Source: Brevinematia bacterium
GTDB taxonomy: Bacteria > Spirochaetota > Brevinematia > DTOW01
Reading direction: 5' to 3'
DNA length: 64,000 bases
NCBI GenBank assembly: GCA_039630355.1
Contig: JBCNVF010000019.1
Span: forward strand, 2,142 to 66,141
In this document: positions 1 through 64,000 of the stretch, one piece after another
Numbering within the stretch: position 1 is the stretch's first letter
How the letters are laid out: each line of letters starts with the position of its first letter
The notes under the pieces: generated by a model
The model's input: the letters and a program-made list of their open reading frames with translations, nothing else
The model's database searches: none
Told to the model about the DNA's origin: nothing
Program-made: the position numbers and the translations under genes

Positions 1-2376
1 ACTCCTCTGTCTATTGGTAGAAAGAAGTCTCTAAGTGCTGTTGAAGATGCTTCTCTGAAAGATAAACTTATTGGATTTGTTACGCAAAGGTCAAAAGATG
101 TTGAGGATCCGGGAATAGATGATCTCTATAGGGTTGGGGTTGTTGCGACTATATTTAAGATATTTAGGCTTCCTGATGGAACTTTGAATGTAGTGGTTAG
201 GGCTGAGAAGAGATTTAGGATAAAGGATATTGTGGAAACTGAGCCTTTCATAAAGGCTAATGTTGAATATCTTGAAGTAGAGATTGTTAGAGATGAAGAA
301 GTTGAAGCTTATGTGAAAACTATAAGGGATATGACAACATCGTTGATCCATCTTATTCCTGATGCACCTCCTGATGCAGAATTTGTTCTTCAGTCGATAG
401 AGCAACCAGATCTGTTGGGATATTTTGTTGTTTCAGGTGTGAATGCAACGATTGAAGAGAAGCAAAGGATTCTTGAAGAGAACTCTCTCAAAGAGATTCT
501 TAAGCTTGTTGTGAGCTATCTGGGAAGGGATCTAGAGCTTGCTAAGGTTAGCAAGGAAATCCAGGAGAAGGTTAAGAACGATGTTGAGAAAACCCAGAAA
601 GAGTATTTCTTAAGACAGCAACTAAAAGCAATCCAGAAAGAACTAGGTGAATTGAGTGATCAGGAAAAGGATATTCAGGAACTCAAGCAAAGACTTGAGA
701 GTAAGAAGATGAGTGAAGAGGCCAGGAAGGTAGCTCTTGAGCAGATAGAGAGATTATCAAAGATACCAGTGATGTCTCCAGAGTATACTGTGACCAGAAA
801 CTATGTTGATCTCATTTTACAGTTACCTTGGGATGAATACACAGAAGATAATCTAGATATAGAATACGCAGAGAAGGTGCTTAACGAAGATCATTATGAC
901 TTGGAGAAAGTGAAAAAGAGGATTCTGGAATACCTCTCTGTTATGAAACTTAAGAAAGGATACGTAAAAGGCCCTATACTGTGTTTTTATGGTCCACCTG
1001 GAGTTGGTAAGACTTCTTTAGGTAGGTCAATAGCAAGAGCATTGGGTAGAAAGTTTGTGAGAATATCGTTAGGTGGTGTGAGAGATGAAGCTGAGATAAG
1101 GGGACACAGGAGAACATATGTTGGTGCTTTGCCAGGAAGAATAATACAGGGACTTAAGAAAGCAGGGTCATCAAATCCAGTTTTTATGCTAGATGAGGTA
1201 GATAAACTTGCATCAGATTTCAGAGGAGATCCAGCATCTGCGCTTCTTGAAGTGTTAGACCCCGAACAGAATAGCTCTTTCAGTGATCATTATCTGGAGA
1301 TACCTTACGACCTCTCTAGGGTTATGTTTATTACTACCGCTAACTCCCTAAACACTATCCCTTGGCCATTGCTTGATAGAATGGAGTTAATATCTATACC
1401 TGGTTACACAGAGTATGAGAAGAAGATGATCGCTGTAAACTACCTTATTCCTAAGCAAAAGAAGGAAAATGGTCTTGAGGAGTATAATGTTACTATAACA
1501 GATTCTTCGTTAAGCAAGATAATAAACGATTACACTAAAGAAGCAGGAGTGAGAGAGTTAGACAGAAGTATAGGTTCTATTATGAGATCTATTGCCACCT
1601 ATGTTGTTAGGAATGGAATAGAACCAGGAGGAGAGGATATAGTTGTTGACGAAAAGAAAGTTAGGGAATTTCTAGGTCCTGAGAAGTTTATACCCGAGGT
1701 AAAAGAAATGACGAGAATACCAGGGGTTGCTGTGGGACTTGCTTGGACCCCGGTTGGTGGAGAAATTCTCTTTATAGAAGCTACAGCTATGAAGGGAAGA
1801 GGTAACTTAATACTCACAGGTTCGCTTGGAAGCGTAATGAAAGAGTCTGCTTCGATAGCGTTTAGTTATGTGAAAGCCAATGCTGAAGCTTTTGGGATAC
1901 CTAATTATGTTTTCAAAGAATATGACCTACATGTTCATATACCCTCTGGAGCAATTCCAAAAGATGGCCCCTCTGCTGGTATAACGCTACTTGTTGCCAT
2001 AATATCACTTTTGACCCAAAGAAGAGTTAGAGACAACGTCTCTATGACTGGAGAACTTTCGCTTAGAGGGCTAGTATTACCCGTAGGTGGAATTAGAGAA
2101 AAAATACTTGCAGCAAAAAGGTATAACATTACTAAAGTGATAATTCCAGATAAAAACCTAAAAGATGTAGATGAAATACCTGAAGAACAGAAAAAAGGAA
2201 TAGAGATAATACCAGTTGGGAAGGTAAGCGAAGTTATCAGCTTGGTCCTTGAAGAAGAACCTGTTGAGGATATCCATAAAGTCTTTAAGAAGCTCTCAAA
2301 AGAAGAAAAAGAACAATTAGAGGGTGGTAAAGGAAGAGAAAAAGAGCAGGGTAAGATTAAAGTTATATCCTCTTAG
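1..2376 (+). CDS. lon: ATP-dependent protease Lon (La); 5' end lies upstream of window
   Basis: Frame 1 is open from nt 1 and continuous with ORF 184..2376 (Lon N-domain sequence before the TTG at 184). AAA+ Walker A GPPGVGKTS, Walker B MLDEVDK, and C-terminal protease domain with catalytic Ser in PKDGPSAGIT. Confidence 0.95.
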   Translation, partial: TPLSIGRKKSLSAVEDASLKDKLIGFVTQRSKDVEDPGIDDLYRVGVVATIFKIFRLPDGTLNVVVRAEKRFRIKDIVETEPFIKANVEYLEVEIVRDEEVEAYVKTIRDMTTSLIHLIPDAPPDAEFVLQSIEQPDLLGYFVVSGVNATIEEKQRILEENSLKEILKLVVSYLGRDLELAKVSKEIQEKVKNDVEKTQKEYFLRQQLKAIQKELGELSDQEKDIQELKQRLESKKMSEEARKVALEQIERLSKIPVMSPEYTVTRNYVDLILQLPWDEYTEDNLDIEYAEKVLNEDHYDLEKVKKRILEYLSVMKLKKGYVKGPILCFYGPPGVGKTSLGRSIARALGRKFVRISLGGVRDEAEIRGHRRTYVGALPGRIIQGLKKAGSSNPVFMLDEVDKLASDFRGDPASALLEVLDPEQNSSFSDHYLEIPYDLSRVMFITTANSLNTIPWPLLDRMELISIPGYTEYEKKMIAVNYLIPKQKKENGLEEYNVTITDSSLSKIINDYTKEAGVRELDRSIGSIMRSIATYVVRNGIEPGGEDIVVDEKKVREFLGPEKFIPEVKEMTRIPGVAVGLAWTPVGGEILFIEATAMKGRGNLILTGSLGSVMKESASIAFSYVKANAEAFGIPNYVFKEYDLHVHIPSGAIPKDGPSAGITLLVAIISLLTQRRVRDNVSMTGELSLRGLVLPVGGIREKILAAKRYNITKVIIPDKNLKDVDEIPEEQKKGIEIIPVGKVSEVISLVLEEEPVEDIHKVFKKLSKEEKEQLEGGKGREKEQGKIKVISS

Positions 2377-4501
2377 TGGGAGGAACGTACTCCAAAATTT
2401 TCAGACCTGCTTTTTTCTTCCGAACTTTACTTCTGTGAGAATAGATATTATCATAAATATTGTGAGTACGGTGTTTATTAGGACTTTAATATTAGTTTTT
2501 TTGCTTTTGGTTTTCGTGGTTGGTAGTTTCTCTCAGTCTACTAAAAAGAAGCCAGGAATAAGTGATCTTTTTGGCACAGGACTTAACACAGATGAGATTG
2601 TTGATAAATTAGTTGAAGCAGAAGGTATGAAGGGTGAGAAGTACCAGCAAGAAGTTAGTAACCAGACTATCAGAAAGGCTATAATAAACTTCGTTGAACA
2701 GAACTTAAGAGAGCTTGGAGACTTGGCGAAAGCTGTTTATGATTATAGGTCTCCTTTTCAGAATAGGGTTGGATTTTCACAAGATGAGAGTCTGGTAAAG
2801 CTGATTCCCAGTAGGGGGGCTAATGTTGGTGAGGTGAGGATTAGGGTTGAGAGAATGGCAAAGCCTGATGTTTTTGTTTCTGACGCAGTGCCTATCGGCA
2901 CTGAACTTAAACCTTTTAAGGTGACGATATCCTTGGGTGATAGAAGCATTGAAGTTGATTTCAAGGGAGGAAGACTGCGAGATCTGGCAAAAGCTATAAA
3001 TGACGTTGCAAAGGAGATTGTTTCAGCAGAGGTTATAAAGGTTGATAACGAGAATGAGGTTCTGAGAATAGAGGGTAGGAGGACGGGTAAAGGGGCAGGG
3101 GTAATTATAACTGGAGATGTAGGTGAATTAGTTAGAATAGGTTTGCTTACCAAGGAGAAGATTGTTAAGACCGACAAAAGAGAGCTTGACATATTGCAGA
3201 TCTTCACTCCTCTTAGAGCTTTTACTGTCAAAGAGAGAGAGGAATTTGTAAAAGATGTTTCCTACAGTGTTACAAAGAGCACTGTGCTTGAGATTTCAAA
3301 CTCTACTATCTTTCAGCCTGTTCCTAAGCCTAGGGAGGTTGATATAAGAGTGATGGAAAGTGTCAAAGTTAGCAACGTTGAGGTTAAAGGTGGTTCTCCG
3401 ATAACAACCTTTGATATACTTAAGGAATATGTGACGAATGACTTTTTGTTTGTCGTTCTGCACTTAAAGGATGGAGCGAGAGTAGAGGTTGTAATTCCGG
3501 AGGGTCAGAGTTTTATTAAAATGAGTCTTTCAGGTTATGATGGGAAGGAGATTGAAAGAGTTACTCTTAGAAACGGTAACGATCTTGCTAGAATAACTTT
3601 CTATAGAATTCTTATATATGACAAGGTTGAGGATATAAAGAAGCTTGCTGAATACGAGCCCAAAAACTATCTCTCGCAGGCGGATAACTCGGTCTTGTAT
3701 GTTAATGGTATCAGGATTGAGAGGGAAAGTAACGATATAACTGACGTAATAAATGGAGTGGTAAAGGTAGTAGGAGAGGATCCTAAAAAGGAGGTTCTAA
3801 CAAGGATAGACTATGATTATGTGGCAGTAACTAATTCTATATCAAACTTGGTTGGAAAATACAACGACGTTATGATGTATCTTAGCAAGATAACTAAGCC
3901 CATTGTTGACAGAAGACAGCTTTATGAGAAGCCTGATGAAGAGAAGGAGGAAGGTTCTTTTGCTACTGATATGGATATCACTAGGCTCAAGGACAAACTT
4001 AGAATGTTTGCTATGCAACCTTATCCTACTAGAGTCACAAACATAAGGCTTCTCTACCATATAGGAATCTATACGAAGGATATATCTACAAAGCTAGAGT
4101 TTGACTCAGATCTGTGGGAATACGTTAGAAGGGGGATACTAACTATAAACAATGAGAAACTTATGCTTGCGATATCGGAGAATATATTTGCGGTAAATGA
4201 TATTTTTGGAAGAGACACAAATGGTGATAAAATTGTTGATTCTGGGTTTGCTTACAGTGTTTCAGCTTTATGCGACGAGTATGTAAGGGTGGGAGGAGTT
4301 ATAGCTAACAAGAAAAAACAGATTGATAACATAATAAAGTCTAACAAAGAAATGTATGCTAAGTTTCAGAAGCATCTTGAGGAATATAGGGTTTCTCTTG
4401 AGAAAAAATTTGGTAAACTTCAGCAAGTGTTGAGAGAGAGTAAGTCAAAACAAGATTGGTTTAACAACCAAATGAAAGCAATGAGGGGTGATAAAGATTG
4501 A
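2324..4501 (+). CDS. fliD: FliD-like flagellar filament cap protein (hook-associated protein 2). Start uncertain: ATG 2324 overlaps lon by 53 nt, and in-frame GTG/TTG codons near 2462-2516 are alternatives.
   Basis: N-terminal GISDLFGTGLNTDEIVDKLVEAEG matches the FliD_N pattern (I-s-G-L-g-S-G-L-D-T-x-x-I-V-x-x-L-x-x-a-E). C-terminal EEYRVSLEKKFGKLQQVLRESKSKQDWFNNQ matches the FliD_C heptad pattern (R-Y-x-x-Q-F-x-x-L-x-x-x-x-x-x-x-x-Q-x-x-W/L). A hydrophobic stretch precedes the FliD-like N-terminus. Confidence 0.5.
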   Translation: MVKEEKKSRVRLKLYPLSGRNVLQNFQTCFFLPNFTSVRIDIIINIVSTVFIRTLILVFLLLVFVVGSFSQSTKKKPGISDLFGTGLNTDEIVDKLVEAEGMKGEKYQQEVSNQTIRKAIINFVEQNLRELGDLAKAVYDYRSPFQNRVGFSQDESLVKLIPSRGANVGEVRIRVERMAKPDVFVSDAVPIGTELKPFKVTISLGDRSIEVDFKGGRLRDLAKAINDVAKEIVSAEVIKVDNENEVLRIEGRRTGKGAGVIITGDVGELVRIGLLTKEKIVKTDKRELDILQIFTPLRAFTVKEREEFVKDVSYSVTKSTVLEISNSTIFQPVPKPREVDIRVMESVKVSNVEVKGGSPITTFDILKEYVTNDFLFVVLHLKDGARVEVVIPEGQSFIKMSLSGYDGKEIERVTLRNGNDLARITFYRILIYDKVEDIKKLAEYEPKNYLSQADNSVLYVNGIRIERESNDITDVINGVVKVVGEDPKKEVLTRIDYDYVAVTNSISNLVGKYNDVMMYLSKITKPIVDRRQLYEKPDEEKEEGSFATDMDITRLKDKLRMFAMQPYPTRVTNIRLLYHIGIYTKDISTKLEFDSDLWEYVRRGILTINNEKLMLAISENIFAVNDIFGRDTNGDKIVDSGFAYSVSALCDEYVRVGGVIANKKKQIDNIIKSNKEMYAKFQKHLEEYRVSLEKKFGKLQQVLRESKSKQDWFNNQMKAMRGDKD

Positions 4502-4507
4502 GTATTT

Positions 4508-6202
4508 CTAAGATCTCTTAAGGAGTTCCTCTGCGTATTTTATTCCAGTATCTGTTTCGTTTCCTATCATTCTGGCTATTTCATATTTTCTCTCTTCGTC
4601 GGAGAGTTTTCTAGCTACAACTCTAGTTTCATTGTTGTCAAATATTTTTTCTATCATAAAGTGGGAGTTTGCTTTTGAGGCTACCTGTGGTAGGTGGGTT
4701 ATGACTATAACTTGTTGCTTTTGTGCCATGCTTTTTATTATTTCGCCAACAACGTTTGCTGTGTGTCCACCTATTCCCACATCTATTTCATCAAATACCA
4801 TCATATCAACCTCGGATACATCTGCTAAAACGCTCTTTATTGCTAGCATTATTCTTGATATTTCACCACCAGAGGCAACATGCCTTAGGGGTTTTAGTTC
4901 CTCACCTGGGTTTATGGAAATAAGAAATTCAACTCTGTCTACTCCTTTCTCATTAACATCCACCTTAACTCCATTTATTTCTATTATTCCGTTCTCATCT
5001 TTGTAGTATTTAAAGTCAGTTTTGAATATTGCTTTTTCCATTGCCATATGCTTTAGCTTTTCCTCTACCTTTTTATCAAGTTCTTTGGATTTGTTTATTC
5101 TCTTTTCGGAGAGGTCAATACATGTTCTCTTCAGCTGTGCTATGGTTTTGTTGTATTCTTCTTTAAGACTTAGTAGTTCTTTATCGCTAAACTCTAGTCT
5201 GCTCAGCTCTTCTTCGGTTTCCTTTAGGTGTAGCATAAGCTCGTTTACAGAGTTTTTGTTGTATTTCCTTTTCAGTGTTCTAATTTGGTCAAGTCTGGAG
5301 TTCACTCTTTCTACTTCCTCTGGTTGGAAGTTTATCTTCTCAAGTAAGTTTTTAAGCTCAGAGACAACGTTTTTTACTATTATTTGTGACTCCTCAAGAG
5401 AGTTTGATAAGTTTTCAAATAAAGGGTTAAGTTTTATACCACTCTTTAGGAGGTTTGCAACTCTTCCCATTAGAAGCAGTGCTGATGTTTCGTTTTCACT
5501 AAGAAGCAAGATAGACTCTTGAAGTATGTTATAAAGGTTTTCGTAGTTTGTTATTAGGTTAAACTTTTCTTCAAGTTCTACATCTTCGTTTTCTCTCAGG
5601 TTGGAGTTTTTCAGTTCCTCTATCGTATACTTTAGAAACTCTTCTCTTGTCTTTTTTTGGGATAGGTTTTCCTCTAACTCTTTGATCTTATTTTTCAGTT
5701 CTAGAGCTTTGTTATAGAGTTCTGAGACTTCCTTGAGTTCTTTGTTGAATTTTCCAAAAGAATCTAGATAGTCTATGTGGGTTTTTTGATTTAGCAAACT
5801 CTGGTGATCGTGCTGTCCGTGAAAATCAACCAGAATTTCAGAAAGTTCGGAAACTCTTGACAGTGTTTCATGGAAGCCGTTTACTGTTACTTTGTTTCTG
5901 CCTGATATTTCATATTCTCTTCTTACTATTATTCTTTCATTCTCTAAGTTGAATCCTAGTTTTTCTATTTTTTCCCTGATTCTTGGATTTGTTATTAGAA
6001 ATACCGCTTCAACTATAGTTTTATCTTTACCTGTTTTTATTATTGAAGGTGTTGCTCTTTCTCCTAAGCAAAATCCTAAAGAATCTACTATTATTGATTT
6101 TCCTGCACCGCTTTCGCCTGTGAATACATTAAAGCCTTTGTCAAACTCAATTTCAATTTCGTCTATCAATGCGTAGTTTTTTATCTTTATGCTTTCCAGC
6201 AT
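4508..6202 (-). CDS. recN: DNA repair protein RecN
   Basis: N-terminus MLESIKIKNYALIDEIEIEFDKGFNVFTGESGAGKSIIVDSL (RecN Walker A), long coiled-coil middle, C-terminal ABC signature/Walker B region (MMVFDEIDVGIGG). Confidence 0.92.
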   Translation of the reverse strand: MLESIKIKNYALIDEIEIEFDKGFNVFTGESGAGKSIIVDSLGFCLGERATPSIIKTGKDKTIVEAVFLITNPRIREKIEKLGFNLENERIIVRREYEISGRNKVTVNGFHETLSRVSELSEILVDFHGQHDHQSLLNQKTHIDYLDSFGKFNKELKEVSELYNKALELKNKIKELEENLSQKKTREEFLKYTIEELKNSNLRENEDVELEEKFNLITNYENLYNILQESILLLSENETSALLLMGRVANLLKSGIKLNPLFENLSNSLEESQIIVKNVVSELKNLLEKINFQPEEVERVNSRLDQIRTLKRKYNKNSVNELMLHLKETEEELSRLEFSDKELLSLKEEYNKTIAQLKRTCIDLSEKRINKSKELDKKVEEKLKHMAMEKAIFKTDFKYYKDENGIIEINGVKVDVNEKGVDRVEFLISINPGEELKPLRHVASGGEISRIMLAIKSVLADVSEVDMMVFDEIDVGIGGHTANVVGEIIKSMAQKQQVIVITHLPQVASKANSHFMIEKIFDNNETRVVARKLSDEERKYEIARMIGNETDTGIKYAEELLKRS

Positions 6203-6376
6203 AGTAAATATTCTAAAGTCTTTTTGGACTACTTATCAAGTAGGACAACAGTGAGATTCGGTTTCTACAATATCACTCTAGATTGGGTTTTAGAGTTTAT
6301 TGAGAGGTTATTTTTCCAGTCCCGATGGTAGACTACGAGAGAAATAGGGGAAAACTACTCTGTTGTGGGTTTATTT

Positions 6377-7495
6377 TTAGTTTTTGAAAAATTCGTTGAT
6401 TTTGGTGTCAACAAAGTTCTTGAACTTAGATTTGAAGTTTTCTTCGGAGAACCTTTCGGCATTTTTTCTGACATCCTTGAAGTTTATCTTTTCTTGAATT
6501 TTTTCAAACTTACTTATGGCTTCTTTAAGACTCTCTACGGTTTGCTCATGGAAAAGGATACCGGTTTTACCATCTATTACACTTTCGGTAGCTCCACCTT
6601 TACCGAAAGCTATTACTGGGGTTCCGCAAGCCATTGCCTCAACTGGCATAATTCCAAAATCTTCTTCTGCTGCAAAGATAAATGCTTTTGCTTTCTGCAT
6701 ATAGCTTTTTAATACATCATTGGGTTGGTATCCAAGGATTTCTATGTTTCTTTTACCTCTCGCTATGCTTTTGACCTTTTCAAACTCAGGACCATCTCCT
6801 ATTACTACCAATTTCCTATCTGGAAGTTTTGCAAAGGTTTCAACAACAAGAGGTATCATTTTGTAAGGCACCATTCTTGAGGCTACTAGGTAAAACTCTT
6901 CTTTATCTTCGCTAAAAGAGAAGTTTTTCGTGTCAACGGGTGGGTAGATGACCTCTGCTTCCCTAGCGTAGATTTTTCTTATTCTTCTTGCGGTATAATT
7001 GGAGTTTGCAATAAAGTAGTTGACCCTGTTTATGGTAGAGAGGTCCCATATTCTTATGTAGTGGAGAATCAGTTTTGCTAGAAAGGCTTTTAGCCCTCTT
7101 TCTAGTTTTGCTTCTTTCAGGTATTGGTGATACAGGTCCCAGGCGTAGCGAATTGGGGTATGGCAATAGCAGATATGTAATTGATAATGTCTGGTTATAA
7201 CTCCTTTGGCTACTGCGTGCGATGAAGAGATTATCACATCGTAATTTGAAAGATCAAACTGCTCTATTGCTAGGGGGAATAAAGCTAAATAGTTTCTATA
7301 CTTTTTCTGGGCAAATGGCAATTTTGAAATAAACGATTGCTGTGTTTTTTCAGGAGGAATTCCTAGTTTGTTGAGAGTTTCATTGTTGGAGATTAAGCAA
7401 AAGACGTCCGAAGGGTACAGTTCATAAATTGACTTTAGAACTCTTTCAGCTCCAGCAAATGTTACTAACCAGTCTGCAACTATTGAGAACTTCAT
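6377..7495 (-). CDS. Glycosyltransferase family 4 (GT1-fold, retaining)
   Basis: 372 aa; C-terminal E-x7-E region DFGIMPVEAMACGTPVIAF typical of GT4 (Glycos_transf_1). Confidence 0.8.
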   Translation of the reverse strand: MKFSIVADWLVTFAGAERVLKSIYELYPSDVFCLISNNETLNKLGIPPEKTQQSFISKLPFAQKKYRNYLALFPLAIEQFDLSNYDVIISSSHAVAKGVITRHYQLHICYCHTPIRYAWDLYHQYLKEAKLERGLKAFLAKLILHYIRIWDLSTINRVNYFIANSNYTARRIRKIYAREAEVIYPPVDTKNFSFSEDKEEFYLVASRMVPYKMIPLVVETFAKLPDRKLVVIGDGPEFEKVKSIARGKRNIEILGYQPNDVLKSYMQKAKAFIFAAEEDFGIMPVEAMACGTPVIAFGKGGATESVIDGKTGILFHEQTVESLKEAISKFEKIQEKINFKDVRKNAERFSEENFKSKFKNFVDTKINEFFKN

Positions 7496-7499
7496 GTTT

Positions 7500-8210
7500 T
7501 TATACCTTCACGAATGTTCCAACTTTTTCGCCTAACACTATTCTCTTTATTCCGTCTTTTTCCATTAGGTTAAAGACGATTATTGGTATTTTGCTTTCAC
7601 AGCTTAGACTAAATGCGGTTAGATCCATGACTTTAAGGTTCATTGAGAGAACTTCACTACCGCTTATTTCATCAAATTTCTTTGCATCTTTGTGTCTTTT
7701 AGGGTCTTTATCATATATTCCATCAACTTTAGTGGCTTTTAATACAACATCGGCTTCAATTTCTGCTGCTCTTAGAACTGCGGAAGTGTCTGTTGAGAAA
7801 AAGGGGTTTCCTGTGCCACCAGCGAAAATGATAATATATCCTTTGGATAGATAGTCAATTGCCTTCTCAACAGAGTATTTCTCTGCTATTCCCTCTATTG
7901 GTATTGCGGAAAGAACTACAACTTTAACTCTCTTAGAAGAGAAGTCATCTGCTAGAGTTATTGAATTAAGAATGGTTGAGATCATTCCTAGCCTATCGCT
8001 GTTAACTCTCTCAATGCCTTTTACCGCTACTTTGCTTCCTCTTATGAAGTTGCCTCCTCCAACTACTATTCCAATTTGGGTTCCTAGGGAGTAGGCCTTT
8101 ATTATCTCGTCAGTGATGTATGAGACTACCTTCATATCTATTCCTAAACCTTGTTCACCACCTAAAACTTCACCACTTATTTTAATAACAATCCTATCAA
8201 ATTTTTTCAT
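7500..8210 (-). CDS. pyrH: UMP kinase
   Basis: RIVIKISGEVL, GIVVGGGNFIRG and amino-acid kinase fold motifs; 236 aa. Not flanked by tsf or frr. Confidence 0.93.
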   Translation of the reverse strand: MKKFDRIVIKISGEVLGGEQGLGIDMKVVSYITDEIIKAYSLGTQIGIVVGGGNFIRGSKVAVKGIERVNSDRLGMISTILNSITLADDFSSKRVKVVVLSAIPIEGIAEKYSVEKAIDYLSKGYIIIFAGGTGNPFFSTDTSAVLRAAEIEADVVLKATKVDGIYDKDPKRHKDAKKFDEISGSEVLSMNLKVMDLTAFSLSCESKIPIIVFNLMEKDGIKRIVLGEKVGTFVKV

Positions 8211-8262
8211 AAATCGGGTATAATTATACTTGGGTAATGGATATCTTTACAAGTTGCTATAG

Positions 8263-8484
8263 AAGAGAGTGAATAAATTCCGATTTTGGTTTGTAACTAG
8301 GCAAGATTCTAGACTTTTTGCTTATACTCTCTTTGGTTCCACATAGCGCTTGTTTTAATCGCAAGATTTCATCTTACACCAAGCCTCTTAGGTGCTTGCT
8401 AAGGGAAGTGCTTACTTAGCTCCGACAGGGACTGCGAGAAAAATAGAGAGAAGACTACTTCTAGTTGTAAGTTTTGGACTTTAC
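8263..8484 (+). repeat. Type-1 intergenic repeat element, full copy A (about 220 bp)
   Basis: Aligns over its whole length with 13024-13224 and 51417-51636. Shared blocks: TTCCAATTTCC, AACTTTTTGCTTACTTA-CCTCTTTGTTTCTAG, CTTCACCTAA, CCTCTTATGTGCTT-AAGAAGAG, GAGAAAAATA-A-AGAA-AC. Confidence 0.8.
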
Positions 8485-8582
8485 TGACTTCAGTTAAATC
8501 TGAAGTTTGTAGCAGAGTTTGGTAAGAATTAAAGTGAAATAACCTCCTCTTGCCCTTAAAATAAAGGCAAAAGGAGGAATAT

Positions 8583-8660
8583 ATGAATAACAAAAAAACT
8601 ATAAATCGCTTCATCAAAAACTTTCTACTTAACTTTTATCCAAGCTCAGGAAGAAGATAG
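8583..8660 (+). CDS. Conserved 25-aa small ORF (MNNKKTINRFIKNFLLNFYPSSGRR) inside type-2 element; coding status unproven
   Basis: AGGAGG lies 7 nt upstream of ATG and is sequestered by the upstream anti-SD. The N-terminal 17 codons are conserved with the copy at 58157 (MN[ND]KK[TI][IV]N[RH]FIKN[FL]LL); the C-terminus is frame-shifted between the two copies. Confidence 0.25.
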   Translation: MNNKKTINRFIKNFLLNFYPSSGRR

Positions 8661-8783
8661 TAGAAGTTGTTCTTGCAATCATTCTCTCTGGAAGCTTGAG
8701 GATATCTAGGGTATCTCTCAGCAGCAGGAAGAGGGAATAGTCAAGGTATTCAGAATACTTTTTCACAAAAAAATACCAAACTC

Positions 8784-8812
8784 TTGACCAAACTTCAGGT
8801 TAAATTTATTGA
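8784..8812 (+). promoter_or_regulatory. sigma70-like promoter at 3' end of type-2 element (TTGACC-17 nt-TATTGA) reading into ftsZ
   Basis: -35 TTGACC, 17-nt spacer, -10 TATTGA. The same architecture is conserved at 58376-58404 (TTAACT-17 nt-TATTGA). Confidence 0.4.
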
Positions 8813-8872
8813 AAATCGTTTTTTATTGTTTTACAATACTTGAGTAAAGTTTTTGGGATGGGAGGGGTTTAT

Positions 8873-10090
8873 ATGTATGACTTTGATGAGAATCCAACTA
8901 ATATAAAGGTAGTGGGAGTTGGTGGGGCTGGATGTAATGCTGTTGATAGGATGATAGGGGCAGGTGTTAAGAATGTGGATTTCATTGCGATAAATACTGA
9001 TGTCCAAGCGCTTGCGAAGAGTCTAGCTCCTACGAAGATACAGATAGGTCAGAAGATAACCAAAGGATTTGGGGCAGGGGCTGATCCGAGAGTAGGTGAG
9101 GAGTCTGCAAATGAGGATAGGGATATCATATACGATGCCCTTAGAGGAGCGGATATGGTTTTTATCACTTGTGGTATGGGAGGAGGAACAGGAACTGGTG
9201 CTGCACCTGTGATTGCTCAGATATCAAAGGAGATAGGAGCGTTAACAGTAGCAGTTGTTACTAAGCCTTTTCTAGTTGAAGGAAAAAAAAGAGCGGATAG
9301 GGCAGAGGAAGGTATAAAAAAGCTTAGGCAATACATTGATACCATAATAGTAATACCGAATCAGAATCTTTTTAAGGTTATTGACAAAAAAACTCCTCTC
9401 GTTCAAGCTTTTCTCAAAGCCGATGAAGTGCTAATGCATGCTATTCAGGGGATGTCAGATATAATCACTAAACCGGGCCTTATAAATGTTGATTTTGCTG
9501 ATGTAAAAACTGTGCTTAGGGAAGGAGGTGAGGCATTGATGGGAATCGGTGTAGATTCTGATCCTAAGTCTGTTGCTCAAAAAGCAATAAATAATCCTCT
9601 TGTTGACAACATCTCATTTAGAGGGGCGAAGGCTGTTCTTGTCAACATTTCTGGTGGAAGTAAGCTTTCTCTTGATGATGTTAATATCATAATGGAAACT
9701 ATAAATGAGACAGCAGATAAGGAAGCTAACATCATAATGGGAGCTTGCCCTGATGAAACTATGGGTGAGCAAATAAGGGTTGTAGTTATTGCTACGGGTT
9801 TCTCTTCCTTAGCTTCAGAAGCAAGTTCTAAAATGCATCAGCAGATTAGTGGGGATGGTAAGGAAGAAAAGGAAGTTTCCAAAATGGGAGAAGGTGGAGT
9901 TAAAGTTATACCGGGAATAGGCAAAATTGTATCTAGGCAAGATTTTCTGTCAAAGCGCAAAGGGCTTAGATCTTTTGAAGAAACTATTAAGGAGGTATAT
10001 GATCCTTCAACTCCAGCAATTTTAAGGAAGAATAAACTGGCTTCTTATTTCCAATTAGGTGATGAAGATGAGTTATCTAATAGTTTTTGA
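8873..10090 (+). CDS. ftsZ: Cell division GTPase FtsZ (start at ATG 8873 preferred over TTG 8840)
   Basis: [24 protein letters not shown] and [10 protein letters not shown] tubulin signature. GGGAGGGG SD lies 6 nt upstream of 8873. Not adjacent to ftsA. Confidence 0.93.
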
Positions 10091-10352
10091 TCTCTAGTTT
10101 GGATTCTTTAGGTATTCCAAGCCAGTGATGTAGGATTACTGAGTAAAATGAAAGGTTTTCTTTATTGCAACTTCCTCGCTACGCATATGTGTAGTAAATT
10201 TATCATACCTTCATTTTACTTTTCTACAACTGCATCTGTGGTGCACAAGTAGTGGTGTTGTTCTACTAGTTGTTTCTGGATTTCCGTTGAACTTCTTGTA
10301 GATTTGGTTAATGGAACTTGACAAGTATTTGACAAGGTAGTATTTTAAATCT

Positions 10353-11372
10353 ATGCCTGAGGAGAAAGTTGTGGCTAGGTGGTGGGAGAGGGATGGACAG
10401 AGGGTAAGATGTAATCTCTGTCCGAGGTCTTGTGAGATAGATGAGGGGAAAACGGGTTTTTGCTGTGTAAGGGAGAATAATGGTGGGGTTTTGTATTCTC
10501 TTGGTTATGCAAGACCTGTTGCTGTCAATATTGATCCTGTTGAAAAAAAGCCGTTGTTTCACTTTTTGCCTTCAACTACCGTTCTTTCTTTGGGAACAGT
10601 AGGTTGCAATATGGGATGTCTGTTTTGCCAGAATTGGGATATTTCCAAGGCACGGGTAAACCAAGTTCCTGGAATGTATCTACCTCCTGAGAAACTTGTG
10701 AAACTTGCAATAGAATATAACTCTCCAAGTATTGCGTTTACGTATAACGAGCCAACAATAATAGGAGAATACGTTATAGATACTGCAAAGATAGCGAAAA
10801 AGAATGGGATAAAGATTGTAATGGTCTCAAATGGATATATCTCGGAGAAGGCTTTTTACGAAATCTATGAGTATGTTGATGGTGCAAACATTGACTTGAA
10901 GGCTATAACTGAAACTTTTTATCAGAAATACACTCTCTCTCATCTAGAATATGTCAAAGAGACTCTTAAAAGGTTGAGTAAGATGGGAACTGTGTGGTTT
11001 GAGATAACAAATCTGATAATACCTACACTGAATGACAGCACAAAAGAAATTGAGGAACTGGTGGACTGGGTTTTGGACAATTTGGGTGATAGTGTGCCTT
11101 TGCATTTTACTGCTTTCCACCCGGATTACAAGCTCACGAATTTACCGAAAACTCCAAAGGAAAAGTTAGTGGAAGCAAGAAATATAGCGATAAGCAAGGG
11201 AGTTAAGTATGTGTATACTGGTAACATATGGTACGATGAAGGAAGCACTACTTTTTGTCCTAAGTGTAAGGAACCACTTATAGTTAGGTCCTGGCACAAT
11301 GTGTTGATAAACAAGGTTCGTAATTCTAAGTGTCCAAAGTGTAGTACAAAAGTTGAAGGAATTTGGAACTAA
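10353..11372 (+). CDS. AmmeMemoRadiSam-system radical SAM enzyme (PflA-like activase family)
   Basis: N-terminal CNLCPRSCEIDEGKTGFC plus radical-SAM CNMGCLFCQNW cysteine motif; 339 aa. No AMMECR1 or Memo gene adjacent. Confidence 0.8.
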   Translation: MPEEKVVARWWERDGQRVRCNLCPRSCEIDEGKTGFCCVRENNGGVLYSLGYARPVAVNIDPVEKKPLFHFLPSTTVLSLGTVGCNMGCLFCQNWDISKARVNQVPGMYLPPEKLVKLAIEYNSPSIAFTYNEPTIIGEYVIDTAKIAKKNGIKIVMVSNGYISEKAFYEIYEYVDGANIDLKAITETFYQKYTLSHLEYVKETLKRLSKMGTVWFEITNLIIPTLNDSTKEIEELVDWVLDNLGDSVPLHFTAFHPDYKLTNLPKTPKEKLVEARNIAISKGVKYVYTGNIWYDEGSTTFCPKCKEPLIVRSWHNVLINKVRNSKCPKCSTKVEGIWN

Positions 11373-12094
11373 GTAAGATATATGAAAGCTTCTATCCTAT
11401 CTTCCGTTTTAGTTGAGCGATAAGATGGGAGGAACTCTGAATTGCATTTTGTGCAAAGTGGAGAGTAGTAAATGTTTTCTTCGGATGCTTCCAACTCTAG
11501 AAGTTTGGATAGAACGAATTTGGGTATGTCAAAGTACACTTTTCCGCCTCTAATCAAACAGAAGTTTTTGGCCCATTCTAGGAATTCTTCTCCAACTTCG
11601 TAACAACAGGAGTGGATGCAGGGTAGTAGAAAGTAAAGAGCTTTTTGAGGTTCAAAGCCATACTTTTTTCTTACAAAATTTATGGTGTTTTCAATAATAC
11701 CTTCTTTAAGTCCTCTCCATCCTCCATGAATCCCGCCTACGACACCATTTCCAAAGAACATTATTGGGGCACAATCTGCGCTTCTGATACCAACTTTTAT
11801 TCCTCTGTCCACTGTAACAATAGCATCAGCTTCAATAGTACCAGACAAGCTATATGAGAAATCATAAATCTTCTCTTTGAAAAGGATCTTATTGTTTTCA
11901 ATGGATACAACCTCGTTGCCGTGAACTTGCTTGAGAGTAAATATCTTATCTATCTCGTTGATCTCGGGAGAGACTACTGAGGACATGGAAAAGTTTAGGA
12001 TCTGGAATTTGTCTACAAACTCTTGGTTTGGTGAAGCTAGGTTTGGTATTTCAAGGCCGAGCTTGAATTTATCAAATTGGTATAGAAGGAGCAT
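11369..12094 (-). CDS. pgeF: PgeF/YfiH family protein (DUF152, purine nucleoside phosphorylase/laccase-domain protein)
   Basis: SADCAPIMF and GGIHGGWRG motifs characteristic of the YfiH family. Confidence 0.8.
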   Translation of the reverse strand: MLLLYQFDKFKLGLEIPNLASPNQEFVDKFQILNFSMSSVVSPEINEIDKIFTLKQVHGNEVVSIENNKILFKEKIYDFSYSLSGTIEADAIVTVDRGIKVGIRSADCAPIMFFGNGVVGGIHGGWRGLKEGIIENTINFVRKKYGFEPQKALYFLLPCIHSCCYEVGEEFLEWAKNFCLIRGGKVYFDIPKFVLSKLLELEASEENIYYSPLCTKCNSEFLPSYRSTKTEDRIEAFIYLT

Positions 12095-12095
12095 T

Positions 12096-12935
12096 TCAGG
12101 ATTCTCTGTCTTCTAAGCTTTCAACCTCTTCTGCTATCTTTTCGGAGACGTAGTAAGATTCTTTTTCTTCAACTTCCTCTTCTTCTTCAACCTCTCTCTT
12201 CATAGCAAAGCTTTCACCTTCAAGAATGGCACTTTTGATTACCTCGGTTATGATTTGTATTGATCTAACAGCATCGTCATTTGCTGGTATAGGGTAGTCA
12301 ACCAACGTTGGGTCTGAGTTGGTATCAACAATAGCTACTATGGGAATTCCAAGCTTTCTGGCCTCATTCACAGCGATCTCTTCTTTGGTAATGTCAACAA
12401 CATACAGAACATCTGGAAGAGATTTCATATCCCTTATTCCTTCAAGTCTCTCCGACAGTCTCTTTTTTAGTTTCATCAGCTTACTTATTTCACTCTTAGG
12501 CAGTTGGTTTATAGAACCATCTACTTCCATCTTTTCAATTCTCATCAAGTTTTGAACTGCTTTTCTAACAGAATGGAAGTTGGTCAGTGTGCCTGGTATC
12601 CACTTTTTGTTAACGTAAAATTGTCCGCATGCTACTGCTTCCTGCTTTATTATATCTTGTGCTTGTTTTCTTGTACCTACGAACAGAAACTTAGCTCCTT
12701 TCTTTGCCATTTCCTTAACAAAGTTGTAAGCGTCTTTGAGTTTTTCTAGAGTCTTTTGGAGGTTGATAATATGTACATTTCCTTTGGTAGCGAAGATAAA
12801 TTCTTTCATTTTAGGGTTCCATTTACTCTTCTGGTGCCCGAAATGTGCTCCTGCCTCCAAGAGAACATTTATATTTACTTTTTCTGAGGAGAATGGCTGA
12901 ATTTCTATTTGACTCTCTTGAGTTATTTCACTCAT
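12096..12935 (-). CDS. rpsB: 30S ribosomal protein S2 (start at internal Met; ORF extends to 12977)
   Basis: LLEAGAHFGHQKSKWNPKM S2 signature. GGAGGAAAGCC SD precedes the MSEITQ start. Acidic C-terminal tail. No tsf downstream. Confidence 0.93.
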   Translation of the reverse strand: MSEITQESQIEIQPFSSEKVNINVLLEAGAHFGHQKSKWNPKMKEFIFATKGNVHIINLQKTLEKLKDAYNFVKEMAKKGAKFLFVGTRKQAQDIIKQEAVACGQFYVNKKWIPGTLTNFHSVRKAVQNLMRIEKMEVDGSINQLPKSEISKLMKLKKRLSERLEGIRDMKSLPDVLYVVDITKEEIAVNEARKLGIPIVAIVDTNSDPTLVDYPIPANDDAVRSIQIITEVIKSAILEGESFAMKREVEEEEEVEEKESYYVSEKIAEEVESLEDRES

Positions 12936-13023
12936 AGGCTTTCCTCCGGTTGTATTAGCAAAAATTATAAAAAACACCTTGAATTTGCTTCAAATTAGTC
13001 TTCAAGTAGGTGATAAATTCCAA

Positions 13024-13224
13024 TTTCCGTTAAGTGATTAGATGAGATTCAACTTTTTGCTTACTTACCCTCTTTGTTTCTAGGTAATCTTCTTCAGTTA
13101 TGAGACTTCACCTTAACCAAACCTCTTATGTGCTTATCAAGAAGAGTGTTCTCCTTCAGTTCTAGTAGGTGTTGTGAGAAAAATAAAAGAAAAACAGTGC
13201 TTAATTGTTAAGTTTTGAAATTCA
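13024..13224 (+). repeat. Type-1 intergenic repeat element, full copy B
   Basis: Collinear alignment with copies A and D (see 8263-8484). Confidence 0.8.
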
Positions 13225-13310
13225 TTGTCAAGTGAGTAGTATTTATGGGCTAAGTGAGATCCTTTTTTGTTAGTTGTGGTTGTGCTATATGAGAAATGAG
13301 TTGTGTATCT

Positions 13311-13877
13311 TTAGAGAATATAGATGAAGATCTTATCATCAATCACATTCAGTAGGCTAAAGCTGGAAAATCTCCATAGGTAGGATACTATTATAGTTCC
13401 GTAGGATAGTTCTTTAGCAAATTTTACCTCAAGTTTCCTGTTAGTCTCTTCTGTTAGGAAGCAGAAAACGATTGTAGCATCTTTAATGGGGTAGTTGAAG
13501 AAATTTCCCCAGATTACTTTAACTTTGTTTTCTAGTCCCAGTAGTTTTACTCTGATCTTTGTAATAAGGTATCTGATAGGATCTATCTCTATACCAACTG
13601 CTTTGCACCCATATTTTTTAGCAGCCTCTATTATAAACCTTCCGTCTCCACAACCAAGATCGTAAACTACATCTTTCTCCTTTGGTTCAAGGTAGTTGAG
13701 GGTTTTATGTATCACTTTCATAGGTGTAGGGTCCCAGGCTGCTCCTAACATCCAGGTCCAAAGCAAGGATATAGTGAGGAGTATGAGTATTACGGCAATT
13801 GGCCAAAGTCCGTAGAAGAAACTTAAGAGTGCTCCTATTAGAAAAACCATTGTCAAGATTAACCAAACCATACTCAA
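13311..13877 (-). CDS. Membrane-anchored class I SAM-dependent methyltransferase
   Basis: Two N-terminal hydrophobic helices, then SAM-binding motif I VYDLGCGDGRF and motif II region. Start overlaps upstream ORF by 4 nt. Confidence 0.7.
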   Translation of the reverse strand: MSMVWLILTMVFLIGALLSFFYGLWPIAVILILLTISLLWTWMLGAAWDPTPMKVIHKTLNYLEPKEKDVVYDLGCGDGRFIIEAAKKYGCKAVGIEIDPIRYLITKIRVKLLGLENKVKVIWGNFFNYPIKDATIVFCFLTEETNRKLEVKFAKELSYGTIIVSYLWRFSSFSLLNVIDDKIFIYIL

Positions 13878-14377
13878 AATAGAATGTCTCCTACTTTAAG
13901 TATGTCTAGAATCTTGTATAAGGTAGTTTCGTTTCCGGCTTCGTCAAGTTCTGTGACCTTTGAAACATAGAAAGAATAACCACCTACGTATTGGTTTTTT
14001 TCGTCTATCACGAGTAGATTCACTTTCCAAGCTATAAAGCCATACTTTCTTTTCTCCTCTGGCAAAAACTCTGAGGATTGGTATATTCTTAGGAATTTTA
14101 TCTGGGCGCTAGATGGAAACTGTTTATTTAGCTCACCGATGTAATACTCGTTTATTTCCATATTTCCAGAGAAGAGATTGACGAATACCTTCCCACCACA
14201 GACTTCTCTCAGAGAGTCTCTGTCTCTTAATTGCGCTGATCTGATAAATTTCAAAATCACGTCCTGAAGACTTCTTATCTCAATAAGATGGGAGATATAG
14301 GAGACTAGTATAATGCCAAGTATGATAGCCAGTATTAGTATTCCTAGAAGTATTCCAATTTTTCTTGCCTTGATCAT
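13874..14377 (-). CDS. Hypothetical membrane-anchored protein (N-terminal TM helix), co-transcribed with methyltransferase
   Basis: ORF with an N-terminal TM segment ILLGILILAIILGIILV; no recognisable catalytic motif. Confidence 0.5.
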   Translation of the reverse strand: MIKARKIGILLGILILAIILGIILVSYISHLIEIRSLQDVILKFIRSAQLRDRDSLREVCGGKVFVNLFSGNMEINEYYIGELNKQFPSSAQIKFLRIYQSSEFLPEEKRKYGFIAWKVNLLVIDEKNQYVGGYSFYVSKVTELDEAGNETTLYKILDILKVGDILF

Positions 14378-14515
14378 TTTGGAACTATATTGTAAATAAA
14401 CATAGCAATAAGTTTAAAATTACTTCTCTTGGTCGGAAGTTGGATTCTTGCTAGAGGTGTTGTTAACTTGGGAAGGTAGAATTTGTGTAAATATTCTGGG
14501 TTTTTATAAAATTTA

Positions 14516-15811
14516 GTGTCTATGAGGAAAGTAGTTGTTGGTGTAGTAGGATTTGGTACAGTCGGAGGTGGGGTTGTAGATATTCTTCAGAAGAATAGAG
14601 AGCTTATCAGGGAGAGAGCAGGGGTTGATGTTGAGCTTAAGTATGTAGCTAGTAAGAACTTTGGAGGTTCTGGGGTAGAGATACTTTACGCGAAAAAGAC
14701 TTCAGACTACAACGATATAATACAGGATAAAGAAGTTGACATTGTTGTGGAGTTAGTTGGAGGAATTGATGTTCCTTTTGATATCCTTACTAAGGCAATG
14801 AAGTCTGGTAAGAGTGTGGTAACTGCTAATAAGGCTTTGTTATCTGAAAAAGGTAACGAGATTTTCTCATTTGCAAAGCAGTATGGTGTTGCAATTGGGT
14901 TTGAGGCAAGTGTTGCTGGTGGAATACCGATAATAAGGGTTCTTGCAGATAGTCTTGTGGGAGACAGAATTAGCCAAATACTTGGTATTCTGAATGGAAC
15001 TACTAATTTCATCTTGACCAAGATGTTTGAGGAGAATATGGATTTTGCATCTGCTCTTAAGAAGGCTCAGGAGCTTGGATTTGCAGAGGCTGATCCAACA
15101 TTGGACATTGATGGGATTGATACTGCTCACAAGATTTCCATTCTTGCAAGATTGGCTTTTAACGCGTATATAGATTTTAACTCAGTATACGTTGAAGGAA
15201 TAAGGAATATTTCACTGGATGATGTTAAGTATGCCTACGAGCTTGGATTTGTTGTAAAGCTTTTGGGAATCTCAAGGCTAGACGATGATGGCACGATAGA
15301 AGTTAGAGTTCATCCTGCGCTTATAAGTAAAACCAACCAGCTTGCATTTGTTAGAAATGAATACAACGCTGTTCTTGTTGAGAGCAAAAATCTTGGGACA
15401 TCAATGTACTATGGTAAAGGAGCAGGAAGGTATCCGACAGCGGTGTCAGTGGTTGCTGATATAGTAGAAATAGCCAAAAATATTTCCAATCCTAAACTGG
15501 TTGCCAAAATGAGAGATTTTGAAAACAGAGAGATTAAATCAATTGGAGATATATACTCTAGGTATTATCTTAGATTTTCGGTGATTGACAGACCTGGCGT
15601 TCTAAGTGCTATCTCAAAGATTCTTGGAGACAATAATATAAGCATTGCTGCAGTTATTCAGAAAGAGGTAAGTCCCCATGAGTTTGTTCCTCTAGTTATG
15701 GTTACACACCATGCAAGAGAAAAGGATCTTGTTAAAGCTCTCTCTGAGATAAACAATCTTAAGGTAGTTAAGGGGCAGGGTGTTATGATAAGAATTGTTG
15801 ATGAGCTTTAG
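14516..15811 (+). CDS. hom: Homoserine dehydrogenase with C-terminal ACT domain
   Basis: VGVVGFGTVGGGVV NAD-binding N-terminus, homoserine dehydrogenase catalytic domain, ACT-like C-terminus. GTG start. Confidence 0.9.
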   Translation: MSMRKVVVGVVGFGTVGGGVVDILQKNRELIRERAGVDVELKYVASKNFGGSGVEILYAKKTSDYNDIIQDKEVDIVVELVGGIDVPFDILTKAMKSGKSVVTANKALLSEKGNEIFSFAKQYGVAIGFEASVAGGIPIIRVLADSLVGDRISQILGILNGTTNFILTKMFEENMDFASALKKAQELGFAEADPTLDIDGIDTAHKISILARLAFNAYIDFNSVYVEGIRNISLDDVKYAYELGFVVKLLGISRLDDDGTIEVRVHPALISKTNQLAFVRNEYNAVLVESKNLGTSMYYGKGAGRYPTAVSVVADIVEIAKNISNPKLVAKMRDFENREIKSIGDIYSRYYLRFSVIDRPGVLSAISKILGDNNISIAAVIQKEVSPHEFVPLVMVTHHAREKDLVKALSEINNLKVVKGQGVMIRIVDEL

Positions 15812-15953
15812 TGCTGGGGTGCTTGGAAATAAAGTAAAACTTGAAATGAAACTTTGGAAAGTTTCTAAAGTTGGAAAACGAACTGTTTTGGAAACATTTC
15901 TACTAAGCTTGCCTAAGAAAAGTTTTAGTTACAAGTGAGGATGTGAAGTAAGT

Positions 15954-16418
15954 ATGAAGATAGGAGTAGTTGGTGTTGGTCATGCCCTGGGAGGAGATGA
16001 CTTTGTTGGTATAAGGGTAGTGGAGGAACTGTCCGAGGAAATTGATGAACCAGAGGTGGAGTTTATTACTACGATGGACCCTTCAAGAATAGTTTACTTA
16101 CTCGGAGATACCGAGTATATGGTAATTGTTGATGCTGTTTTTGGAGATACTGCTGGAGAGGTGCACTTGATAGATCATGCTGAGTATCCCTTTAATCTTA
16201 AGGCAATCTCGTCTCATGGTATTGGGGTTCCACTTGCTATTGAGATGGCCAGAAGTTTGGGAATAGATGTTGAGGCTAAAGTTAGGGTTGTGGGTATCAG
16301 TATCACTGAGGTTAGAATGTATGATGATACACTCTCTGAGGAAGTTAAAAAGGCAATACCAGTGGCTAAAAGGATGATTATGGAAATTATAAAGGAGTTC
16401 AAAGGGAGTAAGGTCTAG
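15954..16418 (+). CDS. Hydrogenase maturation protease (HyaD/HycI family)
   Basis: 154 aa; MKIGVVGVGHALGGDDFVGIRVVEEL matches the G-x5-DD-x-x-G hydrogenase endopeptidase N-terminus. No hydrogenase structural genes in the window. Confidence 0.7.
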   Translation: MKIGVVGVGHALGGDDFVGIRVVEELSEEIDEPEVEFITTMDPSRIVYLLGDTEYMVIVDAVFGDTAGEVHLIDHAEYPFNLKAISSHGIGVPLAIEMARSLGIDVEAKVRVVGISITEVRMYDDTLSEEVKKAIPVAKRMIMEIIKEFKGSKV

Positions 16419-16419
16419 T

Positions 16420-16494
16420 GGGCGGGCGACGGGACTCGAACCCGCAACCTCTGGAGCCACAGTCCAATGCTCTAACCATTTGAGCTACGCCCGC
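16420..16494 (-). tRNA. tRNA-His (anticodon GUG) with encoded G-1
   Basis: Reverse complement folds as a cloverleaf: acceptor GCGGGCG/CGCCCGC, D-arm GCTC-AAATGGTTA-GAGC, anticodon arm TTGGA-CTGTGGC-TCCAG (GTG at 34-36), T-arm GCGGG-TTCGAGT-CCCGT. The extra 5' G pairs with discriminator C73, which is the tRNA-His hallmark. CCA is not encoded. Confidence 0.85.
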
Positions 16495-16568
16495 CACAAG
16501 AGCTACAAGATAAGAATATTATGAATGCCTAGATTTCAATAATTCAAGAAAAAATGGTGTCTTCCAAT

Positions 16569-16650
16569 GAGTTCCAATTTCCATTAGGTAAGTAGATAAA
16601 ATTCAACTTTTTGTTTACTTACACTCTTTGCTTCTAGGCTAAGCATTTTC
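16569..16650 (+). repeat. Type-1 repeat element, 5' partial copy C
   Basis: GAGTTCCAATTTCCATTAGG...AACTTTTTGTTTACTTACACTCTTTGCTTCTAG matches the first about 90 bp of the type-1 consensus. Confidence 0.65.
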
Positions 16651-16721
16651 AGAAAGTGAGTTAGGTCTTTTTGAAACTTTGGATATCTTTTTTTATCATT
16701 AAGAGGTGGAGAGGATAAACT

Positions 16722-18602
16722 ATGAAGGCTGTTGCCATAGTTTTAGTTTTTTTGCTTTTGTTTGCCTTTACAGGTTGTGGGCTAAGACCGAAAACTTCTC
16801 CTGACGAGTCTGGTATTTCCCAACCACCGCAAGAATTAGGTGCTGTCATCTCCAATGACGGAAATGTCTATTTCTACCTTTTTGCTCCTAAGGCTAGGAG
16901 TGTAAGTATAGCAGGAAGCTTCAATGGCTGGAATAAAGACGCCAATCCTATGCAAAAGATTCTAACCACAGAAGGTGCAGTGTGGACAACCTCACTTCCT
17001 CTTTCAACGGTGTATGGTAAAGAGTATAAGTATGTAATTGATGGTAACGCTTGGGTTGCGGATCCTTACTCAAAGTATGTCTCAAGCGATGGATACGGAG
17101 GTTTCAACACAGTCCTGAGAACCAATTCACAAATATCTTGGGTTCAATTCACTCCACCAAGCCAGTCCGAGCTTATAATCTATGAACTACATGTTGAAAG
17201 TTTCACCGCAAACGATCCAACAGTTTCACAAAACAATAGAGGTAAATTTTTAGGAATTCTTGAGAAGACGAACTATCTACTTTCACTTGGGGTAAACGCT
17301 ATTGAGATAATGCCAATACATGTTCAAGAGTTCTACTCAGGCTATACATGGGGGTATAATCCTGTTTTGTTTATGGCTATACACTCTGACTACGGAACTC
17401 CAGATGAATTTAAAACTATGGTTAATGAACTTCACAAAGTTGGCATTGCGGTAATAGTTGATGTTGTTTTCAATCACACTGGAAATCAAAATAACTACCT
17501 TTGGACTATAGACAAAACCTACTACTTTGATTTTGATGGGGATGGAGTTATAGAAAATCCGGGTGATGATTCAACTCCTTGGGGAAACAAATTTGCTTTA
17601 TGGAAGCCGATGGCATTAAAACTTGTGTATGATACTCTAGAGTATTACTTAAAAGAGTTCAATGTTGATGGATTTAGGATTGACGGAACTTACGCAATGG
17701 AAGGTGGTAATCCTTACAAAAATGCAAGAACATACTTGATAAATCAGGTAATAAGTCCTCTCAGGCAGAAGTATCCAAACAAGATCTGGATAGCTGAGCA
17801 ATTACCTAACCATTCTGATTTTAAGGGGACTGGTATAGCGCAGTGGGGACAGGTTTTTCACGACAAGATGAAAGCAATGTTAAGGAGAGGAGACTTTGAA
17901 GGGGAAAGGTATGACAATGTTGGAAGGGTTGGAAGAATGATATACTACGACAAGGACGGAGGAACTTTTGCTTCTCCGGTAGAAGTGGTAAATTACTTTG
18001 AATCCCATGACGAAAACTCTGTATATACCGAGCTTGTCACTTACAGTGGGCTAAGTGTAACTGACGCAACGAATGCTTCCAAGGCTGGTGCAATAGTGCT
18101 TTTTACTTCCATGGGGATTCCAATGCTTATGGCAGGGCAGGAATTCGTAAGACCTAGGATAGGACAGAATACTAGTAAAGCCAATGGTGATATTGATTGG
18201 TCCTGGTTGATTTCAAATACGAATATATTCAACTACTACTCAGGACTTATTGAGCTTAGGAAGAATCATCCAGCTTTGAGGATAACAGATCCAGATCCCG
18301 CAAGTAAGGGGTGGTTCAAATGGGGTAACGAGTGGAACAGTGCTAACTTCAATTGGTCAGCTAGTAAACACATAGTCTATGCTCTTAACTATAATGGTAA
18401 CGTTCCTGGAGAGACCAATAGATTCGTAGTAGCTGTAAATTTCAGCACTAACGGTGTCACAATATATCCGTTCTTTGAAACAGGTGAATGGAAAATAGTT
18501 GTTGACCCAACGAACAGTAGAGGGACAACCACAACCAATATAACAAGCACAACAACTAGTTGGGAACTGCCACCAGTAAGTGGGTATATATTCATGAAAT
18601 AG
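16722..18602 (+). CDS. GH13 alpha-glucan hydrolase (pullulanase-type) lipoprotein with N-terminal CBM48-like domain
   Basis: Lipobox LLFAFTGCG; GH13 conserved regions DVVFNHTG, GFRIDGTYAM, YFESHDE. Confidence 0.8.
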   Translation: MKAVAIVLVFLLLFAFTGCGLRPKTSPDESGISQPPQELGAVISNDGNVYFYLFAPKARSVSIAGSFNGWNKDANPMQKILTTEGAVWTTSLPLSTVYGKEYKYVIDGNAWVADPYSKYVSSDGYGGFNTVLRTNSQISWVQFTPPSQSELIIYELHVESFTANDPTVSQNNRGKFLGILEKTNYLLSLGVNAIEIMPIHVQEFYSGYTWGYNPVLFMAIHSDYGTPDEFKTMVNELHKVGIAVIVDVVFNHTGNQNNYLWTIDKTYYFDFDGDGVIENPGDDSTPWGNKFALWKPMALKLVYDTLEYYLKEFNVDGFRIDGTYAMEGGNPYKNARTYLINQVISPLRQKYPNKIWIAEQLPNHSDFKGTGIAQWGQVFHDKMKAMLRRGDFEGERYDNVGRVGRMIYYDKDGGTFASPVEVVNYFESHDENSVYTELVTYSGLSVTDATNASKAGAIVLFTSMGIPMLMAGQEFVRPRIGQNTSKANGDIDWSWLISNTNIFNYYSGLIELRKNHPALRITDPDPASKGWFKWGNEWNSANFNWSASKHIVYALNYNGNVPGETNRFVVAVNFSTNGVTIYPFFETGEWKIVVDPTNSRGTTTTNITSTTTSWELPPVSGYIFMK

Positions 18603-18604
18603 GT

Positions 18605-18700
18605 TGCTTTCTCTTTCTACGTCTCTTGCAGTCCCTGTCGGGACTGGGTGAATACTTTTCTCTAACATATACTACCTAGAGTCAGAGAAAGTAAGCATAT
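18605..18700 (-). repeat. Type-1 repeat fragment F (3' portion, inverted) carrying the perfect hairpin CAGTCCC-TGTC-GGGACTG (18629-18646)
   Basis: Reverse complement aligns to the GAGAAAAATAAAAG end of type-1. Shares CTCGCAGTCCCTG-N-CGGGACTGGGTGA with 62745-62773. Confidence 0.55.
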
Positions 18701-18807
18701 GGAGGGCTAGAATTTTGTCTACTTTCTAACGAAGTTGGGTTTTTGACCTCTTATGGAATTTGATTTTAAATGGGAAGATGGACTATATTTTTATATCTGA
18801 GGTTTTT

Positions 18808-21609
18808 ATGGGGCTATTGGAGAAAATCTTTGGTACGAAGCACGAGAGAGATATAAGGAAGATAAGGCCAATTGTTGAGAAAGTTGGAGAGCTTGAGAGG
18901 GAGTATGATAAGTTAAGCAATGTTGAGTTGATACAGTTAGCGTCAGCACTGAGGGATAAAGTTAGGAAGCAAGGTGAAGTTAAGGAGGAAGACTTTATAG
19001 AGGGTGCTACGCTTGTTAGGGAGGCTGCGAAGAGAACTCTGGGAATGAGGCATTTTGATGTGCAGATAATAGGTGCTACTGTATTGTTTCAAGGCAAGAT
19101 AGCGGAGATGAAAACAGGGGAGGGTAAAACTTTAGTAGCAACAATACCGCTTTTTGTGGAATCCCTGACTGGTAATAATGTTCAGTTGGTAACGGTTAAC
19201 GACTATCTTGCCAGAAGAGATGCTGAATGGATGGGGCCAATATACCTTTTTCTAGGTGCAAGTGTGGGGGTGATAAATCCTAACGATAGGAGTTATGTAG
19301 TTGAGTGGAACAATCCACAGGAAGCACAATACGCAATTGTAAATGATCTTAGAGTTTGGCCTAGGGGAGACTTTACGGATGATATACTACCAGAGGATAA
19401 GCTTAACAGGAAAGTTAGCGAGTATTTTAAGGTAAAGCTTGTTAGCGCTACTAAAAAGTCTGCTTACATTGCGGACATAACTTATGGAACAAACAATGAA
19501 TTTGGGTTTGACTATCTTAGGGACAACATGGTTTACTCAATTGAGGACAAGGTCCAGAGAGGACATTATTATGCAATAATTGACGAAGTTGACTCTATAC
19601 TTATAGATGAAGCTAGAACTCCTCTTATAATTTCGGGTCCTTCTATGGAGAATACTGAGATATATGTTCTTGCTGACAATGTAGCTAGGAAACTCAAGCC
19701 TGCGCAAGTTGATAGCGAAGGTAAACCTATTCCTAATACTGGTGACTTTGTAATAGACGAAAAAGACAAGAACGCCTACCTCACAGAGGAGGGAATGAGA
19801 AAGGTTGAGGAACTTACCGGGACAAAAGATTTGTTTAGTGCTCTCAGTTCTAAAAGTCTTATGCTTATACACTCTATCAATCAGGCGATAAGGGCTCACT
19901 ATCTCTTCAAAAGGGATGTTGATTACTCCATCGTTGGTGGGGAGGTTGTGATAATAGATGAATTTACGGGCAGGTATATGTTTGGTAGAAGGTGGAGTGA
20001 CGGATTACACCAAGCTATTGAAGCTAAAGAGAGGGTAGCAATAAAACAGGAGTTCAGAACCCTTGCAACCATAACCTTCCAGAACTATTTTAGGATGTAT
20101 AAGAAACTTGCCGGTATGACGGGAACTGCAGAGACCGAAGCAGAAGAGTTTTGGAAAATATACCATCTTGACGTTGTTGTAATTCCTACGCATAAGCCTG
20201 TGAGAAGAGTTGATGCTGACGATAAGGTATTTGCGACGGAAAAGGAGAAACTAGAGGCAGTTGTGAGAGAGATCAAAGAGCTCCATAAGAAAGGAGTTCC
20301 TGTGCTTGTGGGAACAATCTCTGTGGAGAAGTCGGAAATTCTTTCTAAAATGCTGTCTAAAGAAAAGATACCCCACAATGTCCTTAACGCTAAAAACCAC
20401 GAAAAGGAGGCTAAAATAATTGCTGAAGCTGGAAAGAAGTTCGCAGTAACTGTTGCTACAAACATGGCGGGTAGAGGAGTGGATATAAAACTTGGTGAGG
20501 GGGTTAGAGAACTTGGTGGGCTTCACATCATAGGCACGGAAAGACATGAAGCAAGAAGAATTGACAATCAGCTAAGAGGTAGAGCTGGCAGACAGGGAGA
20601 TCCTGGATTTACAAGGTTTTATATCTCCTTTGAGGACGAATTGCTGAGGTTGTTTGGATCTGATAGACTCAAGAGGTTAGCGAAGATCATGAAGTGGGAA
20701 TATGGTCAAGAGTTAGAACATAGATTGCTAACTTCGGCTATAGAGAATGCTCAGAAGAGAGTTGAGAGATATAACTTTGAAATAAGAAGATATCTTCTAG
20801 AGTATGATAATGTTCTAAATGAACAGAGAAATATAGTTTATTCTCTAAGGGATAAAATTCTGCGTAAAGAGGGAATTGATGAATTAGTGAAGAAGATGAT
20901 TTCGGATTATTTTTTTGACAAAAGCTCTGAAAAGTCTACATTTACGATAGATGACATATTATCTCTGATTAAGAATACTTTCCTTTTAGATGTGAGTGAA
21001 GAGTTTATTAGGGAGCAACTTAAAGCTTCTGCTAACGAAGAGGAGAGAAACGATAAAATTGCGGAACTTGTGTATCAAGGTATAAGGTGGCGAATGGGAA
21101 AGGGTGTTTCTGATGAAAGATTCTATGAAGGAATAGGGTTTATTCTTCTCAATATAATTGATATGAAGTGGGTAGACCATCTTTATAAAATTGATGAACT
21201 TAGGGAGGGTATAACTCTTAGGTCCTATGGTGAAAGAAATCCTTTGGTTGAGTTTAAGCTGGATGCTTATGAAATATTTCACAATACTATGAAGGAAATA
21301 AGAAGTGAGTTTTGTAGGTTAATTTCTAGGCTTAGGATGGCTGAAGAAGTTCAAGTTGCAAAGGTTGTTACTACTCCTTGGGATAAGATGTATCAGAAGC
21401 ATGACGAACTTGGGCAGTTTGAGGCTAAAAATCCTTTTGCTTTTGTTACCCAGCAGAGGGAAAGCGGAACAATAAGAGCGGTGAAGCGACCTGGTCCCAA
21501 TGATCCTTGCTGGTGTGGTAGTGGTAAAAAGTACAAAAAGTGTCATATGGACTCGGATAAATACTCTGACATTGAGTCATCGGGAATAACTTATATAAAC
21601 AGGAAGTAG
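18808..21609 (+). CDS. secA: Preprotein translocase ATPase SecA (start at MGLLEKIFG)
   Basis: DEAD-like motor domains, and C-terminal zinc finger CWCGSGKKYKKCH. Confidence 0.95.
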   Translation: MGLLEKIFGTKHERDIRKIRPIVEKVGELEREYDKLSNVELIQLASALRDKVRKQGEVKEEDFIEGATLVREAAKRTLGMRHFDVQIIGATVLFQGKIAEMKTGEGKTLVATIPLFVESLTGNNVQLVTVNDYLARRDAEWMGPIYLFLGASVGVINPNDRSYVVEWNNPQEAQYAIVNDLRVWPRGDFTDDILPEDKLNRKVSEYFKVKLVSATKKSAYIADITYGTNNEFGFDYLRDNMVYSIEDKVQRGHYYAIIDEVDSILIDEARTPLIISGPSMENTEIYVLADNVARKLKPAQVDSEGKPIPNTGDFVIDEKDKNAYLTEEGMRKVEELTGTKDLFSALSSKSLMLIHSINQAIRAHYLFKRDVDYSIVGGEVVIIDEFTGRYMFGRRWSDGLHQAIEAKERVAIKQEFRTLATITFQNYFRMYKKLAGMTGTAETEAEEFWKIYHLDVVVIPTHKPVRRVDADDKVFATEKEKLEAVVREIKELHKKGVPVLVGTISVEKSEILSKMLSKEKIPHNVLNAKNHEKEAKIIAEAGKKFAVTVATNMAGRGVDIKLGEGVRELGGLHIIGTERHEARRIDNQLRGRAGRQGDPGFTRFYISFEDELLRLFGSDRLKRLAKIMKWEYGQELEHRLLTSAIENAQKRVERYNFEIRRYLLEYDNVLNEQRNIVYSLRDKILRKEGIDELVKKMISDYFFDKSSEKSTFTIDDILSLIKNTFLLDVSEEFIREQLKASANEEERNDKIAELVYQGIRWRMGKGVSDERFYEGIGFILLNIIDMKWVDHLYKIDELREGITLRSYGERNPLVEFKLDAYEIFHNTMKEIRSEFCRLISRLRMAEEVQVAKVVTTPWDKMYQKHDELGQFEAKNPFAFVTQQRESGTIRAVKRPGPNDPCWCGSGKKYKKCHMDSDKYSDIESSGITYINRK

Positions 21610-21610
21610 C

Positions 21611-22204
21611 ATGTTTGAATACTTTGTAGGAAAGGTTACCGAGGTTGAGGAAAATAGGATTGTGGTTGAAGTTAACAACATTGGCTATAGTATTCTGTTG
21701 CCTCTGAGGGATGTAAACTTGTTGGAGGTGAATAGAGAGTATAAGATTTATGTTCATAAGCACGTTTACGAAGATGGTGAGGAGTTGTATGGGTTTATTG
21801 ATAGGGACTCAAAGAAACTTTTTCTAGTTTTGACAGGGGTTAGTAATGTTGGTCCTAGAATAGCTTTGAGAATCTTATCCTACCTTTCTCCTTCAGAAAT
21901 AGTAAGAGCTGTAACTACGAATAAACCCGAGGTGATATCAGCAATCAAAGGTGTAGGTGATAAGGTTGCCGAGAGGATAGTAGCAGAACTGAAGAATACA
22001 ATTCATCGGCTTGGAATTAAAGTTGAGGGAGAGGAGTCAAACTTTGATGATCTTGTAAAGGCCTTAAGAAGTTTGGGGTATAACCAGAATGAAATACTTT
22101 TTGCAATCAATACTGTAAGGAAACAAAATCCTAATCTTCTTTACCTTGATCTTTCTTCGGCGCTACATCTATGTCTGTCTGCTTTAAAAAGTAGCTCTAA
22201 GTAG
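21611..22204 (+). CDS. ruvA: Holliday junction branch-migration protein RuvA
   Basis: MFEYFVGKVTEVEENRIVVEVNNIGYSILLP OB-fold N-terminus plus HhH domain; 197 aa. No ruvB adjacent. Confidence 0.88.
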   Translation: MFEYFVGKVTEVEENRIVVEVNNIGYSILLPLRDVNLLEVNREYKIYVHKHVYEDGEELYGFIDRDSKKLFLVLTGVSNVGPRIALRILSYLSPSEIVRAVTTNKPEVISAIKGVGDKVAERIVAELKNTIHRLGIKVEGEESNFDDLVKALRSLGYNQNEILFAINTVRKQNPNLLYLDLSSALHLCLSALKSSSK

Positions 22205-22305
22205 TTGGTAAAAGGTGTAGGTTTAAAGCTTGAGGAGGTAAAAGTTTCGTTTTGTTGGAAGGTGTAGATTTGAATAAGTACGGGTAAGTAATTAAATTTA
22301 TATTT

Positions 22306-23373
22306 ATGATAGAAAGTGTAGTTTTTGATAAGATGATGCCGGTTCAGGCGAAGGAAGATAGTAGCTTTATAGTATACACAGTTACAACGCTTTCTAGAAA
22401 TATTGATGGGTATGATATACCTGTAAGATTGGGGGAGAAACAGAAGAAGGAGATAAATTCAAAGATAATGGAATTTCTGAAAACCCTGCCGGAGTATGAT
22501 AATCTAGTTGATGCTACATCTATCACTGGTAGGGATAATGAGCTTCTAGGGCTGATAGATAGGGAAATAATAGACTATGATTTAATTAGGTTTCTGAATG
22601 TTAAGAACAAAATGTTGAGGTTGTTTTTTGATCAGAAGGTAAATTACGTTATTGCTACTAATGCCTATGATCATTTTTCAGTTAGAAGCACTTTTGTGAG
22701 TAACGGTATAGATAGATCTTTTGATATAGTGGAGAGGTTTAGTATACTGTTTGATGAGTATTTTGTGCCTGCTTTTAGCAAGATGTATGGGTATATAACT
22801 AGTGATATTTCTACAATAGGTCATGGTGTGAAGGTAAAGTTTCTTATGAATGTTTGGGGACTTAGAAACTCAGGTTCTCTGGAGAGTGTTCTTGAAGTTC
22901 TTTCATCAAACGGGGTATTTTACAACCACAATCCTTTGTATGATAGGACGAACTTTATGGAGTTTACGTATGTATTCCAACCAGATGAATCTATGGTTGC
23001 CAATAAGGTTATCTTCAAATCTCTGCTTGAGAAGGTTCGGGAGATAGAACTGGATGAGAGAAAAAAGCTTGGAATGAGGTATACTTCAAGAAGTCTATAC
23101 AGGGAGTATAATGATCTTAAGAATACTATAAAGAGTGCAAACTTTATTCATTACAAGGCGTTTTTGGGGCTTATGTCCAAGTTGAGTATGATCTCGTTGT
23201 TTAGTGATAATGATGAGGAAAGCTTTGCATACCTAAGTGAGATGATCAACTTTCTTATACTTCTCCTTAGAGATGCTAGTATAATGTTGTATTCTAATAT
23301 TCCTCCTACTGAGTCTTTTATTGGTAAGGAAAGGGCAAGTATTCTTAGAAAGTTTTTCAACCTATCAGTGTAG
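22306..23373 (+). CDS. McsB-like ATP:guanido phosphotransferase family protein (protein arginine kinase homolog), divergent
   Basis: VYTVTTLSRNIDGYDIP resembles McsB VLSSRIRLARN-x5-FP. ATNAYDHFSVRS resembles NEEDHIRIQ. PAFSKMYGYITSDISTIGHGVKVKFLMNVWGL resembles YAF-x4-GYLTSCPTNVGTGLRAS-x-MMHLPAL, but the catalytic Cys position is Asp here. Confidence 0.45.
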   Translation: MIESVVFDKMMPVQAKEDSSFIVYTVTTLSRNIDGYDIPVRLGEKQKKEINSKIMEFLKTLPEYDNLVDATSITGRDNELLGLIDREIIDYDLIRFLNVKNKMLRLFFDQKVNYVIATNAYDHFSVRSTFVSNGIDRSFDIVERFSILFDEYFVPAFSKMYGYITSDISTIGHGVKVKFLMNVWGLRNSGSLESVLEVLSSNGVFYNHNPLYDRTNFMEFTYVFQPDESMVANKVIFKSLLEKVREIELDERKKLGMRYTSRSLYREYNDLKNTIKSANFIHYKAFLGLMSKLSMISLFSDNDEESFAYLSEMINFLILLLRDASIMLYSNIPPTESFIGKERASILRKFFNLSV

Positions 23374-24906
23374 TTAAGTAGGTAGAACTACGTAGAAGAT
23401 ACATCCTTTACCTACACCTTTCGTTTTGGGGATTATTTTAGCATTCAGCATATCAGCAAACTTTTTTGAGAGAGATAGCCCAATACCAGTTCCTGAGAAC
23501 CTTTTATTCCTCACGTTTTCAAGTTGGGTAAACGGTGTGAAGATTTTTTTTAGATCTGATTCCTTCATACCTATTCCGGTATCTTCAATCTTGAAAATTA
23601 CATTGTTAGGTTTTGTGTATATAGATACTTTTACCCAGCCTTTTTCGGTAAACTTTACAGCGTTAGATATCAGGTTTACTAGGATGGATTTTATCATCAT
23701 GTAGTCTGTATTTATAGTCATATCGCCAGTGTTGTTTTCTATGTAAAAGTCTATGTTTTTGTTTTTAGAAAGGACCTTTCCATATCTTTCCAATTCTTCG
23801 GAGATCTCCTTAACTTGTATTCTGGTGAAGATAGGTTTCATTGCTCCTGCTTCTATTTTTGATAGATCAAGTATGTTGTTTATCATCCCAAGTAGCGATG
23901 TTCCTGCAAACATTATGTAATCAAGGTATTTATCCTGCTCACTTTTTGGAAAGTCTCCCATTTTTAGAAGTTCTACGAAGCCCAATATGGCGTTAAGAGG
24001 TGTTCTTAGTTCATGCGAAACGTTTGCAACAAACTCCGATTTCAGTCTTGATAATTCTTCAGCTCTCTTTTTTGCCCTTATGAGGTTTATATTCATCTCG
24101 TAGAGTTTTATTCTGTGTGTCATTACAAAGGAGAGAATCTTTAGGATTTCTTTGTCAATCTCGGTTACGCTTTCTTTTGTTTCTTTAAACTCCACGAGTA
24201 GTATTCCTTTTGTTTCGTTAAACTCTCTTAGAGGAACTATTCCGACAAGCCTGTGCTTGTTGTTTTGGGAGGTTGCTATATTAAGGAATATCTCTTTTTC
24301 GCCTGACAGAATCTTTTTTATGTTTATCAGTATTTCCTTGTTCTTTAGAATTTCTTTTTCTATGCCGATTGCCGATACTACTTCCATTCTTTTGTTAGAC
24401 AAGATTGCAATTATTGCTTTGTCAATATCGGTGAAAGTTGTTAAGGAGATCAATGAGTGAGATAGGGCATTTTTTATTGAGATCTCATATATCAGTGGCT
24501 CTATGGAGAATACTAAAGCTTTGAGATACTTGAATCTTGTGTAAATAGTTTCAAATTTTTCATGGTTTTTGAGAAAATTGTCTATAATGGCGTAGGATAA
24601 TATTATCTCTTCCTTACTTGTAAAGGAGTTTATGTCAAAGTAGAGGAAATAGTTGTTTAATTTCATTACACATTCTACATCTTTGTAGTTTATTTGTTCT
24701 TGGGTTTCTCTGATGAGGTTGAGGATGTGTTTTGTTGATTTGTTGCCGAAACCATATATTATTTCTCTCTGGTTACCAAAGAAGAAGTTTTTGGTTCCAA
24801 ACTTTATAGAAAAGATGACACTTATCTTTTGGAAGATTTCTGACAATTTTGAGCCAACTGATAGTACTTCTAGAAGCTCATTCATAAAGCTAGTATTCCA
24901 TGCCAT
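23374..24906 (-). CDS. Cytoplasmic sensor histidine kinase (GAF-like N-terminal region, HisKA + HATPase_c)
   Basis: H-box FVANVSHELRTPLNAILGF; N, G1 and G2 boxes (NLISNAVKFT, DTGIGM, GTGIGLSL). No TM segments. Confidence 0.88.
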   Translation of the reverse strand: MAWNTSFMNELLEVLSVGSKLSEIFQKISVIFSIKFGTKNFFFGNQREIIYGFGNKSTKHILNLIRETQEQINYKDVECVMKLNNYFLYFDINSFTSKEEIILSYAIIDNFLKNHEKFETIYTRFKYLKALVFSIEPLIYEISIKNALSHSLISLTTFTDIDKAIIAILSNKRMEVVSAIGIEKEILKNKEILINIKKILSGEKEIFLNIATSQNNKHRLVGIVPLREFNETKGILLVEFKETKESVTEIDKEILKILSFVMTHRIKLYEMNINLIRAKKRAEELSRLKSEFVANVSHELRTPLNAILGFVELLKMGDFPKSEQDKYLDYIMFAGTSLLGMINNILDLSKIEAGAMKPIFTRIQVKEISEELERYGKVLSKNKNIDFYIENNTGDMTINTDYMMIKSILVNLISNAVKFTEKGWVKVSIYTKPNNVIFKIEDTGIGMKESDLKKIFTPFTQLENVRNKRFSGTGIGLSLSKKFADMLNAKIIPKTKGVGKGCIFYVVLPT

Positions 24907-24914
24907 GTTTGTAT

Positions 24915-25652
24915 CTATTCGTCAAAATCTTTAAAAATGTCAACATTAGTTTCTTCTTTTTCTCTTTTGATGTCTATTAGGTCTCTAAATTCCTCAAAGC
25001 TTTCCTTGGTGATGTAGACTTCTCTTATTCCGAGGGATTTAAGCTTTTCAGTAATCTTACTATCTATCGTCGTACCTTCCTTGTATATTATTGTCCTATT
25101 TTTAACAACAGGTTCTCCCAAGATCATACCTTCTATCAAGTCATCTACTGATATTCTTATTCCTGTTTCTAATTCTCTTTTGTTGACTCTTTCTGGAGAC
25201 TCATTTCGTAGAAGAGCTACAGTTTCTTCATCTTTTTGGAGGCTGGATTTTTCTTGAAGGTGGTGGTTCTGAGTTGTTCCTCTTATTTCTTCTTGTATTA
25301 TTACCTTTTTCAGGGTTTCCAGTAGTTTAGTAGGGGAAACCGGTTTGACTAAGTAAGCTTTGATGTTATACGAAGCCATTTCCTTCACATCATACACTGA
25401 TGAACTAGCACTTACCACTATTATTGGTATTCCCTGATATCTTGGGTCTTTTGATATCTCGCTTGCAAACCTAAATCCACTCATACCTGGCATGTAGAGG
25501 TCAAGCAGTATTATGTCTGGAGTAACATTCTTTAGTATTTCTAGAGCTTCCATGCCATTTCTTGCTGTTATTACCTCAAAACCTTTCATGTTAAGGGTGT
25601 CTGCAAATAATCTCAAGTTCAAAGGATTGTCTTCAACTATTAACACCTTCAT
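24915..25652 (-). CDS. Response regulator: REC domain plus uncharacterised C-terminal domain (DUF3391-like)
   Basis: MKVLIVEDNPLNLRLF...DIILLDLYMPGMSGF receiver with phospho-acceptor Asp. C-terminal about 110 aa (GIRISVDDLIEGMILGEPVV...LGIREVYI) resembles the N-terminal domain found in HD-GYP proteins. Confidence 0.8.
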   Translation of the reverse strand: MKVLIVEDNPLNLRLFADTLNMKGFEVITARNGMEALEILKNVTPDIILLDLYMPGMSGFRFASEISKDPRYQGIPIIVVSASSSVYDVKEMASYNIKAYLVKPVSPTKLLETLKKVIIQEEIRGTTQNHHLQEKSSLQKDEETVALLRNESPERVNKRELETGIRISVDDLIEGMILGEPVVKNRTIIYKEGTTIDSKITEKLKSLGIREVYITKESFEEFRDLIDIKREKEETNVDIFKDFDE

Positions 25653-25980
25653 AACACAAGAAAATATTATATATCATTGGAATTTCTTTCAACATTTTTA
25701 CGAGATTTTCGTCAAAACCTTTTACCCTCTTTTGGTTATATTACTAGGTGTTGTATTTTTGTGTGATTTGAAGATGTAGGTAAGAGTGGAGAGTGTTTAC
25801 GGAGAATATGTGTAGTGTTGGGGTTTTGTTTGTAGGTATTACATATAGATAGTTTCAGTAGCTAGCTCTGGGCTTATTACTTTGTTTGTCAGTTTAGCTG
25901 AGCTTTTATGCAAACTTCGGACTTTGATATTGTTTTGTCTTTTTTATTAAAATTTATAGTAACTTTGGGGGCATAGGCTT

Positions 25981-28512
25981 ATGTCAGGTGGTAGTTTAAG
26001 CAGACTAGTTAAGGATCCTGTAACAAGGAAGATACTCAAGGAGTATAAGGAAGGTTGTGATGTAGACTCAATAAAATCTTCTTTTGCAAAGCATTTAAAG
26101 TATTCTATGGTTAAAGATGAGTATTCCGCTACGGATTTGGATAAGCTTTTCAGTTTAGCTTTGACTGTAAGGGATAGGCTTGTAGAAAAGTGGATAAAGA
26201 CACAGCAGAGGTACTATGAGATTCCCGATATTAAGAGAGTATATTATTTTTCACTTGAGTTTCTGATCGGGAGGATGTTGGTAAACAACATGATTAATCT
26301 AAGGATAGATGAGGAAGTAAGAAAGGCGATGGAAGATATAGGAATAGACATTGAGAAGTTAGCGGAACTTGAGGAAGATCCTGGTCTCGGTAACGGTGGA
26401 CTAGGAAGGCTTGCTTCTTGTTTTCTTGATTCACTGGCTACGATGGGTTATCCTGCTTATGGGTATGGTATAAGGTATGAGTTTGGAATATTCAAGCAAG
26501 TTTTCCAGAATGGTTATCAAATTGAAAAGCCGGAGGAATGGTTGAAGTTTGGTAATCCTTGGGAAATAGAAAGGCCGGAATATACTGTGCCTGTGAAGTT
26601 TTATGGTAGGGTTCATTCATATGTCAAGGGTGGAGAGTTGAAATTTGAATGGGTTGATACCCATGATGTTCTAGCGGTTCCTTATGATACTCCTGTGGTA
26701 GGCTATGATACAAATACTGTGAATACATTGAGATTGTGGTCTGCTAGAGCTTCAGAGGAGTTTGATCTACAGATATTCAACCATGGTGATTACATAAAAG
26801 CCGTTGAGAATAAAAATTTATCCGAAGTTATTTCTAAGGTTTTGTATCCGAATGATAACATATATGAAGGTAAAGAGTTAAGGTTGAAACAGGAGTATTT
26901 TTTTGTTTCTGCTTCACTTCAGGATATAATAAGAAGGTTTAAGAAACAATTTGGAAACAATTTTGAAATCTTTCCGGACAGAGTTGCTATACAGCTTAAT
27001 GACACTCATCCAGCGCTTGCTATACCAGAGCTTATGAGAATATTGGTTGACATTGAGGAAGTGCCGTGGAACAAAGCTTGGGATATAACAGTAAGAACTT
27101 TTGGCTACACAAACCACACTGTAATGCCAGAAGCCTTAGAGAAGTGGGAGGTTACCTTGATTGAGAGACTTTTCCCACGGCATCTGCAGATTATAACCGA
27201 AATAAACAGAAGGTTTCTAAACGAAGTTTCAGTAAGATTCAATGATATGAACAAGATAAGAAATGTTTCCATATTTGAGGAAGGCCCTTCAAAGATGGTG
27301 AGGATGGCAAATCTATGTGTTGTGGGTTCACATTCTGTAAACGGTGTTTCGGAACTGCATACTAGAATTCTGAAGAATAGTGTGATGAAGGACTTCTATG
27401 AGATATTTCCAGAGAGGTTTAACAACAAAACAAATGGCGTGACTCAGAGAAGATGGTTACTGGTTGCTAACCCAGCTTTGAGTAAATTGATAACTGATGC
27501 GATCGGCGATGGTTGGATCAAGGACCTAAGTGAGCTTAGAAAGCTTGAAAAATATTCTGATGATAAGAGCTTTCTTGAAATGTTCTACAAGGTAAAACAG
27601 CACAATAAGGAGAGGTTAGCAAAATATGTTAAGGAGGTATGTGATATTAAGATTGACCCTCTCAGTATCTTTGATGTCCAAGTCAAGAGATTACACGAGT
27701 ATAAGAGACAGTTGCTCAATGCTATGCACATAATATACCTGTATAACCAGCTGAAGGATAATCCAAATTTAGATATGTATCCTAGGACATTTATATTTGG
27801 TGCAAAATCGGCTCCAGGGTACTACATGGCAAAACTTATCATAAAGCTTATAAATAGCATAGCGGAGACTATCAATAGAGATAAAAGTGTAAATGAGAAG
27901 ATAAGAGTTGTATTTGTGCCCAATTATAATGTTTCTCTAGCAGAGAAAATAATACCATCTGCAAACATTAGTGAACAGATATCTACTGCTGGTAAGGAAG
28001 CATCCGGAACAGGAAATATGAAATTTGCCCTTAATGGAGCTTTAACAATAGGAACTCTTGATGGAGCAAATATTGAGATTATGGAAGAGGTAGGAGAGGA
28101 GAATATATTCATCTTTGGTCTTAGGGCAGAAGAAGTTGCCGAACTGAGAATGACAGGGAAATACAACCCTTATGAGATATACAACTCTGACGCAAATATC
28201 AAGAGAATACTTGATATGATAAACAATAGTTACTTTGCTCCCAAGGAGCAAGGAATATTTGAGCCTATCTATAATTCATTACTCTTTGGAAGAGGAGGGT
28301 CTGCTCCTGATGAGTATTTCCTACTTGCTGACTTTAATAGCTATAAAGATACTCACCAGAAAATTTCTGCTCTTTACGAGAATAAGTATGAGTGGAACAA
28401 GAAAGCACTACTTAATGTTGCAAGAATTGGCAAATTCTCCAGTGATAGGACGATAAGGGAATATGCTGAAGAGATATGGAAAGTCAAACCCGTGAAGGTT
28501 GAGATAGATTAG
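25981..28512 (+). CDS. glgP: Glycogen/maltodextrin phosphorylase
   Basis: 843 aa; TNHTVMPEALE, NGVSELH, and PLP-lysine region EASGTGNMKFALNGALTIGTLDGANIE. Confidence 0.95.
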   Translation: MSGGSLSRLVKDPVTRKILKEYKEGCDVDSIKSSFAKHLKYSMVKDEYSATDLDKLFSLALTVRDRLVEKWIKTQQRYYEIPDIKRVYYFSLEFLIGRMLVNNMINLRIDEEVRKAMEDIGIDIEKLAELEEDPGLGNGGLGRLASCFLDSLATMGYPAYGYGIRYEFGIFKQVFQNGYQIEKPEEWLKFGNPWEIERPEYTVPVKFYGRVHSYVKGGELKFEWVDTHDVLAVPYDTPVVGYDTNTVNTLRLWSARASEEFDLQIFNHGDYIKAVENKNLSEVISKVLYPNDNIYEGKELRLKQEYFFVSASLQDIIRRFKKQFGNNFEIFPDRVAIQLNDTHPALAIPELMRILVDIEEVPWNKAWDITVRTFGYTNHTVMPEALEKWEVTLIERLFPRHLQIITEINRRFLNEVSVRFNDMNKIRNVSIFEEGPSKMVRMANLCVVGSHSVNGVSELHTRILKNSVMKDFYEIFPERFNNKTNGVTQRRWLLVANPALSKLITDAIGDGWIKDLSELRKLEKYSDDKSFLEMFYKVKQHNKERLAKYVKEVCDIKIDPLSIFDVQVKRLHEYKRQLLNAMHIIYLYNQLKDNPNLDMYPRTFIFGAKSAPGYYMAKLIIKLINSIAETINRDKSVNEKIRVVFVPNYNVSLAEKIIPSANISEQISTAGKEASGTGNMKFALNGALTIGTLDGANIEIMEEVGEENIFIFGLRAEEVAELRMTGKYNPYEIYNSDANIKRILDMINNSYFAPKEQGIFEPIYNSLLFGRGGSAPDEYFLLADFNSYKDTHQKISALYENKYEWNKKALLNVARIGKFSSDRTIREYAEEIWKVKPVKVEID

Positions 28513-28517
28513 GATGA

Positions 28518-28535
28518 GGGGAGCTTATGCTCCCC
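28518..28535. terminator. Bidirectional hairpin between convergent glgP and hup (GGGGAGC-TTAT-GCTCCCC)
   Basis: Perfect 7-bp GC-rich stem with a 4-nt loop, 5 nt after the glgP stop and 15 nt after the hup stop. No strong U-tract. Confidence 0.45.
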
Positions 28536-28549
28536 TAGATAAAGGGGTT

Positions 28550-28828
28550 TTACTTGACAATTTTCTTTAACTTGCTTCCAACCTTGAACACTGGATAGTT
28601 TCTGGCGGGAATTGTAATCTTCTGCTTGGTCTTTGGGTTGATAGCGGTTCTTTGGGCTCTTTGCTTTACGGAGAGAGTGAAATACCCTACCAGTGAAAGC
28701 GTCCCCTTGTTCTTAACCACTTTCTCAAGTTCCTTCAGTAAGGCGTCAATAACTTGAGAAACAGCCTTTTGGCTGAGCTTGGTGGAACCTGAAATGTTCC
28801 TAATAAGCTCCTTTTTGTTCATAGGCAA
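28550..28828 (-). CDS. hup: DNA-binding protein HU
   Basis: MNKKELIRNISGSTKLSQKAVSQVIDALL...RNYPVFKVGSKLKK; 92 aa HU/IHF fold with the arm motif. Confidence 0.92.
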   Translation of the reverse strand: MPMNKKELIRNISGSTKLSQKAVSQVIDALLKELEKVVKNKGTLSLVGYFTLSVKQRAQRTAINPKTKQKITIPARNYPVFKVGSKLKKIVK

Positions 28829-29214
28829 ACCTCCTTTACATTCTTTATTTTATTTATCAGGCTTAACGTTGTCAAGAAAATTTTCTCTAGAATACTATAT
28901 TTTGGGTGTTTGATCTCTTCTCTTTTGTTGATAAGTTCAAGTTTGGAAATTTTTTTGCTTTTCTGTTAATGCAGAGAGTGAGACTGTAGCAATAGGTTCT
29001 AGAGTTTAATGATTGGGTATAGTTTTTCTTTCACTTTTCTTGCATTTTCTCTCAGGATTGGGTAAAATAGTTTTCTTAGTGAAGTCCGGAGGCTGTGTAG
29101 AGTGAGATATAAAATTAGACTTTGCTGGTAAGAGGATTTCATTTTTAATATTATGGAGGGTTTGTATTAGAATTTCGTTATCGTAGAGCGAAGAAGTAAG
29201 GAGAGTATAAGACT

Positions 29215-30687
29215 ATGCGAGAGGTTTTTTCTGACGAAGATACGATCTTTGCTCCTGTAACGCCAAATGTTCATTCTGCTGTTAGTGTATTAAGAGTCTC
29301 GGGTGAGAGAGCAATAGAGTCAGTTGATAAGTTATTCAGAGGTAAGAGGAGTCTCAAGGATGCTAGGACTCATACCTTGAGCTACGGGTATATAGTAGAT
29401 GAGAGTGGTGAAAAACTAGATGATGTGCTTGTTGCGGTTATGAGAAAGCCAAATTCTTACACAGGTGAGGATGTGGTTGAGATAAGTTGTCATGGAAATC
29501 CGTTGATAGTTGGTAAGGTTATGGAACTACTTAAGAAACAAGGGTTACGGATGGCACTCCCCGGAGAGTTTACTAAGAGAGCAGTTCTAAATGGTAAGAT
29601 GGATCTACTTCAAGCTGAAGCAGTCAATTCTCTCGTTATGAGTAGAAATACCTCAAATCTGAGGATTTCGAGGCATATCCTTGACGGAAAACTTTCGGAA
29701 AGGATAAAGGAGGTTAAAAATAATTTGCTCAATCTTCTTGCTTATCTGGAAGTTTTGGTTGATCATCCTGAAGAGGAATTAGCTGAAAGAAACTGGAATT
29801 ACATTGAGAAAACGATTCTGGAGTCCAAAGAGGTACTAGAAGATCTGATTGAGAAGTCAAAAAATAGTAGATTCTTTAGCGAGGGACTTAAGATTTGCAT
29901 AGTTGGAAGGACAAATGCTGGTAAGTCAAGTCTTATGAACGCACTGATAGGAGAGGATAGATCTATAGTATCTAGTATTCCAGGAACGACGAGAGATGTA
30001 ATAAAGGAGATAATTTCAATAGAAGGTGTTCCCGTGAGTATTTTTGATACTGCAGGTATAAGAAAATCCGAAGACCCTATAGAACAAGAAGGTGTGAGGA
30101 GAACTATTAGGAGTATAGAAACTTCAGATGTTGTACTCTTGGTCCTTGATATTTCTTTAAAACCATCAGATGAGGACTTGGTAGCTCTGGAGACTGTTAA
30201 AATGTATGCAGGAGGCAAAAATGTATTTTTGGTGCTAAACAAAATAGATCTCATCTCTTCAGGTTTTGGTTTAGCGGATGTTGGAGAAAGCTTTTCTTCT
30301 AAAGACTCAAAGCTCCAAGGAGTGGTTGATGAAATTTTGGAGTTTGTGAAAAGCAACAACGTTGAAATAGCAGAATATTTCTTAGTCTCAGCTAAGGATG
30401 GAATAGGTATTAAGAAACTCTCAAAGAGGATTGTGGAAAGTGTAATCGGGGATATTGAGAGCGAAGTTAATAACATTCTAGTGAATAACGAGAGACATAG
30501 GCAATTTATCCTAGATGTCATTTCTTCGCTTGAAGAGGCTTACGAGTCCGCTAGGGACAGAATGTCTGAAGAGTTTATAGCGATAGGGATAAGGGATGCT
30601 TTGTCTTATATTGGTGAGATGGTAGGAGAGGTAACTACAGAAGATTTGATGGATGCTATTTTTAGGAATTTTTGCGTGGGGAAATAG
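29215..30687 (+). CDS. mnmE: tRNA modification GTPase MnmE (TrmE)
   Basis: G-domain GRTNAGKSSLMNAL and DTAGIR; C-terminal CVGK motif. Confidence 0.92.
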   Translation: MREVFSDEDTIFAPVTPNVHSAVSVLRVSGERAIESVDKLFRGKRSLKDARTHTLSYGYIVDESGEKLDDVLVAVMRKPNSYTGEDVVEISCHGNPLIVGKVMELLKKQGLRMALPGEFTKRAVLNGKMDLLQAEAVNSLVMSRNTSNLRISRHILDGKLSERIKEVKNNLLNLLAYLEVLVDHPEEELAERNWNYIEKTILESKEVLEDLIEKSKNSRFFSEGLKICIVGRTNAGKSSLMNALIGEDRSIVSSIPGTTRDVIKEIISIEGVPVSIFDTAGIRKSEDPIEQEGVRRTIRSIETSDVVLLVLDISLKPSDEDLVALETVKMYAGGKNVFLVLNKIDLISSGFGLADVGESFSSKDSKLQGVVDEILEFVKSNNVEIAEYFLVSAKDGIGIKKLSKRIVESVIGDIESEVNNILVNNERHRQFILDVISSLEEAYESARDRMSEEFIAIGIRDALSYIGEMVGEVTTEDLMDAIFRNFCVGK

Positions 30688-30856
30688 GGATTTTTGAGTA
30701 TTTCGGCAATCTGTTTAATTCTCGTCAAGGTGTGATTTTATAGAGTAGAATGAGTTTTCTTAGGTGTTTTGTAAGTTTTGAATTGGAACTTTTGAAGGTT
30801 TTTAGAACTCTGGTTTTAAAATCATTCAAAATAGGATCAAAGCTTGAGGGGAATAT

Positions 30857-33262
30857 ATGGATAGGGTAATAGAGACTGTACTGGAGGAAGAGGTAAAAAA
30901 ATCCTATCTGACCTATGCAATGAGTGTTATTGTAAGCAGAGCGTTGCCAGATGTAAGGGATGGCTTAAAGCCTGTCCAGAGGAGAATACTCTACACAATG
31001 TATGAACTAGGATTACGGCACAATACTTCGTATAAGAAGTGTGCAAGAATTGTAGGAGATACTTTAGGTAAATATCACCCTCACGGTGATGTTTCGGTAT
31101 ACGAAGCTTTGGTGAGAATGGCACAGGATTTTAATATGAGATACACTCTTATTGATGGTCAGGGGAATTTTGGCTCAATTGATGGTGATCCTCCGGCAGC
31201 GATGAGATACTCAGAGGCGAGGCTTGAAGCTATTGCGGAAGAAATGCTAAAGGACATTGATAAAGACACTGTTGACTTTAGACCTAACTTTGATAACTCT
31301 TTAGAGGAACCTTCGGTATTGCCAGGAGTATTACCCAATCTGCTTGTGAATGGTGCTAGTGGAATAGCGGTAGGTATGGCTACCAATATACCTACTCATA
31401 ACTTGAGAGAAGTTGTAGATGCAGTGATTTACTATATAGACCATAGGAACTGTTCTGTAGCAGACTTGATGAAGTTTATAAAGGGGCCTGACTTCCCAAC
31501 TGGAGGAGTAGTAATAGGTGATGAAGAGATGAAGAAAGCATATGAAACGGGGGAAGGTAGAGTAACGGTAAGGGCAAAGATGGAATTGGAGAAACTTAAA
31601 AGTGGCAAAGATTTGGTCGTTATAACCGAGATTCCATATCAAGTTAGGAAGTCAGCAATTGTTGAGAGAATATCTGAGTTAGTTAAAGATGAAGAGCTTG
31701 ATGAAGTGTCCGATGTTAGGGATGAGTCGGATAGAGATGGGATAAGGATAGTTCTAGAGCTCAAAAGAGGAGTCAATCCTATGATAGTGATGAATAAGTT
31801 ATATAAACATACTCAGCTACAACAGACATTTAGCATTAGTATGGTTGCCTTAGTAGGTAACGAACCTAAGGTCCTGTCCATTAAGGATATCATTTATCAT
31901 TATGTAGAGCACAGGAAGGAGGTGATAACGAGAAAGGCAAAGTTTGAGCTTAAGAAAGCTCAGGAAAGGCTACACATAGTTGAGGGGCTATTAGTGGCTT
32001 TGGGAAACATTGATGAAGTAGTAGAAATGATAAAGTCGTCTGATTCTCCATCAGTGGCAAAAGTAAAGTTGTCACAGAGATTTAAGCTTACTGAAGCTCA
32101 GGTAGATGCAATACTAGACATGAAACTTCAAAAACTTACATCTATTGAAGTCAAGGATCTAAAGGAAGAACATAGGAATTTGGTGGAAGTGATAAAAGAT
32201 CTGAAGGATATTCTGTCAAGTGAGAAAAGAGTGTTTGAAATAATGAAAGAAGAGCTTAGATATCTATCTGAGAAATATGGTGATGAGAGGAGAACTGAGA
32301 TAGAGTATGGTGAGGTTGAGGAAGTTGACGAAAAGGACTTGGTGCAAAAGGAGGATGTAGCAATAATATTGACGAAGATAGGTATGATAAAGAGAATACC
32401 TCTTTCTGTATATAGGTCCCAAAGAGTGGGAGGTAGAGGTGTTGTTGCAACTTCTACTATGGAGGAAGATTCAATAGAGCATCTGATAATAGCTAATACA
32501 CTTGAGAAATTGTTAATATTCACTGACAAGGGTAAGGCATATTCTCTAGATGTGTATAAAATACCGGAGTCTTCTAAAACTGCAAGAGGTGCGAACATAA
32601 GAATGTTTCTTAACATTGGGAGTGATGAGAATATAAGAGCAATGGTTGTTTTTGATGAAAATAAGAAGGGGTATATAACCATGGTATCCAGAAGAGGGAT
32701 GATAAAGAAGGTAAGTGTAGAAGAGTTTAGAAGCATAAGGTCAAGTGGTATAATTGCGTTATCTACGGAGGAAGGGGATGTTCTGCAAGATGCAGTGTTT
32801 ACCAGTGGGAGTGACGATGTGATAATATCAACTGCTTACGGTTATGCTTTAAGGTTTTCTGAGAAAAAGATAAGACCTATGGGTAGGATAGCTAGGGGTA
32901 TGACGGGAATAAAACTTAGAAGTAATGATTATGTGATTGGGCTGACTAGGTATACCGATAGTAAGGAGATTCTAGCAGTTACGGAAAGAGGGTATGCAAA
33001 GCGAGTAAAGATGGTGGAGTTCTTGCAAAAGGGTAGAGGCGGAATGGGGGTAGTATACTTTGGTGTGAACGAAAAGACGGGAAAGGTTGTAAGGACTCTT
33101 CCTGTGTCTCAAGAGAACGAAGTTGTGATAATAACATCAAAGGGAATGATAATAAGAATTCCGGGAGATGAGATACCTATTATGGGAAGGCCAGCCAGAG
33201 GTATAAAAGCTGTAAATCTTAAGGACAATGATACTGTAGTTGATGTTGAGATATTTGAATGA
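30857..33262 (+). CDS. gyrA: DNA gyrase subunit A
   Basis: [26 protein letters not shown] with catalytic Tyr region, and C-terminal beta-pinwheel repeats. No gyrB adjacent. Confidence 0.95.
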
Positions 33263-34197
33263 TGGATAAGTTTTTAGAAATTATTGAAGTATCTCATACA
33301 TTTTATATCAAAAACCCTAACACGTTCTTCTCGTATATTCCTGTGAAAGCTCTTGAGAGGATAAATTTACATATTCCTAAAAGTACAACCTTCTCAATAG
33401 TTGGTGAGAGCGGGTCTGGTAAAACAACTCTGGGCAATATAATCCTGGGAGCTTTAAGGCCGACTAAGGGTGATGTTAGGTGGAACGGAAACTCAATATT
33501 TTCAGCAGAAGTGAGGAAAGAATATCTAAAACAGATTCATACGGTTTCTCAGAATCCTTTAAGTTCTTTGAACCCGCGTATGAATGTGAAAACAATAATA
33601 GCTGAGCCATTGATCTTTAGGAAGAGATTTTCAAGGAGCGAGATTGAGAAGAGAATAATGGAGGTTATAGAGGAAGTGAAGTTGAGTAGGGATATTCTTT
33701 ACAAATATCCTCATGAACTGAGTGGGGGTGAGAAGCAGAGAGTTAGCATAGCGAGGAGTATAGTATCTCACCCTAGTATTCTAGTTCTTGATGAGCCTGT
33801 GTCATCGCTGGATGTATCAGTCAGAGCACAAGTTCTAAATTTGCTTATGGAAATTAAGAAAAACCACAATCTGACTTATGTTTATATTTCCCATGATATG
33901 TCAACAACTAGATTCATTTCTGACTACTTGCTTGTTTTGTATAAGGGTAGGGTTATGGAGTTTGGTGAGTCAGAGAAGGTGTTTTCTTATCCAACAAATC
34001 CATACACTAGGTTTTTGCTTTTTTCGGTTCCTGGTCAGACCCTTGTGCCAGAGTTTCAGGTAGTTCAGAGGGATGAGAAGGGTCAAGGTTGTCCATTTTA
34101 CGATAGGTGTCCACTAGCCTCTGGAATATGTATGAAAAGCTTTCCTGATCCCAGAGAAGTTTCTAAGGGGCACATATCCTACTGCCACAATGCATAA
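33259..34197 (+). CDS. ABC transporter ATP-binding protein (OppF/DppF-like with C-terminal oligo_HPY region), orphan
   Basis: Walker [10 protein letters not shown], signature LSGGEKQR, Walker B LVLDEP. ATG overlaps the gyrA stop by 4 nt. No permease or SBP partner nearby. Confidence 0.85.
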
Positions 34198-34199
34198 GC

Positions 34200-34679
34200 T
34201 TATTTCTGGGCTAAAGAAGTCCTTACAAACTCAACAAATTCCCTATATTCCTCTGTGTCTTCTACTTTCATTAGTTCAACGAAAAACGATGGAGCCTTGA
34301 CAACTTTTCTGCTACTCTTGTCCAGAAATACAAGATCTGATATTCCTACGCATATAAGTTTCACTTCCTTGTCTGCTCTGAAGATCTTATACCCGATGCT
34401 TACTCTGGTTTTAGTAAGTTCCACTAATGCACTTTGAATGATAATCTCGTCATCGTAGTAAGCAGAGCCTAAAAACTTAGCTGAGGCATAAATAACTGGT
34501 AGAAGGAATCCCCTTTCTTCAATTTCTTTGTAGGTTATTCCCCACTTCCTTATAAGATCGGTTCTACCAATCTCCATCCAGATAAAGTAGTTTGCATAGT
34601 ATACTACCCCCATCTGATCTGTTTCTGAATATCTAACTCTTATCCTGGTTTCACTGATCATATTTTTTAGGTTATCCAA
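34200..34679 (-). CDS. Acyl-CoA thioesterase, YbgC/4HBT hotdog family (likely start ATG 34661 rather than TTG 34679)
   Basis: IRVRYSETDQMGVVYYANYF hotdog-fold thioesterase N-terminus with catalytic Asp. Confidence 0.8.
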   Translation of the reverse strand: MDNLKNMISETRIRVRYSETDQMGVVYYANYFIWMEIGRTDLIRKWGITYKEIEERGFLLPVIYASAKFLGSAYYDDEIIIQSALVELTKTRVSIGYKIFRADKEVKLICVGISDLVFLDKSSRKVVKAPSFFVELMKVEDTEEYREFVEFVRTSLAQK

Positions 34680-34708
34680 ATTGTGAAAAATGCTTATTCA
34701 CAATTTGG
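34676..34708. promoter_or_regulatory. Perfect 12-bp inverted repeat CCAAATTGTGAA-N9-TTCACAATTTGG, operator-like, immediately upstream of the thioesterase start
   Basis: Arms 34676-34687 and 34697-34708 are exact reverse complements, separated by a 9-nt AT-rich spacer (AAATGCTTA). The TGTGA/TCACA core resembles Crp/Fnr-family half-sites but with different spacing. Confidence 0.5.
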
Positions 34709-34732
34709 GCTGGAGTATTTGTATCCCGCCTA

Positions 34733-34779
34733 AAAACTAGCTCAGTCTCCAGCGGGCGGTATTTGAGCTAGCTAAAAGC
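34733..34779 (-). terminator. Intrinsic terminator for plsC (minus strand): stem CTAGCTCA/TGAGCTAG followed by T5
   Basis: On the minus strand: AGCTAGCTCAAATACCGCCCGCTGGAGACTGAGCTAGTTTTTAGG. 8-bp stem, about 19-nt loop with an internal CCGCC/GGCGG mini-stem, then TTTTT. Confidence 0.5.
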
Positions 34780-34808
34780 GATACTTTAAACTTTCGGACT
34801 TTTTCTAT

Positions 34809-35579
34809 TTAAGGCTGATGATTTTCTTGCTCAAGGTTAACTAAGTATATTCTTCTAAGCTCGTTTATGATTTCTTCGTTGTTTGTAACTTCTTCGTTAC
34901 TTATAGGTGATAGGATTTTTACCTTTACACTTCTAAAGGGTGTTACTAGAAGAGAGCCTTTTCTCATAATTTCTATGGTTCCTTTTATCACGACGGGTAG
35001 CACATCTAGTTTGGTAGTTCTAGCAAGGATAACAAAGCCTCTTTTGAATTTTTGTAATCTTCCATCTTCTGACCTTGTCCCTTCAGGAAATATAGTTGGG
35101 CTACCGTCTGTTTTGGTAGCCATTTTTTTCATAAGGCTCACTGACTCTTTTAGCTTTTCTCTGGGTATTGGTATATACCCCATAAGCCTCATGAATTGTC
35201 CAATTATAGGTATTCTGAATACAGATTCTTTGGAGACCCACCTTATTTGCAAGGGTAACTTTGCGGAAAGAACTAAGATGTCAAATGCACTTTGGTGATT
35301 TGCGGTGACTATATAATTTTTACCACTCTCTAGGTTTTCAAGTCCAGAGATTTCTACACGTGTAAAAGTAAGGGTAAGTATTGTGTTGAAATACATTTTC
35401 TCAACATAATGGGCTAGATTTCTTGAGAAAAAGGTTAGGGTTATTCCTAGGATTCCGAATATGATTGTAAGGGGAATTAGCGCTAAAAAGAGGTAAACTG
35501 TAAACAAAATTTTCATGAGATAGGCTAACTTTTTCTTCATAGAAGATAAACTATAAGCGTATAAGTGTGTTGAAATCAA
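34809..35579 (-). CDS. plsC: 1-acyl-sn-glycerol-3-phosphate acyltransferase
   Basis: N-terminal TM, acyltransferase motif I NHQSAFD (HX4D), motif III FPEGTRS. Confidence 0.85.
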   Translation of the reverse strand: MISTHLYAYSLSSMKKKLAYLMKILFTVYLFLALIPLTIIFGILGITLTFFSRNLAHYVEKMYFNTILTLTFTRVEISGLENLESGKNYIVTANHQSAFDILVLSAKLPLQIRWVSKESVFRIPIIGQFMRLMGYIPIPREKLKESVSLMKKMATKTDGSPTIFPEGTRSEDGRLQKFKRGFVILARTTKLDVLPVVIKGTIEIMRKGSLLVTPFRSVKVKILSPISNEEVTNNEEIINELRRIYLVNLEQENHQP

Positions 35580-35591
35580 AATGAGGAACTC

Positions 35592-36896
35592 TCAAGTTTT
35601 TCCTTGCTGTCTGCTTATCTGGATTTTCAGTTCCATTAGAAGCTTTTTCTTGTAGAAAGTTACATCCTTGAGTAGTTTCTCAAGATCATTTACTACTATT
35701 TTGCCGTCCTGGGATATGGTGATATTTTTGTCGTTATCAAGGATGTTCTTTATATATTTCTTGCCTTCTTCCATAGTATATCCAAGAAACTTTATTAGAT
35801 CCTCAATGGAGAAGTTCAACTTAAATGATTCCATGGGTTTTATCGGAATTCTATTTTTCTCTATTTGTATCATCAAGGCGTCATAGATCCTTGCATTAGG
35901 TTCTTTGAGTGCTATATTTGCAAGTTGGCGGTATATTGCCCATATTCTGTCGCTTAGTAATTCTATTATTCTGGTAGCTATTTCAGGTCTTGTATGAACC
36001 ATAGCTTCAAAGTTTCCTCTCTTTACAAAGAGTAGTTCTACATTTCCAACGGCTGTAGCTGTTGCGCTTCTGGGTCTATTTTCAAGAATTGACATTTCTC
36101 CAAAGATATCTCCTTCCTTAAGAACTGCTAGTAATACTTCGTTTCCATTTACAAATTTTGTTATTCTTACATTGCCTTTTAGTATAACATAGGCCTTTTC
36201 CCCGTATTCGTGCTCGCAGAAAATAACTTGGCCGTCGTGGTATCTTTCAACCGATCTTGAAGGATCAACTTCGGGTTCAGCCATTGCTATGATAGGGTCA
36301 ATAGAAGCGAGCTTCATCTTAGCTACTGATACATAACCGCCGTCTGGGCAGTATTCTATGTATTTTTTGTAGGCATAAGCTGCTTGCTCCATCATCTTCT
36401 TGGAGTAATAAAATTCAGCTATGTTGAAAAGGTAGTAGGGATCTTCATCAACCTGAGACTTAAAAGTGAGTTTTGTCAGAGTTGAGTCATATTCTCTAAG
36501 CTTTTGACTGAATGATCTAAGGATTTTTATAGCGATAGGAGTGCTCTTCTGTATCAGTTCTCCAAACTGAGATCTGTGGATTGACAATAAAGAGGTATCC
36601 TCCAGAACTAAAACCGTTTCCATGTTGCTTCTCTTACTCATGCAGGATACTACACCGAAAAAATCACCTTTATAGAGAGTTGTTCCTTCTTTTGTTCCCC
36701 TTATTATAGGGTCAATTGTTTCAAACACTTGCACTTTACCATCTTGGATTATATAAAACTCCTCTGGAATCTTGTCACCTTCTATCATCACGTAACTTCC
36801 TTGCCGGTATTTAACTACCTTGAAAGTCATTCCACCGTCCATATTATCTTCCTTACCGAAAACTATTATAAATAATATACGCTTCACTAACAACAA
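35592..36896 (-). CDS. Crp/Fnr-family regulator with two tandem cyclic-nucleotide-binding domains and C-terminal HTH (start may be an internal Met near 36842)
   Basis: CNB domain 1 ends GDFFGVVSCMSKRSNMETV. CNB domain 2 has GDIFGEMSILENRPRSATATAVGNVELLFV (canonical FGE...RSA motif). C-terminal FSIEDLIKFLGYTMEEGKKYIKNIL is HTH_Crp-like. Confidence 0.7.
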   Translation of the reverse strand: MLLVKRILFIIVFGKEDNMDGGMTFKVVKYRQGSYVMIEGDKIPEEFYIIQDGKVQVFETIDPIIRGTKEGTTLYKGDFFGVVSCMSKRSNMETVLVLEDTSLLSIHRSQFGELIQKSTPIAIKILRSFSQKLREYDSTLTKLTFKSQVDEDPYYLFNIAEFYYSKKMMEQAAYAYKKYIEYCPDGGYVSVAKMKLASIDPIIAMAEPEVDPSRSVERYHDGQVIFCEHEYGEKAYVILKGNVRITKFVNGNEVLLAVLKEGDIFGEMSILENRPRSATATAVGNVELLFVKRGNFEAMVHTRPEIATRIIELLSDRIWAIYRQLANIALKEPNARIYDALMIQIEKNRIPIKPMESFKLNFSIEDLIKFLGYTMEEGKKYIKNILDNDKNITISQDGKIVVNDLEKLLKDVTFYKKKLLMELKIQISRQQGKT

Positions 36897-36964
36897 TGTA
36901 AACTAGGTGAAGGGAGAGAACTATCCAATTTGCTAATAAGCTGGGAATTACGATAATATTATCT

Positions 36965-38242
36965 GTGGGTTTTATGAAGGTGCTAATTGTTGTTTTCCTA
37001 ATGCTGTTTTTGTTTTCTCATGAGGGAGGGGCACAAAATGTATCTTTGATAACTTACGGTGTAGAAGATGGCGATGTTTTTGTGAAGTGGAAGTCTGCTG
37101 AAAAGGGTATAAATTTTTCAGTGTATCGTAGTGCTGTTATGATCTCAAATGTTGCTTCATTTTCAAACAACTTAAGTTCTGTATACAAATTGGGGACTTT
37201 TTCACAAGCTGAGTTGAGGAGAGAGAAAGAATATTTCTACCTTATAGATCCAAAGCCTAATGTTGGCACAAATTATTATTTCATTTTTGGTAACAAGAAT
37301 GGTGAAGATATTATTGAGTTTATACCAGAGCAAAATTATTCCTCTGGATTTATAGTATATATTCCGCTGCCGAAGGTTTCGGTTGAGCTTGTAAGGGGTG
37401 TGAACAATGCTATAATAAGGTGGGAGAAGGTGGAGGGTGCCGAAGGGTATCTGGTTTATAAGTTAAGAGATAGTTTTAGTGGGAACCTTTCTAAAGTTCA
37501 ACCTTTGGTTCAACTTACATCCAATGAAACTATATTTTTTGATGTAATTCCTTCTGATACTAACTTTTTTTATGTTGTTGTTCCTTTTACTAAGCACTAT
37601 ACTAACTACTACTTTTCTAGGAAATACAATGGTATATTTATGGAGATGTCAAAAAGGGACTTTCTAGAAGGTCAGACTTACGGTCAAAAGTTTGTGGAGG
37701 TAAAATCGCACTTGCAGAATCTTAGAGAAATAGCTCTTACTAATCATGTAACTAATTACGTGACTAATTTTGCAACTAATTATGTAACTGTTTATACAAC
37801 CAATGAGGTTGTGCTTTTTCAGACCAATACAGTTACACTGACTAACTTAGTCTTCTATACTAATATGGAATCCAGAGTCGTTGACAATATTGGGAATCAG
37901 AAGACTGTTCAAGAGATAAAGCCTCTCTATACTGCTCCTTTGTCTCAGGAGTATGTCCAACCTTATGATTTGGAATTGCAACAACTACAGGTTAAACTGA
38001 AATATATAGTTTTGAAGTTTTTCAATAAGAAGGATTATTCTACTGCCAGGAGTATGCTTAGAGAATTACTGAGTGAAGTGAGAGAAGATTCTGAGTTGAA
38101 GGGCAGGATCATGATATACTTAGCAAGGGCTGAATATATTCTGGGTAATAGGGAGGAGGCCATAGCTACTCTTTTCAGGGCTGTGAAGATACTACCAGAG
38201 GAGGCAGGATTTTGGTTGGATAGGTTTTTAGTGAATAGGTGA
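36965..38242 (+). CDS. Secreted hypothetical protein with FN3-like domains, tandem TNYV repeats and C-terminal TPR-like region
   Basis: Signal peptide MGFMKVLIVVFLMLFLFSHEGGAQ. Repeated VFVKWKSAEKGINFSVYRS and IIRWEKVEGAEGYLVYK modules. NHVTNYVTNFATNYVTVYTTN from a 12-bp DNA tandem repeat at about 37740-37800. C-terminal TPR-like helices. Confidence 0.5.
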   Translation: MGFMKVLIVVFLMLFLFSHEGGAQNVSLITYGVEDGDVFVKWKSAEKGINFSVYRSAVMISNVASFSNNLSSVYKLGTFSQAELRREKEYFYLIDPKPNVGTNYYFIFGNKNGEDIIEFIPEQNYSSGFIVYIPLPKVSVELVRGVNNAIIRWEKVEGAEGYLVYKLRDSFSGNLSKVQPLVQLTSNETIFFDVIPSDTNFFYVVVPFTKHYTNYYFSRKYNGIFMEMSKRDFLEGQTYGQKFVEVKSHLQNLREIALTNHVTNYVTNFATNYVTVYTTNEVVLFQTNTVTLTNLVFYTNMESRVVDNIGNQKTVQEIKPLYTAPLSQEYVQPYDLELQQLQVKLKYIVLKFFNKKDYSTARSMLRELLSEVREDSELKGRIMIYLARAEYILGNREEAIATLFRAVKILPEEAGFWLDRFLVNR

Positions 38243-38244
38243 TA

Positions 38245-39018
38245 TTACTGCCTTCTTCTTACACTTACATATTTATCGGTGAAAGGAATTTCTATTCTAG
38301 CTAGGACATAGTTGTTGTTAGGTCCTGAGATTCTAAAAAGAGCGGGATCAATTCCTACTCCTTTGAGCAACATCACGATAAGAGCTATTCCTATGCCAGC
38401 TCCCTCAAGTTCATCTCCTTGTTCAAGGTAGAATTGTGATAAGTCATCATATCCCATAGCTTTCTTAAGCTTTTCTCTTACCCTCTTATCCTCAAACTCG
38501 GTTATAGCCACATTGTTTACAACCTCTATCCTAACTCCATCTTGGGAGTGGTAGAATGCTACACTTATATATAGGTCTTTGTTTGCTAGTTTGGGTAGAT
38601 ATTTCGGTAAATTCATCTCTGAGAGCTCTTCTTTGAATTTTATCATACCAGCTAAGAAGCTTTTCTCATCGGAAGGGTCAACATTATGTTCTTCAAATAC
38701 TATTCTTTTTATATTGGCTTTACTTGCGTTCAGAACGAGTTCTTTGACGCAAGTGTATATAACGTCCGACAAATCTTCCCTTCCGTAGTGCTCAAATATT
38801 CTTGTTATTACCAAATTGAGGCGCCTCTCTATTTCAGAAGAAATTCCATAAAACTTTATAAAAAAATATTTACCCTCTTTTACAAAACTATCCACAACTT
38901 TAAGAAACTCTTCTTCGCTTTTGACGTTTATGTCAACTTTATCGTACATAGTTATATCCCCCTCTGAGTAGTAAGTCAGATAACCAATACCTATGAAGTT
39001 TTCCATTAATGCCTCCAA
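38245..39018 (-). CDS. GHKL/HATPase_c-like ATPase domain protein without HisKA (anti-sigma-factor/kinase-like), hypothetical
   Basis: N-box-like TCVKELVLNASKAN and G2-box-like GDELEGAGIGIALIVMLLKG; 257 aa with a roughly 90-aa N-terminal extension. Confidence 0.4.
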   Translation of the reverse strand: MEALMENFIGIGYLTYYSEGDITMYDKVDINVKSEEEFLKVVDSFVKEGKYFFIKFYGISSEIERRLNLVITRIFEHYGREDLSDVIYTCVKELVLNASKANIKRIVFEEHNVDPSDEKSFLAGMIKFKEELSEMNLPKYLPKLANKDLYISVAFYHSQDGVRIEVVNNVAITEFEDKRVREKLKKAMGYDDLSQFYLEQGDELEGAGIGIALIVMLLKGVGIDPALFRISGPNNNYVLARIEIPFTDKYVSVRRRQ

Positions 39019-39069
39019 AGTTAGGTTATCAAAATACTAACTGTCATTTTTATTTTCGTCAGAATCTAA

Positions 39070-40320
39070 CTAGCTCTGTACTTGATTATATAGGTTTGCT
39101 AAGATGAATTCAATAGATTCGTTAACTTCTTTTCCTCTTCTTGAAAACATAGTTTTGATCATGCTCATAAGTCTTGGTAGTGGGAATTTTCTGTAAGGTT
39201 CTTTGCCACCCCATGCGAAATTGGGAACATATTTTCTCACTAATTCGCCTTCAAAAAATACATTTGCTCCAACTCCTATGACGGTTCCAGTGTTGATGAG
39301 AACACCTATTCCTATTTTTGAGAAATCTCCTATGAAGCACCCTACTTTAAGAAGTCCAGTGTTGATAACCTCGTTAGGTGACAGGAAAACTTTTACCTCG
39401 TCGTAGGTGTTTTTAAGATCGCTGTTTGTAGCCATTGCGCCAATGTTTACCCATTGCCCAATGTAAGAATGTCCAATAAATCCTTCGTGATTCTTGTTTG
39501 AAAATGAGTCAATTATGCTTTCCTCTATTTCGCCAGATACCTTGCATACATTCCTTATGTTGCTTCCTTCTCTTATTCTAGCTTGACTAACTACAGTCTT
39601 TTTGCCAATATATGCTGGACCTGTTATGACTGTAAGAGGTGATATTCTCGCTTCTGCGTCTATGAAAACAGGACCTTCGGTTACGTCAATAAATACTCCT
39701 TTGGAAATACTTGCTTTTCTGGAAACTATAACAAACTCGCTACTTCCCTCTATTTCCAAATCCTCCAAGTTTTTACTCAGACTAGCATCTAGGGAATGTT
39801 TCAGTATTAGCTCAAAGTCAAGCTTCATTAGGAAGGTATTAAGGTAGACTAAATCCCAAGGATAGAAGACAAAGTTGCTTATCTCCTTAAGATTTACCTC
39901 TTGGATGCTAGTATCAAGTGCATCTTTTACTTTCTGAAGATCGTTTTCGTACAAGCCTTCTAAGAGTAGCTCAGGGGAATTAATTTCTGAAGAATCAATG
40001 TGTAGAAATATCACTCTGCCGTCAAAGGTAGCAACGGTGTTCATGGTATCAACAAAATTCTCTTTTGGACAGAAGTAGGATGAGTTTAGAAATATGATGT
40101 TATTTTTTCTGGTTATGTCCTGAAATGAAAGTATTCTTGTTTCGGGAAAGTGAAACATCATTTCACTTCTTGTAAGTAGCTTAACTTCGGAATTATACAT
40201 AAAGGATATTCTTTCCGATACTGTCAAGAATCCACTTTTGAGATCTTGTATAGGTCTTGTTAGAGAAAAAGGTTTAAGGCAATTTACCGATTTTTTTTCT
40301 TCAAAAAGCACTATCATCAA
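39070..40320 (-). CDS. Putative sugar nucleotidyltransferase-like protein with C-terminal left-handed beta-helix (hexapeptide repeats)
   Basis: C-terminal imperfect hexapeptide repeats (VINTGLLKVGCFIGDFSKIGIGVLINTGTVIGVGANVFFEG) and a conserved YVPNFAWGG tail; N-terminal alpha/beta region. Confidence 0.45.
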   Translation of the reverse strand: MMIVLFEEKKSVNCLKPFSLTRPIQDLKSGFLTVSERISFMYNSEVKLLTRSEMMFHFPETRILSFQDITRKNNIIFLNSSYFCPKENFVDTMNTVATFDGRVIFLHIDSSEINSPELLLEGLYENDLQKVKDALDTSIQEVNLKEISNFVFYPWDLVYLNTFLMKLDFELILKHSLDASLSKNLEDLEIEGSSEFVIVSRKASISKGVFIDVTEGPVFIDAEARISPLTVITGPAYIGKKTVVSQARIREGSNIRNVCKVSGEIEESIIDSFSNKNHEGFIGHSYIGQWVNIGAMATNSDLKNTYDEVKVFLSPNEVINTGLLKVGCFIGDFSKIGIGVLINTGTVIGVGANVFFEGELVRKYVPNFAWGGKEPYRKFPLPRLMSMIKTMFSRRGKEVNESIEFILANLYNQVQS

Positions 40321-40323
40321 CTA

Positions 40324-40722
40324 CTACTCCGTTGACTTAACTTTTGAGTAGATCTTCTTACCTAGAACTACCTGAGGTAAAGTATGGTTATTCCCAACTT
40401 CAGAGAATAGTTTTTCAAGGTATTCTTTAGAAGTTTTGTAAATACCCTTTGTGTAATTGATGAATCCTACCTCGTAAAGAGCCCAGAAGTATGTTCTTTT
40501 TTCTTCTTCACTAGGTGTTTTAAGTTGTGAGTATTTGTTTATTATCTCTTTATATAGGATCTCCGATTCGTCTACAAGTCCTTCAGAGTAATACTTTATC
40601 GCGAGTCTGTATATTGTTGGTATATCCATTTTTTCTATCTCTTCCTTCTTTTCCCTTATTGCAGGCCCGCATCCGCAAAGTGTAAGTATGAATATAAGAA
40701 GAATTGGTAAAAGTTTTTTCAT
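40324..40722 (-). CDS. Small lipoprotein, hypothetical (TPR-like helices)
   Basis: Lipobox ILTLCGCG; 132 aa. Stop is 3 nt from the start of the downstream LbH gene (operon). Confidence 0.5.
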   Translation of the reverse strand: MKKLLPILLIFILTLCGCGPAIREKKEEIEKMDIPTIYRLAIKYYSEGLVDESEILYKEIINKYSQLKTPSEEEKRTYFWALYEVGFINYTKGIYKTSKEYLEKLFSEVGNNHTLPQVVLGKKIYSKVKSTE

Positions 40723-41067
40723 ATTTTTCTATTTTAATCAAAACGTAAGTCTTTTGGCAATTTGGGCTCTAATTGGTGGCAGTAACTTCCAAAATTTGTA
40801 GTTAGAGAATAGTTCTCTTTTCACTACTCTCACAATCTTTATCGGAGCTAGGTAAATACTTTTTCTCAACGAGCATTTGAGACTTGGCATGAAGTAGAGT
40901 TTTGTGACCGACAAACACTATCTAGAAACAAAGAGAGGAGGTAAACAAAAAGTTTAGAATTTTTTCTATCACCTAATGGAAATCGGAATTTGTTGTTGGT
41001 GAGTAGCGGTTAAGTTGAATTTTATGGGGTAGCTTGTCTAAAATTTTTAGGCTTGAAAGAGGAGTTT

Positions 41068-41203
41068 ATGAAGGTGAGGGCTTCGGTTAAACCTATATGT
41101 GAGAAATGCAAAGTAGTGAAGAGGAAGGGGAGAGTTATGGTTATCTGTGAGAATGCTAAGCATAAGCAAAGGCAGAAAGGAGGTAGAGTGTCATGGCACG
41201 TAT
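41068..41203 (+). CDS. rpmJ: 50S ribosomal protein L36 with a short C-terminal extension overlapping the rpsM start
   Basis: [36 protein letters not shown] matches the L36 zinc-ribbon (C-x2-C...C-x4-H) and AAGAGGAG SD. The reading frame continues KGGRVSWHV to TAG inside the rpsM start (ATG 41193). Confidence 0.8.
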
Positions 41204-41564
41204 AGCGGGAGTTGAGCTTCCTAACAAAAGGTTACTTGTTGCCCTTAGGTATATATTTGGAATTGGTAAATCCTTAGCTTACAGTATACCAAAGAAGCTA
41301 GGAATTGACCCAAATAAGAAAGTTTCTGAGCTTACTGAGGAGGAATTCAATAAGCTTAAGAACGAAATAGAGAAAAACTATAAAGTTGAAGGAGATTTGA
41401 GAACGGAGATAAAGATTAATGTAAAGAGGTTGATAGACATCGGTTGCTATAGAGGAATAAGACATAAGAAAGGGTTACCAGTCAGAGGACAGAGGACAAG
41501 AACTAACGCAAGGACTAGAAAAGGTCCAAGGCCTCATAGATTAGGTAAGAAAGAGAAAAAATGA
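41193..41564 (+). CDS. rpsM: 30S ribosomal protein S13
   Basis: [25 protein letters not shown]...[18 protein letters not shown]. Not followed by rpsK, rpsD or rpoA. Confidence 0.95.
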
Positions 41565-41574
41565 AGGAAGGTAT

Positions 41575-42552
41575 ATGAGGGGGAAGACATTAACGATACT
41601 TTCCCTCCTTCTTGTTCTTGCTGTTCTTTTGTTAGTCTTTTTCATTTTTGAGAGAGGAGAGGTAAAGGTACTCAAAAAGCAGAAATTTTTAGTCGGGGAA
41701 TTTACCCACCAAGATGTCTCTTTTGTTTCGGTATATTTTAGGGATTATTATGATAGGACCAAGGAGTATAGATATACTCTGTTTAAGTCAAACGACACTT
41801 GGTTTGTTTCACATTCAAATGTTGTTGATAGAGTGGATCCGAAGTTAGGTAATTTCGTGGTCAACATTTTAGGCGATATTGAGAGCTTAGGAACTATATC
41901 CTCAAATGAGGTAGAGGACATTAATGTTGCTTTTGGGTTTAATATTCCTAATGCTGAAATAGAATTTGATGTTAGGGGGAAGACAAATAGGCTTAGAGTG
42001 GGTAATTTAGCTCCTACGAAGGACTATTACTATACCTTGCTTAACGATAACTATGCTACTATTTACCTTGTATATGCATACAAAATAGACAATATTCTCA
42101 AGTATCCTTATGAGATAAGGGATAGGAACATCTTTACTTACCAGTGGACGAATGTTATGGGGTTTGAGTATAAGCCGGTTTCGTCAACAAACGTGTTTGT
42201 TTTTACAAACAGTAATAAAGTTTGGTTCTTGTTACAACCTTTGCACAAAGAAGTAGATTCTGTTTTTGTAGAGACTGAATTTCTCAAAAACTTAAGGAGC
42301 ATTCAAATAGAATACTTTATAGATAGGGATGACAGGAGGTATTCATTATTCATACCAAAAACCAATTCTCCTATTTCTTATATAAGGCTTTACAACGCTG
42401 GGGAACGATTCTTATTGCTTGTGCTTACCAACATTTCAACTAACTTCTACTGTTTTGACCCGCAGAGGAATGTATTGTTTGCAATAGATTACGAGAGCAC
42501 GAAGAGTTTATTTGCGAGTGGTTACGAAAGGTTTGTTAAAATTACTAACTGA
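41575..42552 (+). CDS. Hypothetical membrane-anchored protein (N-terminal TM, beta-rich extracytoplasmic domain; DUF4340-like)
   Basis: TM LTILSLLLVLAVLLLVFFIF, then a 300-aa domain rich in aromatic residues, Asn and Thr. No catalytic motif seen. Confidence 0.45.
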   Translation: MRGKTLTILSLLLVLAVLLLVFFIFERGEVKVLKKQKFLVGEFTHQDVSFVSVYFRDYYDRTKEYRYTLFKSNDTWFVSHSNVVDRVDPKLGNFVVNILGDIESLGTISSNEVEDINVAFGFNIPNAEIEFDVRGKTNRLRVGNLAPTKDYYYTLLNDNYATIYLVYAYKIDNILKYPYEIRDRNIFTYQWTNVMGFEYKPVSSTNVFVFTNSNKVWFLLQPLHKEVDSVFVETEFLKNLRSIQIEYFIDRDDRRYSLFIPKTNSPISYIRLYNAGERFLLLVLTNISTNFYCFDPQRNVLFAIDYESTKSLFASGYERFVKITN

Positions 42553-42567
42553 TGGGAGTGAGCATTT

Positions 42568-43647
42568 ATGCGGTGTGTGGTGATAATGGCTGGTGGGAGA
42601 GGAGAGAGATTCTGGCCCAAAAGTAGAAGTTCTTATCCAAAGCAATTTCTTAATCTTTTTGGCGACAGATCCATGATACAGCACACTTACGCTAGGGTTA
42701 GTGAATTAGTGGATGAGGATAAGATTTTTGTTGTTACCTCTTCTGATCTAGTTGAATTGGTTGAGGAGCAGTTACCCTCGCTTAGGCAAGAGAACATAAT
42801 TGTTGAGCCTTTGCCGAGGAATACCGCTTCTGCTATCGGATTGTCTGCAGTTTATGTAAGGAAGTATCTCGGAGATTGTACCATGTTTGTCACTCCTTCG
42901 GATCACTACATCGGTGGTGTAGATAAGTTTTTGAATACCGTTGACGCAGGGTTCAGTGTTGCAGAGAAGTATCTTTCTTTGGTGACTATAGGTATAAAAC
43001 CTTCAAGACCAGATACAGGGTATGGGTATATAGAAGTTGGAAATGTGATAGATTCTTTTCTTGGGAGAAATGTTTTTGAGGTAAGGAGATTTGTTGAGAA
43101 ACCTTCTTATGATAAGGCGGTTGAATACCTAAGTAGCGGAAAATTTTTCTGGAATAGTGGGATGTTTGTTTGGAAGGTTTCTGTAATACTTGAGGAGATA
43201 TCTAAATGCATGCCTGCTCTTACTGAAGCACTTCTTAACATTGATGAGGCTATAGGAAAGGAATACGAAGGGGAGGTTGTTCTTAGAGAGTTTGAGAAAC
43301 TGGAAAGTATTTCTATTGACTATGGTGTTATGGAGAAGAGTAAGTCGGTTTTGTGTGTAAAAGGAGATTTTGAGTGGGATGATGTTGGTTCTTGGTCAGC
43401 TGTATATAGGTTGAATGAGAGAGATGGAAATGGTAATACTATTGAGGGAAATGTGATAACTTACAATGTTAAGGATTCCTTGATAATTGGCGAAACAACA
43501 GGGGTGATTGCTGTGAGTTGTCTTGAGGATGTTATTGTGGTCAAAGATGGTGATAATGTTTTGATTACAAAAAAGTCTGAGGATCAGTCAATAAGAGAGC
43601 TTGTTAGGCTTATGAAGAGTCAGGATAAATATGCGAAATATTTATGA
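42568..43647 (+). CDS. manC: Mannose-1-phosphate guanylyltransferase (GDP-mannose pyrophosphorylase)
   Basis: MAGGRGERFWPKSRSSYPKQFL nucleotidyltransferase signature; 359 aa. Confidence 0.85.
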   Translation: MRCVVIMAGGRGERFWPKSRSSYPKQFLNLFGDRSMIQHTYARVSELVDEDKIFVVTSSDLVELVEEQLPSLRQENIIVEPLPRNTASAIGLSAVYVRKYLGDCTMFVTPSDHYIGGVDKFLNTVDAGFSVAEKYLSLVTIGIKPSRPDTGYGYIEVGNVIDSFLGRNVFEVRRFVEKPSYDKAVEYLSSGKFFWNSGMFVWKVSVILEEISKCMPALTEALLNIDEAIGKEYEGEVVLREFEKLESISIDYGVMEKSKSVLCVKGDFEWDDVGSWSAVYRLNERDGNGNTIEGNVITYNVKDSLIIGETTGVIAVSCLEDVIVVKDGDNVLITKKSEDQSIRELVRLMKSQDKYAKYL

Positions 43648-44144
43648 GATTTCTTGGAATAGATCCAGGATATTCACTTCTAGGTTTTGGGATAGTTGAT
43701 GAGGAAAGTGAAACATTTAGCCTTGTCAAAGCTGGAGTTATAGATACGAGTTCACAGCAAGATTTCAATCAAAAATTGGTTATTATCTACTCTTCACTAT
43801 CTTCTCTAATTTCGGAGTACAAACCTGACATGGTATGTGTGGAGGAAATTTTCTTTGGCAAAAATGTGAAAACTGGAATGAAGGTTGCCCAGATGGTCGG
43901 AGTAGTCAAGCTTGCAGTTTTGCAAAAAAATATTACACTGGTTGGTATAACTCCTTCAGAAGTTAAAAGGTTGATAGTAGGCTCGAAAGGGAAACACCCT
44001 AAGGTTCAAATTCAAAATCTTGTGAGGATGTTACTGAGACTTAATGAGATACCAAAGCCTGATGATTGTGCAGATGCAATAGCTGTTGCGATTGCTGGCG
44101 CTTCTAAAGCAAGGGTGTGTAGGGTTTTGCCAAAGCAACTCTAG
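43644..44144 (+). CDS. ruvC: Crossover junction endodeoxyribonuclease RuvC
   Basis: MRFLGIDPGYSLLGFGIV with catalytic Asp, and the acidic tetrad context. Overlaps the manC stop by 4 nt. About 22 kb from ruvA. Confidence 0.88.
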   Translation: MRFLGIDPGYSLLGFGIVDEESETFSLVKAGVIDTSSQQDFNQKLVIIYSSLSSLISEYKPDMVCVEEIFFGKNVKTGMKVAQMVGVVKLAVLQKNITLVGITPSEVKRLIVGSKGKHPKVQIQNLVRMLLRLNEIPKPDDCADAIAVAIAGASKARVCRVLPKQL

Positions 44145-44163
44145 AGAAATAATAAAGATATAA

Positions 44164-45021
44164 CTAGACAATTTTCCCCTCTTCTTTACTCTCACCTTCA
44201 ACTATGTTCATTATGAGTTTGCAGTCAATGTAGTGTCCACTTTTCCTTGCTATGAACTCTCCAACTACTCTGGGATTGGTGAGTGCTATTGCTCCCAGTA
44301 GGTCCAGCACCTTATGTCTTACATTCTCGTTATGATACCTATCACCATTGAGAGATTTTCTTTCAGCTCTGCTGTAAACATGGACGTTCTCCATACTTGC
44401 TCCTAAGGCTAGTCCTGCTTTCTTAAGTTTTTCAGCATCCTCAAGAAACCCAAAGGTTCTTGCCCTACTTATCTCTTTCACGTAGTTCTCCTCGTTGATC
44501 TCAATCCTTATGCTTTCTTTACCAATTACCTCAAACTCTACCTCATAGTCTATTACTAACCTATCACTCGGTCTTGCAATGATGTATTGATCTTCGTTTT
44601 TGTAAAACGAGTATTCTTTACCTAAAAACAGGTAGTTCCTCCTAGCACTCTGTTGAACTGTTCCAACCTCTAGAACTTTCTCTACAAAAACTTGTGCACT
44701 TCCTTCAAGAATAGGAATTTCGCTTCCACTCACTACTTTAATAACAACGTTGTCAATTCCTAGTCCAACGAATACTGAGAATAGATGTTCTACTGTCATT
44801 ATTTTGTAACTATTAAAACAGAGTGTTATGTTTTGTAAGGTATCACAAACATTCTTTGGACTTACTGGGAAAACTTTATTATCAAACTCAAACATTATTC
44901 CAGTGTTTTCATCCGATGGTAGAAGATGAATTAGAGAATACTCTCCTTTGTGCAATCCTATTCCTTCAAAGGAGATGGGTTTCTTGAGTGTTTTTTGGAA
45001 GGTTATATTTTCTCTAAACAT
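44164..45021 (-). CDS. lpxC: UDP-3-O-acyl-N-acetylglucosamine deacetylase
   Basis: ISFEGIGLHKGEYSLIHLLP N-terminus, HNENVRHKVLDLLGAIAL region. Implies lipid A biosynthesis and a diderm envelope. Confidence 0.88.
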   Translation of the reverse strand: MFRENITFQKTLKKPISFEGIGLHKGEYSLIHLLPSDENTGIMFEFDNKVFPVSPKNVCDTLQNITLCFNSYKIMTVEHLFSVFVGLGIDNVVIKVVSGSEIPILEGSAQVFVEKVLEVGTVQQSARRNYLFLGKEYSFYKNEDQYIIARPSDRLVIDYEVEFEVIGKESIRIEINEENYVKEISRARTFGFLEDAEKLKKAGLALGASMENVHVYSRAERKSLNGDRYHNENVRHKVLDLLGAIALTNPRVVGEFIARKSGHYIDCKLIMNIVEGESKEEGKIV

Positions 45022-45414
45022 ACTATCACCTCTTTTCCTTAAGTTGTGATGTTTAGGATCAATTCAGATTTCCGATGGTTTGACTACTTTTTGGTTTTTG
45101 CAGTATCTATGGTTTGGTATTATATTCTTAGTTATTCCAAGTCACTTTCAATTTGAAGACTTCTGAGATCAATAGATTCTAACTCTCGTTAGGTAAATAA
45201 GGGGTGTTGTTGGTGTGTTATGGTTATGTTTTCTTATTTAGCTCTGGGAATGCAAAGTGAGGAGAGTTTTAGGAATTTTTCTCAGGAGATGATTTTGATA
45301 GCTTACAAGTATTTAGAAGTAGTGACAGAGGACTTGTGGGGTAGTCAATTAGAGAAATCTGTTTTAGGCTCATTTTCTAGCGACTTGAAATAACTGAGGA
45401 TGTTTGGTTAAAAT

Positions 45415-46581
45415 TTGGGTATGAATTCTCAAAGGGTTTCAAGTTTGATGGATCTGAGGATAGGTATACTTGGTGGTGGACAGCTTGCGAAGATGATGGC
45501 TCAGGAAGCTAGGAAGATGGGACTGGAGGTTGTTGTTCTAGATCCTACTCCCCACTCTCCGGCGTCAATGGTTGCAAATCAGATAGTAGGAGACTTCAGG
45601 AATTCCGAGTATGTGAAAAAGCTAGCAGAAGTATCTGATGTTATTACCTACGATATAGAAAGTGTGGATACTTCTTATCTTCGGGAGATAAAATACAAAG
45701 TTTTTCCTTCTCCTGAAATTTTAGATATTATTCAGGATAAGCTTTTGCAGAAAAGGTTTCTGAAACAGCATGGTATTCCGACACCTGAGTTTAGAGAGAT
45801 AGGTGGGGTTGGTGAGATAGATGTATTTCCGTGTGTTCAGAAGGCAAGGAGAGGGGGTTACGACGGAAGAGGAACTTTTGTTATAAGAAGTAGAGATGAT
45901 TTGGAGAGAGCAATAACATCTCCATCTTATATTGAGGAATTTATTGATATTGCTAAAGAACTTGCTGTGATGGTAGCAAGGAATAGGTATGGAGAGATTG
46001 CGGTTTTCCCAGTTGTTGAGATGGTGTTTGATCCTAGGGGGAATATTCTTGATTTTCTTATTGCTCCTGCGAGGGTGGAAACTAGTGTAGTTGACGAGGT
46101 GAAGAGGCTTGCGGTAAAAACTGTTGAGGCGTTAGGTGGTGTGGGAGTGTTTGGGATAGAATTTTTCCTCTCAAGGGATGATAGGGTTTTAGTAAATGAG
46201 ATAGCTCCGAGGCCACATAACTCAGGTCATTACACAATAGAGGCTTGTGCTACTAGTCAATTTGAACAGCATATCAGAGCAATTTTAGGACTTCCTTTGG
46301 GGGCAACGGATCTTTTGGTTTCAGCTGTTATGGTCAACCTATTGGGTAGTGATGGATACTATGGGAAAGCAGTGTATGAGGGAGTGGAAGAAGTGCTAAG
46401 GATACCCGGTGTTTATTTGCACATCTATGGTAAGAGAGAAACCTTTCCTCGTAGGAAGATGGGGCATGTTACAGTGATTGACAGAGATCTTGAGTTAGCC
46501 TTAGAGAAGGCTAAGCTTGTGAAAGAAAAACTAAAAGTTAAGGGAGAGAGGTATGAAGGTGGGGATAATAATGGGAAGTGA
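45415..46581 (+). CDS. purK: N5-carboxyaminoimidazole ribonucleotide synthase
   Basis: ATP-grasp; [30 protein letters not shown]. Confidence 0.88.
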
Positions 46582-47065
46582 TTCGGATCTTGAGGTAATG
46601 TCCGAGGCAGCTAAAGTTTTGGAAGAATTTGGGGTTGAATACGAGATAAGAGTTGTTTCTGCTCATAGAACTCCTGAGAAGATGTATGAGTATGCCAAAA
46701 CTGCCGAAGAGAGAGGGATAGACCTGATAATAGCTGGTGCCGGTGGTTCTGCTCATCTTCCTGGTATGACAGCGTCAATGACGACTTTACCAGTAATAGG
46801 TGTGCCAGTAAAGACTACTTCACTAAATGGTCTTGACTCTCTTCTTTCAATAGTTCAAATGCCGGCTGGAGTTCCTGTAGCAACGGTTGCTATAAACAAC
46901 GCAAGGAATGCAGGACTGTTAGCGATCAGGATTCTTTCCATAAAGTATCCAGAGTTGAGACAGAAACTAAAGGAGTTTAGAAAGAAGATGGAAGATGAGG
47001 TTAATACCAAAGACGATAGGCTTCAGGAGGTTGGATATAGGGTATACCTTGAGGAAAGAAAGTGA
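46553..47065 (+). CDS. purE: N5-CAIR mutase
   Basis: [14 protein letters not shown]...[11 protein letters not shown] signature. Confidence 0.92.
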
Positions 47066-47068
47066 TAA

Positions 47069-48439
47069 GTGGTAGTCCTTATGCAGAAGCTTAGCGGAAA
47101 GAAAATCTTTATTGAAACACTAGGATGTGCGAAAAACATTGTTGATTCTGAGAAGGTAGCTTTCCTGCTAGTTGAAAACGGAGCTGAGGTAGTTGATGAT
47201 CCTGAGAGCGCCGACATTATACTTGTTAATACTTGTGGTTTCATAGAAAGTGCAAAGCAGGAATCAATAGATTACATTCTAACGTATGCTAAACTGAAGG
47301 AAGAGTTTAAGGGAAGAAGAGAAGGTGGGAAAAAACTAGTAGTTTTCGGGTGCTTAGCGGAGAGATATAGAAAAGAGTTAGTAGAGGAAATTCCAGAGAT
47401 AGATCTGATCTCAGGAGTTAGGGATTATACAGCGTTAGTCAACTTACTAACTGAACCCGGGAACAACAAATTTCTGGATACAGCTTATGAGTATAGAGAT
47501 ATTGTCTTTGCTGAGCAAGAAGTTAGAAGGCTTGTGAACAAAGAGCTTCCTTATGCCTATGTCAAGATTTCGGAAGGGTGTAACCACTCGTGTTCCTTTT
47601 GTGCTATACCCTTAATAAGGGGAAGACAAAGAAGCAGAAGTATAGAGAGTATTGTTGAGGAGGCAAAATTTTTAGCTGACAGTGGCGTAAAAGAGCTGAT
47701 CTTGGTTTCGCAAGATACTACAAGTTATGGGATAGATATTTATGGTAGGCCAAAGTTACCAGAACTACTGTATAGTCTTAGTAAGGTTGAGGGTATTAAT
47801 TGGATAAGGTTACACTATCTCTATCCTACCGAAGTAAGTGACGAAGTAATTTCTGCAATAGTTGAGATAGAGAAGGTCTGTAATTACTTTGATATACCTC
47901 TTCAGCATGTGAGTGATAGAATTCTTAAACTTATGGGGAGAGGAGGATCAAAAAGAAAGTATATTGAGCTTATTGAGAAGATAAGGAGCAAGGCAGAAGA
48001 CTCAGCTATTAGGACTACCTTTATTGTAGGGTTTCCTAGCGAGAGTGCAGAGGAGTTTAGAGAGCTTGAGGAGTTTATAAAGCAAGTTCAGTTTACGTGG
48101 GTTGGGGTTTTTGCATATTCGCATGAGGAGGAGACACAGGCTTTTTCGCTGGTAGATGATGTGTCAAAGGCTGTCAAAATGAGAAGGAGGAATAGGCTTT
48201 TAAGAGTTCAGCAGGAGATAACTCAGAATAGTCTTAAGAAACTTGTTGGTAAAGTTATGAAGCTTATTGTTGATGAAGTTTTGGACGAGAGGAATTACAT
48301 AGCAAGAAGTGAGTATAATTCTCCAGAGGTTGATGGAGCTGTTCATCTAATGTCTGCTAAGGGGTTGAGGAAAGGAGATTTTGTTGAAAGCTTCATAGTG
48401 AAAGTGGTAGGATATGATTTATATGCAAGAGCAATTTAG
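47069..48439 (+). CDS. rimO: Ribosomal protein S12 methylthiotransferase RimO (MiaB-like radical SAM)
   Basis: MTTase N-domain IETLGCAKNIVDSE, radical SAM CNHSCSFC, C-terminal TRAM domain. Confidence 0.8.
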   Translation: MVVLMQKLSGKKIFIETLGCAKNIVDSEKVAFLLVENGAEVVDDPESADIILVNTCGFIESAKQESIDYILTYAKLKEEFKGRREGGKKLVVFGCLAERYRKELVEEIPEIDLISGVRDYTALVNLLTEPGNNKFLDTAYEYRDIVFAEQEVRRLVNKELPYAYVKISEGCNHSCSFCAIPLIRGRQRSRSIESIVEEAKFLADSGVKELILVSQDTTSYGIDIYGRPKLPELLYSLSKVEGINWIRLHYLYPTEVSDEVISAIVEIEKVCNYFDIPLQHVSDRILKLMGRGGSKRKYIELIEKIRSKAEDSAIRTTFIVGFPSESAEEFRELEEFIKQVQFTWVGVFAYSHEEETQAFSLVDDVSKAVKMRRRNRLLRVQQEITQNSLKKLVGKVMKLIVDEVLDERNYIARSEYNSPEVDGAVHLMSAKGLRKGDFVESFIVKVVGYDLYARAI

Positions 48440-49049
48440 GTCAAAGCTTATTCTTGTCAACATATTTACTTTGGCGAGAGTAGCCTTATTCCCGGTGATA
48501 CTTGTTCTTGTTTTAAGTGGTGGGTTGGTGAATATACTGATAGCATTTTTTCTTTTTGTTATAGGGGCTTTGACGGATGCTTTTGATGGGATTCTTGCAA
48601 GGAAATACAATGTTGAGAGCAAATTTGGTTTTATCATTGATCCCATAGCAGATAAGTTTTTGGTGCTGGGGACTCTTCTTGCAATTTCTCTAGTTGATTA
48701 TTTGATGATACCTATCTGGCTTTTCTTTGTCATTCTTTTCAGGGATGTTATTGTTAGTATTCTTAAACCTATTTCCGAGAGGTGGGGGTTTTCCATACCT
48801 ACTACGCTTTTTGCGAAAGTCAAAACGACAGTGCAGTTTGTAGGGATAATTCTTGTGTTTGTCTACCTAATTTTTGTAAATCTTACGGTTTATTCAGTTT
48901 CGGGAAACCAATTGCTTTCGGTTGAGGTATTCTCACTTTTGCCTTACTACATTGTTCTCTTTGTGGCGATGGTGACTATCATTTCGGGTGTTGAGTATTT
49001 AGTGTTGTTTGTGAGGGGAATCAGGGGTGTAAGGAATGGGGGAAGGTGA
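48414..49049 (+). CDS. pgsA: CDP-diacylglycerol--glycerol-3-phosphate 3-phosphatidyltransferase
   Basis: CDP-alcohol phosphatidyltransferase motif DAFDGILARKYNVESKFGFIIDPIADK; multiple TM helices. Confidence 0.82.
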   Translation: MIYMQEQFRSKLILVNIFTLARVALFPVILVLVLSGGLVNILIAFFLFVIGALTDAFDGILARKYNVESKFGFIIDPIADKFLVLGTLLAISLVDYLMIPIWLFFVILFRDVIVSILKPISERWGFSIPTTLFAKVKTTVQFVGIILVFVYLIFVNLTVYSVSGNQLLSVEVFSLLPYYIVLFVAMVTIISGVEYLVLFVRGIRGVRNGGR

Positions 49050-49736
49050 ATCAGTAAATTGAGCTACTATTTTGGGAAGTTCGGAGAGGGAATCTATCAG
49101 AAAGTCTGGAGCGAATTTTTCTAATTCTTCCTTGCTCATTTTGCCTGTGGTAACTATTATTGACCTTATTCCATTTTCCCTTGCGGTTATTGTGTCTCTG
49201 TGAGAGTCTCCAATTATGAAAAATTCGTCAAAACTTGTGTTGTAGTGTTTCATTGATCTTTTTATTGCTATTGGCACTAACTTCGTTCTGCTTTTCTTTT
49301 CATCTCCAAATGCGCCTACTGGGAAGTATTTGTCCATACCGAATGGTGAGAGTTTCATATACGCAATTTTTCTTATGTTTCCAGTGAGTAGGCAGTTGTA
49401 GTAGTTTTTGTATGTCCACTCAGTTGTTTCTTTTGCGTATGGTAGTGCTCTAAGTTTCTCAGGGTTTTTTTCTATCATTTCTCTAAATAGCTCAGAGGCT
49501 TTTTCAAAAACTTCAAACATTTTTGTAACTAACTGTTTTCCTGCAAATCCGTTATCGCAGAGAATTTTGTGAATTACTTCTACATCGGTAGTACCAAGCC
49601 AGTCAATATGCTCTAAGGATATATCCTTGCGAAGGGTTTCTGAGAGAACTTTCTGGTATACCAATCTTCCGCCATCTAGTTTGACTAGGGTTCCATCTAT
49701 ATCGTAAAGAAAAAGTATTCTGTTTCTAAAGGACAT
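48999..49736 (-). CDS. HAD-superfamily hydrolase
   Basis: Motif I LYDIDGTLV, later HAD motifs; convergent 51-nt overlap with the pgsA 3' end. Confidence 0.7.
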   Translation of the reverse strand: MSFRNRILFLYDIDGTLVKLDGGRLVYQKVLSETLRKDISLEHIDWLGTTDVEVIHKILCDNGFAGKQLVTKMFEVFEKASELFREMIEKNPEKLRALPYAKETTEWTYKNYYNCLLTGNIRKIAYMKLSPFGMDKYFPVGAFGDEKKSRTKLVPIAIKRSMKHYNTSFDEFFIIGDSHRDTITARENGIRSIIVTTGKMSKEELEKFAPDFLIDSLSELPKIVAQFTDSPSPIPYTPDSPHKQH

Positions 49737-51054
49737 ACTTAGCTAAGTCTTCGTTTTGTATAATGCTTGAAAGTTTCTTATCTACATACTCTTTGGTTAT
49801 GATTATTTCCCTTCCAGATAGTTCTGGTGCCTCAAATGCGATATCTTCAAGAAGCTTTTCCATCACAGTGTATAATCTTCTGGCTCCTATATTTTCAAGT
49901 TTCTGGTTAGAATCGTAAGCTATCTCTGCTATTCTTCTTATTGCTGAATTCTCAAACTCAAGCTTGACGTTTTCTGTTGCCATAAGGAGTTTGTATTGTT
50001 TTACAAGAGCATTTTTCGGTTCAACTAGTATTCTCTCTAGGTCCTCCATAGACAGAGGTTTAAGCTCTACTCTTATTGGAAATCTTCCCTGAAGTTCTGC
50101 TATTAAATCTGAGGGTTTATTTTTTGAGAATGCTCCTGCTGAAATGAAAAGGATGTGGTCAGTTCTGACGGGACCGTATTTGGTATTGACTGTCGTTCCT
50201 TCAACAATTGGTAAAAGATCCCTTTGCACACCTTCTCTTGAGACATTAGGTCCTGTGGTTTCACCTTTACTTATAAGCTTATCTATCTCATCTATGAATA
50301 TTATTCCTTCTTCTTCTGTTCTCTTCCTAGCCTCATCTGCTATATCGGAGGGGTTTATAGCTTTTTCGGATTCTATGGATGATAGCAGTATTCTAGCATC
50401 TCTAACGGCGACCCTTTTTTTCTTTTTCTTCTCTTTGGATCCAAATATCAAATCAAAGGGATTTTGAACATCAACTATTTGTCCAAAATTTCCAGTTTCT
50501 AGAATTTCTTCAAATGTCATTAAGTTCTCTTTGGGTAGTTCTTCTATTTCTATCTCAATCACAACATCGTCGTAAATTCCTTTTTTTATCTGGTTTATTA
50601 CCTCACTTTTGTCAAGTTCAATCAGAGAGGGGTTTGATTTTATTAGGTATTTGTATATGATCTCATTCACTTTTTTATCGTATTTATCAATATTTCTTGA
50701 GATGTGCTCCTTCTTTACCATAGAGTAGGCAGTATTTACTAGATCTCTTACCATTGATTCCACACTTCTGCCAATGTAGCCAATCTCTGTAAACTTTGTT
50801 GCTTCAACTTTAACAAAAGGAGCATTTATTATGCTTGCCATTCGCCGTGCTATTTCCGTCTTACCAACTCCGGTTGGACCTATCATTAAGATGTTTTTGG
50901 GTATTATTTCTTCTTTCAAGCTGTCTGGTAAGGCTTTTCTTCTGTTTCTATTTCTTAAGGCTATTGCAACTGCTTTTTTAGCTTCTTCTTGCCCTATTAT
51001 GTATTTACTTAGCTCTTCAACAATCTCTCTTGGGGTTAGGCCTAGTTTATCCAT
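49726..51054 (-). CDS. hslU: ATP-dependent protease ATPase subunit HslU
   Basis: IIGQEEAKKAVAIALRNRNRR, Walker A IGPTGVGKTEIARRMA, intermediate I-domain, sensor-2 region. No hslV adjacent. Confidence 0.92.
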   Translation of the reverse strand: MDKLGLTPREIVEELSKYIIGQEEAKKAVAIALRNRNRRKALPDSLKEEIIPKNILMIGPTGVGKTEIARRMASIINAPFVKVEATKFTEIGYIGRSVESMVRDLVNTAYSMVKKEHISRNIDKYDKKVNEIIYKYLIKSNPSLIELDKSEVINQIKKGIYDDVVIEIEIEELPKENLMTFEEILETGNFGQIVDVQNPFDLIFGSKEKKKKKRVAVRDARILLSSIESEKAINPSDIADEARKRTEEEGIIFIDEIDKLISKGETTGPNVSREGVQRDLLPIVEGTTVNTKYGPVRTDHILFISAGAFSKNKPSDLIAELQGRFPIRVELKPLSMEDLERILVEPKNALVKQYKLLMATENVKLEFENSAIRRIAEIAYDSNQKLENIGARRLYTVMEKLLEDIAFEAPELSGREIIITKEYVDKKLSSIIQNEDLAKYVL

Positions 51055-51059
51055 GTGTT

Positions 51060-51350
51060 TTACTCCTCTTCGTAATCGTCTTGTAGGTTGAAAATTTCAC
51101 CAAAAGATATTTCGTCTTCTATAAAAGAGAATCTTACAGAGTATTTATATGAATTTTTACCTGTCTTTTTCAGTGAGAAAGCGTCAATTGTAATGTCTGG
51201 TATTATATCAAGGAGTTCTTGGAGGATATCCCTTTTTGTTGAGCATTTACCTTCAAAGTACCAAGAGGAATATTCGTAGGAGATTGTATCTGGAGCAAAG
51301 GAGGATAAGATAAGATCACGGATTGTTAGAATTCTAGAATTCTTCATCAA
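51060..51350 (-). CDS. Hypothetical 96-aa acidic protein immediately upstream of hslU (likely co-transcribed)
   Basis: 5-nt gap to the hslU start; no similarity to HslV (which has an N-terminal Thr nucleophile). Acidic C-terminal tail DDYEEE. Confidence 0.4.
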   Translation of the reverse strand: MMKNSRILTIRDLILSSFAPDTISYEYSSWYFEGKCSTKRDILQELLDIIPDITIDAFSLKKTGKNSYKYSVRFSFIEDEISFGEIFNLQDDYEEE

Positions 51351-51416
51351 TCACCTCTTAAAAATTATAAATGAGTTTAGTTTAAATGTTCAATCAAGAC
51401 TATAAATAACTGCCTG

Positions 51417-51636
51417 ATAAGTTCCAATTTCCATTACTTCCACTAGGTGAGAAAGCAAGATTCCGAACTTTTCGCTTACTTAACCTCTTTGTTTCTAGAT
51501 AGTCTTCTTGAGTTACAAAGCTTCACCTAAATCGAGCTTCTTATGTGCTTGTTAAGAAGAGTATTCCTTTGGTCCAGATGGGTATTGCAAGGGAAATAAA
51601 AGAAAGACATGCCTGATTGTTGAATTTTAGAATTCA
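51417..51636 (+). repeat. Type-1 intergenic repeat element, full copy D
   Basis: Collinear with copies A and B; about 75-80% identity. Confidence 0.8.
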
Positions 51637-51710
51637 TCGGCATTGTAGTTAATTAACTTGAATCGGTATTTGGGGTTTTTGTATTATTTTTAGCATTCTG
51701 GAGGTGTTTT

Positions 51711-52469
51711 ATGGGATTGATGGAAGGTAAGAGGGGAGTTGTTTTTGGTGTTGCTAACAAATGGAGTATTGCGTGGGCAATATCAAAGTCACTGCATAGA
51801 GAGAAGGCAGAGATACTTCTTTCCTACTTAGGTGAAGAAGATAAAATCAAGGAATTAGCCAGTGAAATTAATGCAAAGATTTTTCCATGTGATGTTTCAA
51901 AGGATGAAGATATTGTGAGGCTTTTTGAATTCGTTGGTAGAGAGTTTGGAAAGATTGATTTTATTGTGCACTCAATTGCTTTTGCTCCAAGGGAGGCACT
52001 ACAGGGAAGATATATTGATACCACTAGAGAGGCATTTAGAATCGCACTTGATATAAGTGCTTATTCTCTTGTCAAGATTGTCAAAGAGGCAGAGAAGTAT
52101 TTGAATGACAACTCTGCCATAGTTACTATGACTTACCTTGGCTCTGTCAGAGCGGTTCCGAACTACAACGTTATGGGTGTTGCAAAAGCTGCGCTTGAGT
52201 CTAGTGTAAGATACATCGCTTACGACCTAGGTTCAAGAGGTATAAGGTGTAATGCAATTTCTGCAGGACCAATAAAAACATTAGCTGCTAGAGGTATAAG
52301 TGGATTTATGAGTATGTATGAAGAGTATCCTAAAAGATCTGCACTCAAGCGAAACGTAAGTGCGGAGGAAGTAGCAGAAACTGCTCTGTTTCTTTTAAGT
52401 AACCTCTCTTCTGGAATAACTGGTGAGGTTATATACGTGGACGCTGGGTATGAAATAATGGGAATGTAG
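51711..52469 (+). CDS. fabI: Enoyl-[acyl-carrier-protein] reductase (NADH)
   Basis: GKRGVVFGVANKWSIAWAI Rossmann region, with catalytic Tyr and Lys spaced as in FabI. Confidence 0.9.
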   Translation: MGLMEGKRGVVFGVANKWSIAWAISKSLHREKAEILLSYLGEEDKIKELASEINAKIFPCDVSKDEDIVRLFEFVGREFGKIDFIVHSIAFAPREALQGRYIDTTREAFRIALDISAYSLVKIVKEAEKYLNDNSAIVTMTYLGSVRAVPNYNVMGVAKAALESSVRYIAYDLGSRGIRCNAISAGPIKTLAARGISGFMSMYEEYPKRSALKRNVSAEEVAETALFLLSNLSSGITGEVIYVDAGYEIMGM

Positions 52470-53396
52470 CTATTCAAACTTATCACCTACTTTTACCCTG
52501 TAACCGTTTACAAAAGATTTAGCATCCATTACTTTAGAATTCTCTGGGAGTAGCTTTTCTACTTCCAGCACTCCCCTCCCTGTCTTAATGCCTATTCTAT
52601 CGCCTAGCCTAATAACTTCACCAAAGTCACCGCTAGTTTCTTCTTCCGAATACCTAGCTTTAAGAATCTTCACCATTCTACCTTTGTAGAAACAATAAGC
52701 TTTAGGCCATTCAACAAAAGCTCTGACCTGACCGAATATGTGTCTGGCTTCTTTACTCCAGTCAATTCTTGAGTCTTCCTTTCTTATGATCTTGGTAAAA
52801 GTTGCTAAACTATCCTCCTGTGGAACTGGAGTAATGTTGGGATTTTCAAAGAACCTAGCTATCAGCTCTATAGACAACTCGGTAAGTTTCCTTTTTAGGG
52901 ATGAGTAGTCATCATCTTCGTCAATTTCCACTTCTTTCTGAAGTAAGATTTCCCCAGCATCCATTTTCTCATTTATGTAGAAAATTGTAGTTCCTGTGAC
53001 TTTGTCACAGTTTAGCAAAGCAAAGTGAATAGGAGAAGGTCCTCTGTATTTCGGAAGTAACGAGGGATGGATGCCTACTGTCTTCATAGGTGGCATTTCA
53101 AAGATTTCTCTAGGAATTATTTTCCCATAGTCGCACACAATAAATAGATCAAAGCCTTTAGAACTTAAGAGGTTAAAAAACTCTTGTGACCTGATATTTT
53201 CATTATCCGTAAACTCAATGCTATTAGAGATTGCTAATTCCTTAACAGGAGTAGGACTTAGAACCCTTCCTCTTCCTTTCTCTTTGTCTGACTTAGTTAC
53301 TACAAAATCAATCTTGTAGTCACAAGAAATATGTAGTAGACCTTCAAGAACTGCTTTGGAAAACTCTCCTGACCCAAAATAACAAACTTTCTTCAT
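52470..53396 (-). CDS. fmt: Methionyl-tRNA formyltransferase (start at MKKVCYFG)
   Basis: Formyl transferase N-domain with HPSLLP, then the C-terminal Fmt domain. Confidence 0.9.
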   Translation of the reverse strand: MKKVCYFGSGEFSKAVLEGLLHISCDYKIDFVVTKSDKEKGRGRVLSPTPVKELAISNSIEFTDNENIRSQEFFNLLSSKGFDLFIVCDYGKIIPREIFEMPPMKTVGIHPSLLPKYRGPSPIHFALLNCDKVTGTTIFYINEKMDAGEILLQKEVEIDEDDDYSSLKRKLTELSIELIARFFENPNITPVPQEDSLATFTKIIRKEDSRIDWSKEARHIFGQVRAFVEWPKAYCFYKGRMVKILKARYSEEETSGDFGEVIRLGDRIGIKTGRGVLEVEKLLPENSKVMDAKSFVNGYRVKVGDKFE

Positions 53397-53419
53397 AAAG
53401 CCTCCGTAGGGGATATTCA

Positions 53420-54262
53420 CTACCAACTTAACTTTGTCCTAAGGGTTTCAAAAAACTTTCTTTTGGGGTTTCTAACAACTTTTGCATAGAACTTGCTTCT
53501 TTTTATGTTTAGCTCAGTCTTACCGTCAACGTCAATATACTCTTGCCCATCAAATACTACAACCGGTAGTGGTGAAAGGTAATCTACTTTGAGAGTGACG
53601 GTGCTATCTTTGTCAAGCACTATGGATCTTGCTGAGAGAGTGTGTGGACATATAGGGGTTATTAGAATATTCTCCATAGTTGGCATCAATATCGGGCCAA
53701 AGGCAGAGAGTGAGTATGCGGTAGAACCAGTAGGTGTGGAGACGATGATTCCATCTCCTCGGTATCTATTGAAAAACTCTCCGTCAATAAGGACCTCTAT
53801 CTCAATAAGGCGGTGGAGTTTTCCTCTGGAGATCACAACCTCGTTTAGCGCAGAGTTGTAGTATGTCTCCTTCCCACTAATTTTTATTTCCACTTCTAAC
53901 ATCATTCTATTCTCAACTTCGTATTTCTCTGACACGATCAATTGGGTAAGTTCCTCAAGGTCATTTTCTGAAAAATGCATAAGAAATCCAAGTTTACCTA
54001 CGTCTACTCCCGCAATGGGGACTTCATACTTTGAAAAGAGTCTAGCGGAGTAGAGTAGCGTTCCGTCACCACCAATGCTTACGACAAAATCTGGTTTCTT
54101 AATATCCTTATAAGAGCTGAGATTTGCAGAAAAGTCCGAAAAATCGGTTTTTAAAATGAAAAATTCAATTCTTTCTCTTGTGAAGAAATTCTTTAGGACA
54201 TCTATTATTCTTTTCGCCTCATTTTTGTCAGGATTATAGACAATGGCGATGAAAGGTGACAT
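53420..54262 (-). CDS. nadK: NAD kinase
   Basis: GGDGTLL and NE/DG motifs; 280 aa. Confidence 0.9.
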   Translation of the reverse strand: MSPFIAIVYNPDKNEAKRIIDVLKNFFTRERIEFFILKTDFSDFSANLSSYKDIKKPDFVVSIGGDGTLLYSARLFSKYEVPIAGVDVGKLGFLMHFSENDLEELTQLIVSEKYEVENRMMLEVEIKISGKETYYNSALNEVVISRGKLHRLIEIEVLIDGEFFNRYRGDGIIVSTPTGSTAYSLSAFGPILMPTMENILITPICPHTLSARSIVLDKDSTVTLKVDYLSPLPVVVFDGQEYIDVDGKTELNIKRSKFYAKVVRNPKRKFFETLRTKLSW

Positions 54263-54269
54263 CTAAGAA

Positions 54270-54671
54270 CTATCTCTTTGAGTATTGCTTGGATTTTCTT
54301 GCTTTAACCTCGCCGTATTTTTTCCTTTCCACCATTCTGGGATCTCTTCTAACCAAGTTTAGCTTCCTAAGTGTAGGTCTTAATGTCTGAGGATCATAGT
54401 TTGCCAGAGCCAGTGCAATGCCATGTCTGATAGCCTGGGCTTGGGAAGAGATACCTCCACCTCTTACTGTTGCATAAATGTCAAACTTGTTGAGAGTATT
54501 AGTTACCTTGAAGGGTTCTAATACAATGTTGATATAACTTTCTATTCCTCTGAAATACTCTTTCAGATCTTTACCGTTTATTGTAATTCTACCCTTACCA
54601 CCAGGCTTTAGGAAAACTCTGGTGACAGAAGTTTTTCTTGCACCTCTTGTTGGAGTTGTTAGGGTTTTCAT
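54270..54671 (-). CDS. rpsI: 30S ribosomal protein S9
   Basis: GGGISSQAQAIRHGIALAL and C-terminal basic tail KSKQYSKR. Confidence 0.93.
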   Translation of the reverse strand: MKTLTTPTRGARKTSVTRVFLKPGGKGRITINGKDLKEYFRGIESYINIVLEPFKVTNTLNKFDIYATVRGGGISSQAQAIRHGIALALANYDPQTLRPTLRKLNLVRRDPRMVERKKYGEVKARKSKQYSKR

Positions 54672-54679
54672 ATTACCTC

Positions 54680-55105
54680 CTAAATTTTGTATTCAATTGC
54701 ACCAATAGGAGCTTTAATATTTTCGTCTTTGAAGACAATAAGCCTTCGCAATCTATGTTTTCTCAGTCTATTTTTCGGTAGCATTCCTCTCACAACTCTT
54801 TCAAATACAAACCTTGGATTTTTTGCTATTGCTTCCTTAAAGTGAAGGTGCTTCAACCCACCTGGGTATCCAGAGTGCCAGAAGAATACCTTATACTCGG
54901 GCTTTTTACCTGTCAGGATAGCTTTTGAAGCATTCTTAACAATAACGAAATCACCGTTATCAATATGAGGAGTATAGTTAACTTTATGTTTGCCCATAAG
55001 AAGTTTTGCTATAACAACACCTAGTCTTCCTAAGGGTTTCCCTTCGGCATCTATAACGTAATATTTTCTTGATACTTCGCTCCCTTTGATCATTATTGTC
55101 TTCAT
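54680..55105 (-). CDS. rplM: 50S ribosomal protein L13
   Basis: KYYVIDAEGKPLGRLGVVIAKLLMGKHK L13 signature. Confidence 0.93.
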   Translation of the reverse strand: MKTIMIKGSEVSRKYYVIDAEGKPLGRLGVVIAKLLMGKHKVNYTPHIDNGDFVIVKNASKAILTGKKPEYKVFFWHSGYPGGLKHLHFKEAIAKNPRFVFERVVRGMLPKNRLRKHRLRRLIVFKDENIKAPIGAIEYKI

Positions 55106-55286
55106 ACATTTTCACCTTTCTTGCTTATTATAAACTTAGTTTCCACAGATTCTCAAGTTAAGAATTGTAATCAACAGTAAATTCCAAAATTTGGAGATTT
55201 GCAAATTATATATTTGTTGTAAAGGTTTTGAAATAGTTGAAAAAGTTTAGTTTTTACATTTAATCTAAGTGTATCCTTAAGGGGAG

Positions 55287-56891
55287 TTGAGTATGGGAGG
55301 CAAGGTGAAAGTTTTCTGCGCGGATGGTTTTTCAAAGGTTGGCCTGGATATACTCTCTTACTATGAAGAGATCTCTGTTACTGTTAATGAGAAGACTTCA
55401 AAAGAAGAACTTATTGATAAGATACCAGGCTATGATGTTTTGGTAGTTAGAAGTTCAACGAAAGTTGATAGAGATGTAATTGATGCAGGCAAGAGGCTAA
55501 AGATAATAGCCAGGGCTGGTGTGGGATTGGATACGATAGATGTTTCTTATGCTACTCAGAAGGGAATAGTTGTTATGAATTCTCCCACAGGTAATGTTAT
55601 CTCCACTGCTGAACATGCTATAGCTTTATTATTCTCAATAGCAAGAAAAATACCGTTTGCTCACATTTCTACGGTTAATGGAGGGTGGGATAGGAAATCA
55701 TTTAGAGGTGTTGAGCTTTATAGGAAGAAAATAGGTGTCATTGGTCTTGGTAAGATTGGGACTGAGGTTGCTAAGAGATGTTTAGCGCTTGGAATGGAAG
55801 TTTTAGCTTATGATCCGTATGTAACTGAAGAAAGAGCATCACAGATAGGTGTTAGACTCTGCGATCTTGAGGAAATCTATAGAGAATCGGATTTTATAAC
55901 CTTCCATGTTCCGTTAACAGAGCAGACTAAGAACATGGTTACTAGGAAAGAGATAGAAATGATGAAACCTACTGTCAGAATAATTAACTGTGCAAGAGGT
56001 GGTATTATCAATGAGCAGGATCTTGCGGATGCTTTGAATTCGGGAAGGATAGCTGGTGCTGCTATTGATGTTTTTTCGGTTGAGCCTCCCGTGAATAATC
56101 CGCTTGTAGGTGCTAAAAACTGTATTGTTGTTCCTCACCTTGGTGCATCAACAGAGGAAGCTCAGGATAATGTTTCAGTTGAGATTGCTGAATCTATTGT
56201 CAAATTTTTCAAAGATGGGGTTATAATCAATGCTGTCAATATGCCCTCGGTGAGTCTACAGAAGTATAAGGATCTTAGGGAATTTATCTTAATGGGGGAG
56301 ATTGTTGGTAAGATCTCTGCACAACTTTCCAATGGAGGAGTTTTGCAATTGGTGGTTTCCTACTCGGGTCATATTACAGAAGATCCAGTGCAGATAGTTA
56401 CTAGGGCGGTAGCAAAAGGATTTATGGAGAAAATTGTTGGTGAGAATTCTGTCAATTATGTCAATTCTCTATTATACTTGGAGTCGCATGGAATTAAGCT
56501 ACTGGAGGCTAAAGAGGAAGAATCTTTTTCAGTGTTTTCAAACTTGGTTAAGGTTTTGGTAGTTACTAAAACGAAGAGAGTGGAGATTTGGTACACTGTC
56601 TATCCTAACAATGATGCAAAAATTGTCAAGATTGATAACTACTATATGGAGCTTGATCCAACGGAAAATATGTTGTTTGTGAGGAATTATGATAAGCCAG
56701 GTGTCATAGGATTTTTAGGCACAGTTCTTGGCGAGGCGAATATAAACATAGGTGAGATGAAAGTTACGAGAGCTAAGAGGGGAGATAAAGCTTTAACCAT
56801 AATAACTCTGGACTCCGAGCCATCTAAGGAAGTGATAGACAAGATTTCTTCAAATCAGGATATAATTGAGGTTAGGAAGATAACCATTTGA
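55287..56891 (+). CDS. serA: D-3-phosphoglycerate dehydrogenase with C-terminal ACT domain
   Basis: 2-hydroxyacid dehydrogenase NAD-binding GVIGLGKIGTEVAKR, catalytic His/Glu region, and ACT domain. Confidence 0.9.
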   Translation: MSMGGKVKVFCADGFSKVGLDILSYYEEISVTVNEKTSKEELIDKIPGYDVLVVRSSTKVDRDVIDAGKRLKIIARAGVGLDTIDVSYATQKGIVVMNSPTGNVISTAEHAIALLFSIARKIPFAHISTVNGGWDRKSFRGVELYRKKIGVIGLGKIGTEVAKRCLALGMEVLAYDPYVTEERASQIGVRLCDLEEIYRESDFITFHVPLTEQTKNMVTRKEIEMMKPTVRIINCARGGIINEQDLADALNSGRIAGAAIDVFSVEPPVNNPLVGAKNCIVVPHLGASTEEAQDNVSVEIAESIVKFFKDGVIINAVNMPSVSLQKYKDLREFILMGEIVGKISAQLSNGGVLQLVVSYSGHITEDPVQIVTRAVAKGFMEKIVGENSVNYVNSLLYLESHGIKLLEAKEEESFSVFSNLVKVLVVTKTKRVEIWYTVYPNNDAKIVKIDNYYMELDPTENMLFVRNYDKPGVIGFLGTVLGEANINIGEMKVTRAKRGDKALTIITLDSEPSKEVIDKISSNQDIIEVRKITI

Positions 56892-56954
56892 TGGTAGGGG
56901 CTTGAGTAGTTGTTCGTTTTGAATTTTAACTTTCTAAACTTTGATACTTTAGCT

Positions 56955-57428
56955 ATGAGTTTTCAGCGTGGAGTGATTGCTATCTTGATCTTAGTTTTGA
57001 CTTCCTGCGGTATAGATGTTCCAGAGCTTGTTGTTACTCTCAGGCCTCCGATGGGACTAAAGGTATGGTTTACCACTAATGATACTATCAAACTTGAGTT
57101 TTGGGGATTTAACGATGAAGATTATTTTTCTGGTTATGTGGTTTTTGCATCGTCCTCTTATAGCGAAATAGCAGACACAACAAAGTCTTTAGGTGAAAAA
57201 CCTAAGATTCCCAATATGGAGACAAGAGCACTACCAACTTTCAGTGTCCTACCTACTTCTGAGCCGACAAATTATGTCTTTGAGCTTCCACTTACTGTTC
57301 AAAGTGAAAGTGGAAATATTGTCTTCATAAAGGGTTTTCAGTATTACATAGCAGTTGCTGGGTATTCTGCTTCTAAGAAGATCTACAGTCCTTTGAGTAA
57401 TATAACAAATGTGGTGCTAACTAATTAG
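56955..57428 (+). CDS. Hypothetical lipoprotein with FN3-like fold (ORF from 56910; likely start MSFQRG)
   Basis: Lipobox LVLTSCG; beta-rich 140-aa domain. Confidence 0.45.
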   Translation: MSFQRGVIAILILVLTSCGIDVPELVVTLRPPMGLKVWFTTNDTIKLEFWGFNDEDYFSGYVVFASSSYSEIADTTKSLGEKPKIPNMETRALPTFSVLPTSEPTNYVFELPLTVQSESGNIVFIKGFQYYIAVAGYSASKKIYSPLSNITNVVLTN

Positions 57429-58022
57429 TAGGTTAAGCTGATCTATTATCTTTTTCATAGGTGCTCCAATTATACTATCTACCACTCCTTCTACTATCTC
57501 AAAGAAATTCTCAGTCCTTTCTATTGCTATCCCACCTGACCATGCCTCAACAGGGTTCTGCTGTATATACCTTTCTATCTCTTCATCAGGTATGTTCTTT
57601 AGATATACAACTGAAATATCAAAGTCGTTTACTGTTACATCAATGTCAGATACATACAATGCGTAGGAAGTAACTATCTCTTGAAAGTCGTTTCTGTAGG
57701 AGTAGAACCATGTTCTGGCTATTTCCTTGTTTTTAGGCTTGAATTTTATCTCACCTTGATGGACGACTACGGTGTCAAAGGTTATTAGTATAAACTTATC
57801 GGATGTAGCCAGTCTGGATCGTATTTCTAAGTTCTTCTTGTATGATAGGAACATAGTTAGGATAATTGGGTTATTTTTGTAGTCTCCAAGCTTTTCTGCT
57901 TCTCTTTCTTCGTCAATGTAGGACGGCATCGTCGTGAAGTCTTTGAAAAATTTTTTGAATACCTCTCTTCTACCTTCTGAGGCACTTCCCAGAATTACTT
58001 TATATTCACTTATCCGTTTCAT
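57417..58022 (-). CDS. maf: Maf-like nucleoside triphosphate pyrophosphatase (divergent)
   Basis: N-terminal VILGSASEGRREVF resembles Maf LASGSPRRRELL. C-terminal GGIAIERTENFFEIVEGVVDSIIGAP resembles GIQG-x-GA-x-I-x5-GDY-x-NVMGLP. Confidence 0.55.
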   Translation of the reverse strand: MKRISEYKVILGSASEGRREVFKKFFKDFTTMPSYIDEEREAEKLGDYKNNPIILTMFLSYKKNLEIRSRLATSDKFILITFDTVVVHQGEIKFKPKNKEIARTWFYSYRNDFQEIVTSYALYVSDIDVTVNDFDISVVYLKNIPDEEIERYIQQNPVEAWSGGIAIERTENFFEIVEGVVDSIIGAPMKKIIDQLNLLIS

Positions 58023-58061
58023 TTTGGAGAAAATCTTGATTTAAGAGAACTGCTAAATTCA

Positions 58062-58410
58062 AGAAGAGATAGAGCAAGTTTGTAGGAGAGTTTGGTGAAA
58101 ATTAAAGTGAAAGGACTTCCTCTTACCTTGTAAGATAAAAGCAAGAGGAGGAATGTATGAATGACAAGAAAATTGTAAATCACTTTATCAAAAACCTTCT
58201 ACTTGACCTTCCATCCAAACTCAGGAAGAAGATAGCGAAAGTTGTTCTCTTACATTCTTCTACCTTTAGGTAAGGCAGGTATGCTAGGGTTAGGAGGGGA
58301 AGGTTTGAGGATTGCTTGGATGAGTTATGAACACGGGGTATTCAGAATACTTTCTCACAAAAAAGTACCAAACTCTTAACTAAGCTTCAGTTAAAAAATA
58401 TTGAAATTTC
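58062..58410 (+). repeat. Type-2 composite leader element, copy 2, upstream of ABC permease gene
   Basis: Collinear with 8503-8826. Anti-SD CTTCCTCTTAC paired with GCAAGAGGAGG (compensatory change relative to copy 1); small ORF 58157-58273; promoter TTAACT-17-TATTGA at 58376-58404. Confidence 0.8.
58157..58273 (+). CDS. Conserved small ORF, copy 2 (38 aa: MNDKKIVNHFIKNLLLDLPSKLRKKIAKVVLLHSSTFR); coding status unproven
   Basis: Same AGGAGG-N7-ATG context and sequestering hairpin as 8583-8660; cationic amphipathic peptide. Confidence 0.25.
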   Translation: MNDKKIVNHFIKNLLLDLPSKLRKKIAKVVLLHSSTFR

Positions 58411-58457
58411 ATGTTTAAACCTTTTTAATTATATCTAGCAGATGCGGAGGTATTGGT

Positions 58458-60032
58458 ATGGATGCGCTTTCTAGGAGGATAAAGATTCAGAAAGCTATAA
58501 AAGAATTCTTTACTGCTTTTGCGTTTCTTTCTCCGAATTTCTTTGGTTTTCTTTTGATAACAGCGTTTCCGGTAGTAGCGGTATTCTTCTTAGCGCTTAC
58601 AAAGTGGGACGGTATTAGTTATCCATCTAATGCTGAGGGAGAGGTTACTTTTGTTATTTCTTCTCCTGCGCAGGAAGATATCACTATACCCAAGGGGACT
58701 ATAATAGAGTCTGATGTTACCATAGACAAGAGATTTTCTGGAAGAGTTGATAAGAATTTACTCCAGTCACTTACATACAGGCTACCTAAAATAGGCGAGA
58801 CTACGATATTGCCTATTTCGGTTAAAGGTAAGGAAGAGTTTACTTACACATTTCCTGAAAAACACGAGTTTGATGTAGAAGTTATAGTTAAGTATCTTGA
58901 TGAGAATAACAAGGAGGTGATAACGAATACTATTCTAAAGTTTGAGAATGATAGTGAATTTGAGATAGCAGTAGGTAGTTCTGTTGAAGTTTCTGGTAGG
59001 TTTAAAAGTGTAGTTAGCGGAATTTACAAAGAGGGGCTTGAGGTTTCTGCAGAGTCAATAAGTATTAAGTCTGTGTATTCTAGGAAGATTGTATTTACTG
59101 GGATTGTAAAGGAGAGTGTGACTATTCCTAGGGGGGCTACGAATGCCAACTATCCAGTTAAGGTTTCTTCAGTAAAGGTAGGAGAAGAGTTTAACTTGCA
59201 GGAGGGAACGGTTCTTGTTCCTAAAGGTGATTTTCCTGCTGAAGGTGTTAAGGGAATTGTTGATATTTCTTTCATTGGTGGGAGGACGGGAATACAGTTT
59301 GTGGGTTTTGAGAACTTCAAAAAGCTCTTTACCAGAGATAAGGACTTCTGGAGGTATTTCATAAATACCTTGATATTTATGCTTGAGATTCCGCTGGGGA
59401 TGGCTTTTGCTATAATCCTTGCTCTTGCTCTGAATCAGAGGCTTAAGGGTATAGCTGTGTTTAGGACTCTTTACTTCCTGCCTTATATTTCAAACTTGGT
59501 AGCGGTTGCTATGTTGTGGAGATGGATATACAATGATCAAGGCTTACTGAACGAGTTTTTGAAGTTGATAGGTGTGATTAATCCTCCGAGCTGGCTAGGT
59601 GATGGTAACTGGGCAAGAATTGCTATAATCATTATGGATGTATGGAAGAATGTAGGATATACTATGCTTGTTTATCTTGCTTCACTTCAGCAGATACCGT
59701 CTTTTTTGTATGAAGCAGCAGATATAGATGGTGCTAATGAGGTGCAAAAGTTTGCTTATATCACTTGGCCAATGCTTGCGCCTACGAATTTCTTCATAAT
59801 CATAATTGGTATAATAAATGGGTTCCAAGCATTTGGTTCGCAGTATGTTTTGACGGGTGGTGGTCCTGCGGGAGCTACAAAAACTATAGTTTACTACATT
59901 TACAACAATGCCTTCCAGTGGTTTCAGATGGGATATGCTGCAGCTTTGTCAGTATTTCTGTTCATCGTCATGATGATATTTACAATAGTTCAGTGGAAGT
60001 TGAGTCAAGAATCTACCACCTCTTCGTGGTAA
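58458..60032 (+). CDS. Sugar ABC transporter permease (MalF/UgpA-like) with a roughly 270-aa N-terminal extracytoplasmic extension
   Basis: C-terminal 6-TM core with EAA-like loop (YEAADIDGANEVQKFAYITWP). N-terminal TM, then a beta-rich domain. Confidence 0.8.
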   Translation: MDALSRRIKIQKAIKEFFTAFAFLSPNFFGFLLITAFPVVAVFFLALTKWDGISYPSNAEGEVTFVISSPAQEDITIPKGTIIESDVTIDKRFSGRVDKNLLQSLTYRLPKIGETTILPISVKGKEEFTYTFPEKHEFDVEVIVKYLDENNKEVITNTILKFENDSEFEIAVGSSVEVSGRFKSVVSGIYKEGLEVSAESISIKSVYSRKIVFTGIVKESVTIPRGATNANYPVKVSSVKVGEEFNLQEGTVLVPKGDFPAEGVKGIVDISFIGGRTGIQFVGFENFKKLFTRDKDFWRYFINTLIFMLEIPLGMAFAIILALALNQRLKGIAVFRTLYFLPYISNLVAVAMLWRWIYNDQGLLNEFLKLIGVINPPSWLGDGNWARIAIIIMDVWKNVGYTMLVYLASLQQIPSFLYEAADIDGANEVQKFAYITWPMLAPTNFFIIIIGIINGFQAFGSQYVLTGGGPAGATKTIVYYIYNNAFQWFQMGYAAALSVFLFIVMMIFTIVQWKLSQESTTSSW

Positions 60033-60039
60033 TAAATAG

Positions 60040-60996
60040 ATGGAGGGTTGTATGGCAACTAGGGAAGCGTTCTATGGTCAGAGTTTAGTTGAGGAGAGAA
60101 AGAGAAAAGAAAGGATAAGGAACTTGATAGCTTATATAATTCTCTCAATAGGTGGTTTTACAATGGTGATACCCTTCTTATGGACAATATCTACTGCGCT
60201 TAAAGATCCTGAAGATATTTACGATAAAAGGTTCATACCACAGAGGTTTGGATATATCTATGTTGATCAGAAGGGGAATTTCGTAACTGGTGGTTATAGA
60301 GAAGGTTATGAGCAAGTGAGGGCGTGGTGGGCTAACTTCGTTAAAGCGTGGATTTCTGTGCCTTTTGACAAATACTACAGAAACAGTCTTATAGTAGCTA
60401 CTGTTACCACATTCGGGCAACTTGTGACTTGCACTCTGGCAGCGTATGCTTTTGCAAGAATGAGATGGTTTGGTAGGGATGCAATATTCCTTCTCTACCT
60501 AGGCACGCTGATGATTCCATTCACAGTTACAATGATACCAGTGTATATACTCTTCAAGACTCTAGGTCTTGTTAATACCCTTATAGCAGTTATTTTGATT
60601 GCTCTTTTCTCAGCATTTGGCACTTTCTTACTTAGACAGTTTTTCGTGTCTATTCCTTACGACCTTGAAGAAGCAGCGTTTATTGACGGGGCTAACAGAC
60701 TCCAGATACTGTGGCATGTTATACTACCTCTGTCAAAAGGAGCCTTAGCAACCCTAGGGACATTTACTTTCCTCTTCCAGTGGAATGACTTTCTATGGCC
60801 GTTGGTTGTTCTAAATTCAGAGGAGGTGAAGACTATACCTGTTGGGCTTACTGCATTCCAGACAGCTTATGGTTCTCAGTGGGAACTCGTTATGGCTGCA
60901 TCGCTGATAGCGCTTATACCTGTCATAATAATATATGTTTTCAACCAGAGGTTCTTTACTGAAAGCATAATGCTTACAGGATTCGGTGGAAAGTAA
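60040..60996 (+). CDS. Sugar ABC transporter permease (MalG/UgpE-like)
   Basis: EAA motif EEAAFIDGANRLQILWHVILPL; 6 TM helices. Confidence 0.85.
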   Translation: MEGCMATREAFYGQSLVEERKRKERIRNLIAYIILSIGGFTMVIPFLWTISTALKDPEDIYDKRFIPQRFGYIYVDQKGNFVTGGYREGYEQVRAWWANFVKAWISVPFDKYYRNSLIVATVTTFGQLVTCTLAAYAFARMRWFGRDAIFLLYLGTLMIPFTVTMIPVYILFKTLGLVNTLIAVILIALFSAFGTFLLRQFFVSIPYDLEEAAFIDGANRLQILWHVILPLSKGALATLGTFTFLFQWNDFLWPLVVLNSEEVKTIPVGLTAFQTAYGSQWELVMAASLIALIPVIIIYVFNQRFFTESIMLTGFGGK

Positions 60997-60998
60997 GC

Positions 60999-61271
60999 AT
61001 GAACGAAATAGGTATAGTGTTAAGGCTTCTTAATGAAACGCTGATTCAGACTGCTATACTATCGTTGCCGTTTCTGATTGTTTCATTACTTGTGGGGTTG
61101 ATAGTAAGCATATTCCAAGCTACTACATCAATTCAGGAGCAAACTCTCACTTTCGTTCCTAAGCTTATAGCGGTAGGTCTTCTTATGCTATTGCTAGGTC
61201 CTATTCTTGTAAGAATTTTCACGGACTTTACGTTACGCCTATTTGATCTGATGGTTACAGGGATAAGGTAA
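60999..61271 (+). CDS. fliQ: Flagellar biosynthesis protein FliQ (type III export apparatus)
   Basis: 89 aa. ILSLPFLIVSLLVGLIVSIFQATTSIQEQTLTFVPKLIAVGLLMLLLGP closely matches the FliQ/SctS consensus (SIFQAATQIQEQTLSFVPKL). No fliP or fliR adjacent. Confidence 0.8.
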   Translation: MNEIGIVLRLLNETLIQTAILSLPFLIVSLLVGLIVSIFQATTSIQEQTLTFVPKLIAVGLLMLLLGPILVRIFTDFTLRLFDLMVTGIR

Positions 61272-61294
61272 GAGAAGTTGTAAGTCTTTTCTGT

Positions 61295-62602
61295 TTAAGT
61301 TAGGGTTTCGCTAGGTTTTGCAACTTCGTCAGGATGTGCGATTCTTCCCATTATGGCGGAAGCTACCGCAACTGCAGGGCTTGAAAGGTAAACCTCACTG
61401 GTTGGTGCATCTCCCATTCTCCCAACAAAGTTTCTGTTTGTTGTTGAGATTGCCTTTTCTCCTTTGCCTAGTATTCCGACATGTCCACCAAGACATGGAC
61501 CGCAAGTTGGCATTGTTACTACTGCCCCAGCTTCAAGAAAGATTTCAATAAGTCCTTCTTTCAGTGCTTTATAGTATACAACCTGAGTAGCTGGAGTTAT
61601 TATGCATCTGACTTCCGGGTGTATTTTTTTTCCCTTGAGTAGTTCTGCTACTACTCTCAGATCTTCTATTTTTCCGTTGGTGCAGGATCCGATGAAAGCT
61701 TGATCTATCTTGATATGGGTTAGCTCTGAAACGTTTTTACAGTTTGATGGGAGGTGTGGTAGGGCAACTTGTGGTTCTATTTTGGATACGTTGTATTCTC
61801 TGATTTCAGAATACTTTGCGTCTGGGTCTGAGGTGTAGAGTTTATATTTTCTCTTTGCTTGTTTTTCTATGTAGGAAAGGGTTTTTTCGTCTGCTTCAAT
61901 TATTCCGGTTTTTCCGCCAGCTTCAATAGCCATGTTAGTTATTGTTAATCTTGACTCAAATGACATTTGTCTAATAGTTTCTCCCGAAAACTCCATAGCT
62001 TTGTATAGTGCTCCGTCAACTCCTATATCTGAGATTGTGTAGAGTATTAGATCTTTTGAGGAAACCCATTTTCCCATTTTGCCGTAATATATGAACTTAA
62101 TGCTTTCAGGAACTTTTAGCCAGATTTCTCCTGTTATCATAGCATAAGCGAGATCTGTAGAGCCAACTCCAGTTGCAAAAGCTCCGAGTGCTCCTAGTGT
62201 GCAGGTATGAGAGTCTGCTCCTATTACTAGATCTCCGGGCAGGACCAATCCTTCTTCTATCAGAAGTATATGCTCTATTCCTACTTTTCCGATTTCGTAG
62301 AAGTAGGGTAAATTCAGTTTCCTAGCAAACTTTCTGAGAATGTTTATTTGGTCTGCGCTTTTTATGTCTTTTGCTGGAGAGAAATGATCTGGAATGAGTG
62401 CTACTCTTTCTTTATCAAAGACATCGCTTGCTCCTACTTCTTCAAACTCCTCTATTGCTATTGGGGCGGTTATATCGTTGCCGAAGCAGAAGTCAATTCT
62501 AGCGTTTATTATCTCTCCGGGTTCTACATATTTTCTGCCGATGCTACCATTATCATTTATAGCGTGCTCTGCTAAGATCTTTTCAGCGATAGTCATTCCC
62601 AT
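61295..62602 (-). CDS. leuC: 3-isopropylmalate dehydratase large subunit (aconitase-family, short/archaeal-type LeuC)
   Basis: MTIAEKILAEHA N-terminus, Fe-S cluster Cys ligands (MPTCGPCLGG, IGSCTNG). No leuD downstream. Confidence 0.8.
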   Translation of the reverse strand: MGMTIAEKILAEHAINDNGSIGRKYVEPGEIINARIDFCFGNDITAPIAIEEFEEVGASDVFDKERVALIPDHFSPAKDIKSADQINILRKFARKLNLPYFYEIGKVGIEHILLIEEGLVLPGDLVIGADSHTCTLGALGAFATGVGSTDLAYAMITGEIWLKVPESIKFIYYGKMGKWVSSKDLILYTISDIGVDGALYKAMEFSGETIRQMSFESRLTITNMAIEAGGKTGIIEADEKTLSYIEKQAKRKYKLYTSDPDAKYSEIREYNVSKIEPQVALPHLPSNCKNVSELTHIKIDQAFIGSCTNGKIEDLRVVAELLKGKKIHPEVRCIITPATQVVYYKALKEGLIEIFLEAGAVVTMPTCGPCLGGHVGILGKGEKAISTTNRNFVGRMGDAPTSEVYLSSPAVAVASAIMGRIAHPDEVAKPSETLT

Positions 62603-62729
62603 AAGGCTACCTCCTAGAAAAAATACAAAAGTAGTATAGATTTTTCAAGGCTAAAATGTTATATGGTAGTTTTCTGTTTTTTCCACTTAAGAGTATAGAT
62701 GTGGTAAGTTCCAAGGTTTGGTAGTTGGG

Positions 62730-62830
62730 AATGGTTTTTCTTTTTTCTCGCAGTCCCTGACGGGACTGGGTGAGTGGTTTCTTATGAATACTTTCTCGGT
62801 AGGTTTAGTGGGCTTGATGGAGAGTGGTTT
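62730..62830 (-). repeat. Type-1 repeat fragment G (3' portion, inverted on + strand; forward relative to leuC) with hairpin CAGTCCC-TGAC-GGGACTG (62751-62768)
   Basis: TTTTTCTCGCAGTCCCTGACGGGACTGGGTGAGTGG matches 18618-18652 and the reverse complement of 8440-8470. Confidence 0.55.
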
Positions 62831-62978
62831 TTGTGGTTGGAGGGGGTGTAAAGGGTTTGAGAGTTTGTTTACTTGTCTAGTGGGAGTTAGGGTTTGTTAT
62901 CTAAACTACTGGGTGTACCTTTTATTTTTGGGTTTTTCAACTTGCTGTTTAGTCAAGGTGGGGGGTGGGGTCTTGGGG

Positions 62979-63617
62979 TTATGTTCCTAGGAAGTCTTTC
63001 AGTTTTTCCATTGTTATGGGCTTATCTTTCGTTGAGAGCAATCTCTCAATGTATTTTCCTATTATGTCAAACTCAATGTTTACATACTCTTCTGGCTTGA
63101 GGTATTTTATGTTTGTGTTTTCGTAGGTGTGAGGTATGACTGCTACTGAGAAAGTTCTAAGTGAATCGTTTATTTCTGATATGGTTAGACTTATTCCGTC
63201 TACTGCTACTGAACCTTTGTAAACTAAGTTTTTCATGAAGTTCTTGGGGATGGATATTGTAAGTTTGTATGAATTTCCGATGGGTATTATTTCGTTTACT
63301 TGTCCTATGGTGTCAATGTGTCCTAGAACTATGTGACCGTCAAGAAAACTTGAGGGGGTTGATGGGAGTTCTAGGTTTACTACTGTGTCTGGTTTGAGTT
63401 TAGGGATGGTGCTTTTTTCTGAGGTTTCGCTACTTACGAAGAAAGTGAGTTCATCTGGTGTTTTTCTGATAACGGTTAGGCATGCGCCATTTACTGCTAC
63501 GCTACCGCCAATTTCTACAACTTTAGAGACTTCCGGAGTTTTTATGGTTATCTCGCCATCGGTTTTGTTAAGGGATCTAACAATGATTCCTGTGTATTTT
63601 ATTATACCTGAGAACAT
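62979..63617 (-). CDS. ribE: Riboflavin synthase alpha subunit (start at MFSGII; ORF extends to 63653)
   Basis: MFSGIIKYTGII...GGSVAVNGACLTV and second lumazine-binding repeat GSVAVDGISLTI. Confidence 0.88.
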   Translation of the reverse strand: MFSGIIKYTGIIVRSLNKTDGEITIKTPEVSKVVEIGGSVAVNGACLTVIRKTPDELTFFVSSETSEKSTIPKLKPDTVVNLELPSTPSSFLDGHIVLGHIDTIGQVNEIIPIGNSYKLTISIPKNFMKNLVYKGSVAVDGISLTISEINDSLRTFSVAVIPHTYENTNIKYLKPEEYVNIEFDIIGKYIERLLSTKDKPITMEKLKDFLGT

Positions 63618-63677
63618 AAGTTTAGTATATTTGCCGAGGGTGTCTTTTTTCAAAGAATGACGAAACGGAAAAGTATT

Positions 63678-63706
63678 GTTTCAATCTCTAGAATTAGTCA
63701 AGAAAC
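63678..63706 (-). CRISPR. Degenerate terminal CRISPR repeat (trailer end)
   Basis: GTTTCAATCTCTAGAATTAGTCAAGAAAC shares GTTTCAATC...AAAC with the 30-bp consensus; 50-bp spacing to the first canonical repeat. Confidence 0.5.
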
Positions 63707-63756
63707 CTGCATATCTCTCGTAAGAAATAAACTTACCTTCATCGCTTCTCATTCTT

Positions 63757-64000
63757 GTTTCAATCCCTAAAAGGACAGGTAAAAACAATAATGGAAGTGA
63801 AGAAATATGACAAAAAACAAGCGTTGTTTCAATCCCTAAAAGGGCAGGTAAAAACAAAAACCTCCGAAGAAGGTAAGGATTGCTGTTCAAAGTTTCAATC
63901 CCTAAAAGGGCAGGTAAAAACTTCTCGGTTTGTTTCATTTCTTGTTGCTTTATTTTCAGGTTTCAATCCCTAAAAGGGTAGGTAAAAACAATAAAGGGGT
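63757..64000 (-). CRISPR. CRISPR array (4 repeats in window, runs off the window end). Repeat GTTTCAATCCCTAAAAGG[AG]CAGGTAAAAAC, 30 bp; spacers of 39, 36 and 38 bp.
   Basis: Repeats at 63757-63786, 63826-63855, 63892-63921 and 63960-63989, with unique spacers. Minus-strand reading ends ...ATTGAAAC (canonical 8-nt 5'-handle source), so crRNA transcription is probably right-to-left with the leader beyond 64000. Confidence 0.9.

Follow-up and report, generated by a model that had tools for sequence, protein, structure and literature searches.

An abundant MITE-like intergenic repeat in a Brevinematia genome whose ends lie in register with flanking promoters

Introduction

The Correia elements of Neisseria (CREE/NEMIS) are small (100-160 bp), non-coding, abundant intergenic repeats bounded by inverted repeats; their ends carry -35 and -10 hexamers, and a TA target is duplicated. 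These elements also adjoin genes, and their ends affect or take part in promoter activity. The ERIC/IRU, RUP, BOX, bcr1, and RPE families are likewise multicopy, intergenic, and lineage-restricted, with mosaic structures that include partial members, and we know of none described in a fixed base-pair register to flanking -35 hexamers. Promoter geometry is central to two further systems: IS-end hybrid promoters, in which a resident -10 is joined, at a distance of 17 bp, by a -35 hexamer contributed by the end of the mobile element, and the A/T-rich UP elements and class I activator or Fis sites found upstream of the -35 of strongly expressed housekeeping promoters, the canonical UP element abutting the -35 hexamer (-40 to -60).

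The type-1 repeat described here occurs on a contig of a MAG from an uncultured spirochaete (Brevinematia), in the 64-kb stretch of DNA that was analyzed as a whole (hereafter, the window). It is like the Correia elements in being small (~220 bp), non-coding, abundant, intergenic, bounded by inverted repeats, and adjacent to genes; it differs in having no sequence similarity to them, in leaving the hexamers outside the element, 17-19 bp beyond its ends, and in a candidate target duplication of 6 bp. Size range, copy number, mosaic structure, and restriction to a lineage are shared with ERIC/IRU, RUP, BOX, bcr1, and RPE, none of which is related to type-1 in sequence. With IS-end hybrid promoters, type-1 shares a fixed geometry between a mobile-element end and a resident promoter element, but beyond the type-1 end the resident promoters are complete; a TTGGAA within the terminal sequence (the box, below) lies about 30 bp from the -35. 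The box resembles UP elements and Fis sites in its A/T richness and in its position upstream of housekeeping promoters, and its center, near -62, falls where a class I activator would sit; it differs in doubling as the end of a repeated element and in being separated from the -35 by an unconserved gap. Because it ends 17-19 bp short of the -35, it is not an UP element as defined, though it may work similarly. REP/BIME units are 20-40 bp long, carry one imperfect palindrome, and are usually clustered downstream of genes; type-1 copies (~220 bp, single, mostly promoter-proximal, with their lone strong palindrome internal) are not units of this type.

Results and Discussion

Size and Distribution of the Family

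The window contains 11 type-1 copies (Table 1), which comprise ~1.9 kb or about 3% of its sequence: four full copies, two that are full-length and badly decayed, and five that are partial. All six members of the original prediction are recovered by an nhmmer profile made from its three full copies (A, B, and C), these three with E-values of about 1e-59 to 1e-69. The same network of copies is obtained independently when all intergenic gaps are compared with each other by blastn. The family exists, and it is larger than was claimed. Copy E was correctly described as a 5' partial, while two copies described as inverted 3' fragments are an internally deleted copy with a truncated 3' end (F) and a full-length, heavily decayed copy (G). 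Full-length type-1 is about 215-241 bp, with 64-78% core identity among full copies. Every copy falls between long ORFs, in line with the claim that the family is strictly intergenic, and copy A does adjoin the type-2 element. Type-1 occupies 10 of the 19 intergenic gaps of at least 100 bp in the window, and roughly one-third of all intergenic spaces are filled by this non-coding repeat of ~220 bases.

Six of the window copies are on the + strand and five on the - strand; both orientations occur. The neighboring genes are divergent or tandem at the window copies, and convergent at a copy from a relative (locus L081). Four of six copies had been said to point in the same direction as the downstream gene. 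This count carries no information, since a divergent intergenic region satisfies it with any orientation, and the five informative (tandem) contexts split 3:2. The orientation of type-1 relative to genes is random.

Table 1. Type-1 copies, terminal boxes, and associated features in the window (positions are those of the window; promoters are given as -35 hexamer, spacer length in nt, and -10 hexamer).
Feature	Positions	Strand	Description	Facing promoter	Evidence
Copy A	8266..8497	+	full		nhmmer, promoter scan, box scan
A 5' box	8271-8283	-		17-18 nt from pyrH-like promoter TTGTAA-18-TATAAT (8252..8223)	
A 3' box	8468-8486		type-2 element inserted 7 nt beyond, between box and ftsZ promoter	ftsZ promoter (8809..8837)	
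Copy B	13006..13238	+	full		nhmmer
B 5' box	13011-13023	-		17 nt from rpsB promoter TTGAAG-18-TATAAT (12993..12964)	
B 3' box	13209-13227		faces 3' end of a gene	none	
Copy C	51410..51650	+	full; between divergent promoters		nhmmer
C 5' box	51415-51427	-		21 nt from TTGAAC-18-TATAAT (51393..51364)	
C 3' box	51621-51639			18 nt from fabI promoter TTGAAT-18-TATTAT (51658..51687)	
Copy D	40769..41000	-	full; absent from original prediction; between divergent promoters		nhmmer, E = 2e-62
D 5' box	40983-40995	+		19 nt from rpsM promoter (41015..41044)	
D 3' box	40780-40798			19 nt from TTGCCA-18-TAAAAT (40760..40731)	
Copy E	16561..16658	+	5' part only		nhmmer
E 5' box	16565-16577	-		17 nt from TTGAAT-18-CATAAT, upstream of tRNA-His (16420-16494, -)	
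Copy F	18609..18752	-	~45 bp internal deletion, 3' end truncated; between amylase gene and secA		
F hairpin	18628-18646		perfect: CAGTCCCGACAGGGACTG		
Copy G	62691..62904	-	full-length, heavily decayed; upstream of aconitase-family (leuC-like) gene		E = 4e-26, broadened profile
G hairpin	62750-62768		kept: CAGTCCCGTCAGGGACTG		
Copy H	28981..29133	-	internally deleted, both ends kept		
H 5' box	29115-29127	+		17 nt from TTAATA-17-TAGAAT, upstream of mnmE	
Copy I	6272..6381	+	diverged 3' part; between two tandem - strand genes		E = 1.6e-4
Copy J	45167..45285	+	very diverged, G/T-rich, extent uncertain; only 5' end recognizable: CAATAGATTCTAACTCTCGTTAGGTAA		E = 5e-4, small database
J 5' box	45170-45182	-		18 nt from TTGAAA-16-AAGAAT, upstream of lpxC	
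Copy K	55175..55193	-	solo or strongly reduced; perfect 19-nt 3' box: CAAATTTTGGAATTTACTG	18 nt from TTGAGA-18-TATAAT (55156..55127), upstream of rplM	

Termini and Candidate Target Duplications

The predicted imperfect terminal inverted repeat is real, with the consensus CAATGAAnTTCCAA and a span of 13-22 nt; the best example, in a related-genome copy (L089), matches at 16 of 22 positions, and a core, TTGGAATTTA, is found at both termini of copies A-D. For a MITE, these terminal repeats are weak. Each terminus carries an outward-facing box, TTGGAATTTAYYR, of which the version at the 3' end is longer, CAAATTTTGGAATTTACTG; the box is A/T-rich, its two A/T tracts being spaced by roughly one helical turn. 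Copies B (TCAAGT) and D (CACCAA), two of the four full copies and two of the seven complete ones, are bordered by exact 6-bp direct repeats, which are short but candidate target duplications. Flanking direct repeats are not visible at A, C, G, L081, or L089; the copies are old, and decay of such duplications is expected.

Type-1 has several of the features by which MITEs are recognized, namely a non-coding sequence of <600 bp (with stops in all six frames and no frame common to the copies), terminal inverted repeats, and many dispersed copies in both orientations. Its truncated and deleted members and its lineage-specific abundance fit as well, and of the two alternatives in the original prediction, a MITE-like mobile element or a family of structured small RNAs or leaders, the MITE-like one agrees with the observations. 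A transposase with matching ends is absent from the window and from ~230 kb of related loci.

RNA Structure

The other alternative, that structured small RNAs or 5' leaders are transcribed from each copy, is most improbable. Two hairpins speak for it: CTTCTTA...TAAGAAG, which A, C, and D retain despite one or two changes, these being compensatory, and CAGTCCC/GGGACTG, where most changes on one side only produce G-U pairs on the sense strand. The second hairpin is, however, absent from both related-genome copies, and the only strong palindrome in type-1, which is 18 bp long and internal, is missing from many copies. Folding z-scores against dinucleotide shuffles range from -2.3 to +1.6 and are positive in 9 of 14 cases, on both strands; the RNAalifold covariation term is unfavorable (+4.0); three candidate helices have 75.2% of cells paired versus 74.9% in shuffles; and the observed number of double changes is reached by 374 of 500 shuffles. 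No match to Rfam is found at gathering or E-value thresholds: a gathering-score scan of the whole window passes tRNA-His alone, and copies A, C, and D, when scanned by E-value, return chance-level matches only. Promoter scans of copies A-D reveal no conserved promoter, and no conserved terminator is present inside the element. With no Rfam match, no excess stability, and no covariation above shuffled controls, and with random orientation, the structured-RNA reading is unsupported.

Related Genomes and Wider Searches

Among ~64 kb from one related species, two diverged full-length copies are present (L081:8224-8437 and L089:13868-14064), while a third locus of that species, L097, has no full-length copy. 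In ~100 kb from other relatives, the sole match to the full-length profile is a marginal one in L099 (E about 0.03-0.06), yet four element ends are found (two in L085, at both of its contig ends, and one each in L087 and L099). Copies or ends occur at other, non-orthologous loci in three related genomes. A candidate orthologous copy upstream of pyrH, at the contig end of L086, appears similar by eye and is not supported by nhmmer; against shuffles, it reaches P = 0.03 with two copies and is not significant with the other five.

The closest relatives have 78-91% protein identity, and FtsZ relatives among the matches listed in the genome collection reach at most 57%. Gene order differs at every type-1 site in relatives (amylase, ftsZ, and rpsB loci, ~seven genomes), so an orthologous empty site is not demonstrable in the relatives retrieved. 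Upstream of rpsB, both the window and the L099 genome have a copy, in opposite orientations. In this region, the S2 protein is 91% identical between the two and the upstream spacer matches at 9 of 17 positions (hand count), whereas the 19-mer of copy K (window 55175-55193) is identical at L099:180-198; the box is therefore conserved where the surrounding DNA is not.

Beyond these relatives, an exact degenerate pattern for the best-conserved block has zero matches in GTDB representative genomes and zero in JGI metagenomes. A looser pattern yields three chance matches in metagenomes and none in viral contigs, the hairpin pattern is likewise without matches in viral contigs, and copy C has no blastn match among phages and plasmids. 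A literature search on the lineage yielded nothing relevant.

A Fixed Register Between Boxes and Flanking Promoters

The most informative feature of the family, which is absent from the original prediction, is the register of its ends with flanking promoters. Of 20 boxes from four genomes that score at least 13.5 bits, 12 are followed after exactly 17-19 nt by the start of a sigma70-like -35 hexamer, versus 1.1% of random intergenic positions (binomial P about 3e-19); the box matrix derives from the very termini that it was then used to score, although promoters played no part in choosing them. The distances are 17 nt (seven boxes), 18 nt (three), 19 nt (two), and 21 nt (one). The center of the box lies near -62 from the transcription start, and its span is about -72 to -54. 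The genes linked to boxes are rpsB, rpsM, rplM, tRNA-His, pyrH, fabI, lpxC, mnmE, and ftsZ. Some promoter-facing boxes are poorly kept, such as that at the 3' end of C (13 of 19 positions), and some boxes, those at the 3' ends of B and G and at both ends of L081 among them, have no facing promoter.

The flanking promoters are not part of the repeat unit, as the spacers between box and promoter have a mean pairwise identity of 27% (27% in the null) and are not homologous between copies, and the promoter-spacer sequences are also no more alike than shuffles. Nor does the 18-nt spacer of these promoters define a special class, since other intergenic promoters in the window favor 18 nt too. By eye, and with motifs as we remember them, neither spacing nor sequence fits the 16S rRNA 3' end, a sigma54 promoter, or a Fur, CodY, or ARG box.

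A fixed register across a non-homologous spacer implies either that the ends are kept as upstream promoter elements near -62 or that the element inserts in register with promoters. If the latter, the same mobile element would owe its register to the insertion mechanism and not to any function: its transposition machinery would pick targets at a constant spacing from a -35 hexamer, or from RNA polymerase bound at the promoter, on the upstream side, and the box would be only a transposase-binding end. We regard this as unlikely. Docking of a comparable kind, at polymerase III or II promoters, is a property of some eukaryotic retroelements. Insertion of this kind is consistent with spacing as tight as 17-19 nt (with a single 21) and with a register that persists at tandem genes, where the insertion site is not constrained by a second promoter (the 5' end of B, L087, and the 3' end of L089). 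It would also account for the opposite orientations upstream of rpsB, as with repeated hits on a preferred target, and for the C and D spacers, which sum to an original ~31-33 bp between -35 hexamers, with insertion near the middle. Against it, the 17-19 nt spacers share no sequence usable as a target motif, L081 lies between convergent genes with no promoter at either end, and copy K keeps a perfect 19-mer at rplM where the body is gone or unrecognizable, which looks like selection on the box.

Decay and Conservation of the Body

Copies G, H, I, J, and K have + strand G-C skews of 0.37-0.59 regardless of their orientation, compared with 0.02-0.11 in A-D and a window background of 0.1-0.29; on its sense strand, copy G is 39% A, 35% C, and 9% G. 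The older copies have drifted to the mutational skew of the strand. The element is not evenly conserved over its length (P = 0.0005), the 5' 100 bp being better kept than the 3' end, and this is not predicted by a simple picture in which the body is neutral. That picture also leaves unexplained the hairpin CAGTCCCGNCAGGGACTG, still perfect in the otherwise decayed F and G.

Alternatively, type-1 could be no transposon but a host cis-regulatory module for back-to-back promoters, bounded by two inverted sites for one regulator or nucleoid protein, that spread by duplication or recombination and was kept by selection. The well-kept 5' block and the persistent hairpin agree with this origin, as do the boxes at about -62 from the starts of ribosomal protein, tRNA, and other housekeeping promoters, and the placement of A, C, D, E, and H in divergent promoter regions, both boxes of C and D facing promoters at 18-21 nt. 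We nevertheless consider it improbable: some copies lack any regulatory target (L081, which lies between convergent genes, and the 3' end of B), bodies decay to the mutational skew, members are truncated or internally deleted, and abundance differs strongly among related genomes with no copy at an orthologous position. No route other than transposition, moreover, is known by which a module of 220 bp could reach unrelated loci.

Proposed Origin and Retention

We lean toward reading type-1 as a MITE-like dispersed element of 215-235 bp, non-coding and specific to its lineage, whose copies are by now mostly old and in decay and whose in-register boxes serve as upstream promoter elements. The element would have multiplied within the intergenic DNA of this Brevinematia lineage, moved by a transposase that acted in trans on the inverted termini and left a target duplication of ~6 bp. 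The body of the element would be selectively neutral, while the terminal box near -62 would serve the promoter from upstream, whether by binding an activator or nucleoid protein or through the curvature of its phased A/T tracts. Copies and solo boxes in register with housekeeping promoters would then be those that were kept, because their boxes act in this way. For the function of the box, this proposal draws on position and conservation, both read from sequence. A stronger version, in which type-1 is a mobile cis-regulatory module that docks in the exact register of sigma70-type promoters, its termini being activator or nucleoid-protein sites or its transposition reading promoter geometry, is possible and in our view doubtful.

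Implications

One more dispersed intergenic repeat family is routine; what is unusual is a promoter register of 17-19 bp across unrelated intervening DNA. Should the register derive from the insertion mechanism, it would represent promoter-targeted transposition in bacteria. If the box is a promoter element, the family would be a clear instance, in bacteria, of a regulatory site carried to many housekeeping promoters by a mobile element, and would point to an unknown regulator in a lineage without genetics. Under either reading, the rule that a -35 hexamer follows a box after 17-19 nt offers a simple, testable handle for promoter annotation in Brevinematia genomes, and it accounts for the breaks in their assemblies upstream of housekeeping genes. 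If the mobile-module reading is true, transposition would have wired promoters for ribosomal proteins, tRNA, cell division, and lipid synthesis in a Brevinematia lineage into one shared upstream signal.

Type-1 Membership and Relatives

The type-1 family of ~220-bp, non-coding intergenic repeats exists as originally reported: searching with a profile of the three full copies first described re-finds them at E = 1e-64 to 1e-69, recovers the reported partial copies, and detects a fourth full copy (D) that had been overlooked. With iterated and broadened profiles, a scan for the terminal motif, and all-against-all blastn of intergenic gaps, the window total is 11 members (copies A–K; see table). 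Their combined length of ~1.9 kb amounts to 3% of the window (37.8% G+C), and they occupy 10 of its 19 intergenic gaps of ≥100 bp. Across the window and relatives, copies occur on both strands, in divergent, tandem, and convergent contexts; among the incomplete members, some retain just a 5′ half or a 3′ part and others have lost internal sequence. Core identity among the full copies is only 64–78%, which indicates that they are old, with no recent burst.

Type-1 copies and associated features, with the gap from the last box base to the first base of the −35 hexamer (window coordinates unless a related contig is named)
Feature	Position	Strand	State or context	Box gap (nt) and gene
Copy A	8266-8497	+	full	5′: 17, pyrH-like
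Copy B	13006-13238	+	full	5′: 17, rpsB
Copy C	51410-51650	+	full	5′: 21, small ORF ahead of HslU/ClpX-like ATPase gene; 3′: 18, fabI
Copy D	40769-41000	-	full	5′: 19, rpsM; 3′: 19, unknown 132-aa protein
Copy E	16561-16658	+	5′ part only	5′: 17, tRNA-His
Copy F	18609-18752	-	internal deletion, 3′ end truncated	
Copy G	62691-62904	-	full length, heavily decayed	
Copy H	28981-29133	-	internal deletion, both ends present	5′: 17, mnmE
Copy I	6272-6381	+	3′ part	
Copy J	45167-45285	+	heavily decayed, extent uncertain	5′: 18, lpxC
Copy K	55175-55193	-	reduced, little beyond perfect 3′ terminal 19-mer	18, rplM
Related copy	L081:8224-8437		between ruvX and HD-domain gene	
Related copy	L089:13868-14064		between FecCD-family gene and bamA	3′: 18, bamA
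Contig ends	L085:1-47; L085:10154-10174		inside or adjoining type-1 termini	17 and 17, two amylase-family genes
Contig end	L099:1-198		inside or adjoining type-1 terminus	17, rpsB
Box	L087			17, lytic transglycosylase
Hairpin match	8417-8435	+		
Hairpin match	2885-2903	-		
Hairpin match	18628-18646	-		
Hairpin match	62750-62768	-		
Short −10-to-ATG promoters	40722-40760; 8210-8252	-		
Short −10-to-ATG promoter	L085:10100-10140	-		

The ends are imperfect inverted repeats (5′ end, CAATGAgTTCCAA; reverse complement of the 3′ end, CAaTGAAtTTCAA), in agreement with the original prediction; the best case, 16/22, is in a related-genome copy. Copies B and D are directly flanked by exact 6-bp direct repeats (TCAAGT and CACCAA, respectively), which none of the remaining complete copies has.

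The window's amylase-family protein (16722-18602) matches MEN2997729.1, from a Brevinematia MAG, at 100% identity. Outside the source genome, the nearest relatives are MAGs of uncultured Brevinematia/Spirochaetia and Logan assemblies, with 78–91% protein identity to the window (at best, amylase up to 84%, FtsZ up to 85%, and S2 up to 91%). There the full-length profile clearly detects only two unique copies; the species of GCA_025061835.1 carries both, and neither lies at a locus matching any window site. Because window copies are closer to each other (64–78%, core alignment) than to these (40–56%, alignment including flanks), multiplication within each lineage is indicated. Logan contigs of the closest relative (L085 at both ends, L099 at its start) terminate 30–185 nt from a box, which suggests that type-1 is multicopy in that genome too; type-1 probably fragments assemblies of closest-relative genomes upstream of housekeeping genes.

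Gene order between the window and the fetched related loci (L081–L099) is almost entirely scrambled despite this protein identity, and is kept only for a glycosyltransferase-pyrH pair and an rpsB/Cu-oxidase_4/radical-SAM run. Among comparable repeat-bearing junctions, synteny breaks upstream of ftsZ (A) and rpsB (B), at either flank of the amylase gene (E and F), and beyond the 3′ end of the glycosyltransferase gene (I).

Decay and Uneven Conservation

The + strand carries a strong G-over-C skew along the entire window (0.1–0.29). In the decayed copies G, H, I, J, and K it reaches 0.37–0.59 regardless of orientation, and in the well-kept copies A–D it is only 0.02–0.11. Judged from base composition, the type-1 body appears to decay neutrally, old copies having drifted to the leading-strand mutational bias. 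A stop-free 90-codon ORF (62718-62990, +), with a high content of Gly, Phe, Leu, and Val, extends antisense through copy G, and is probably a by-product of G/T-rich composition rather than a gene.

Conservation is not uniform along type-1 (permutation P = 0.0005): the 3′ half has diverged more than the block AACTTTTTGYTTAC...CTCTTTGYTTCTAG in the 5′ third. This pattern fits constraint on the source-copy lineage or some function. An 18-bp hairpin with a 7-bp stem, CAGTCCCG(A/T)CAGGGACTG, remains perfect in F and G, both decayed, although the body of G is down to 9% G. Copies B, C, D, and H have degraded versions of it, and the two related-genome copies lack it. The hairpin has four matches in the window, where shuffles give an expectation of none. 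A similar hairpin, CAGTGCCGATAGGCACTG, which differs by compensatory changes, is found within a 725-aa ORF.

Type-1 as RNA or Coding Sequence

The original prediction offered two readings: a MITE-like mobile element, which the features fit, and a family of structured small RNAs or leaders, which drew no support from Rfam, folding, or covariation. The sole Rfam match in the whole window is tRNA-His, and for copies A, C, and D, scans at permissive thresholds yield chance-level matches only. Folded on both strands, seven copies show no gain in minimum free energy over dinucleotide shuffles (z-scores −2.3 to +1.6; 9 of 14 positive), and the single low score belongs to copy G, where one perfect hairpin stands out in G-poor sequence. 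The RNAalifold covariation term is unfavourable; over nine sequences, three candidate helices (termini pairing, the CTTCTTA/TAAGAAG hairpin, and CAGTCCC/GGGACTG) pair in 75.2% of cells versus 74.9% in shuffles, without an excess of double changes. We therefore regard an sRNA family as highly improbable. All six reading frames are interrupted and none is common to the copies, and no conserved promoter or terminator was found within type-1. The claimed co-direction of four of six copies with the downstream gene carries no weight, since a divergent intergenic region satisfies it in either orientation; tandem contexts split 3:2 (n = 5).

The Terminal Box Lies in Register With Host Promoters

With all termini aligned reading outward, a core, TTGGAATTTAYYR, is present at both ends of type-1 (3′ end, CAAATTTTGGAATTTACTG; reverse complement of the 5′ end, GGAAATTGGAATTTATCA). 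This outward-facing box contains a pair of A/T tracts spaced by one helical turn, and beyond it a sigma70-like promoter lies at a nearly constant distance. The window and relatives contain 20 boxes that score ≥13.5 bits; for 12 of them a promoter-like match begins 17–19 nt downstream (the register), versus 1.1% of random intergenic positions (binomial P = 3e-19). Loose box matches with a strong promoter within 60 nt place it at 17–19 nt in 7 of 10 cases, the remaining three (30, 43, and 46 nt) being noise. Across these gaps and the promoter spacers, mean identity is 27%, equal to shuffled sequence, against 64–78% for type-1 bodies; the promoters are thus those of the host genes, outside the repeat, which ends precisely at the box.

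In the closest relative (run SRR7039830), the 19-mer CAAATTTTGGAATTTACTG lies 68 nt upstream of the rpsB start codon (L099:180-198). It corresponds to the type-1 3′ terminus (18/19 versus that of copy D, 19/19 versus copy K), and the preceding 184 nt hold at best a very diverged element body.

The 18-nt −35/−10 spacing of most box-linked promoters was considered as a property special to them and rejected, as other window promoters have it too. Several box-linked promoters have only 6–12 nt from the −10 hexamer to ATG, a hint that mRNAs of this lineage may be leaderless or nearly so.

Copy A adjoins a member of a second repeat family (type-2), as predicted: the type-2 copy at 8494-8830 is inserted 7 nt past the 3′ box of A and separates it from the ftsZ promoter, which would lie ~16–17 nt away with the insertion removed. 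Type-2 copies (the other at 58076-58417) are ~310–340 bp long and 74% identical over 344 nt, with 31-nt terminal inverted repeats (TTAAATCTGAAGTTTG.../...CAAACTTCAGGTTAAA), an interior 16-bp hairpin followed by a T run on the − strand, a Shine-Dalgarno sequence, and a 25-codon ORF. A CRISPR array of at least four visible repeats (30-nt repeat GTTTCAATCCCTAAAAGGGCAGGTAAAAAC, period 66–69 nt) lies at 63752-63997 and continues past the window end.

Explanations for the Register

Insertion between back-to-back promoters ~31–33 bp apart, as at C and D, would be forced to the middle; this constraint cannot explain the register, because the same spacing occurs in tandem contexts with one side free (B 5′, L087, L089 3′). 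We consider it somewhat probable that type-1 is a MITE-like element and that selection retains its ends as upstream promoter elements: the box would aid the promoter, and copies or remnants in the right register would be retained. Consistent with such selection, the solo or reduced copy K retains a perfect 19-mer beside rplM, the same 19-mer is present in another species, and the spacer upstream of rpsB matches between the window and L099 at only 9/17 positions (a hand count of the one orthologous spacer compared). The genes served are typical of strong housekeeping promoters, and the box, with its paired A/T tracts, is centred near −62, a classical activator position.

The very tight spacing, and an rpsB upstream region that carries type-1 in opposite orientations in two species, would also suit target choice by the same MITE-like element, its insertion machinery reading promoter geometry; we hold this to be unlikely, if conceivable. 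That type-1 is a non-mobile regulatory module of the host is improbable, given copies with no promoter at either end (L081), neutrally decaying bodies, and a patchy distribution between genomes.

As a MITE-like element, type-1 is closest in kind to bacterial MITE and dispersed-repeat families (Correia elements of Neisseria, ERIC, RUP, and BOX), although no sequence likeness to any searchable known family was found, and the family as such is ordinary. Unlike in Correia elements and IS hybrid promoters, the hexamers of the promoter are not part of the element but stand a fixed distance beyond it; unlike in UP elements, an unconserved 17–19 bp gap separates the box from the −35 hexamer. To our knowledge, a base-pair register of a repeat with host promoters, here across four genomes, has not been described. 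The decayed repeats record the mutational strand bias, and the box-promoter register is open to direct testing.

Follow-up and report, generated by a model that had tools for sequence, protein, structure and literature searches.

The 64-kb window, by which we mean the whole stretch of Brevinematia MAG DNA that was analyzed, carries two similar intergenic segments on its plus strand, one upstream of ftsZ and the other upstream of a gene for a malF-like sugar permease. Copy 1 spans positions 8500 to 8798 (299 bp), with its ends set from inverted and flanking repeats, and is homologous to positions 58076 to 58390. Copy 2, whose left terminus has decayed and which belongs to a subfamily with a different center, spans approximately positions 58073 to 58390 (~318 bp). 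The two are 49.6 kb apart, each directly upstream of its gene and in the gene's orientation, and no third copy was found within the window. When aligned by blastn, positions 8503 to 8814 and 58076 to 58406 were 75% identical over 335 columns (E = 6e-54). Identity reached 80% in the left end and 5′ untranslated region (5′ UTR), 78% in a hairpin, 81% in codons 1 to 31 of a small open reading frame (ORF), and 91% at the right end, with a center of only 51% identity and with indels. The duplication reported in a first-pass annotation is real, identity rising to 78 to 91% outside the diverged center; the right boundaries given there overran the terminal repeat by about 20 to 28 nucleotides (nt) into native promoter DNA. 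The 75% identity and scrambled center of the two inspected DNA copies could fit plain duplication of immobile DNA, whether as a segmental duplication or because two intergenic regions exchanged sequence by gene conversion. We consider this very unlikely: similarity breaks off abruptly at the inverted repeats, with only background identity (46%) between the left flanks; the neighboring genes are not related to one another; and at least nine copies occur on eight contigs (see below).

Both copies end in imperfect terminal inverted repeats, with the outermost sequences CTGAAG and CTTCAG. The left repeat of copy 1 (CTGAAGTTTGTAGCAGAGTTTGGTA; 8500 to 8524, plus strand) was recovered by repeat search, shuffling, and its core 10-mer, and the right one (TACCAAACTCTTGACCAAACTTCAG; 8774 to 8798, minus strand) contains the TTGACC that had previously been read as a promoter element. 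Taken as 31-nt arms (8494 to 8524 and 8774 to 8804), the repeats of copy 1 are 81% complementary, a score that none of 2,000 shuffled sequences reached. For copy 2, 14 of 2,000 shuffles reached the observed score; here the 10-nt inverted-repeat core is perfect and the outer part has decayed. The left core of this copy, AGAGTTTGGT, lies at positions 58087 to 58096 (plus strand; repeat search and core 10-mer), and its right terminal repeat, TACCAAACTCTTAACTAAGCTTCAG, lies at positions 58366 to 58390 (minus strand; core 10-mer and shuffles). In all 64 kb, the core 10-mer has four occurrences (0.18 expected), one at each element end. We rejected longer inverted repeats reaching TTCAA and TTGAA, which would have placed TATTGAAA inside the element, as TATTGAAA is found in the ftsZ promoter of relatives that lack the element.

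The 7-bp sequence GTTAAAT adjoins copy 1 on its left (8493 to 8499) and recurs identically at its right end (8799 to 8805), a flanking direct repeat that forms a putative target-site duplication. In copy 2, the corresponding flanks (GCTAAAT and GTTAAAA) match at five of seven positions, and only on the assumption of a 12-nt insertion in the left end. The case for a target-site duplication thus comes from copy 1 and is weak, a clean repeat being absent in copy 2. When the element and one repeat are removed from copy 1, the reconstructed empty site aligns collinearly with a paralogous locus at positions 51545 to 51715. The right GTTAAAT also fits the A/T-rich sequence found upstream of the −35 in relatives.

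Inside the left end, both copies are predicted to fold into a hairpin that pairs a CCTCCT anti-Shine-Dalgarno (anti-SD) arm with the AGGAGG SD of the small ORF, as the first-pass annotation had proposed. In copy 1, it covers positions 8543 to 8577 (plus strand; SD at 8572 to 8577) with an energy of −17.2 kcal/mol and a z score of −5.2, and in copy 2, it covers positions 58115 to 58156 (plus strand; SD at 58146 to 58151) with −13.5 kcal/mol and a z score of −2.4. The change described earlier at position 7 of the helix, from a C/A mismatch in copy 1 to a C-G pair in copy 2, is present, and other pairs are broken in copy 2; between these two sequences, there are no true two-sided compensatory changes. 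A consensus scan placed a promoter-like site at positions 8534 to 8562 of copy 1 (plus strand; GTGAAA-17-TAAAAT, 9 of 12 matches), with its −10 in the hairpin loop, and the counterpart in copy 2, read from the sequence, is GTGAAA-18-TAAGAT. This site may function as a promoter. Minus-strand promoter-like sites also overlie the start codon at homologous positions in the two copies (TTTATA-16-TATATT, 8605 to 8578; TTTACA-16-TACATT, 58179 to 58152). Predicted folds of copies 1 and 2 also pair the left inverted repeat with ORF codons 12 to 18. Closer to the right end lies the previously noted palindrome GTATTCAGAATAC, which is identical in both copies and is followed in copy 1 (8745 to 8757) by a run of five T residues that is interrupted in copy 2. 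Its predicted RNA hairpin is weak (−3.6 and −2.8 kcal/mol), and shuffled sequences fold equally well. We rejected a terminator on these folding energies; the palindrome is more likely a protein-binding site or a relic.

The promoters of the neighboring genes lie outside the element. A native ftsZ promoter, TTGAAA-17-TACAAT, is found at positions 8809 to 8837 (plus strand; 10 of 12 consensus matches), and a native malF-like promoter, TTGAAA-17-TTTAAT, is found at positions 58401 to 58429 (plus strand). In both cases, the −35 begins exactly 10 nt past the right end of the element. The ftsZ upstream regions of three element-free relatives contain TATTGAAA and TTTTA.AAT as invariant sequences, and the malF promoter is conserved in relative L010, where malF follows another gene and the element is absent. 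The relatives' ftsZ and malF loci lack the element and keep the promoters, downstream of the insertion point, although the divergence of these relatives (78 to 85% protein identity) precludes defining the empty site to the nucleotide. The promoter that had been assigned to the element (TTGACC/TTAACT-17-TATTGA) has to be reinterpreted: the motifs are present, but TTGACC belongs to the right terminal inverted repeat, and TATTGA overlaps the −35 hexamer (TTGAAA) of the two native promoters, which element-free relatives also have. The ftsZ intergenic region is 663 bp long, compared to 115 to 366 bp in relatives, because two unrelated repeat elements sit there side by side.

These promoters bear directly on whether the segments are cis-regulatory leaders, i.e., leader-peptide attenuators or translational switches of ftsZ and the permease operon. 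Such a role would be in line with the position of both copies directly upstream of a gene, in the orientation of that gene, and with the combination of a short ORF and hairpins. However, the ancestral promoters of the two genes are retained 10 nt beyond the right end of the element, so neither copy is in the ftsZ or malF leader; with the native promoters between element and genes, the element falls outside the mRNA leader. The only hairpin after the ORF is the very weak one described above, which leaves the attenuator architecture put forward earlier with no credible terminator or antiterminator. Furthermore, no element was present upstream of ftsZ or malF in the relatives examined, and seven copies are on other contigs. 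The leader reading is largely refuted, and we give it hardly any remaining weight.

The small ORF starts from a canonical initiation region (AGGAGG-N5-ATG). In copy 1, it is a remnant of 25 codons (8583 to 8660, plus strand) that is frame-shifted after codon 17, and in copy 2, it has 38 codons (58157 to 58273, plus strand) and is absent from the annotation of the public protein collection. The 1-nt indel after codon 17 agrees with the frameshift seen in the first-pass annotation, and the shift can be assigned to copy 1, since ...DLPSKLRKKI... is the reading at this point in each of the eight other known copies. In the corrected frame, copy 1 reads LLSKLRKKIVEVVLAIILSGSLRISR, as in the other copies. 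The longest ORF of the family, P0126, has 100 amino acids, spans the whole element, and is 94% identical to P0121 over 63 residues. Compared with P0126, copy 1 has about 30 fewer codons and the 1-nt deletion, which makes it a frame-shifted, internally deleted derivative. Copy 2 is of the same subfamily as the family ORF P0125, its center translating to PLGKAGMLGLGGEGLRIAW. Across the nine copies, the first 31 residues hardly vary except for the hypervariable residue 3, and all nine have intact N-terminal 17 to 31 codons, which may reflect a peptide search that is blind to broken starts. The C termini differ by frameshifts and indels in every copy. Between copies 1 and 2, codon differences were 4 synonymous and 9 nonsynonymous, with a rough neutral expectation of about 1:3, and the noncoding ends (80% and 91%) are as conserved as the ORF (81%) or more so. 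Judged from these comparisons, the ORF shows no sign of selection at the peptide level.

Seven further annotated ORF copies share this N terminus, on seven other contigs of the same MAG. All were called as "hypothetical proteins" by NCBI (ABDH28_02900, _03885, _05635, _07100, _07195, _07885, and _08005). Counting further copies had been suggested earlier, and the family now comprises at least nine copies on eight contigs of one MAG, with the DNA read for two of them and the other seven known from their peptides. Outside the MAG, searches of 5.8 billion protein clusters and of 1.84 billion representatives gave no copy of the ORF. Peptide-pattern scans of genome contigs (185,579 species), metagenome contigs (JGI), and viral contigs gave no relative, the left-end DNA pattern had no match in genome contigs, and the plasmid collection had no match to the element. 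The right-end DNA pattern matched a single high-GC metagenome contig (L009), which we dismissed as a chance match. Approximately 150 kb of sequence from relatives, including the ftsZ and malF loci, contained no copy of the element, with several of these loci being near-identical to one another. No autonomous insertion sequence (IS) sharing these inverted repeats turned up in the window, the 185,579 species genomes, the JGI metagenomes, the viral contigs, or the plasmids. Rfam gave no match at gathering or permissive thresholds (E up to 1), including to toxin and antitoxin RNA families.

Could the copies be real genes? In that case, they would encode a family of cationic helical proteins of 40 to 100 amino acids, perhaps binding DNA or RNA, with their own conserved 5′ UTR and with translation gated by the SD hairpin, e.g., by temperature or a trans-acting RNA. 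Duplication or carriage on a mobile cassette would have dispersed the family, and the copies in the window would be decayed members. The canonical initiation region, the near-invariant N terminus, the similarity between P0126 and P0121, the P0126 ORF that spans the element, and the seven NCBI gene calls all agree with such a family. On the other hand, the C termini are frame-shifted in almost every copy (copy 1 ends at 25 codons), codon differences look neutral, the best-conserved part is the noncoding right end, and terminal inverted repeats are not expected in an ordinary gene family. Homologues are also lacking: a phmmer search of P0126 against the 1.84 billion representatives returned only its own family and two giant repeat proteins, which we judged to be spurious sums of weak matches. 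The family matched nothing in Pfam, NCBIfam, or PDB and has no larger homologue, and its AlphaFold2 model is unconfident (pLDDT of 50). A small-protein family is accordingly an unlikely explanation, though one that keeps some weight. In the same searches (phmmer, Pfam, NCBIfam, and PDB), the idea that the ORF is the N terminus of a known transposase received no support.

A more specific role for the ORF is that of the toxin in a type I toxin-antitoxin locus, with its SD sequestered in the mRNA and an antisense RNA exerting control. The sequestered SD, the minus-strand promoter-like site over the start codon in both copies, and the multicopy nature of the locus, which is shared by many type I loci, are compatible with this. 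Yet the conserved peptide is strongly cationic (net charge of +6 to +10), and the best 19-residue Kyte-Doolittle value does not exceed 1.2 in the conserved part or 1.6 in the nonconserved tails, which gives no membrane helix. Neither the length nor the C terminus of the ORF is conserved, copy 1 being frame-shifted; such loci do not feature inverted repeats or a flanking direct repeat; and no Rfam toxin or antitoxin family matched (E up to 1). The comparison with type I toxins made in the first-pass annotation is likewise not supported, given the missing membrane-spanning stretch, the loss of ORF integrity, and the neutral-like codon changes. We regard a toxin-antitoxin locus as highly improbable.

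We conclude that the two stretches are, quite probably, copies of a lineage-specific, nonautonomous or degenerate transposable element of the kind represented by MITEs or IS deletion derivatives. The family is a new repeat family of an ordinary kind, not a gene-specific leader and not a toxin. The inverted repeats, the at least nine copies, and the element-free loci of relatives bear out the earlier suggestion of a portable or mobile module rather than a gene-specific riboswitch. The element probably originated from an IS; no parent IS or larger protein with the same N terminus was found. Extrapolating from P0126, its fuller form would be about 380 bp long and would consist of a left inverted repeat of about 25 nt, an 80-nt 5′ UTR, a strong SD locked in the hairpin, and an ORF of about 100 codons that enters the right inverted repeat and stops in flanking DNA. 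This layout would be that of a miniature IS, with a transposase gene minus its middle. A transposase acting in trans, or that of an extinct or unassembled parent IS, may have recognized the AGTTTG-containing inverted repeats, and copies would then have transposed into A/T-rich DNA just upstream of promoters, duplicating 7 bp. The SD hairpin would most likely be the element's own translational brake: read-in transcripts from outside would carry the anti-SD arm and stay untranslated, whereas a transcript from the promoter-like site with its −10 in the hairpin loop would be free of that arm. Effects on the neighboring genes, if any, would be indirect, through displaced upstream A/T-rich DNA or through read-through or outward transcription.

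Among known systems, prokaryotic MITEs are the closest kind, especially type I MITEs, which are internal-deletion derivatives of ISs (e.g., the Correia elements of Neisseria and MITEAba12 of Acinetobacter). The element shares with MITEs its size (~300 to 380 bp), the imperfect terminal inverted repeats, the short flanking direct repeat of copy 1, the many dispersed copies confined to one lineage, the intergenic A/T-rich sites just upstream of genes, and internal sigma-70-like motifs without a transposase. Unlike type I MITEs, it has no parent IS or matching transposase that we could find, a feature that defines only type I and not MITEs as a class. It also differs from MITEs in keeping a complete translation-initiation region and an ORF able to span the element, and in the distance to the −35 (10 nt) and orientation that both inspected copies share. 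Prokaryotic MITEs typically occupy intergenic sites, often upstream of a gene, and may contain promoters or ORFs (PMC10969869); the general properties used in this comparison are from PMC10969869 and PMC3184786.

For the hairpin, the most likely explanation, by analogy with IS200 and IS10, is that it is left over from the translational regulation of a transposase gene now lost. The SD of the IS200 transposase gene (tnpA) is sequestered by a stem-loop in the 5′ UTR, and the antisense RNA art200 is encoded opposite the 5′ UTR; IS200 has an HUH transposase, no terminal inverted repeats, and no target duplication (PMC4513863). Like IS200, the element has a strong SD buried in a 5′ UTR stem-loop just inside its left end and a promoter-like site on the opposite strand over the start codon. 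Unlike IS200, it has inverted repeats and a flanking repeat, carries no transposase, and shows no sequence or Rfam similarity. The resemblance to IS200 would concern a possible hairpin mechanism and not family membership. A second parallel is with IS10 and IS50, which are protected from outside transcription by fold-back inhibition and have ends that begin with CTGA and a flanking repeat of 9 bp. In the element, too, the ends begin with CTGA, the left inverted repeat is predicted to pair with ORF codons 12 to 18, and the anti-SD arm lies upstream of the candidate internal −10, so that only read-through transcripts would carry the arm. In contrast to IS10 and IS50, the element has no DDE transposase, its flanking repeat is 7 bp rather than 9 bp, and its promoter use is a prediction. 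With type I toxin mRNAs and leader-peptide attenuators, the element has in common a short ORF with a sequestered SD, but its peptide is not hydrophobic, its ORF is not kept, and it differs further in its inverted repeats, dispersed copies, and location upstream of the neighbors' promoters.

For annotation, the seven ABDH28 hypothetical proteins and the two unannotated copies in the window form one repeat family, and all nine should be labeled as neither genes nor riboswitch-like leaders. Lineage-specific bursts of such small repeats are a sign of recent change in the genomes of a little-known spirochaete class and help explain breaks in MAG assemblies.

In both copies, the insertion site is TTAAA-containing DNA at the UP-element position, entered in the same orientation. 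A promoter-seeking mobile element, which targets or is retained at a fixed position of sigma-70 promoters and perhaps rewires them, would account for this, and we hold it to be rather improbable. Were it correct, and the other copies (seven or more) placed alike, rewiring could proceed through outward-facing motifs or through the element's own small cationic protein of about 100 amino acids, a possible binder of the AGTTTG repeats that could have remained functional in the copies that are most intact. The 10-nt offset from the −35 shared by the two copies is the one feature of possible wider interest.

The two copies of the element, upstream of ftsZ (copy 1, 8500-8798) and of a malF-like permease gene (copy 2, about 58073-58390), form a homologous pair, as the first-pass annotation had proposed in a description of the repeat that was accurate in most details. 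In a blastn comparison, 8503-8814 and 58076-58406 were 75% identical over 335 columns (E = 6e-54), and neither copy had a third match elsewhere in the 64-kb window (G+C content, 37.8%). Identity was 80% in the left end plus 5' UTR, 78% in the hairpin, 81% across the SD spacer and ORF codons 1 to 31, 51% in the indel-containing centre, and 91% in the right end, against a background of 46% in the left flanks.

An inverted-repeat search identified 31-nt arms in copy 1 (8494-8524 and 8774-8804) that are 81% complementary. The inverted-repeat score was reached by 0 of 2,000 shuffles for copy 1 and by 14 of 2,000 for copy 2. The window contains the 10-mer AGAGTTTGGT exactly four times (0.18 expected): at the left end of each copy and, inverted, at the right end of each. 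AGTTTG is present twice per inverted repeat, 12 nt apart. Between the copies, left arm resembles left arm and right arm resembles right arm; the ancestral repeats were therefore already imperfect, with about 21 of 25 positions matching. With the bounds of copy 1 taken as CTGAAG...CTTCAG (8500-8798), the direct repeat GTTAAAT abuts both of its ends (8493-8499 and 8799-8805). In copy 2, the left terminus has decayed and there is no clean flanking repeat.

For comparison, we retrieved ftsZ loci from relatives (FtsZ 78 to 85% identical) and a single malF locus (79% identical), none of which contained a copy of the element. The intergenic region upstream of ftsZ (FtsZ is encoded at 8873-10090) measures 663 bp in the window versus 115 to 366 bp in relatives, and that of malF measures 436 bp versus about 420 bp. 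The ftsZ promoter TATTGAAA-N17-TA(C/T)AAT (8809-8837; 10 of 12 consensus matches) was invariant in all four sequences (window plus relatives), and the malF promoter TTGAAA-N17-TTTAAT (58401-58429) is common to the window and the malF relative. Since both native promoters lie downstream of the element, the TTGACC and TATTGA initially taken for the -35 and -10 of an element-borne promoter are part of the right inverted repeat and the 5' part of the native -35 region, respectively. What had been described as a leader is inserted upstream of the native promoters, which relatives without the element keep.

In both copies, the right-hand terminal base of the element (8798; 58390) and the start of TTGAAA (8809; 58401) are separated by exactly 10 nt, the orientation relative to TTGAAA is the same, and the intervening DNA is GTTAAATTTA and TTAAAAAATA. 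This identical promoter-proximal geometry is the sole unusual feature of the element. With two cases, the offset may arise because insertion favours upstream DNA that is A/T-rich and contains TTAAA; survivorship is equally possible, the site at 10 nt being the nearest harmless one, and so is plain coincidence. When the element and one flanking repeat were removed by joining 8400-8499 to 8806-8875, the resulting sequence aligned collinearly with the paralogous locus 51545-51715 (joined, it scored 26.5; on their own, its left and right parts scored 17 and 13.5). This reconstructed empty site is suggestive, not decisive, support for insertion. On their right-hand sides, the insertion sites share gene order (promoter and ftsZ; promoter and malF/malG) with the relatives (ftsZ loci L001 to L008 and malF locus L010, compared with 7500-8873 and 57417-58458 of the window), whereas the left-hand gene is a different one in each genome (UMP-kinase-like, H+-PPase, M16 peptidase, or PdxJ for ftsZ; Maf or GH57 for malF), which places synteny breakpoints just upstream of the promoters. 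A 45-codon ORF called just upstream of malF in L010 (7033-7170; MFKCVEMGVGVKVW...) does not resemble the small ORF of the element and probably represents a false gene prediction.

Further copies were sought with a profile of frame-corrected peptides, which detects only copies with an intact N terminus. The FtsZ of the window is 100% identical to a protein of a "Brevinematia bacterium" MAG (Spirochaetota; locus tags ABDH28_*), encoded there on a 66,672-nt contig. Matching small "hypothetical proteins" came from that MAG only, and seven are known: P0126 (ABDH28_02900; 100 aa), P0125 (ABDH28_03885; 73 aa), P0121 (ABDH28_05635; 63 aa, partial at a contig end), P0124 (ABDH28_07100; 44 aa), P0128 (ABDH28_07195; 72 aa), P0122 (ABDH28_07885; 60 aa), and P0123 (ABDH28_08005; 42 aa). 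These lie on seven contigs other than that of the window and, together with its two unannotated copies, bring the family to at least nine. We found no relatives of the peptide among 1.84 billion protein representatives (two giant repeat proteins listed were apparently spurious), no related element or peptide in 185,579 species genomes, JGI metagenomes, viral contigs, and plasmids, and no match to either in Pfam, NCBIfam, PDB, or Rfam. The repeat family is dispersed and confined to one lineage.

The small ORF begins at 8583 (copy 1) and 58157 (copy 2), and the frameshift previously noted between them is a 1-nt indel after codon 17. All family members have MNxRKTINHFIKNFLLDLPSKLRKKI.EVVL in common; most run on as AITLSGSLRISR, and each then diverges by frameshift or indel. 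The P0126 ORF spans the whole element, its C-terminal ...KKYQTLDQTSA being the translated right inverted repeat, and P0125 runs through the same DNA in another frame. Compared with P0126, copy 1 is missing 1 nt and a block of about 30 internal codons, and it contains one stop codon. Codon differences between copies 1 and 2 are synonymous in four cases and nonsynonymous in nine, the noncoding ends are at least as well conserved as the ORF, and the AlphaFold2 model of the product had a pLDDT of 50. Judging from these sequences, the ORF is not maintained as a protein. Such an ORF, encoding a cationic peptide (charge of +6 to +10) with no membrane-spanning segment in its conserved part, does not bear out the suggested likeness to type I toxins, whose defining features the element lacks; it likewise lacks those of leader-peptide attenuators, the other proposed parallel.

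The anti-SD/SD hairpin reported at first pass was predicted by folding in both copies (-17.2 kcal/mol, z = -5.2 in copy 1; -13.5 kcal/mol, z = -2.4 in copy 2). Between these two sequences, the stem has two mismatches repaired and two pairs broken, with no two-sided compensatory change. The reported palindrome, GTATTCAGAATAC, is indeed identical in both copies, but its RNA hairpin is negligible. Consensus scanning found a promoter-like GTGAAA-17-TAAAAT in copy 1 (8534-8562), with its -10 within the hairpin loop, and a GTGAAA-18-TAAGAT counterpart in copy 2; folding also predicts that the left inverted repeat of each copy pairs with ORF codons 12 to 18. Minus-strand promoter-like sites lie at homologous positions over the small-ORF start codon (TTTATA-16-TATATT, 8605-8578; TTTACA-16-TACATT, 58179-58152). 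They would drive transcription outward via the left end, in copy 2 towards a Maf-like gene that starts only about 50 nt away; no promoter of that gene's own was seen in the gap.

The layout of the element (inverted repeat, 5' UTR, strong SD, and an ORF terminating at the far inverted repeat) is that of a miniature insertion sequence, and we therefore read the family as MITE-like IS deletion derivatives, which would descend from an unsampled IS and be mobilised in trans. It resembles MITEs in its size, inverted repeats, and copy number, in lacking a transposase, and in being absent from orthologous sites, and one copy of the two shows a putative target duplication. We found no parent IS, which only the type I MITE subclass requires (PMC10969869). 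By analogy, the masked SD recalls IS200, IS10, and IS50, although the element does not belong to those families. It is well documented that transposable elements must restrict transposase translation to a low level and shield it from transcription entering from outside. The SD hairpin fits this need: a transcript from the GTGAAA-17-TAAAAT site would lack the anti-SD arm, and read-through transcripts would carry it. On the basis of consensus scans and folding, the putative internal promoter, left-repeat/ORF pairing, and minus-strand site are consistent with the same translational-brake logic. We regard the element as the relic of a mobile element and as neither a regulatory leader nor a toxin; it represents a new family of an already known kind.

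The window also contains a "type-1" intergenic repeat, unrelated to the element, of about 200 to 230 nt, whose copies (8300-8490, 13013-13240, 51420-51650, and a partial one at 16567-16640) are about 64% identical on average. It had no match in Rfam and was absent from the relatives' loci. One type-1 copy lies directly left of element copy 1, so that two adjacent repeat elements occupy the ftsZ upstream region; another, at 51420-51650, likewise stops shortly before a -35-like hexamer (TTGAAT). At its edge, the window carries a CRISPR array (63752-63997) with at least four repeats, GTTTCAATCCCTAAAAGGGCAGGTAAAAAC, 66 to 69 nt apart. A third short repeat family, the G+C-rich hairpin TCTTGCAGTCCCTGTCGGGACTGGGTGAATACTTT (18624-18658, 29038-29072, 40828-40862, and 62746-62780), is probably a shared terminator or REP-like element.

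What the first reader, a model, noticed from the sequence alone, without database searches (positions are those of the whole stretch)
22306..23373. McsB-like guanidino kinase homolog with apparent active-site substitutions, next to a cytoplasmic GAF-histidine kinase and an REC-DUF3391-like regulator
Three collinear segments match McsB/phosphagen-kinase motifs (SRN box, NEEDH box, CPTNLGTG box), but the nucleophile/ATP-positioning Cys aligns to Asp (TSDISTIGHG) and NEEDH reads NAYDH. Either this is a non-canonical arginine kinase or a pseudoenzyme. Firmicute McsB works with McsA/ClpC/CtsR; none are here. Instead the neighbours are a soluble GAF sensor kinase and a response regulator whose output domain is the DUF3391-like module otherwise fused to HD-GYP phosphodiesterases. 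This hints at an uncharacterised phospho-signalling module.
Basis: inference. Interest (0 to 1): 0.5.

Follow-up and report, generated by a model that had tools for sequence, protein, structure and literature searches.

The report
Catalytically dead, orphan McsB-like protein
This gene encodes a full-length relative of the bacterial protein-arginine kinase McsB that has replaced every residue needed for ATP-dependent phosphotransfer yet is kept under purifying selection in a small group of uncultured Brevinematia spirochaetes, so it is most likely a non-catalytic "pseudokinase"; it has no conserved link to the two-component genes beside it.

Summary

The proposed trio with the histidine kinase and response regulator is not supported. 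The kinase gene is convergent. In the family loci from other genomes the neighbours differ, and none encodes McsA, ClpC or a two-component pair. GAF was not detected and DUF3391 is sub-threshold.

The family is an isolated clade of three 50%-identity clusters, found only in Brevinematia MAGs. Other McsB-like lineages have degenerated independently, and some still sit in mcsA-mcsB-clpC operons. Its function is unknown. My best inference is a dimeric binding or regulatory protein. Interest is moderate to low.

The parts
22306..23373 (+). Complete gene for the 355-aa McsB-like protein (NCBI: MAG Brevinematia bacterium ABDH28_01665, 'hypothetical protein')
   Evidence: ORF list. A 100% identical database protein exists. 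The N-terminus is conserved from Met1 in all 12 homologues.
22348..23070 (+). Phosphagen-kinase-like (phosphotransferase) domain, aa 15-255, catalytically degenerate
22381..22401 (+). First strand, VTTLSRN (aa 26-32). Canonical R-x-R-x-x-R-N has become V-x-T-x-x-R-N. Two phosphate-binding Arg are lost; the structural R31 and N32 are kept.
   Evidence: Role of the Arg cluster: PMC12467219.
22660..22686 (+). NEEDH-box equivalent, NAYDHFSVR (aa 119-127): E120A, E121Y, R125S. N119 and H123 are invariant. R127 is new and nearly invariant.
   Evidence: NEEDH is part of the McsB catalytic site: PMC11046695.
22789..22833 (+). Catalytic-loop equivalent, GYITSDISTIGHGVK (aa 162-176): C167D, P168I, N170T, T173H (H invariant), R176K
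   Evidence: C167 is the catalytic Cys of McsB: PMC11046695.
22912..22962 (+). Lid-loop equivalent, GVFYNHNPLYDRTNFME (aa 203-219). R207N. The Asp/Glu at 213 aligns at or next to canonical E212. This is one of the most conserved family segments.
23071..23370 (+). C-terminal helical domain (aa 256-355), homologous to the McsB dimerisation domain
23263..23295 (+). LLRDASIMLYS (aa 320-330), the most conserved segment of the family. It occupies the place of the canonical 'QPAHL' helix of the dimerisation domain. The AF2 monomer model has low confidence here.
   Evidence: Entropy scan, alignments, pLDDT below 50 for aa 321-334.
23320..23337 (+). IGKERA (aa 339-344), remnant of the phospho-arginine receptor site: R337I, D338G, R341 kept as invariant R343. 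S285 is kept as S291 (Ser or Thr in 11 of 12).
   Evidence: Receptor-site residues from PMC8370763 and bioRxiv 10.1101/2025.11.26.690658.

Best explanation
The gene encodes a lineage-specific pseudokinase: a descendant of the McsB protein-arginine kinase.

What is shown:
- It keeps the whole two-domain McsB architecture, a phosphagen-kinase-like domain followed by a C-terminal helical dimerisation domain.
- It has replaced all the residues that in McsB and arginine kinases bind the ATP phosphates and polarise the target guanidinium.
- It is under purifying selection.
- It is transcriptionally and syntenically independent of mcsA, clpC, ctsR and of the adjacent two-component genes.

What is inferred:
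- It cannot carry out canonical ATP-to-arginine phosphotransfer.
- It acts by binding, most probably as a dimeric scaffold, regulator or 'reader'.
- The conserved surfaces are the remodelled pocket (D167, H173, K176, R127, Y212, D/E213, E219), the C-terminal LLRDxSIMLYS helix, and the half-retained phospho-ligand pocket (S291, R343). These would engage a protein partner or an Arg or phospho-ligand.
For: Homology and fold:
- Pfam PF00217 above its cut-off.
- Family profile against canonical McsB: hhalign 99.9%, E 1.3e-31, over 339 columns.
- AF2 model pTM 0.74.

Loss of the catalytic apparatus:
- 0 of 8 canonical residues (R29, R31, E120, E121, R125, C167, R176, R207) are kept in all 12 members. 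By contrast, 63 of the 131 nearest non-family relatives keep 8 of 8.
- C167 and NEEDH form the McsB catalytic site (PMC11046695).
- The Arg cluster guides ADP/ATP in arginine kinase (PMC12467219).
- Positions 26, 28, 120, 121 and 125 lie at the 73rd-95th percentile of variability within the family. The scaffold residues R31, N32, N119, H123, G172 and G174 are invariant.

Still functional:
- Intact ORFs in all 9 genes examined. dN/dS is about 0.10 for the least saturated pair.
- 64 invariant columns across members only 43-71% identical.

Orphan status:
- The neighbourhoods of the family loci differ, and none holds McsA or ClpC.
Against: - There is no biochemical evidence.
- A few polar or basic residues in the old pocket are conserved (R31, R127, K176, H123, H173, D167, D/E213) and could in principle support nucleotide or substrate binding in a new geometry.
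- The AF2 model is of low confidence in the catalytic loop itself (aa 162-169, pLDDT below 50). Coordinates could not be inspected, so no pocket geometry was tested.
- No partner is known, because the gene context is uninformative.
- Whether the same genomes also carry a canonical McsB, McsA or ClpC could not be checked.
Confidence: 0.7

Rival explanations
1. It is a non-canonical but active guanidino or protein kinase. It would use a re-wired site (K176, R127 and R31 for the phosphates; D167 and D/E213 for the guanidinium; H173 or H123 as a helper).
For: - R31 and H123 are invariant. R127 and K176 are kept in 11 of 12 members. D/E167 is kept in 11 of 12, and D/E213 in 12 of 12.
- R127 lies two residues after the lost R125 on the same strand, so it would face the same side (inference).
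Against: - Four of the five phosphate-binding arginines are replaced by uncharged residues, and those positions vary freely.
- The most divergent member, P0012, lacks D167, K176, R127 and W184. No candidate replacement set is therefore universal.
- The McsA activator and the ClpC reader of pArg are absent from all the loci.
Confidence: 0.1
2. The kinase fold has been repurposed for different chemistry or for small-molecule sensing, for example a hydrolase or phosphatase, or a metal or metabolite binder using the His/Asp residues H123, H173, D122 and D167.
For: - H173 is a new, invariant residue replacing the canonical Thr (114 of 131 relatives have Thr).
- The lid-loop segment NPLYD(R/K)TNFME and the segment GHGVKxKFLxNxWGLR are among the most conserved in the family.
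Against: - No similarity to any hydrolase family was found.
- D167 and D122 are not invariant.
- No metabolic or transport genes are consistently adjacent.
Confidence: 0.12
3. This is the first reader's idea: the protein works with the adjacent soluble histidine kinase and REC-tail response regulator as a three-gene phospho-signalling module.
For: The three genes are physically adjacent in this window. The response-regulator tail has a faint DUF3391 match (E 1.3).
Against: - The histidine kinase and response regulator are on the opposite strand, convergent with the gene.
- No two-component genes appear in the called-gene tables of the eight family loci that carry them. Three loci from the genome scan were not annotated.
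- Orthologues 64-71% identical already have entirely different neighbours.
Confidence: 0.03
4. It is a decaying pseudogene or an annotation artefact.
For: The catalytic residues are lost, and NCBI calls it a 'hypothetical protein'.
Against: - Full-length intact ORFs in all the genomes examined, with a conserved start and length (350-367 aa) and 64 invariant columns.
- dN/dS about 0.1.
- A confident McsB-like fold.
Confidence: 0.01

Closest known systems
McsB protein-arginine kinase of Bacillota (B. subtilis, G. stearothermophilus, S. aureus; PDB 6tv6, 6fh1-3, 8gqd, 8wtb/c)
   Same: - Same length class (about 350 aa).
- Same two-domain architecture, with no phosphagen-kinase N-terminal domain.
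- Whole-length profile homology.
- Best structural match.
- The scaffold residues R34, N35, N119, D122, H123, G172, G174 and the E..R linker are conserved, as is R341 of the pArg receptor site.
   Different: - Only 13-20% sequence identity.
- All 8 catalytic or ATP-binding residues are replaced, including catalytic C167 (to D) and the NEEDH glutamates (to A and Y).
- Receptor-site residues R337 and D338 are lost.
- It scores far below the NCBIfam McsB cut-offs, and Pfam McsB_C does not hit.
- No mcsA, clpC or ctsR lies nearby.
Phosphagen kinases (arginine, creatine and taurocyamine kinases)
   Different: - It lacks their N-terminal helical domain: the alignment starts at about residue 113 of arginine kinase.
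- It has the McsB-type C-terminal domain instead.
- The Arg124/126/229/280 cluster and the catalytic Cys are not conserved.
Other catalytically degenerate McsB-like proteins that remain in mcsA-mcsB-clpC operons (for example P0032 in L012 and P0020 in L013)
   Same: - They too have lost most or all canonical catalytic residues (0/8 and 1/8).
- They share K at position 176 and W at 184 with the family. P0032 also has R at 127, and P0020 also has Y at 121.
- By BLAST they are slightly nearer to the window protein than a canonical McsB is: P0032 at 26% identity, E 1e-17.
   Different: - They keep Pfam McsB_C and the operon partners, a Zn-finger/UVR McsA-like protein upstream and ClpC downstream.
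- Each is closer to canonical McsB than to the window family, so the degenerations appear to be independent.
Brevinema / Brevinemataceae degenerate McsB-like family (P0054, P0178-P0181)
   Same: Same bacterial class (Brevinematia). P0054 has 0 of 8 canonical residues; the other four aligned members also lack the canonical NEEDH and Cys motifs. Homologous to the window family (hhalign probability 97%, E 7e-11).
   Different: - Only about 21% identical.
- Conserved synteny of mcsA-like gene, then mcsB-like, then PBP2, then RodA.
- Found in Brevinema spp., not in the MAG lineages that hold the window family.

Membership tests
McsB protein-arginine kinase | Phosphagen-kinase-type catalytic domain (Pfam PF00217) without the phosphagen-kinase N-terminal domain | tested here: met
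   PF00217 scores 31.8 bits against a cut-off of 22.4. No N-terminal-domain family hit. Alignments start at residue 14-20 of McsB.
McsB protein-arginine kinase | C-terminal helical dimerisation domain (Pfam McsB_C, PF27454) | tested here: inconclusive
   [not shown]
McsB protein-arginine kinase | Catalytic Cys (C167) and the NEEDH motif glutamates | tested here: not met
   C167 to D, E120 to A, E121 to Y. In the family as a whole these positions read D/E/S, variable, and Y/F/H/S. Roles from PMC11046695.
McsB protein-arginine kinase | Arginine cluster that binds the ATP phosphates (R29, R31, R125, R176, R207; equivalent to Arg124/126/229/280/309 of arginine kinase) | tested here: not met
   These positions read V, T, S, K and N in the window protein. 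None is Arg in any of the 12 members. Role of Arg124/126/229/280 from PMC12467219. Arg309 and its McsB equivalent rest on my own knowledge.
McsB protein-arginine kinase | Phospho-arginine receptor site in the dimerisation domain (S285, R337, D338, R341) | tested here: not met
   R337 to I and D338 to G. S285 (S291) and R341 (R343) are kept. Site defined in PMC8370763.
McsB protein-arginine kinase | Score above the NCBIfam equivalog cut-offs (NF053707, NF002191/2/4) | tested here: not met
   30-48 bits against cut-offs of 381-679.
McsB protein-arginine kinase | Genomic association with mcsA, clpC or ctsR | tested here: not met
   None was found in the 64-kb window. tblastn with McsA-like and ClpC queries found none in the 12 family loci. 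The rest of each genome was not searchable. CtsR was sought only through the Pfam scans of ORFs of 150 aa or more.
McsB protein-arginine kinase | ATP-dependent phosphorylation of protein arginine | not testable with these tools
   Needs biochemistry.
Phosphagen kinases (arginine / creatine kinase) | N-terminal helical domain (ATP-gua_PtransN) plus the catalytic domain with conserved Cys, Glu and Arg residues | tested here: not met
   No N-terminal-domain hit. The catalytic residues are replaced.
   The genes are convergent. No two-component genes appear in the called-gene tables of the eight family loci that carry them. Three loci from the genome scan were not annotated.

The most novel reading that the evidence does not exclude
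The family is a non-catalytic 'reader' derived from an arginine kinase.
- It has discarded the ATP site.
- It keeps an acidic/aromatic clamp where the substrate guanidinium used to sit: D/E167, D/E213 and an aromatic residue at 121.
- It keeps half of the phospho-arginine pocket of the dimerisation domain (S291, R343; R341 is invariant even across all the degenerate lineages).
- It could therefore bind arginine-containing or phospho-modified client proteins without modifying them.

Together with the many independently degenerate McsB-like proteins, some still in mcsA-clpC operons, this would point to a widespread kinase-independent function of the McsB scaffold in protein quality control outside Bacillota.
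Probability: 0.15. Interest if true: 0.6.

Novelty: new variant of a known kind. Interest (0 to 1): 0.35.

Why it matters
McsB is the only well-studied protein-arginine kinase, and phospho-arginine is the Gram-positive degradation tag.

- A conserved family that keeps the McsB fold but none of its catalytic residues shows that the scaffold has a life beyond phosphotransfer. So does the observation that roughly half of its nearest metagenomic relatives are partly or wholly degenerate, some of them still beside McsA and ClpC.
- I found no paper describing McsB pseudokinases.
- There is a practical consequence. IMG already names members of this family 'protein-arginine kinase', which is probably a functional over-annotation.
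- For this particular gene the significance is limited. The organisms are uncultured, the context gives no partner, and loss of catalytic residues in a paralogue is a common evolutionary outcome.

Tried and rejected
- **Conserved neighbourhood.** I fetched 12 family loci (L001-L011, L014). I compared the unannotated neighbours with each other and with the window. Only closely related genomes share neighbours, so there is no recurrent partner.
- **McsA, ClpC or CtsR nearby.** Pfam scans covered the window ORFs of 150 aa or more, apart from four that lie inside longer annotated genes. tblastn used three McsA-like proteins and a ClpC. Nothing was found except a weak AAA match to an HslU-like gene.
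- **GAF in the histidine kinase.** Pfam at E<=10 on the N-terminal 270 aa gave nothing. A single-sequence AlphaFold model had pLDDT 36 and was unusable.
- **DUF3391 in the response-regulator tail.** Only E 1.3, 10 bits.
- **Single-sequence phmmer against the PDB.** Not significant (E 0.15). Only the family profile made the relationship significant.
- **Canonical McsB in the same lineage.** The last homologue search, seeded with the Brevinemataceae protein P0054, found only Brevinema proteins. Whole genomes cannot be searched with these tools.
- **dN/dS.** Synonymous sites are saturated in most pairs, and only one or two pairs are informative.
- **Promoter and terminator scan.** Nothing usable in the 101-bp upstream gap.
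- **Suskiewicz et al. 2019 (PMC6522372).** Not held in the library. The roles of E121, E212 and Arg309 rest on my own knowledge of phosphagen kinases plus the papers that were readable.
- **AFDB Foldseek library.** Unavailable.

Full report

Yes. The window has an ORF at 22306-23373 on the + strand, 355 aa, ATG start, TAG stop. It is 100% identical to an NCBI protein from a metagenome-assembled 'Brevinematia bacterium' (ABDH28_01665, 'hypothetical protein'). Brevinematia is a class of Spirochaetota.

- Pfam's ATP:guanido phosphotransferase catalytic-domain model (PF00217) scores 31.8 bits against a gathering threshold of 22.4 (E 1.2e-7).
- The NCBIfam equivalog models for protein-arginine kinase McsB are the best NCBIfam hits. 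They reach only 30-48 bits against cut-offs of 381-679.
- The single sequence is too diverged to hit solved structures significantly (E 0.15).
- A profile of the 12 family members hits solved McsB chains at E 1.5e-8 to 4.8e-7 and phosphagen kinases down to 2e-11.
- A global profile-profile alignment against 63 canonical McsB-like proteins gives probability 99.9%, E 1.3e-31, over 339 columns. That is the entire length, including the C-terminal domain.

**2. Fold**

An AlphaFold2 model built from the 12-sequence alignment has mean pLDDT 69 and pTM 0.74.

- Its best Foldseek matches in the PDB are all full-length McsB structures (6tv6, 6fh1, 6fh2, 6fh3, 8gqd), with E down to 7.5e-13 and TM 0.59-0.70 over about 350-370 columns.
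- The protein therefore belongs to the McsB branch: no phosphagen-kinase N-terminal domain, and a helical C-terminal domain.

**3. Active-site residues**

By chance the window numbering coincides with B. subtilis McsB numbering at the key motifs. HMMER, MAFFT and hhalign alignments agree.

| Canonical McsB residue | Window protein | Status |
|---|---|---|
| R29 | V26 | lost |
| R31 | T28 | lost |
| R34, N35 | R31, N32 | kept |
| N119 | N119 | kept |
| E120 | A120 | lost |
| E121 | Y121 | lost |
| D122, H123 | D122, H123 | kept |
| R125 | S125 | lost (a new Arg appears at 127) |
| C167 | D167 | lost |
| P168 | I168 | lost |
| N170 | T170 | lost |
| T173 | H173 | replaced; H is invariant |
| R176 | K176 | lost |
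| R207 | N207 | lost |

- The acidic residue at 213 (Asp in nine members, Glu in three) falls at or next to the second catalytic Glu (E212), depending on the aligner.
- C167 and the NEEDH motif constitute the McsB catalytic site, and C167A abolishes autophosphorylation-dependent assembly (PMC11046695).
- The equivalent Cys157 is called catalytically essential in S. aureus (PMC12467219).
- The Arg124/126/229/280 cluster of arginine kinases guides ADP/ATP into the site (PMC12467219).
- I scored eight positions (R29, R31, E120, E121, R125, C167, R176, R207). All 12 family members retain 0 of 8. Of the 131 nearest non-family relatives, 63 retain 8 of 8.
- Within the family, the former ATP and NEEDH positions 26, 28, 120, 121 and 125 are among the most variable columns (73rd-95th percentile). 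The scaffold residues are invariant.
- That pattern is what relaxed constraint on a defunct site looks like. It is not what a re-engineered catalytic site looks like.
- In the C-terminal domain, the phospho-arginine receptor site is S285, R337, D338 and R341 (PMC8370763; bioRxiv 10.1101/2025.11.26.690658). It is half retained: S291 and R343 are kept, R337 is replaced by Ile and D338 by Gly.

**4. It is not a dead gene**

- The 12 proteins are 43-71% identical to the window protein. They are 350-367 aa long and share 64 invariant columns, including family-specific motifs: LLGLIDRE, GYITSDxSTIGHGVK, NxWGLRxS, NPLYD(R/K)TNFME, HYK, LLRDxSIMLYS and GKERA.
- All nine genes I could read as DNA are intact.
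- Synonymous sites are mostly saturated. The least saturated pair gives dN 0.13, dS 1.28 and omega about 0.10.

**5. How isolated is the family?**

- A full HMMER scan of 1.84 billion cluster representatives found only three clusters above E 1e-30 (511-578 bits). The next hit scores 86 bits.
- Word-indexed searches found 12 members, all from Brevinematia or Brevinematales MAGs or from unnamed metagenome assemblies.
- A scan of 185,579 species-representative genomes found four loci, all from Brevinematia, Brevinematales or 'Spirochaetes bacterium' MAGs.

**6. Context**

In the window the gene follows secA and ruvA on the same strand, with a 101-bp gap. It abuts, tail to tail, a histidine kinase gene on the opposite strand. 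That gene is followed by a response regulator and then, divergently, glycogen phosphorylase.

In the family loci from other genomes the neighbours are unrelated to these and mostly to each other:
- PEGA and DUF4139 proteins
- ribosomal S6-SSB-S18 and an RND pump
- a TPR protein and SecDF
- UvrA and UvrC
- EPSP synthase
- a flagellar rod protein and DUF1015
- a Mur ligase and MutL

Only closely related genomes share neighbours. tblastn with three McsA-like proteins and a ClpC found nothing in the window or in any family locus. The Pfam scans of the window ORFs of 150 aa or more (four that lie inside longer annotated genes were left out) show ordinary housekeeping genes and no ClpC, McsA or CtsR. 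The 'trio' is therefore a coincidence of this one genome.

The labels given to the neighbours are also shaky:
- The kinase's N-terminal 270 residues match no Pfam domain at E<=10, so there is no GAF hit.
- A single-sequence model of that region was unusable, at pLDDT 36.
- The regulator's tail matches DUF3391 only at E 1.3.

**7. Relatives that illuminate it**

Among the 131 nearest non-family representatives, 22 keep at most one of the eight catalytic residues.

- Two of these are P0032 (0/8) and P0020 (1/8). Both still sit in classical operons: a Zn-finger/UVR McsA-like gene, then the McsB-like gene, then ClpC.
- Each degenerate protein is more similar to a canonical McsB than to the window family or to the others, so catalytic decay seems to have happened repeatedly.
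- Within the same class, Brevinema and Brevinemataceae have their own degenerate family: P0054 (0/8) and four relatives whose aligned NEEDH and Cys motifs are likewise non-canonical. Its synteny is conserved: an mcsA-like gene, the mcsB-like gene, PBP2, then RodA.
- That family is only about 21% identical to the window family, though clearly homologous.
- Across canonical McsB, these degenerate lineages and the window family, a small set of residues is invariant. It comprises R34, N35, N119, H123, three glycines, the E..R of the linker helix, and R341 of the receptor site.

**8. Interpretation**

Shown:
- The protein is a McsB homologue along its whole length.
- The canonical catalytic and nucleotide-binding residues are gone across the family.
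- The gene is under purifying selection.
- There is no conserved genomic partner.

Inferred:
- It does not catalyse ATP-dependent arginine phosphorylation and works by binding.
- The most conserved surfaces are the remodelled pocket and lid loop, plus the LLRDxSIMLYS helix in the dimerisation-domain equivalent. That helix is also poorly modelled in the monomer (pLDDT below 50), as expected if it is an interface.
- A speculative but mechanistically coherent reading follows from three observations. The acidic residues at 167 and 213, with an aromatic residue at 121, still form a guanidinium-friendly clamp. S291 and R343 keep half of the phospho-ligand pocket. Together these would give a 'reader' rather than a 'writer'. 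I put this at about 15%.

Alternatives:
- A re-wired active kinase (about 10%) is disfavoured because no replacement residue set is universal. P0012 lacks D167, K176 and R127.
- Repurposing to other chemistry or ligand sensing (about 12%) cannot be excluded.

**9. Comparison with what is known, and novelty**

- In fold and ancestry it resembles McsB. It fails the functional membership tests for McsB: catalytic residues, the NCBIfam cut-offs, the receptor site and the operon.
- A full-text search found no paper describing McsB-type pseudokinases. The recent review of bacterial pseudokinases cites McsB only in its reference list.
- I class it as a new variant of a known kind. Loss of catalysis in an enzyme paralogue is common. 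The organisms are uncultured and the context offers no handle on function, so interest is moderate to low (0.35).
- The broader pattern of repeatedly degenerate McsB-like proteins, some still partnered with McsA and ClpC, is the more interesting lead.
- IMG annotates members of this family as 'protein-arginine kinase', which the residue analysis does not support.

Noticed in passing
L012 7693-11580; L013 7377-11581: McsB-like proteins with 0/8 (P0032) and 1/8 (P0020) canonical catalytic residues still sit in intact operons: a Zn-finger/UVR McsA-like gene, then the McsB-like gene, then ClpC. This suggests a kinase-independent role of the McsB scaffold in some ClpC systems.
   Followed up: partly
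L015 7401-12210; L016 5416-10170: Brevinema / Brevinemataceae carry a separate degenerate McsB-like family (P0054, P0178-P0181). Its synteny is conserved: an mcsA-like gene (191-192 aa, four CxxC motifs plus a UVR-like tail), then the mcsB-like gene, then PBP2 and RodA. The link to the cell-elongation genes is unexplained.
   Followed up: partly
window 23374-24906 (-) and 24915-25652 (-): The histidine kinase has HisKA and HATPase_c but a 270-aa N-terminal region with no Pfam match and no obvious membrane segment. The response regulator has a REC domain plus a 130-aa tail whose only hint is DUF3391 at E 1.3. Both sensor and output domains are effectively uncharacterised.
   Followed up: partly
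cluster of P0010 (P0162-P0174, IMG): IMG names members of this catalytically degenerate family 'protein-arginine kinase', while NCBI calls them 'hypothetical protein'. The IMG name is probably a functional over-annotation.
   Followed up: partly
P0115 / P0177 (Chlamydiales MAGs): A Chlamydiales McsB-like protein also has 0 of 8 canonical catalytic residues. Degenerate McsB-like proteins are therefore spread over several phyla.
   Followed up: no
[not shown]
   Followed up: no
window 13874-14377 (-), 36965-38242 (+), 38245-39018 (-), 56910-57428 (+): Four ORFs of 167-425 aa have no Pfam family at E<=1e-5.
   Followed up: no
window 35592-36896 (-): A 434-aa protein with two cyclic-nucleotide-binding domains and an unassigned N-terminal half.
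   Followed up: no
window 18760-21609 (+): The SecA ORF as listed starts at a TTG. The usual SecA N-terminus (MGLLEKIFG) begins at codon 17, and the Pfam SecA_DEAD match starts at residue 20. The listed start is probably over-extended.
   Followed up: no
window 184-2376 (+): The Lon protease ORF matches the LON substrate-binding domain only from profile position 83. Its N-terminus may be shortened, or its start mis-placed relative to the real gene.
   Followed up: no
L014 2173-2592: A low-molecular-weight phosphatase gene (LMWPc, the family that includes the arginine phosphatase YwlE) lies about 8 kb upstream of a family member on a 1.5-Mb contig. It was not seen in the other family loci, so this is probably coincidence.
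   Followed up: no
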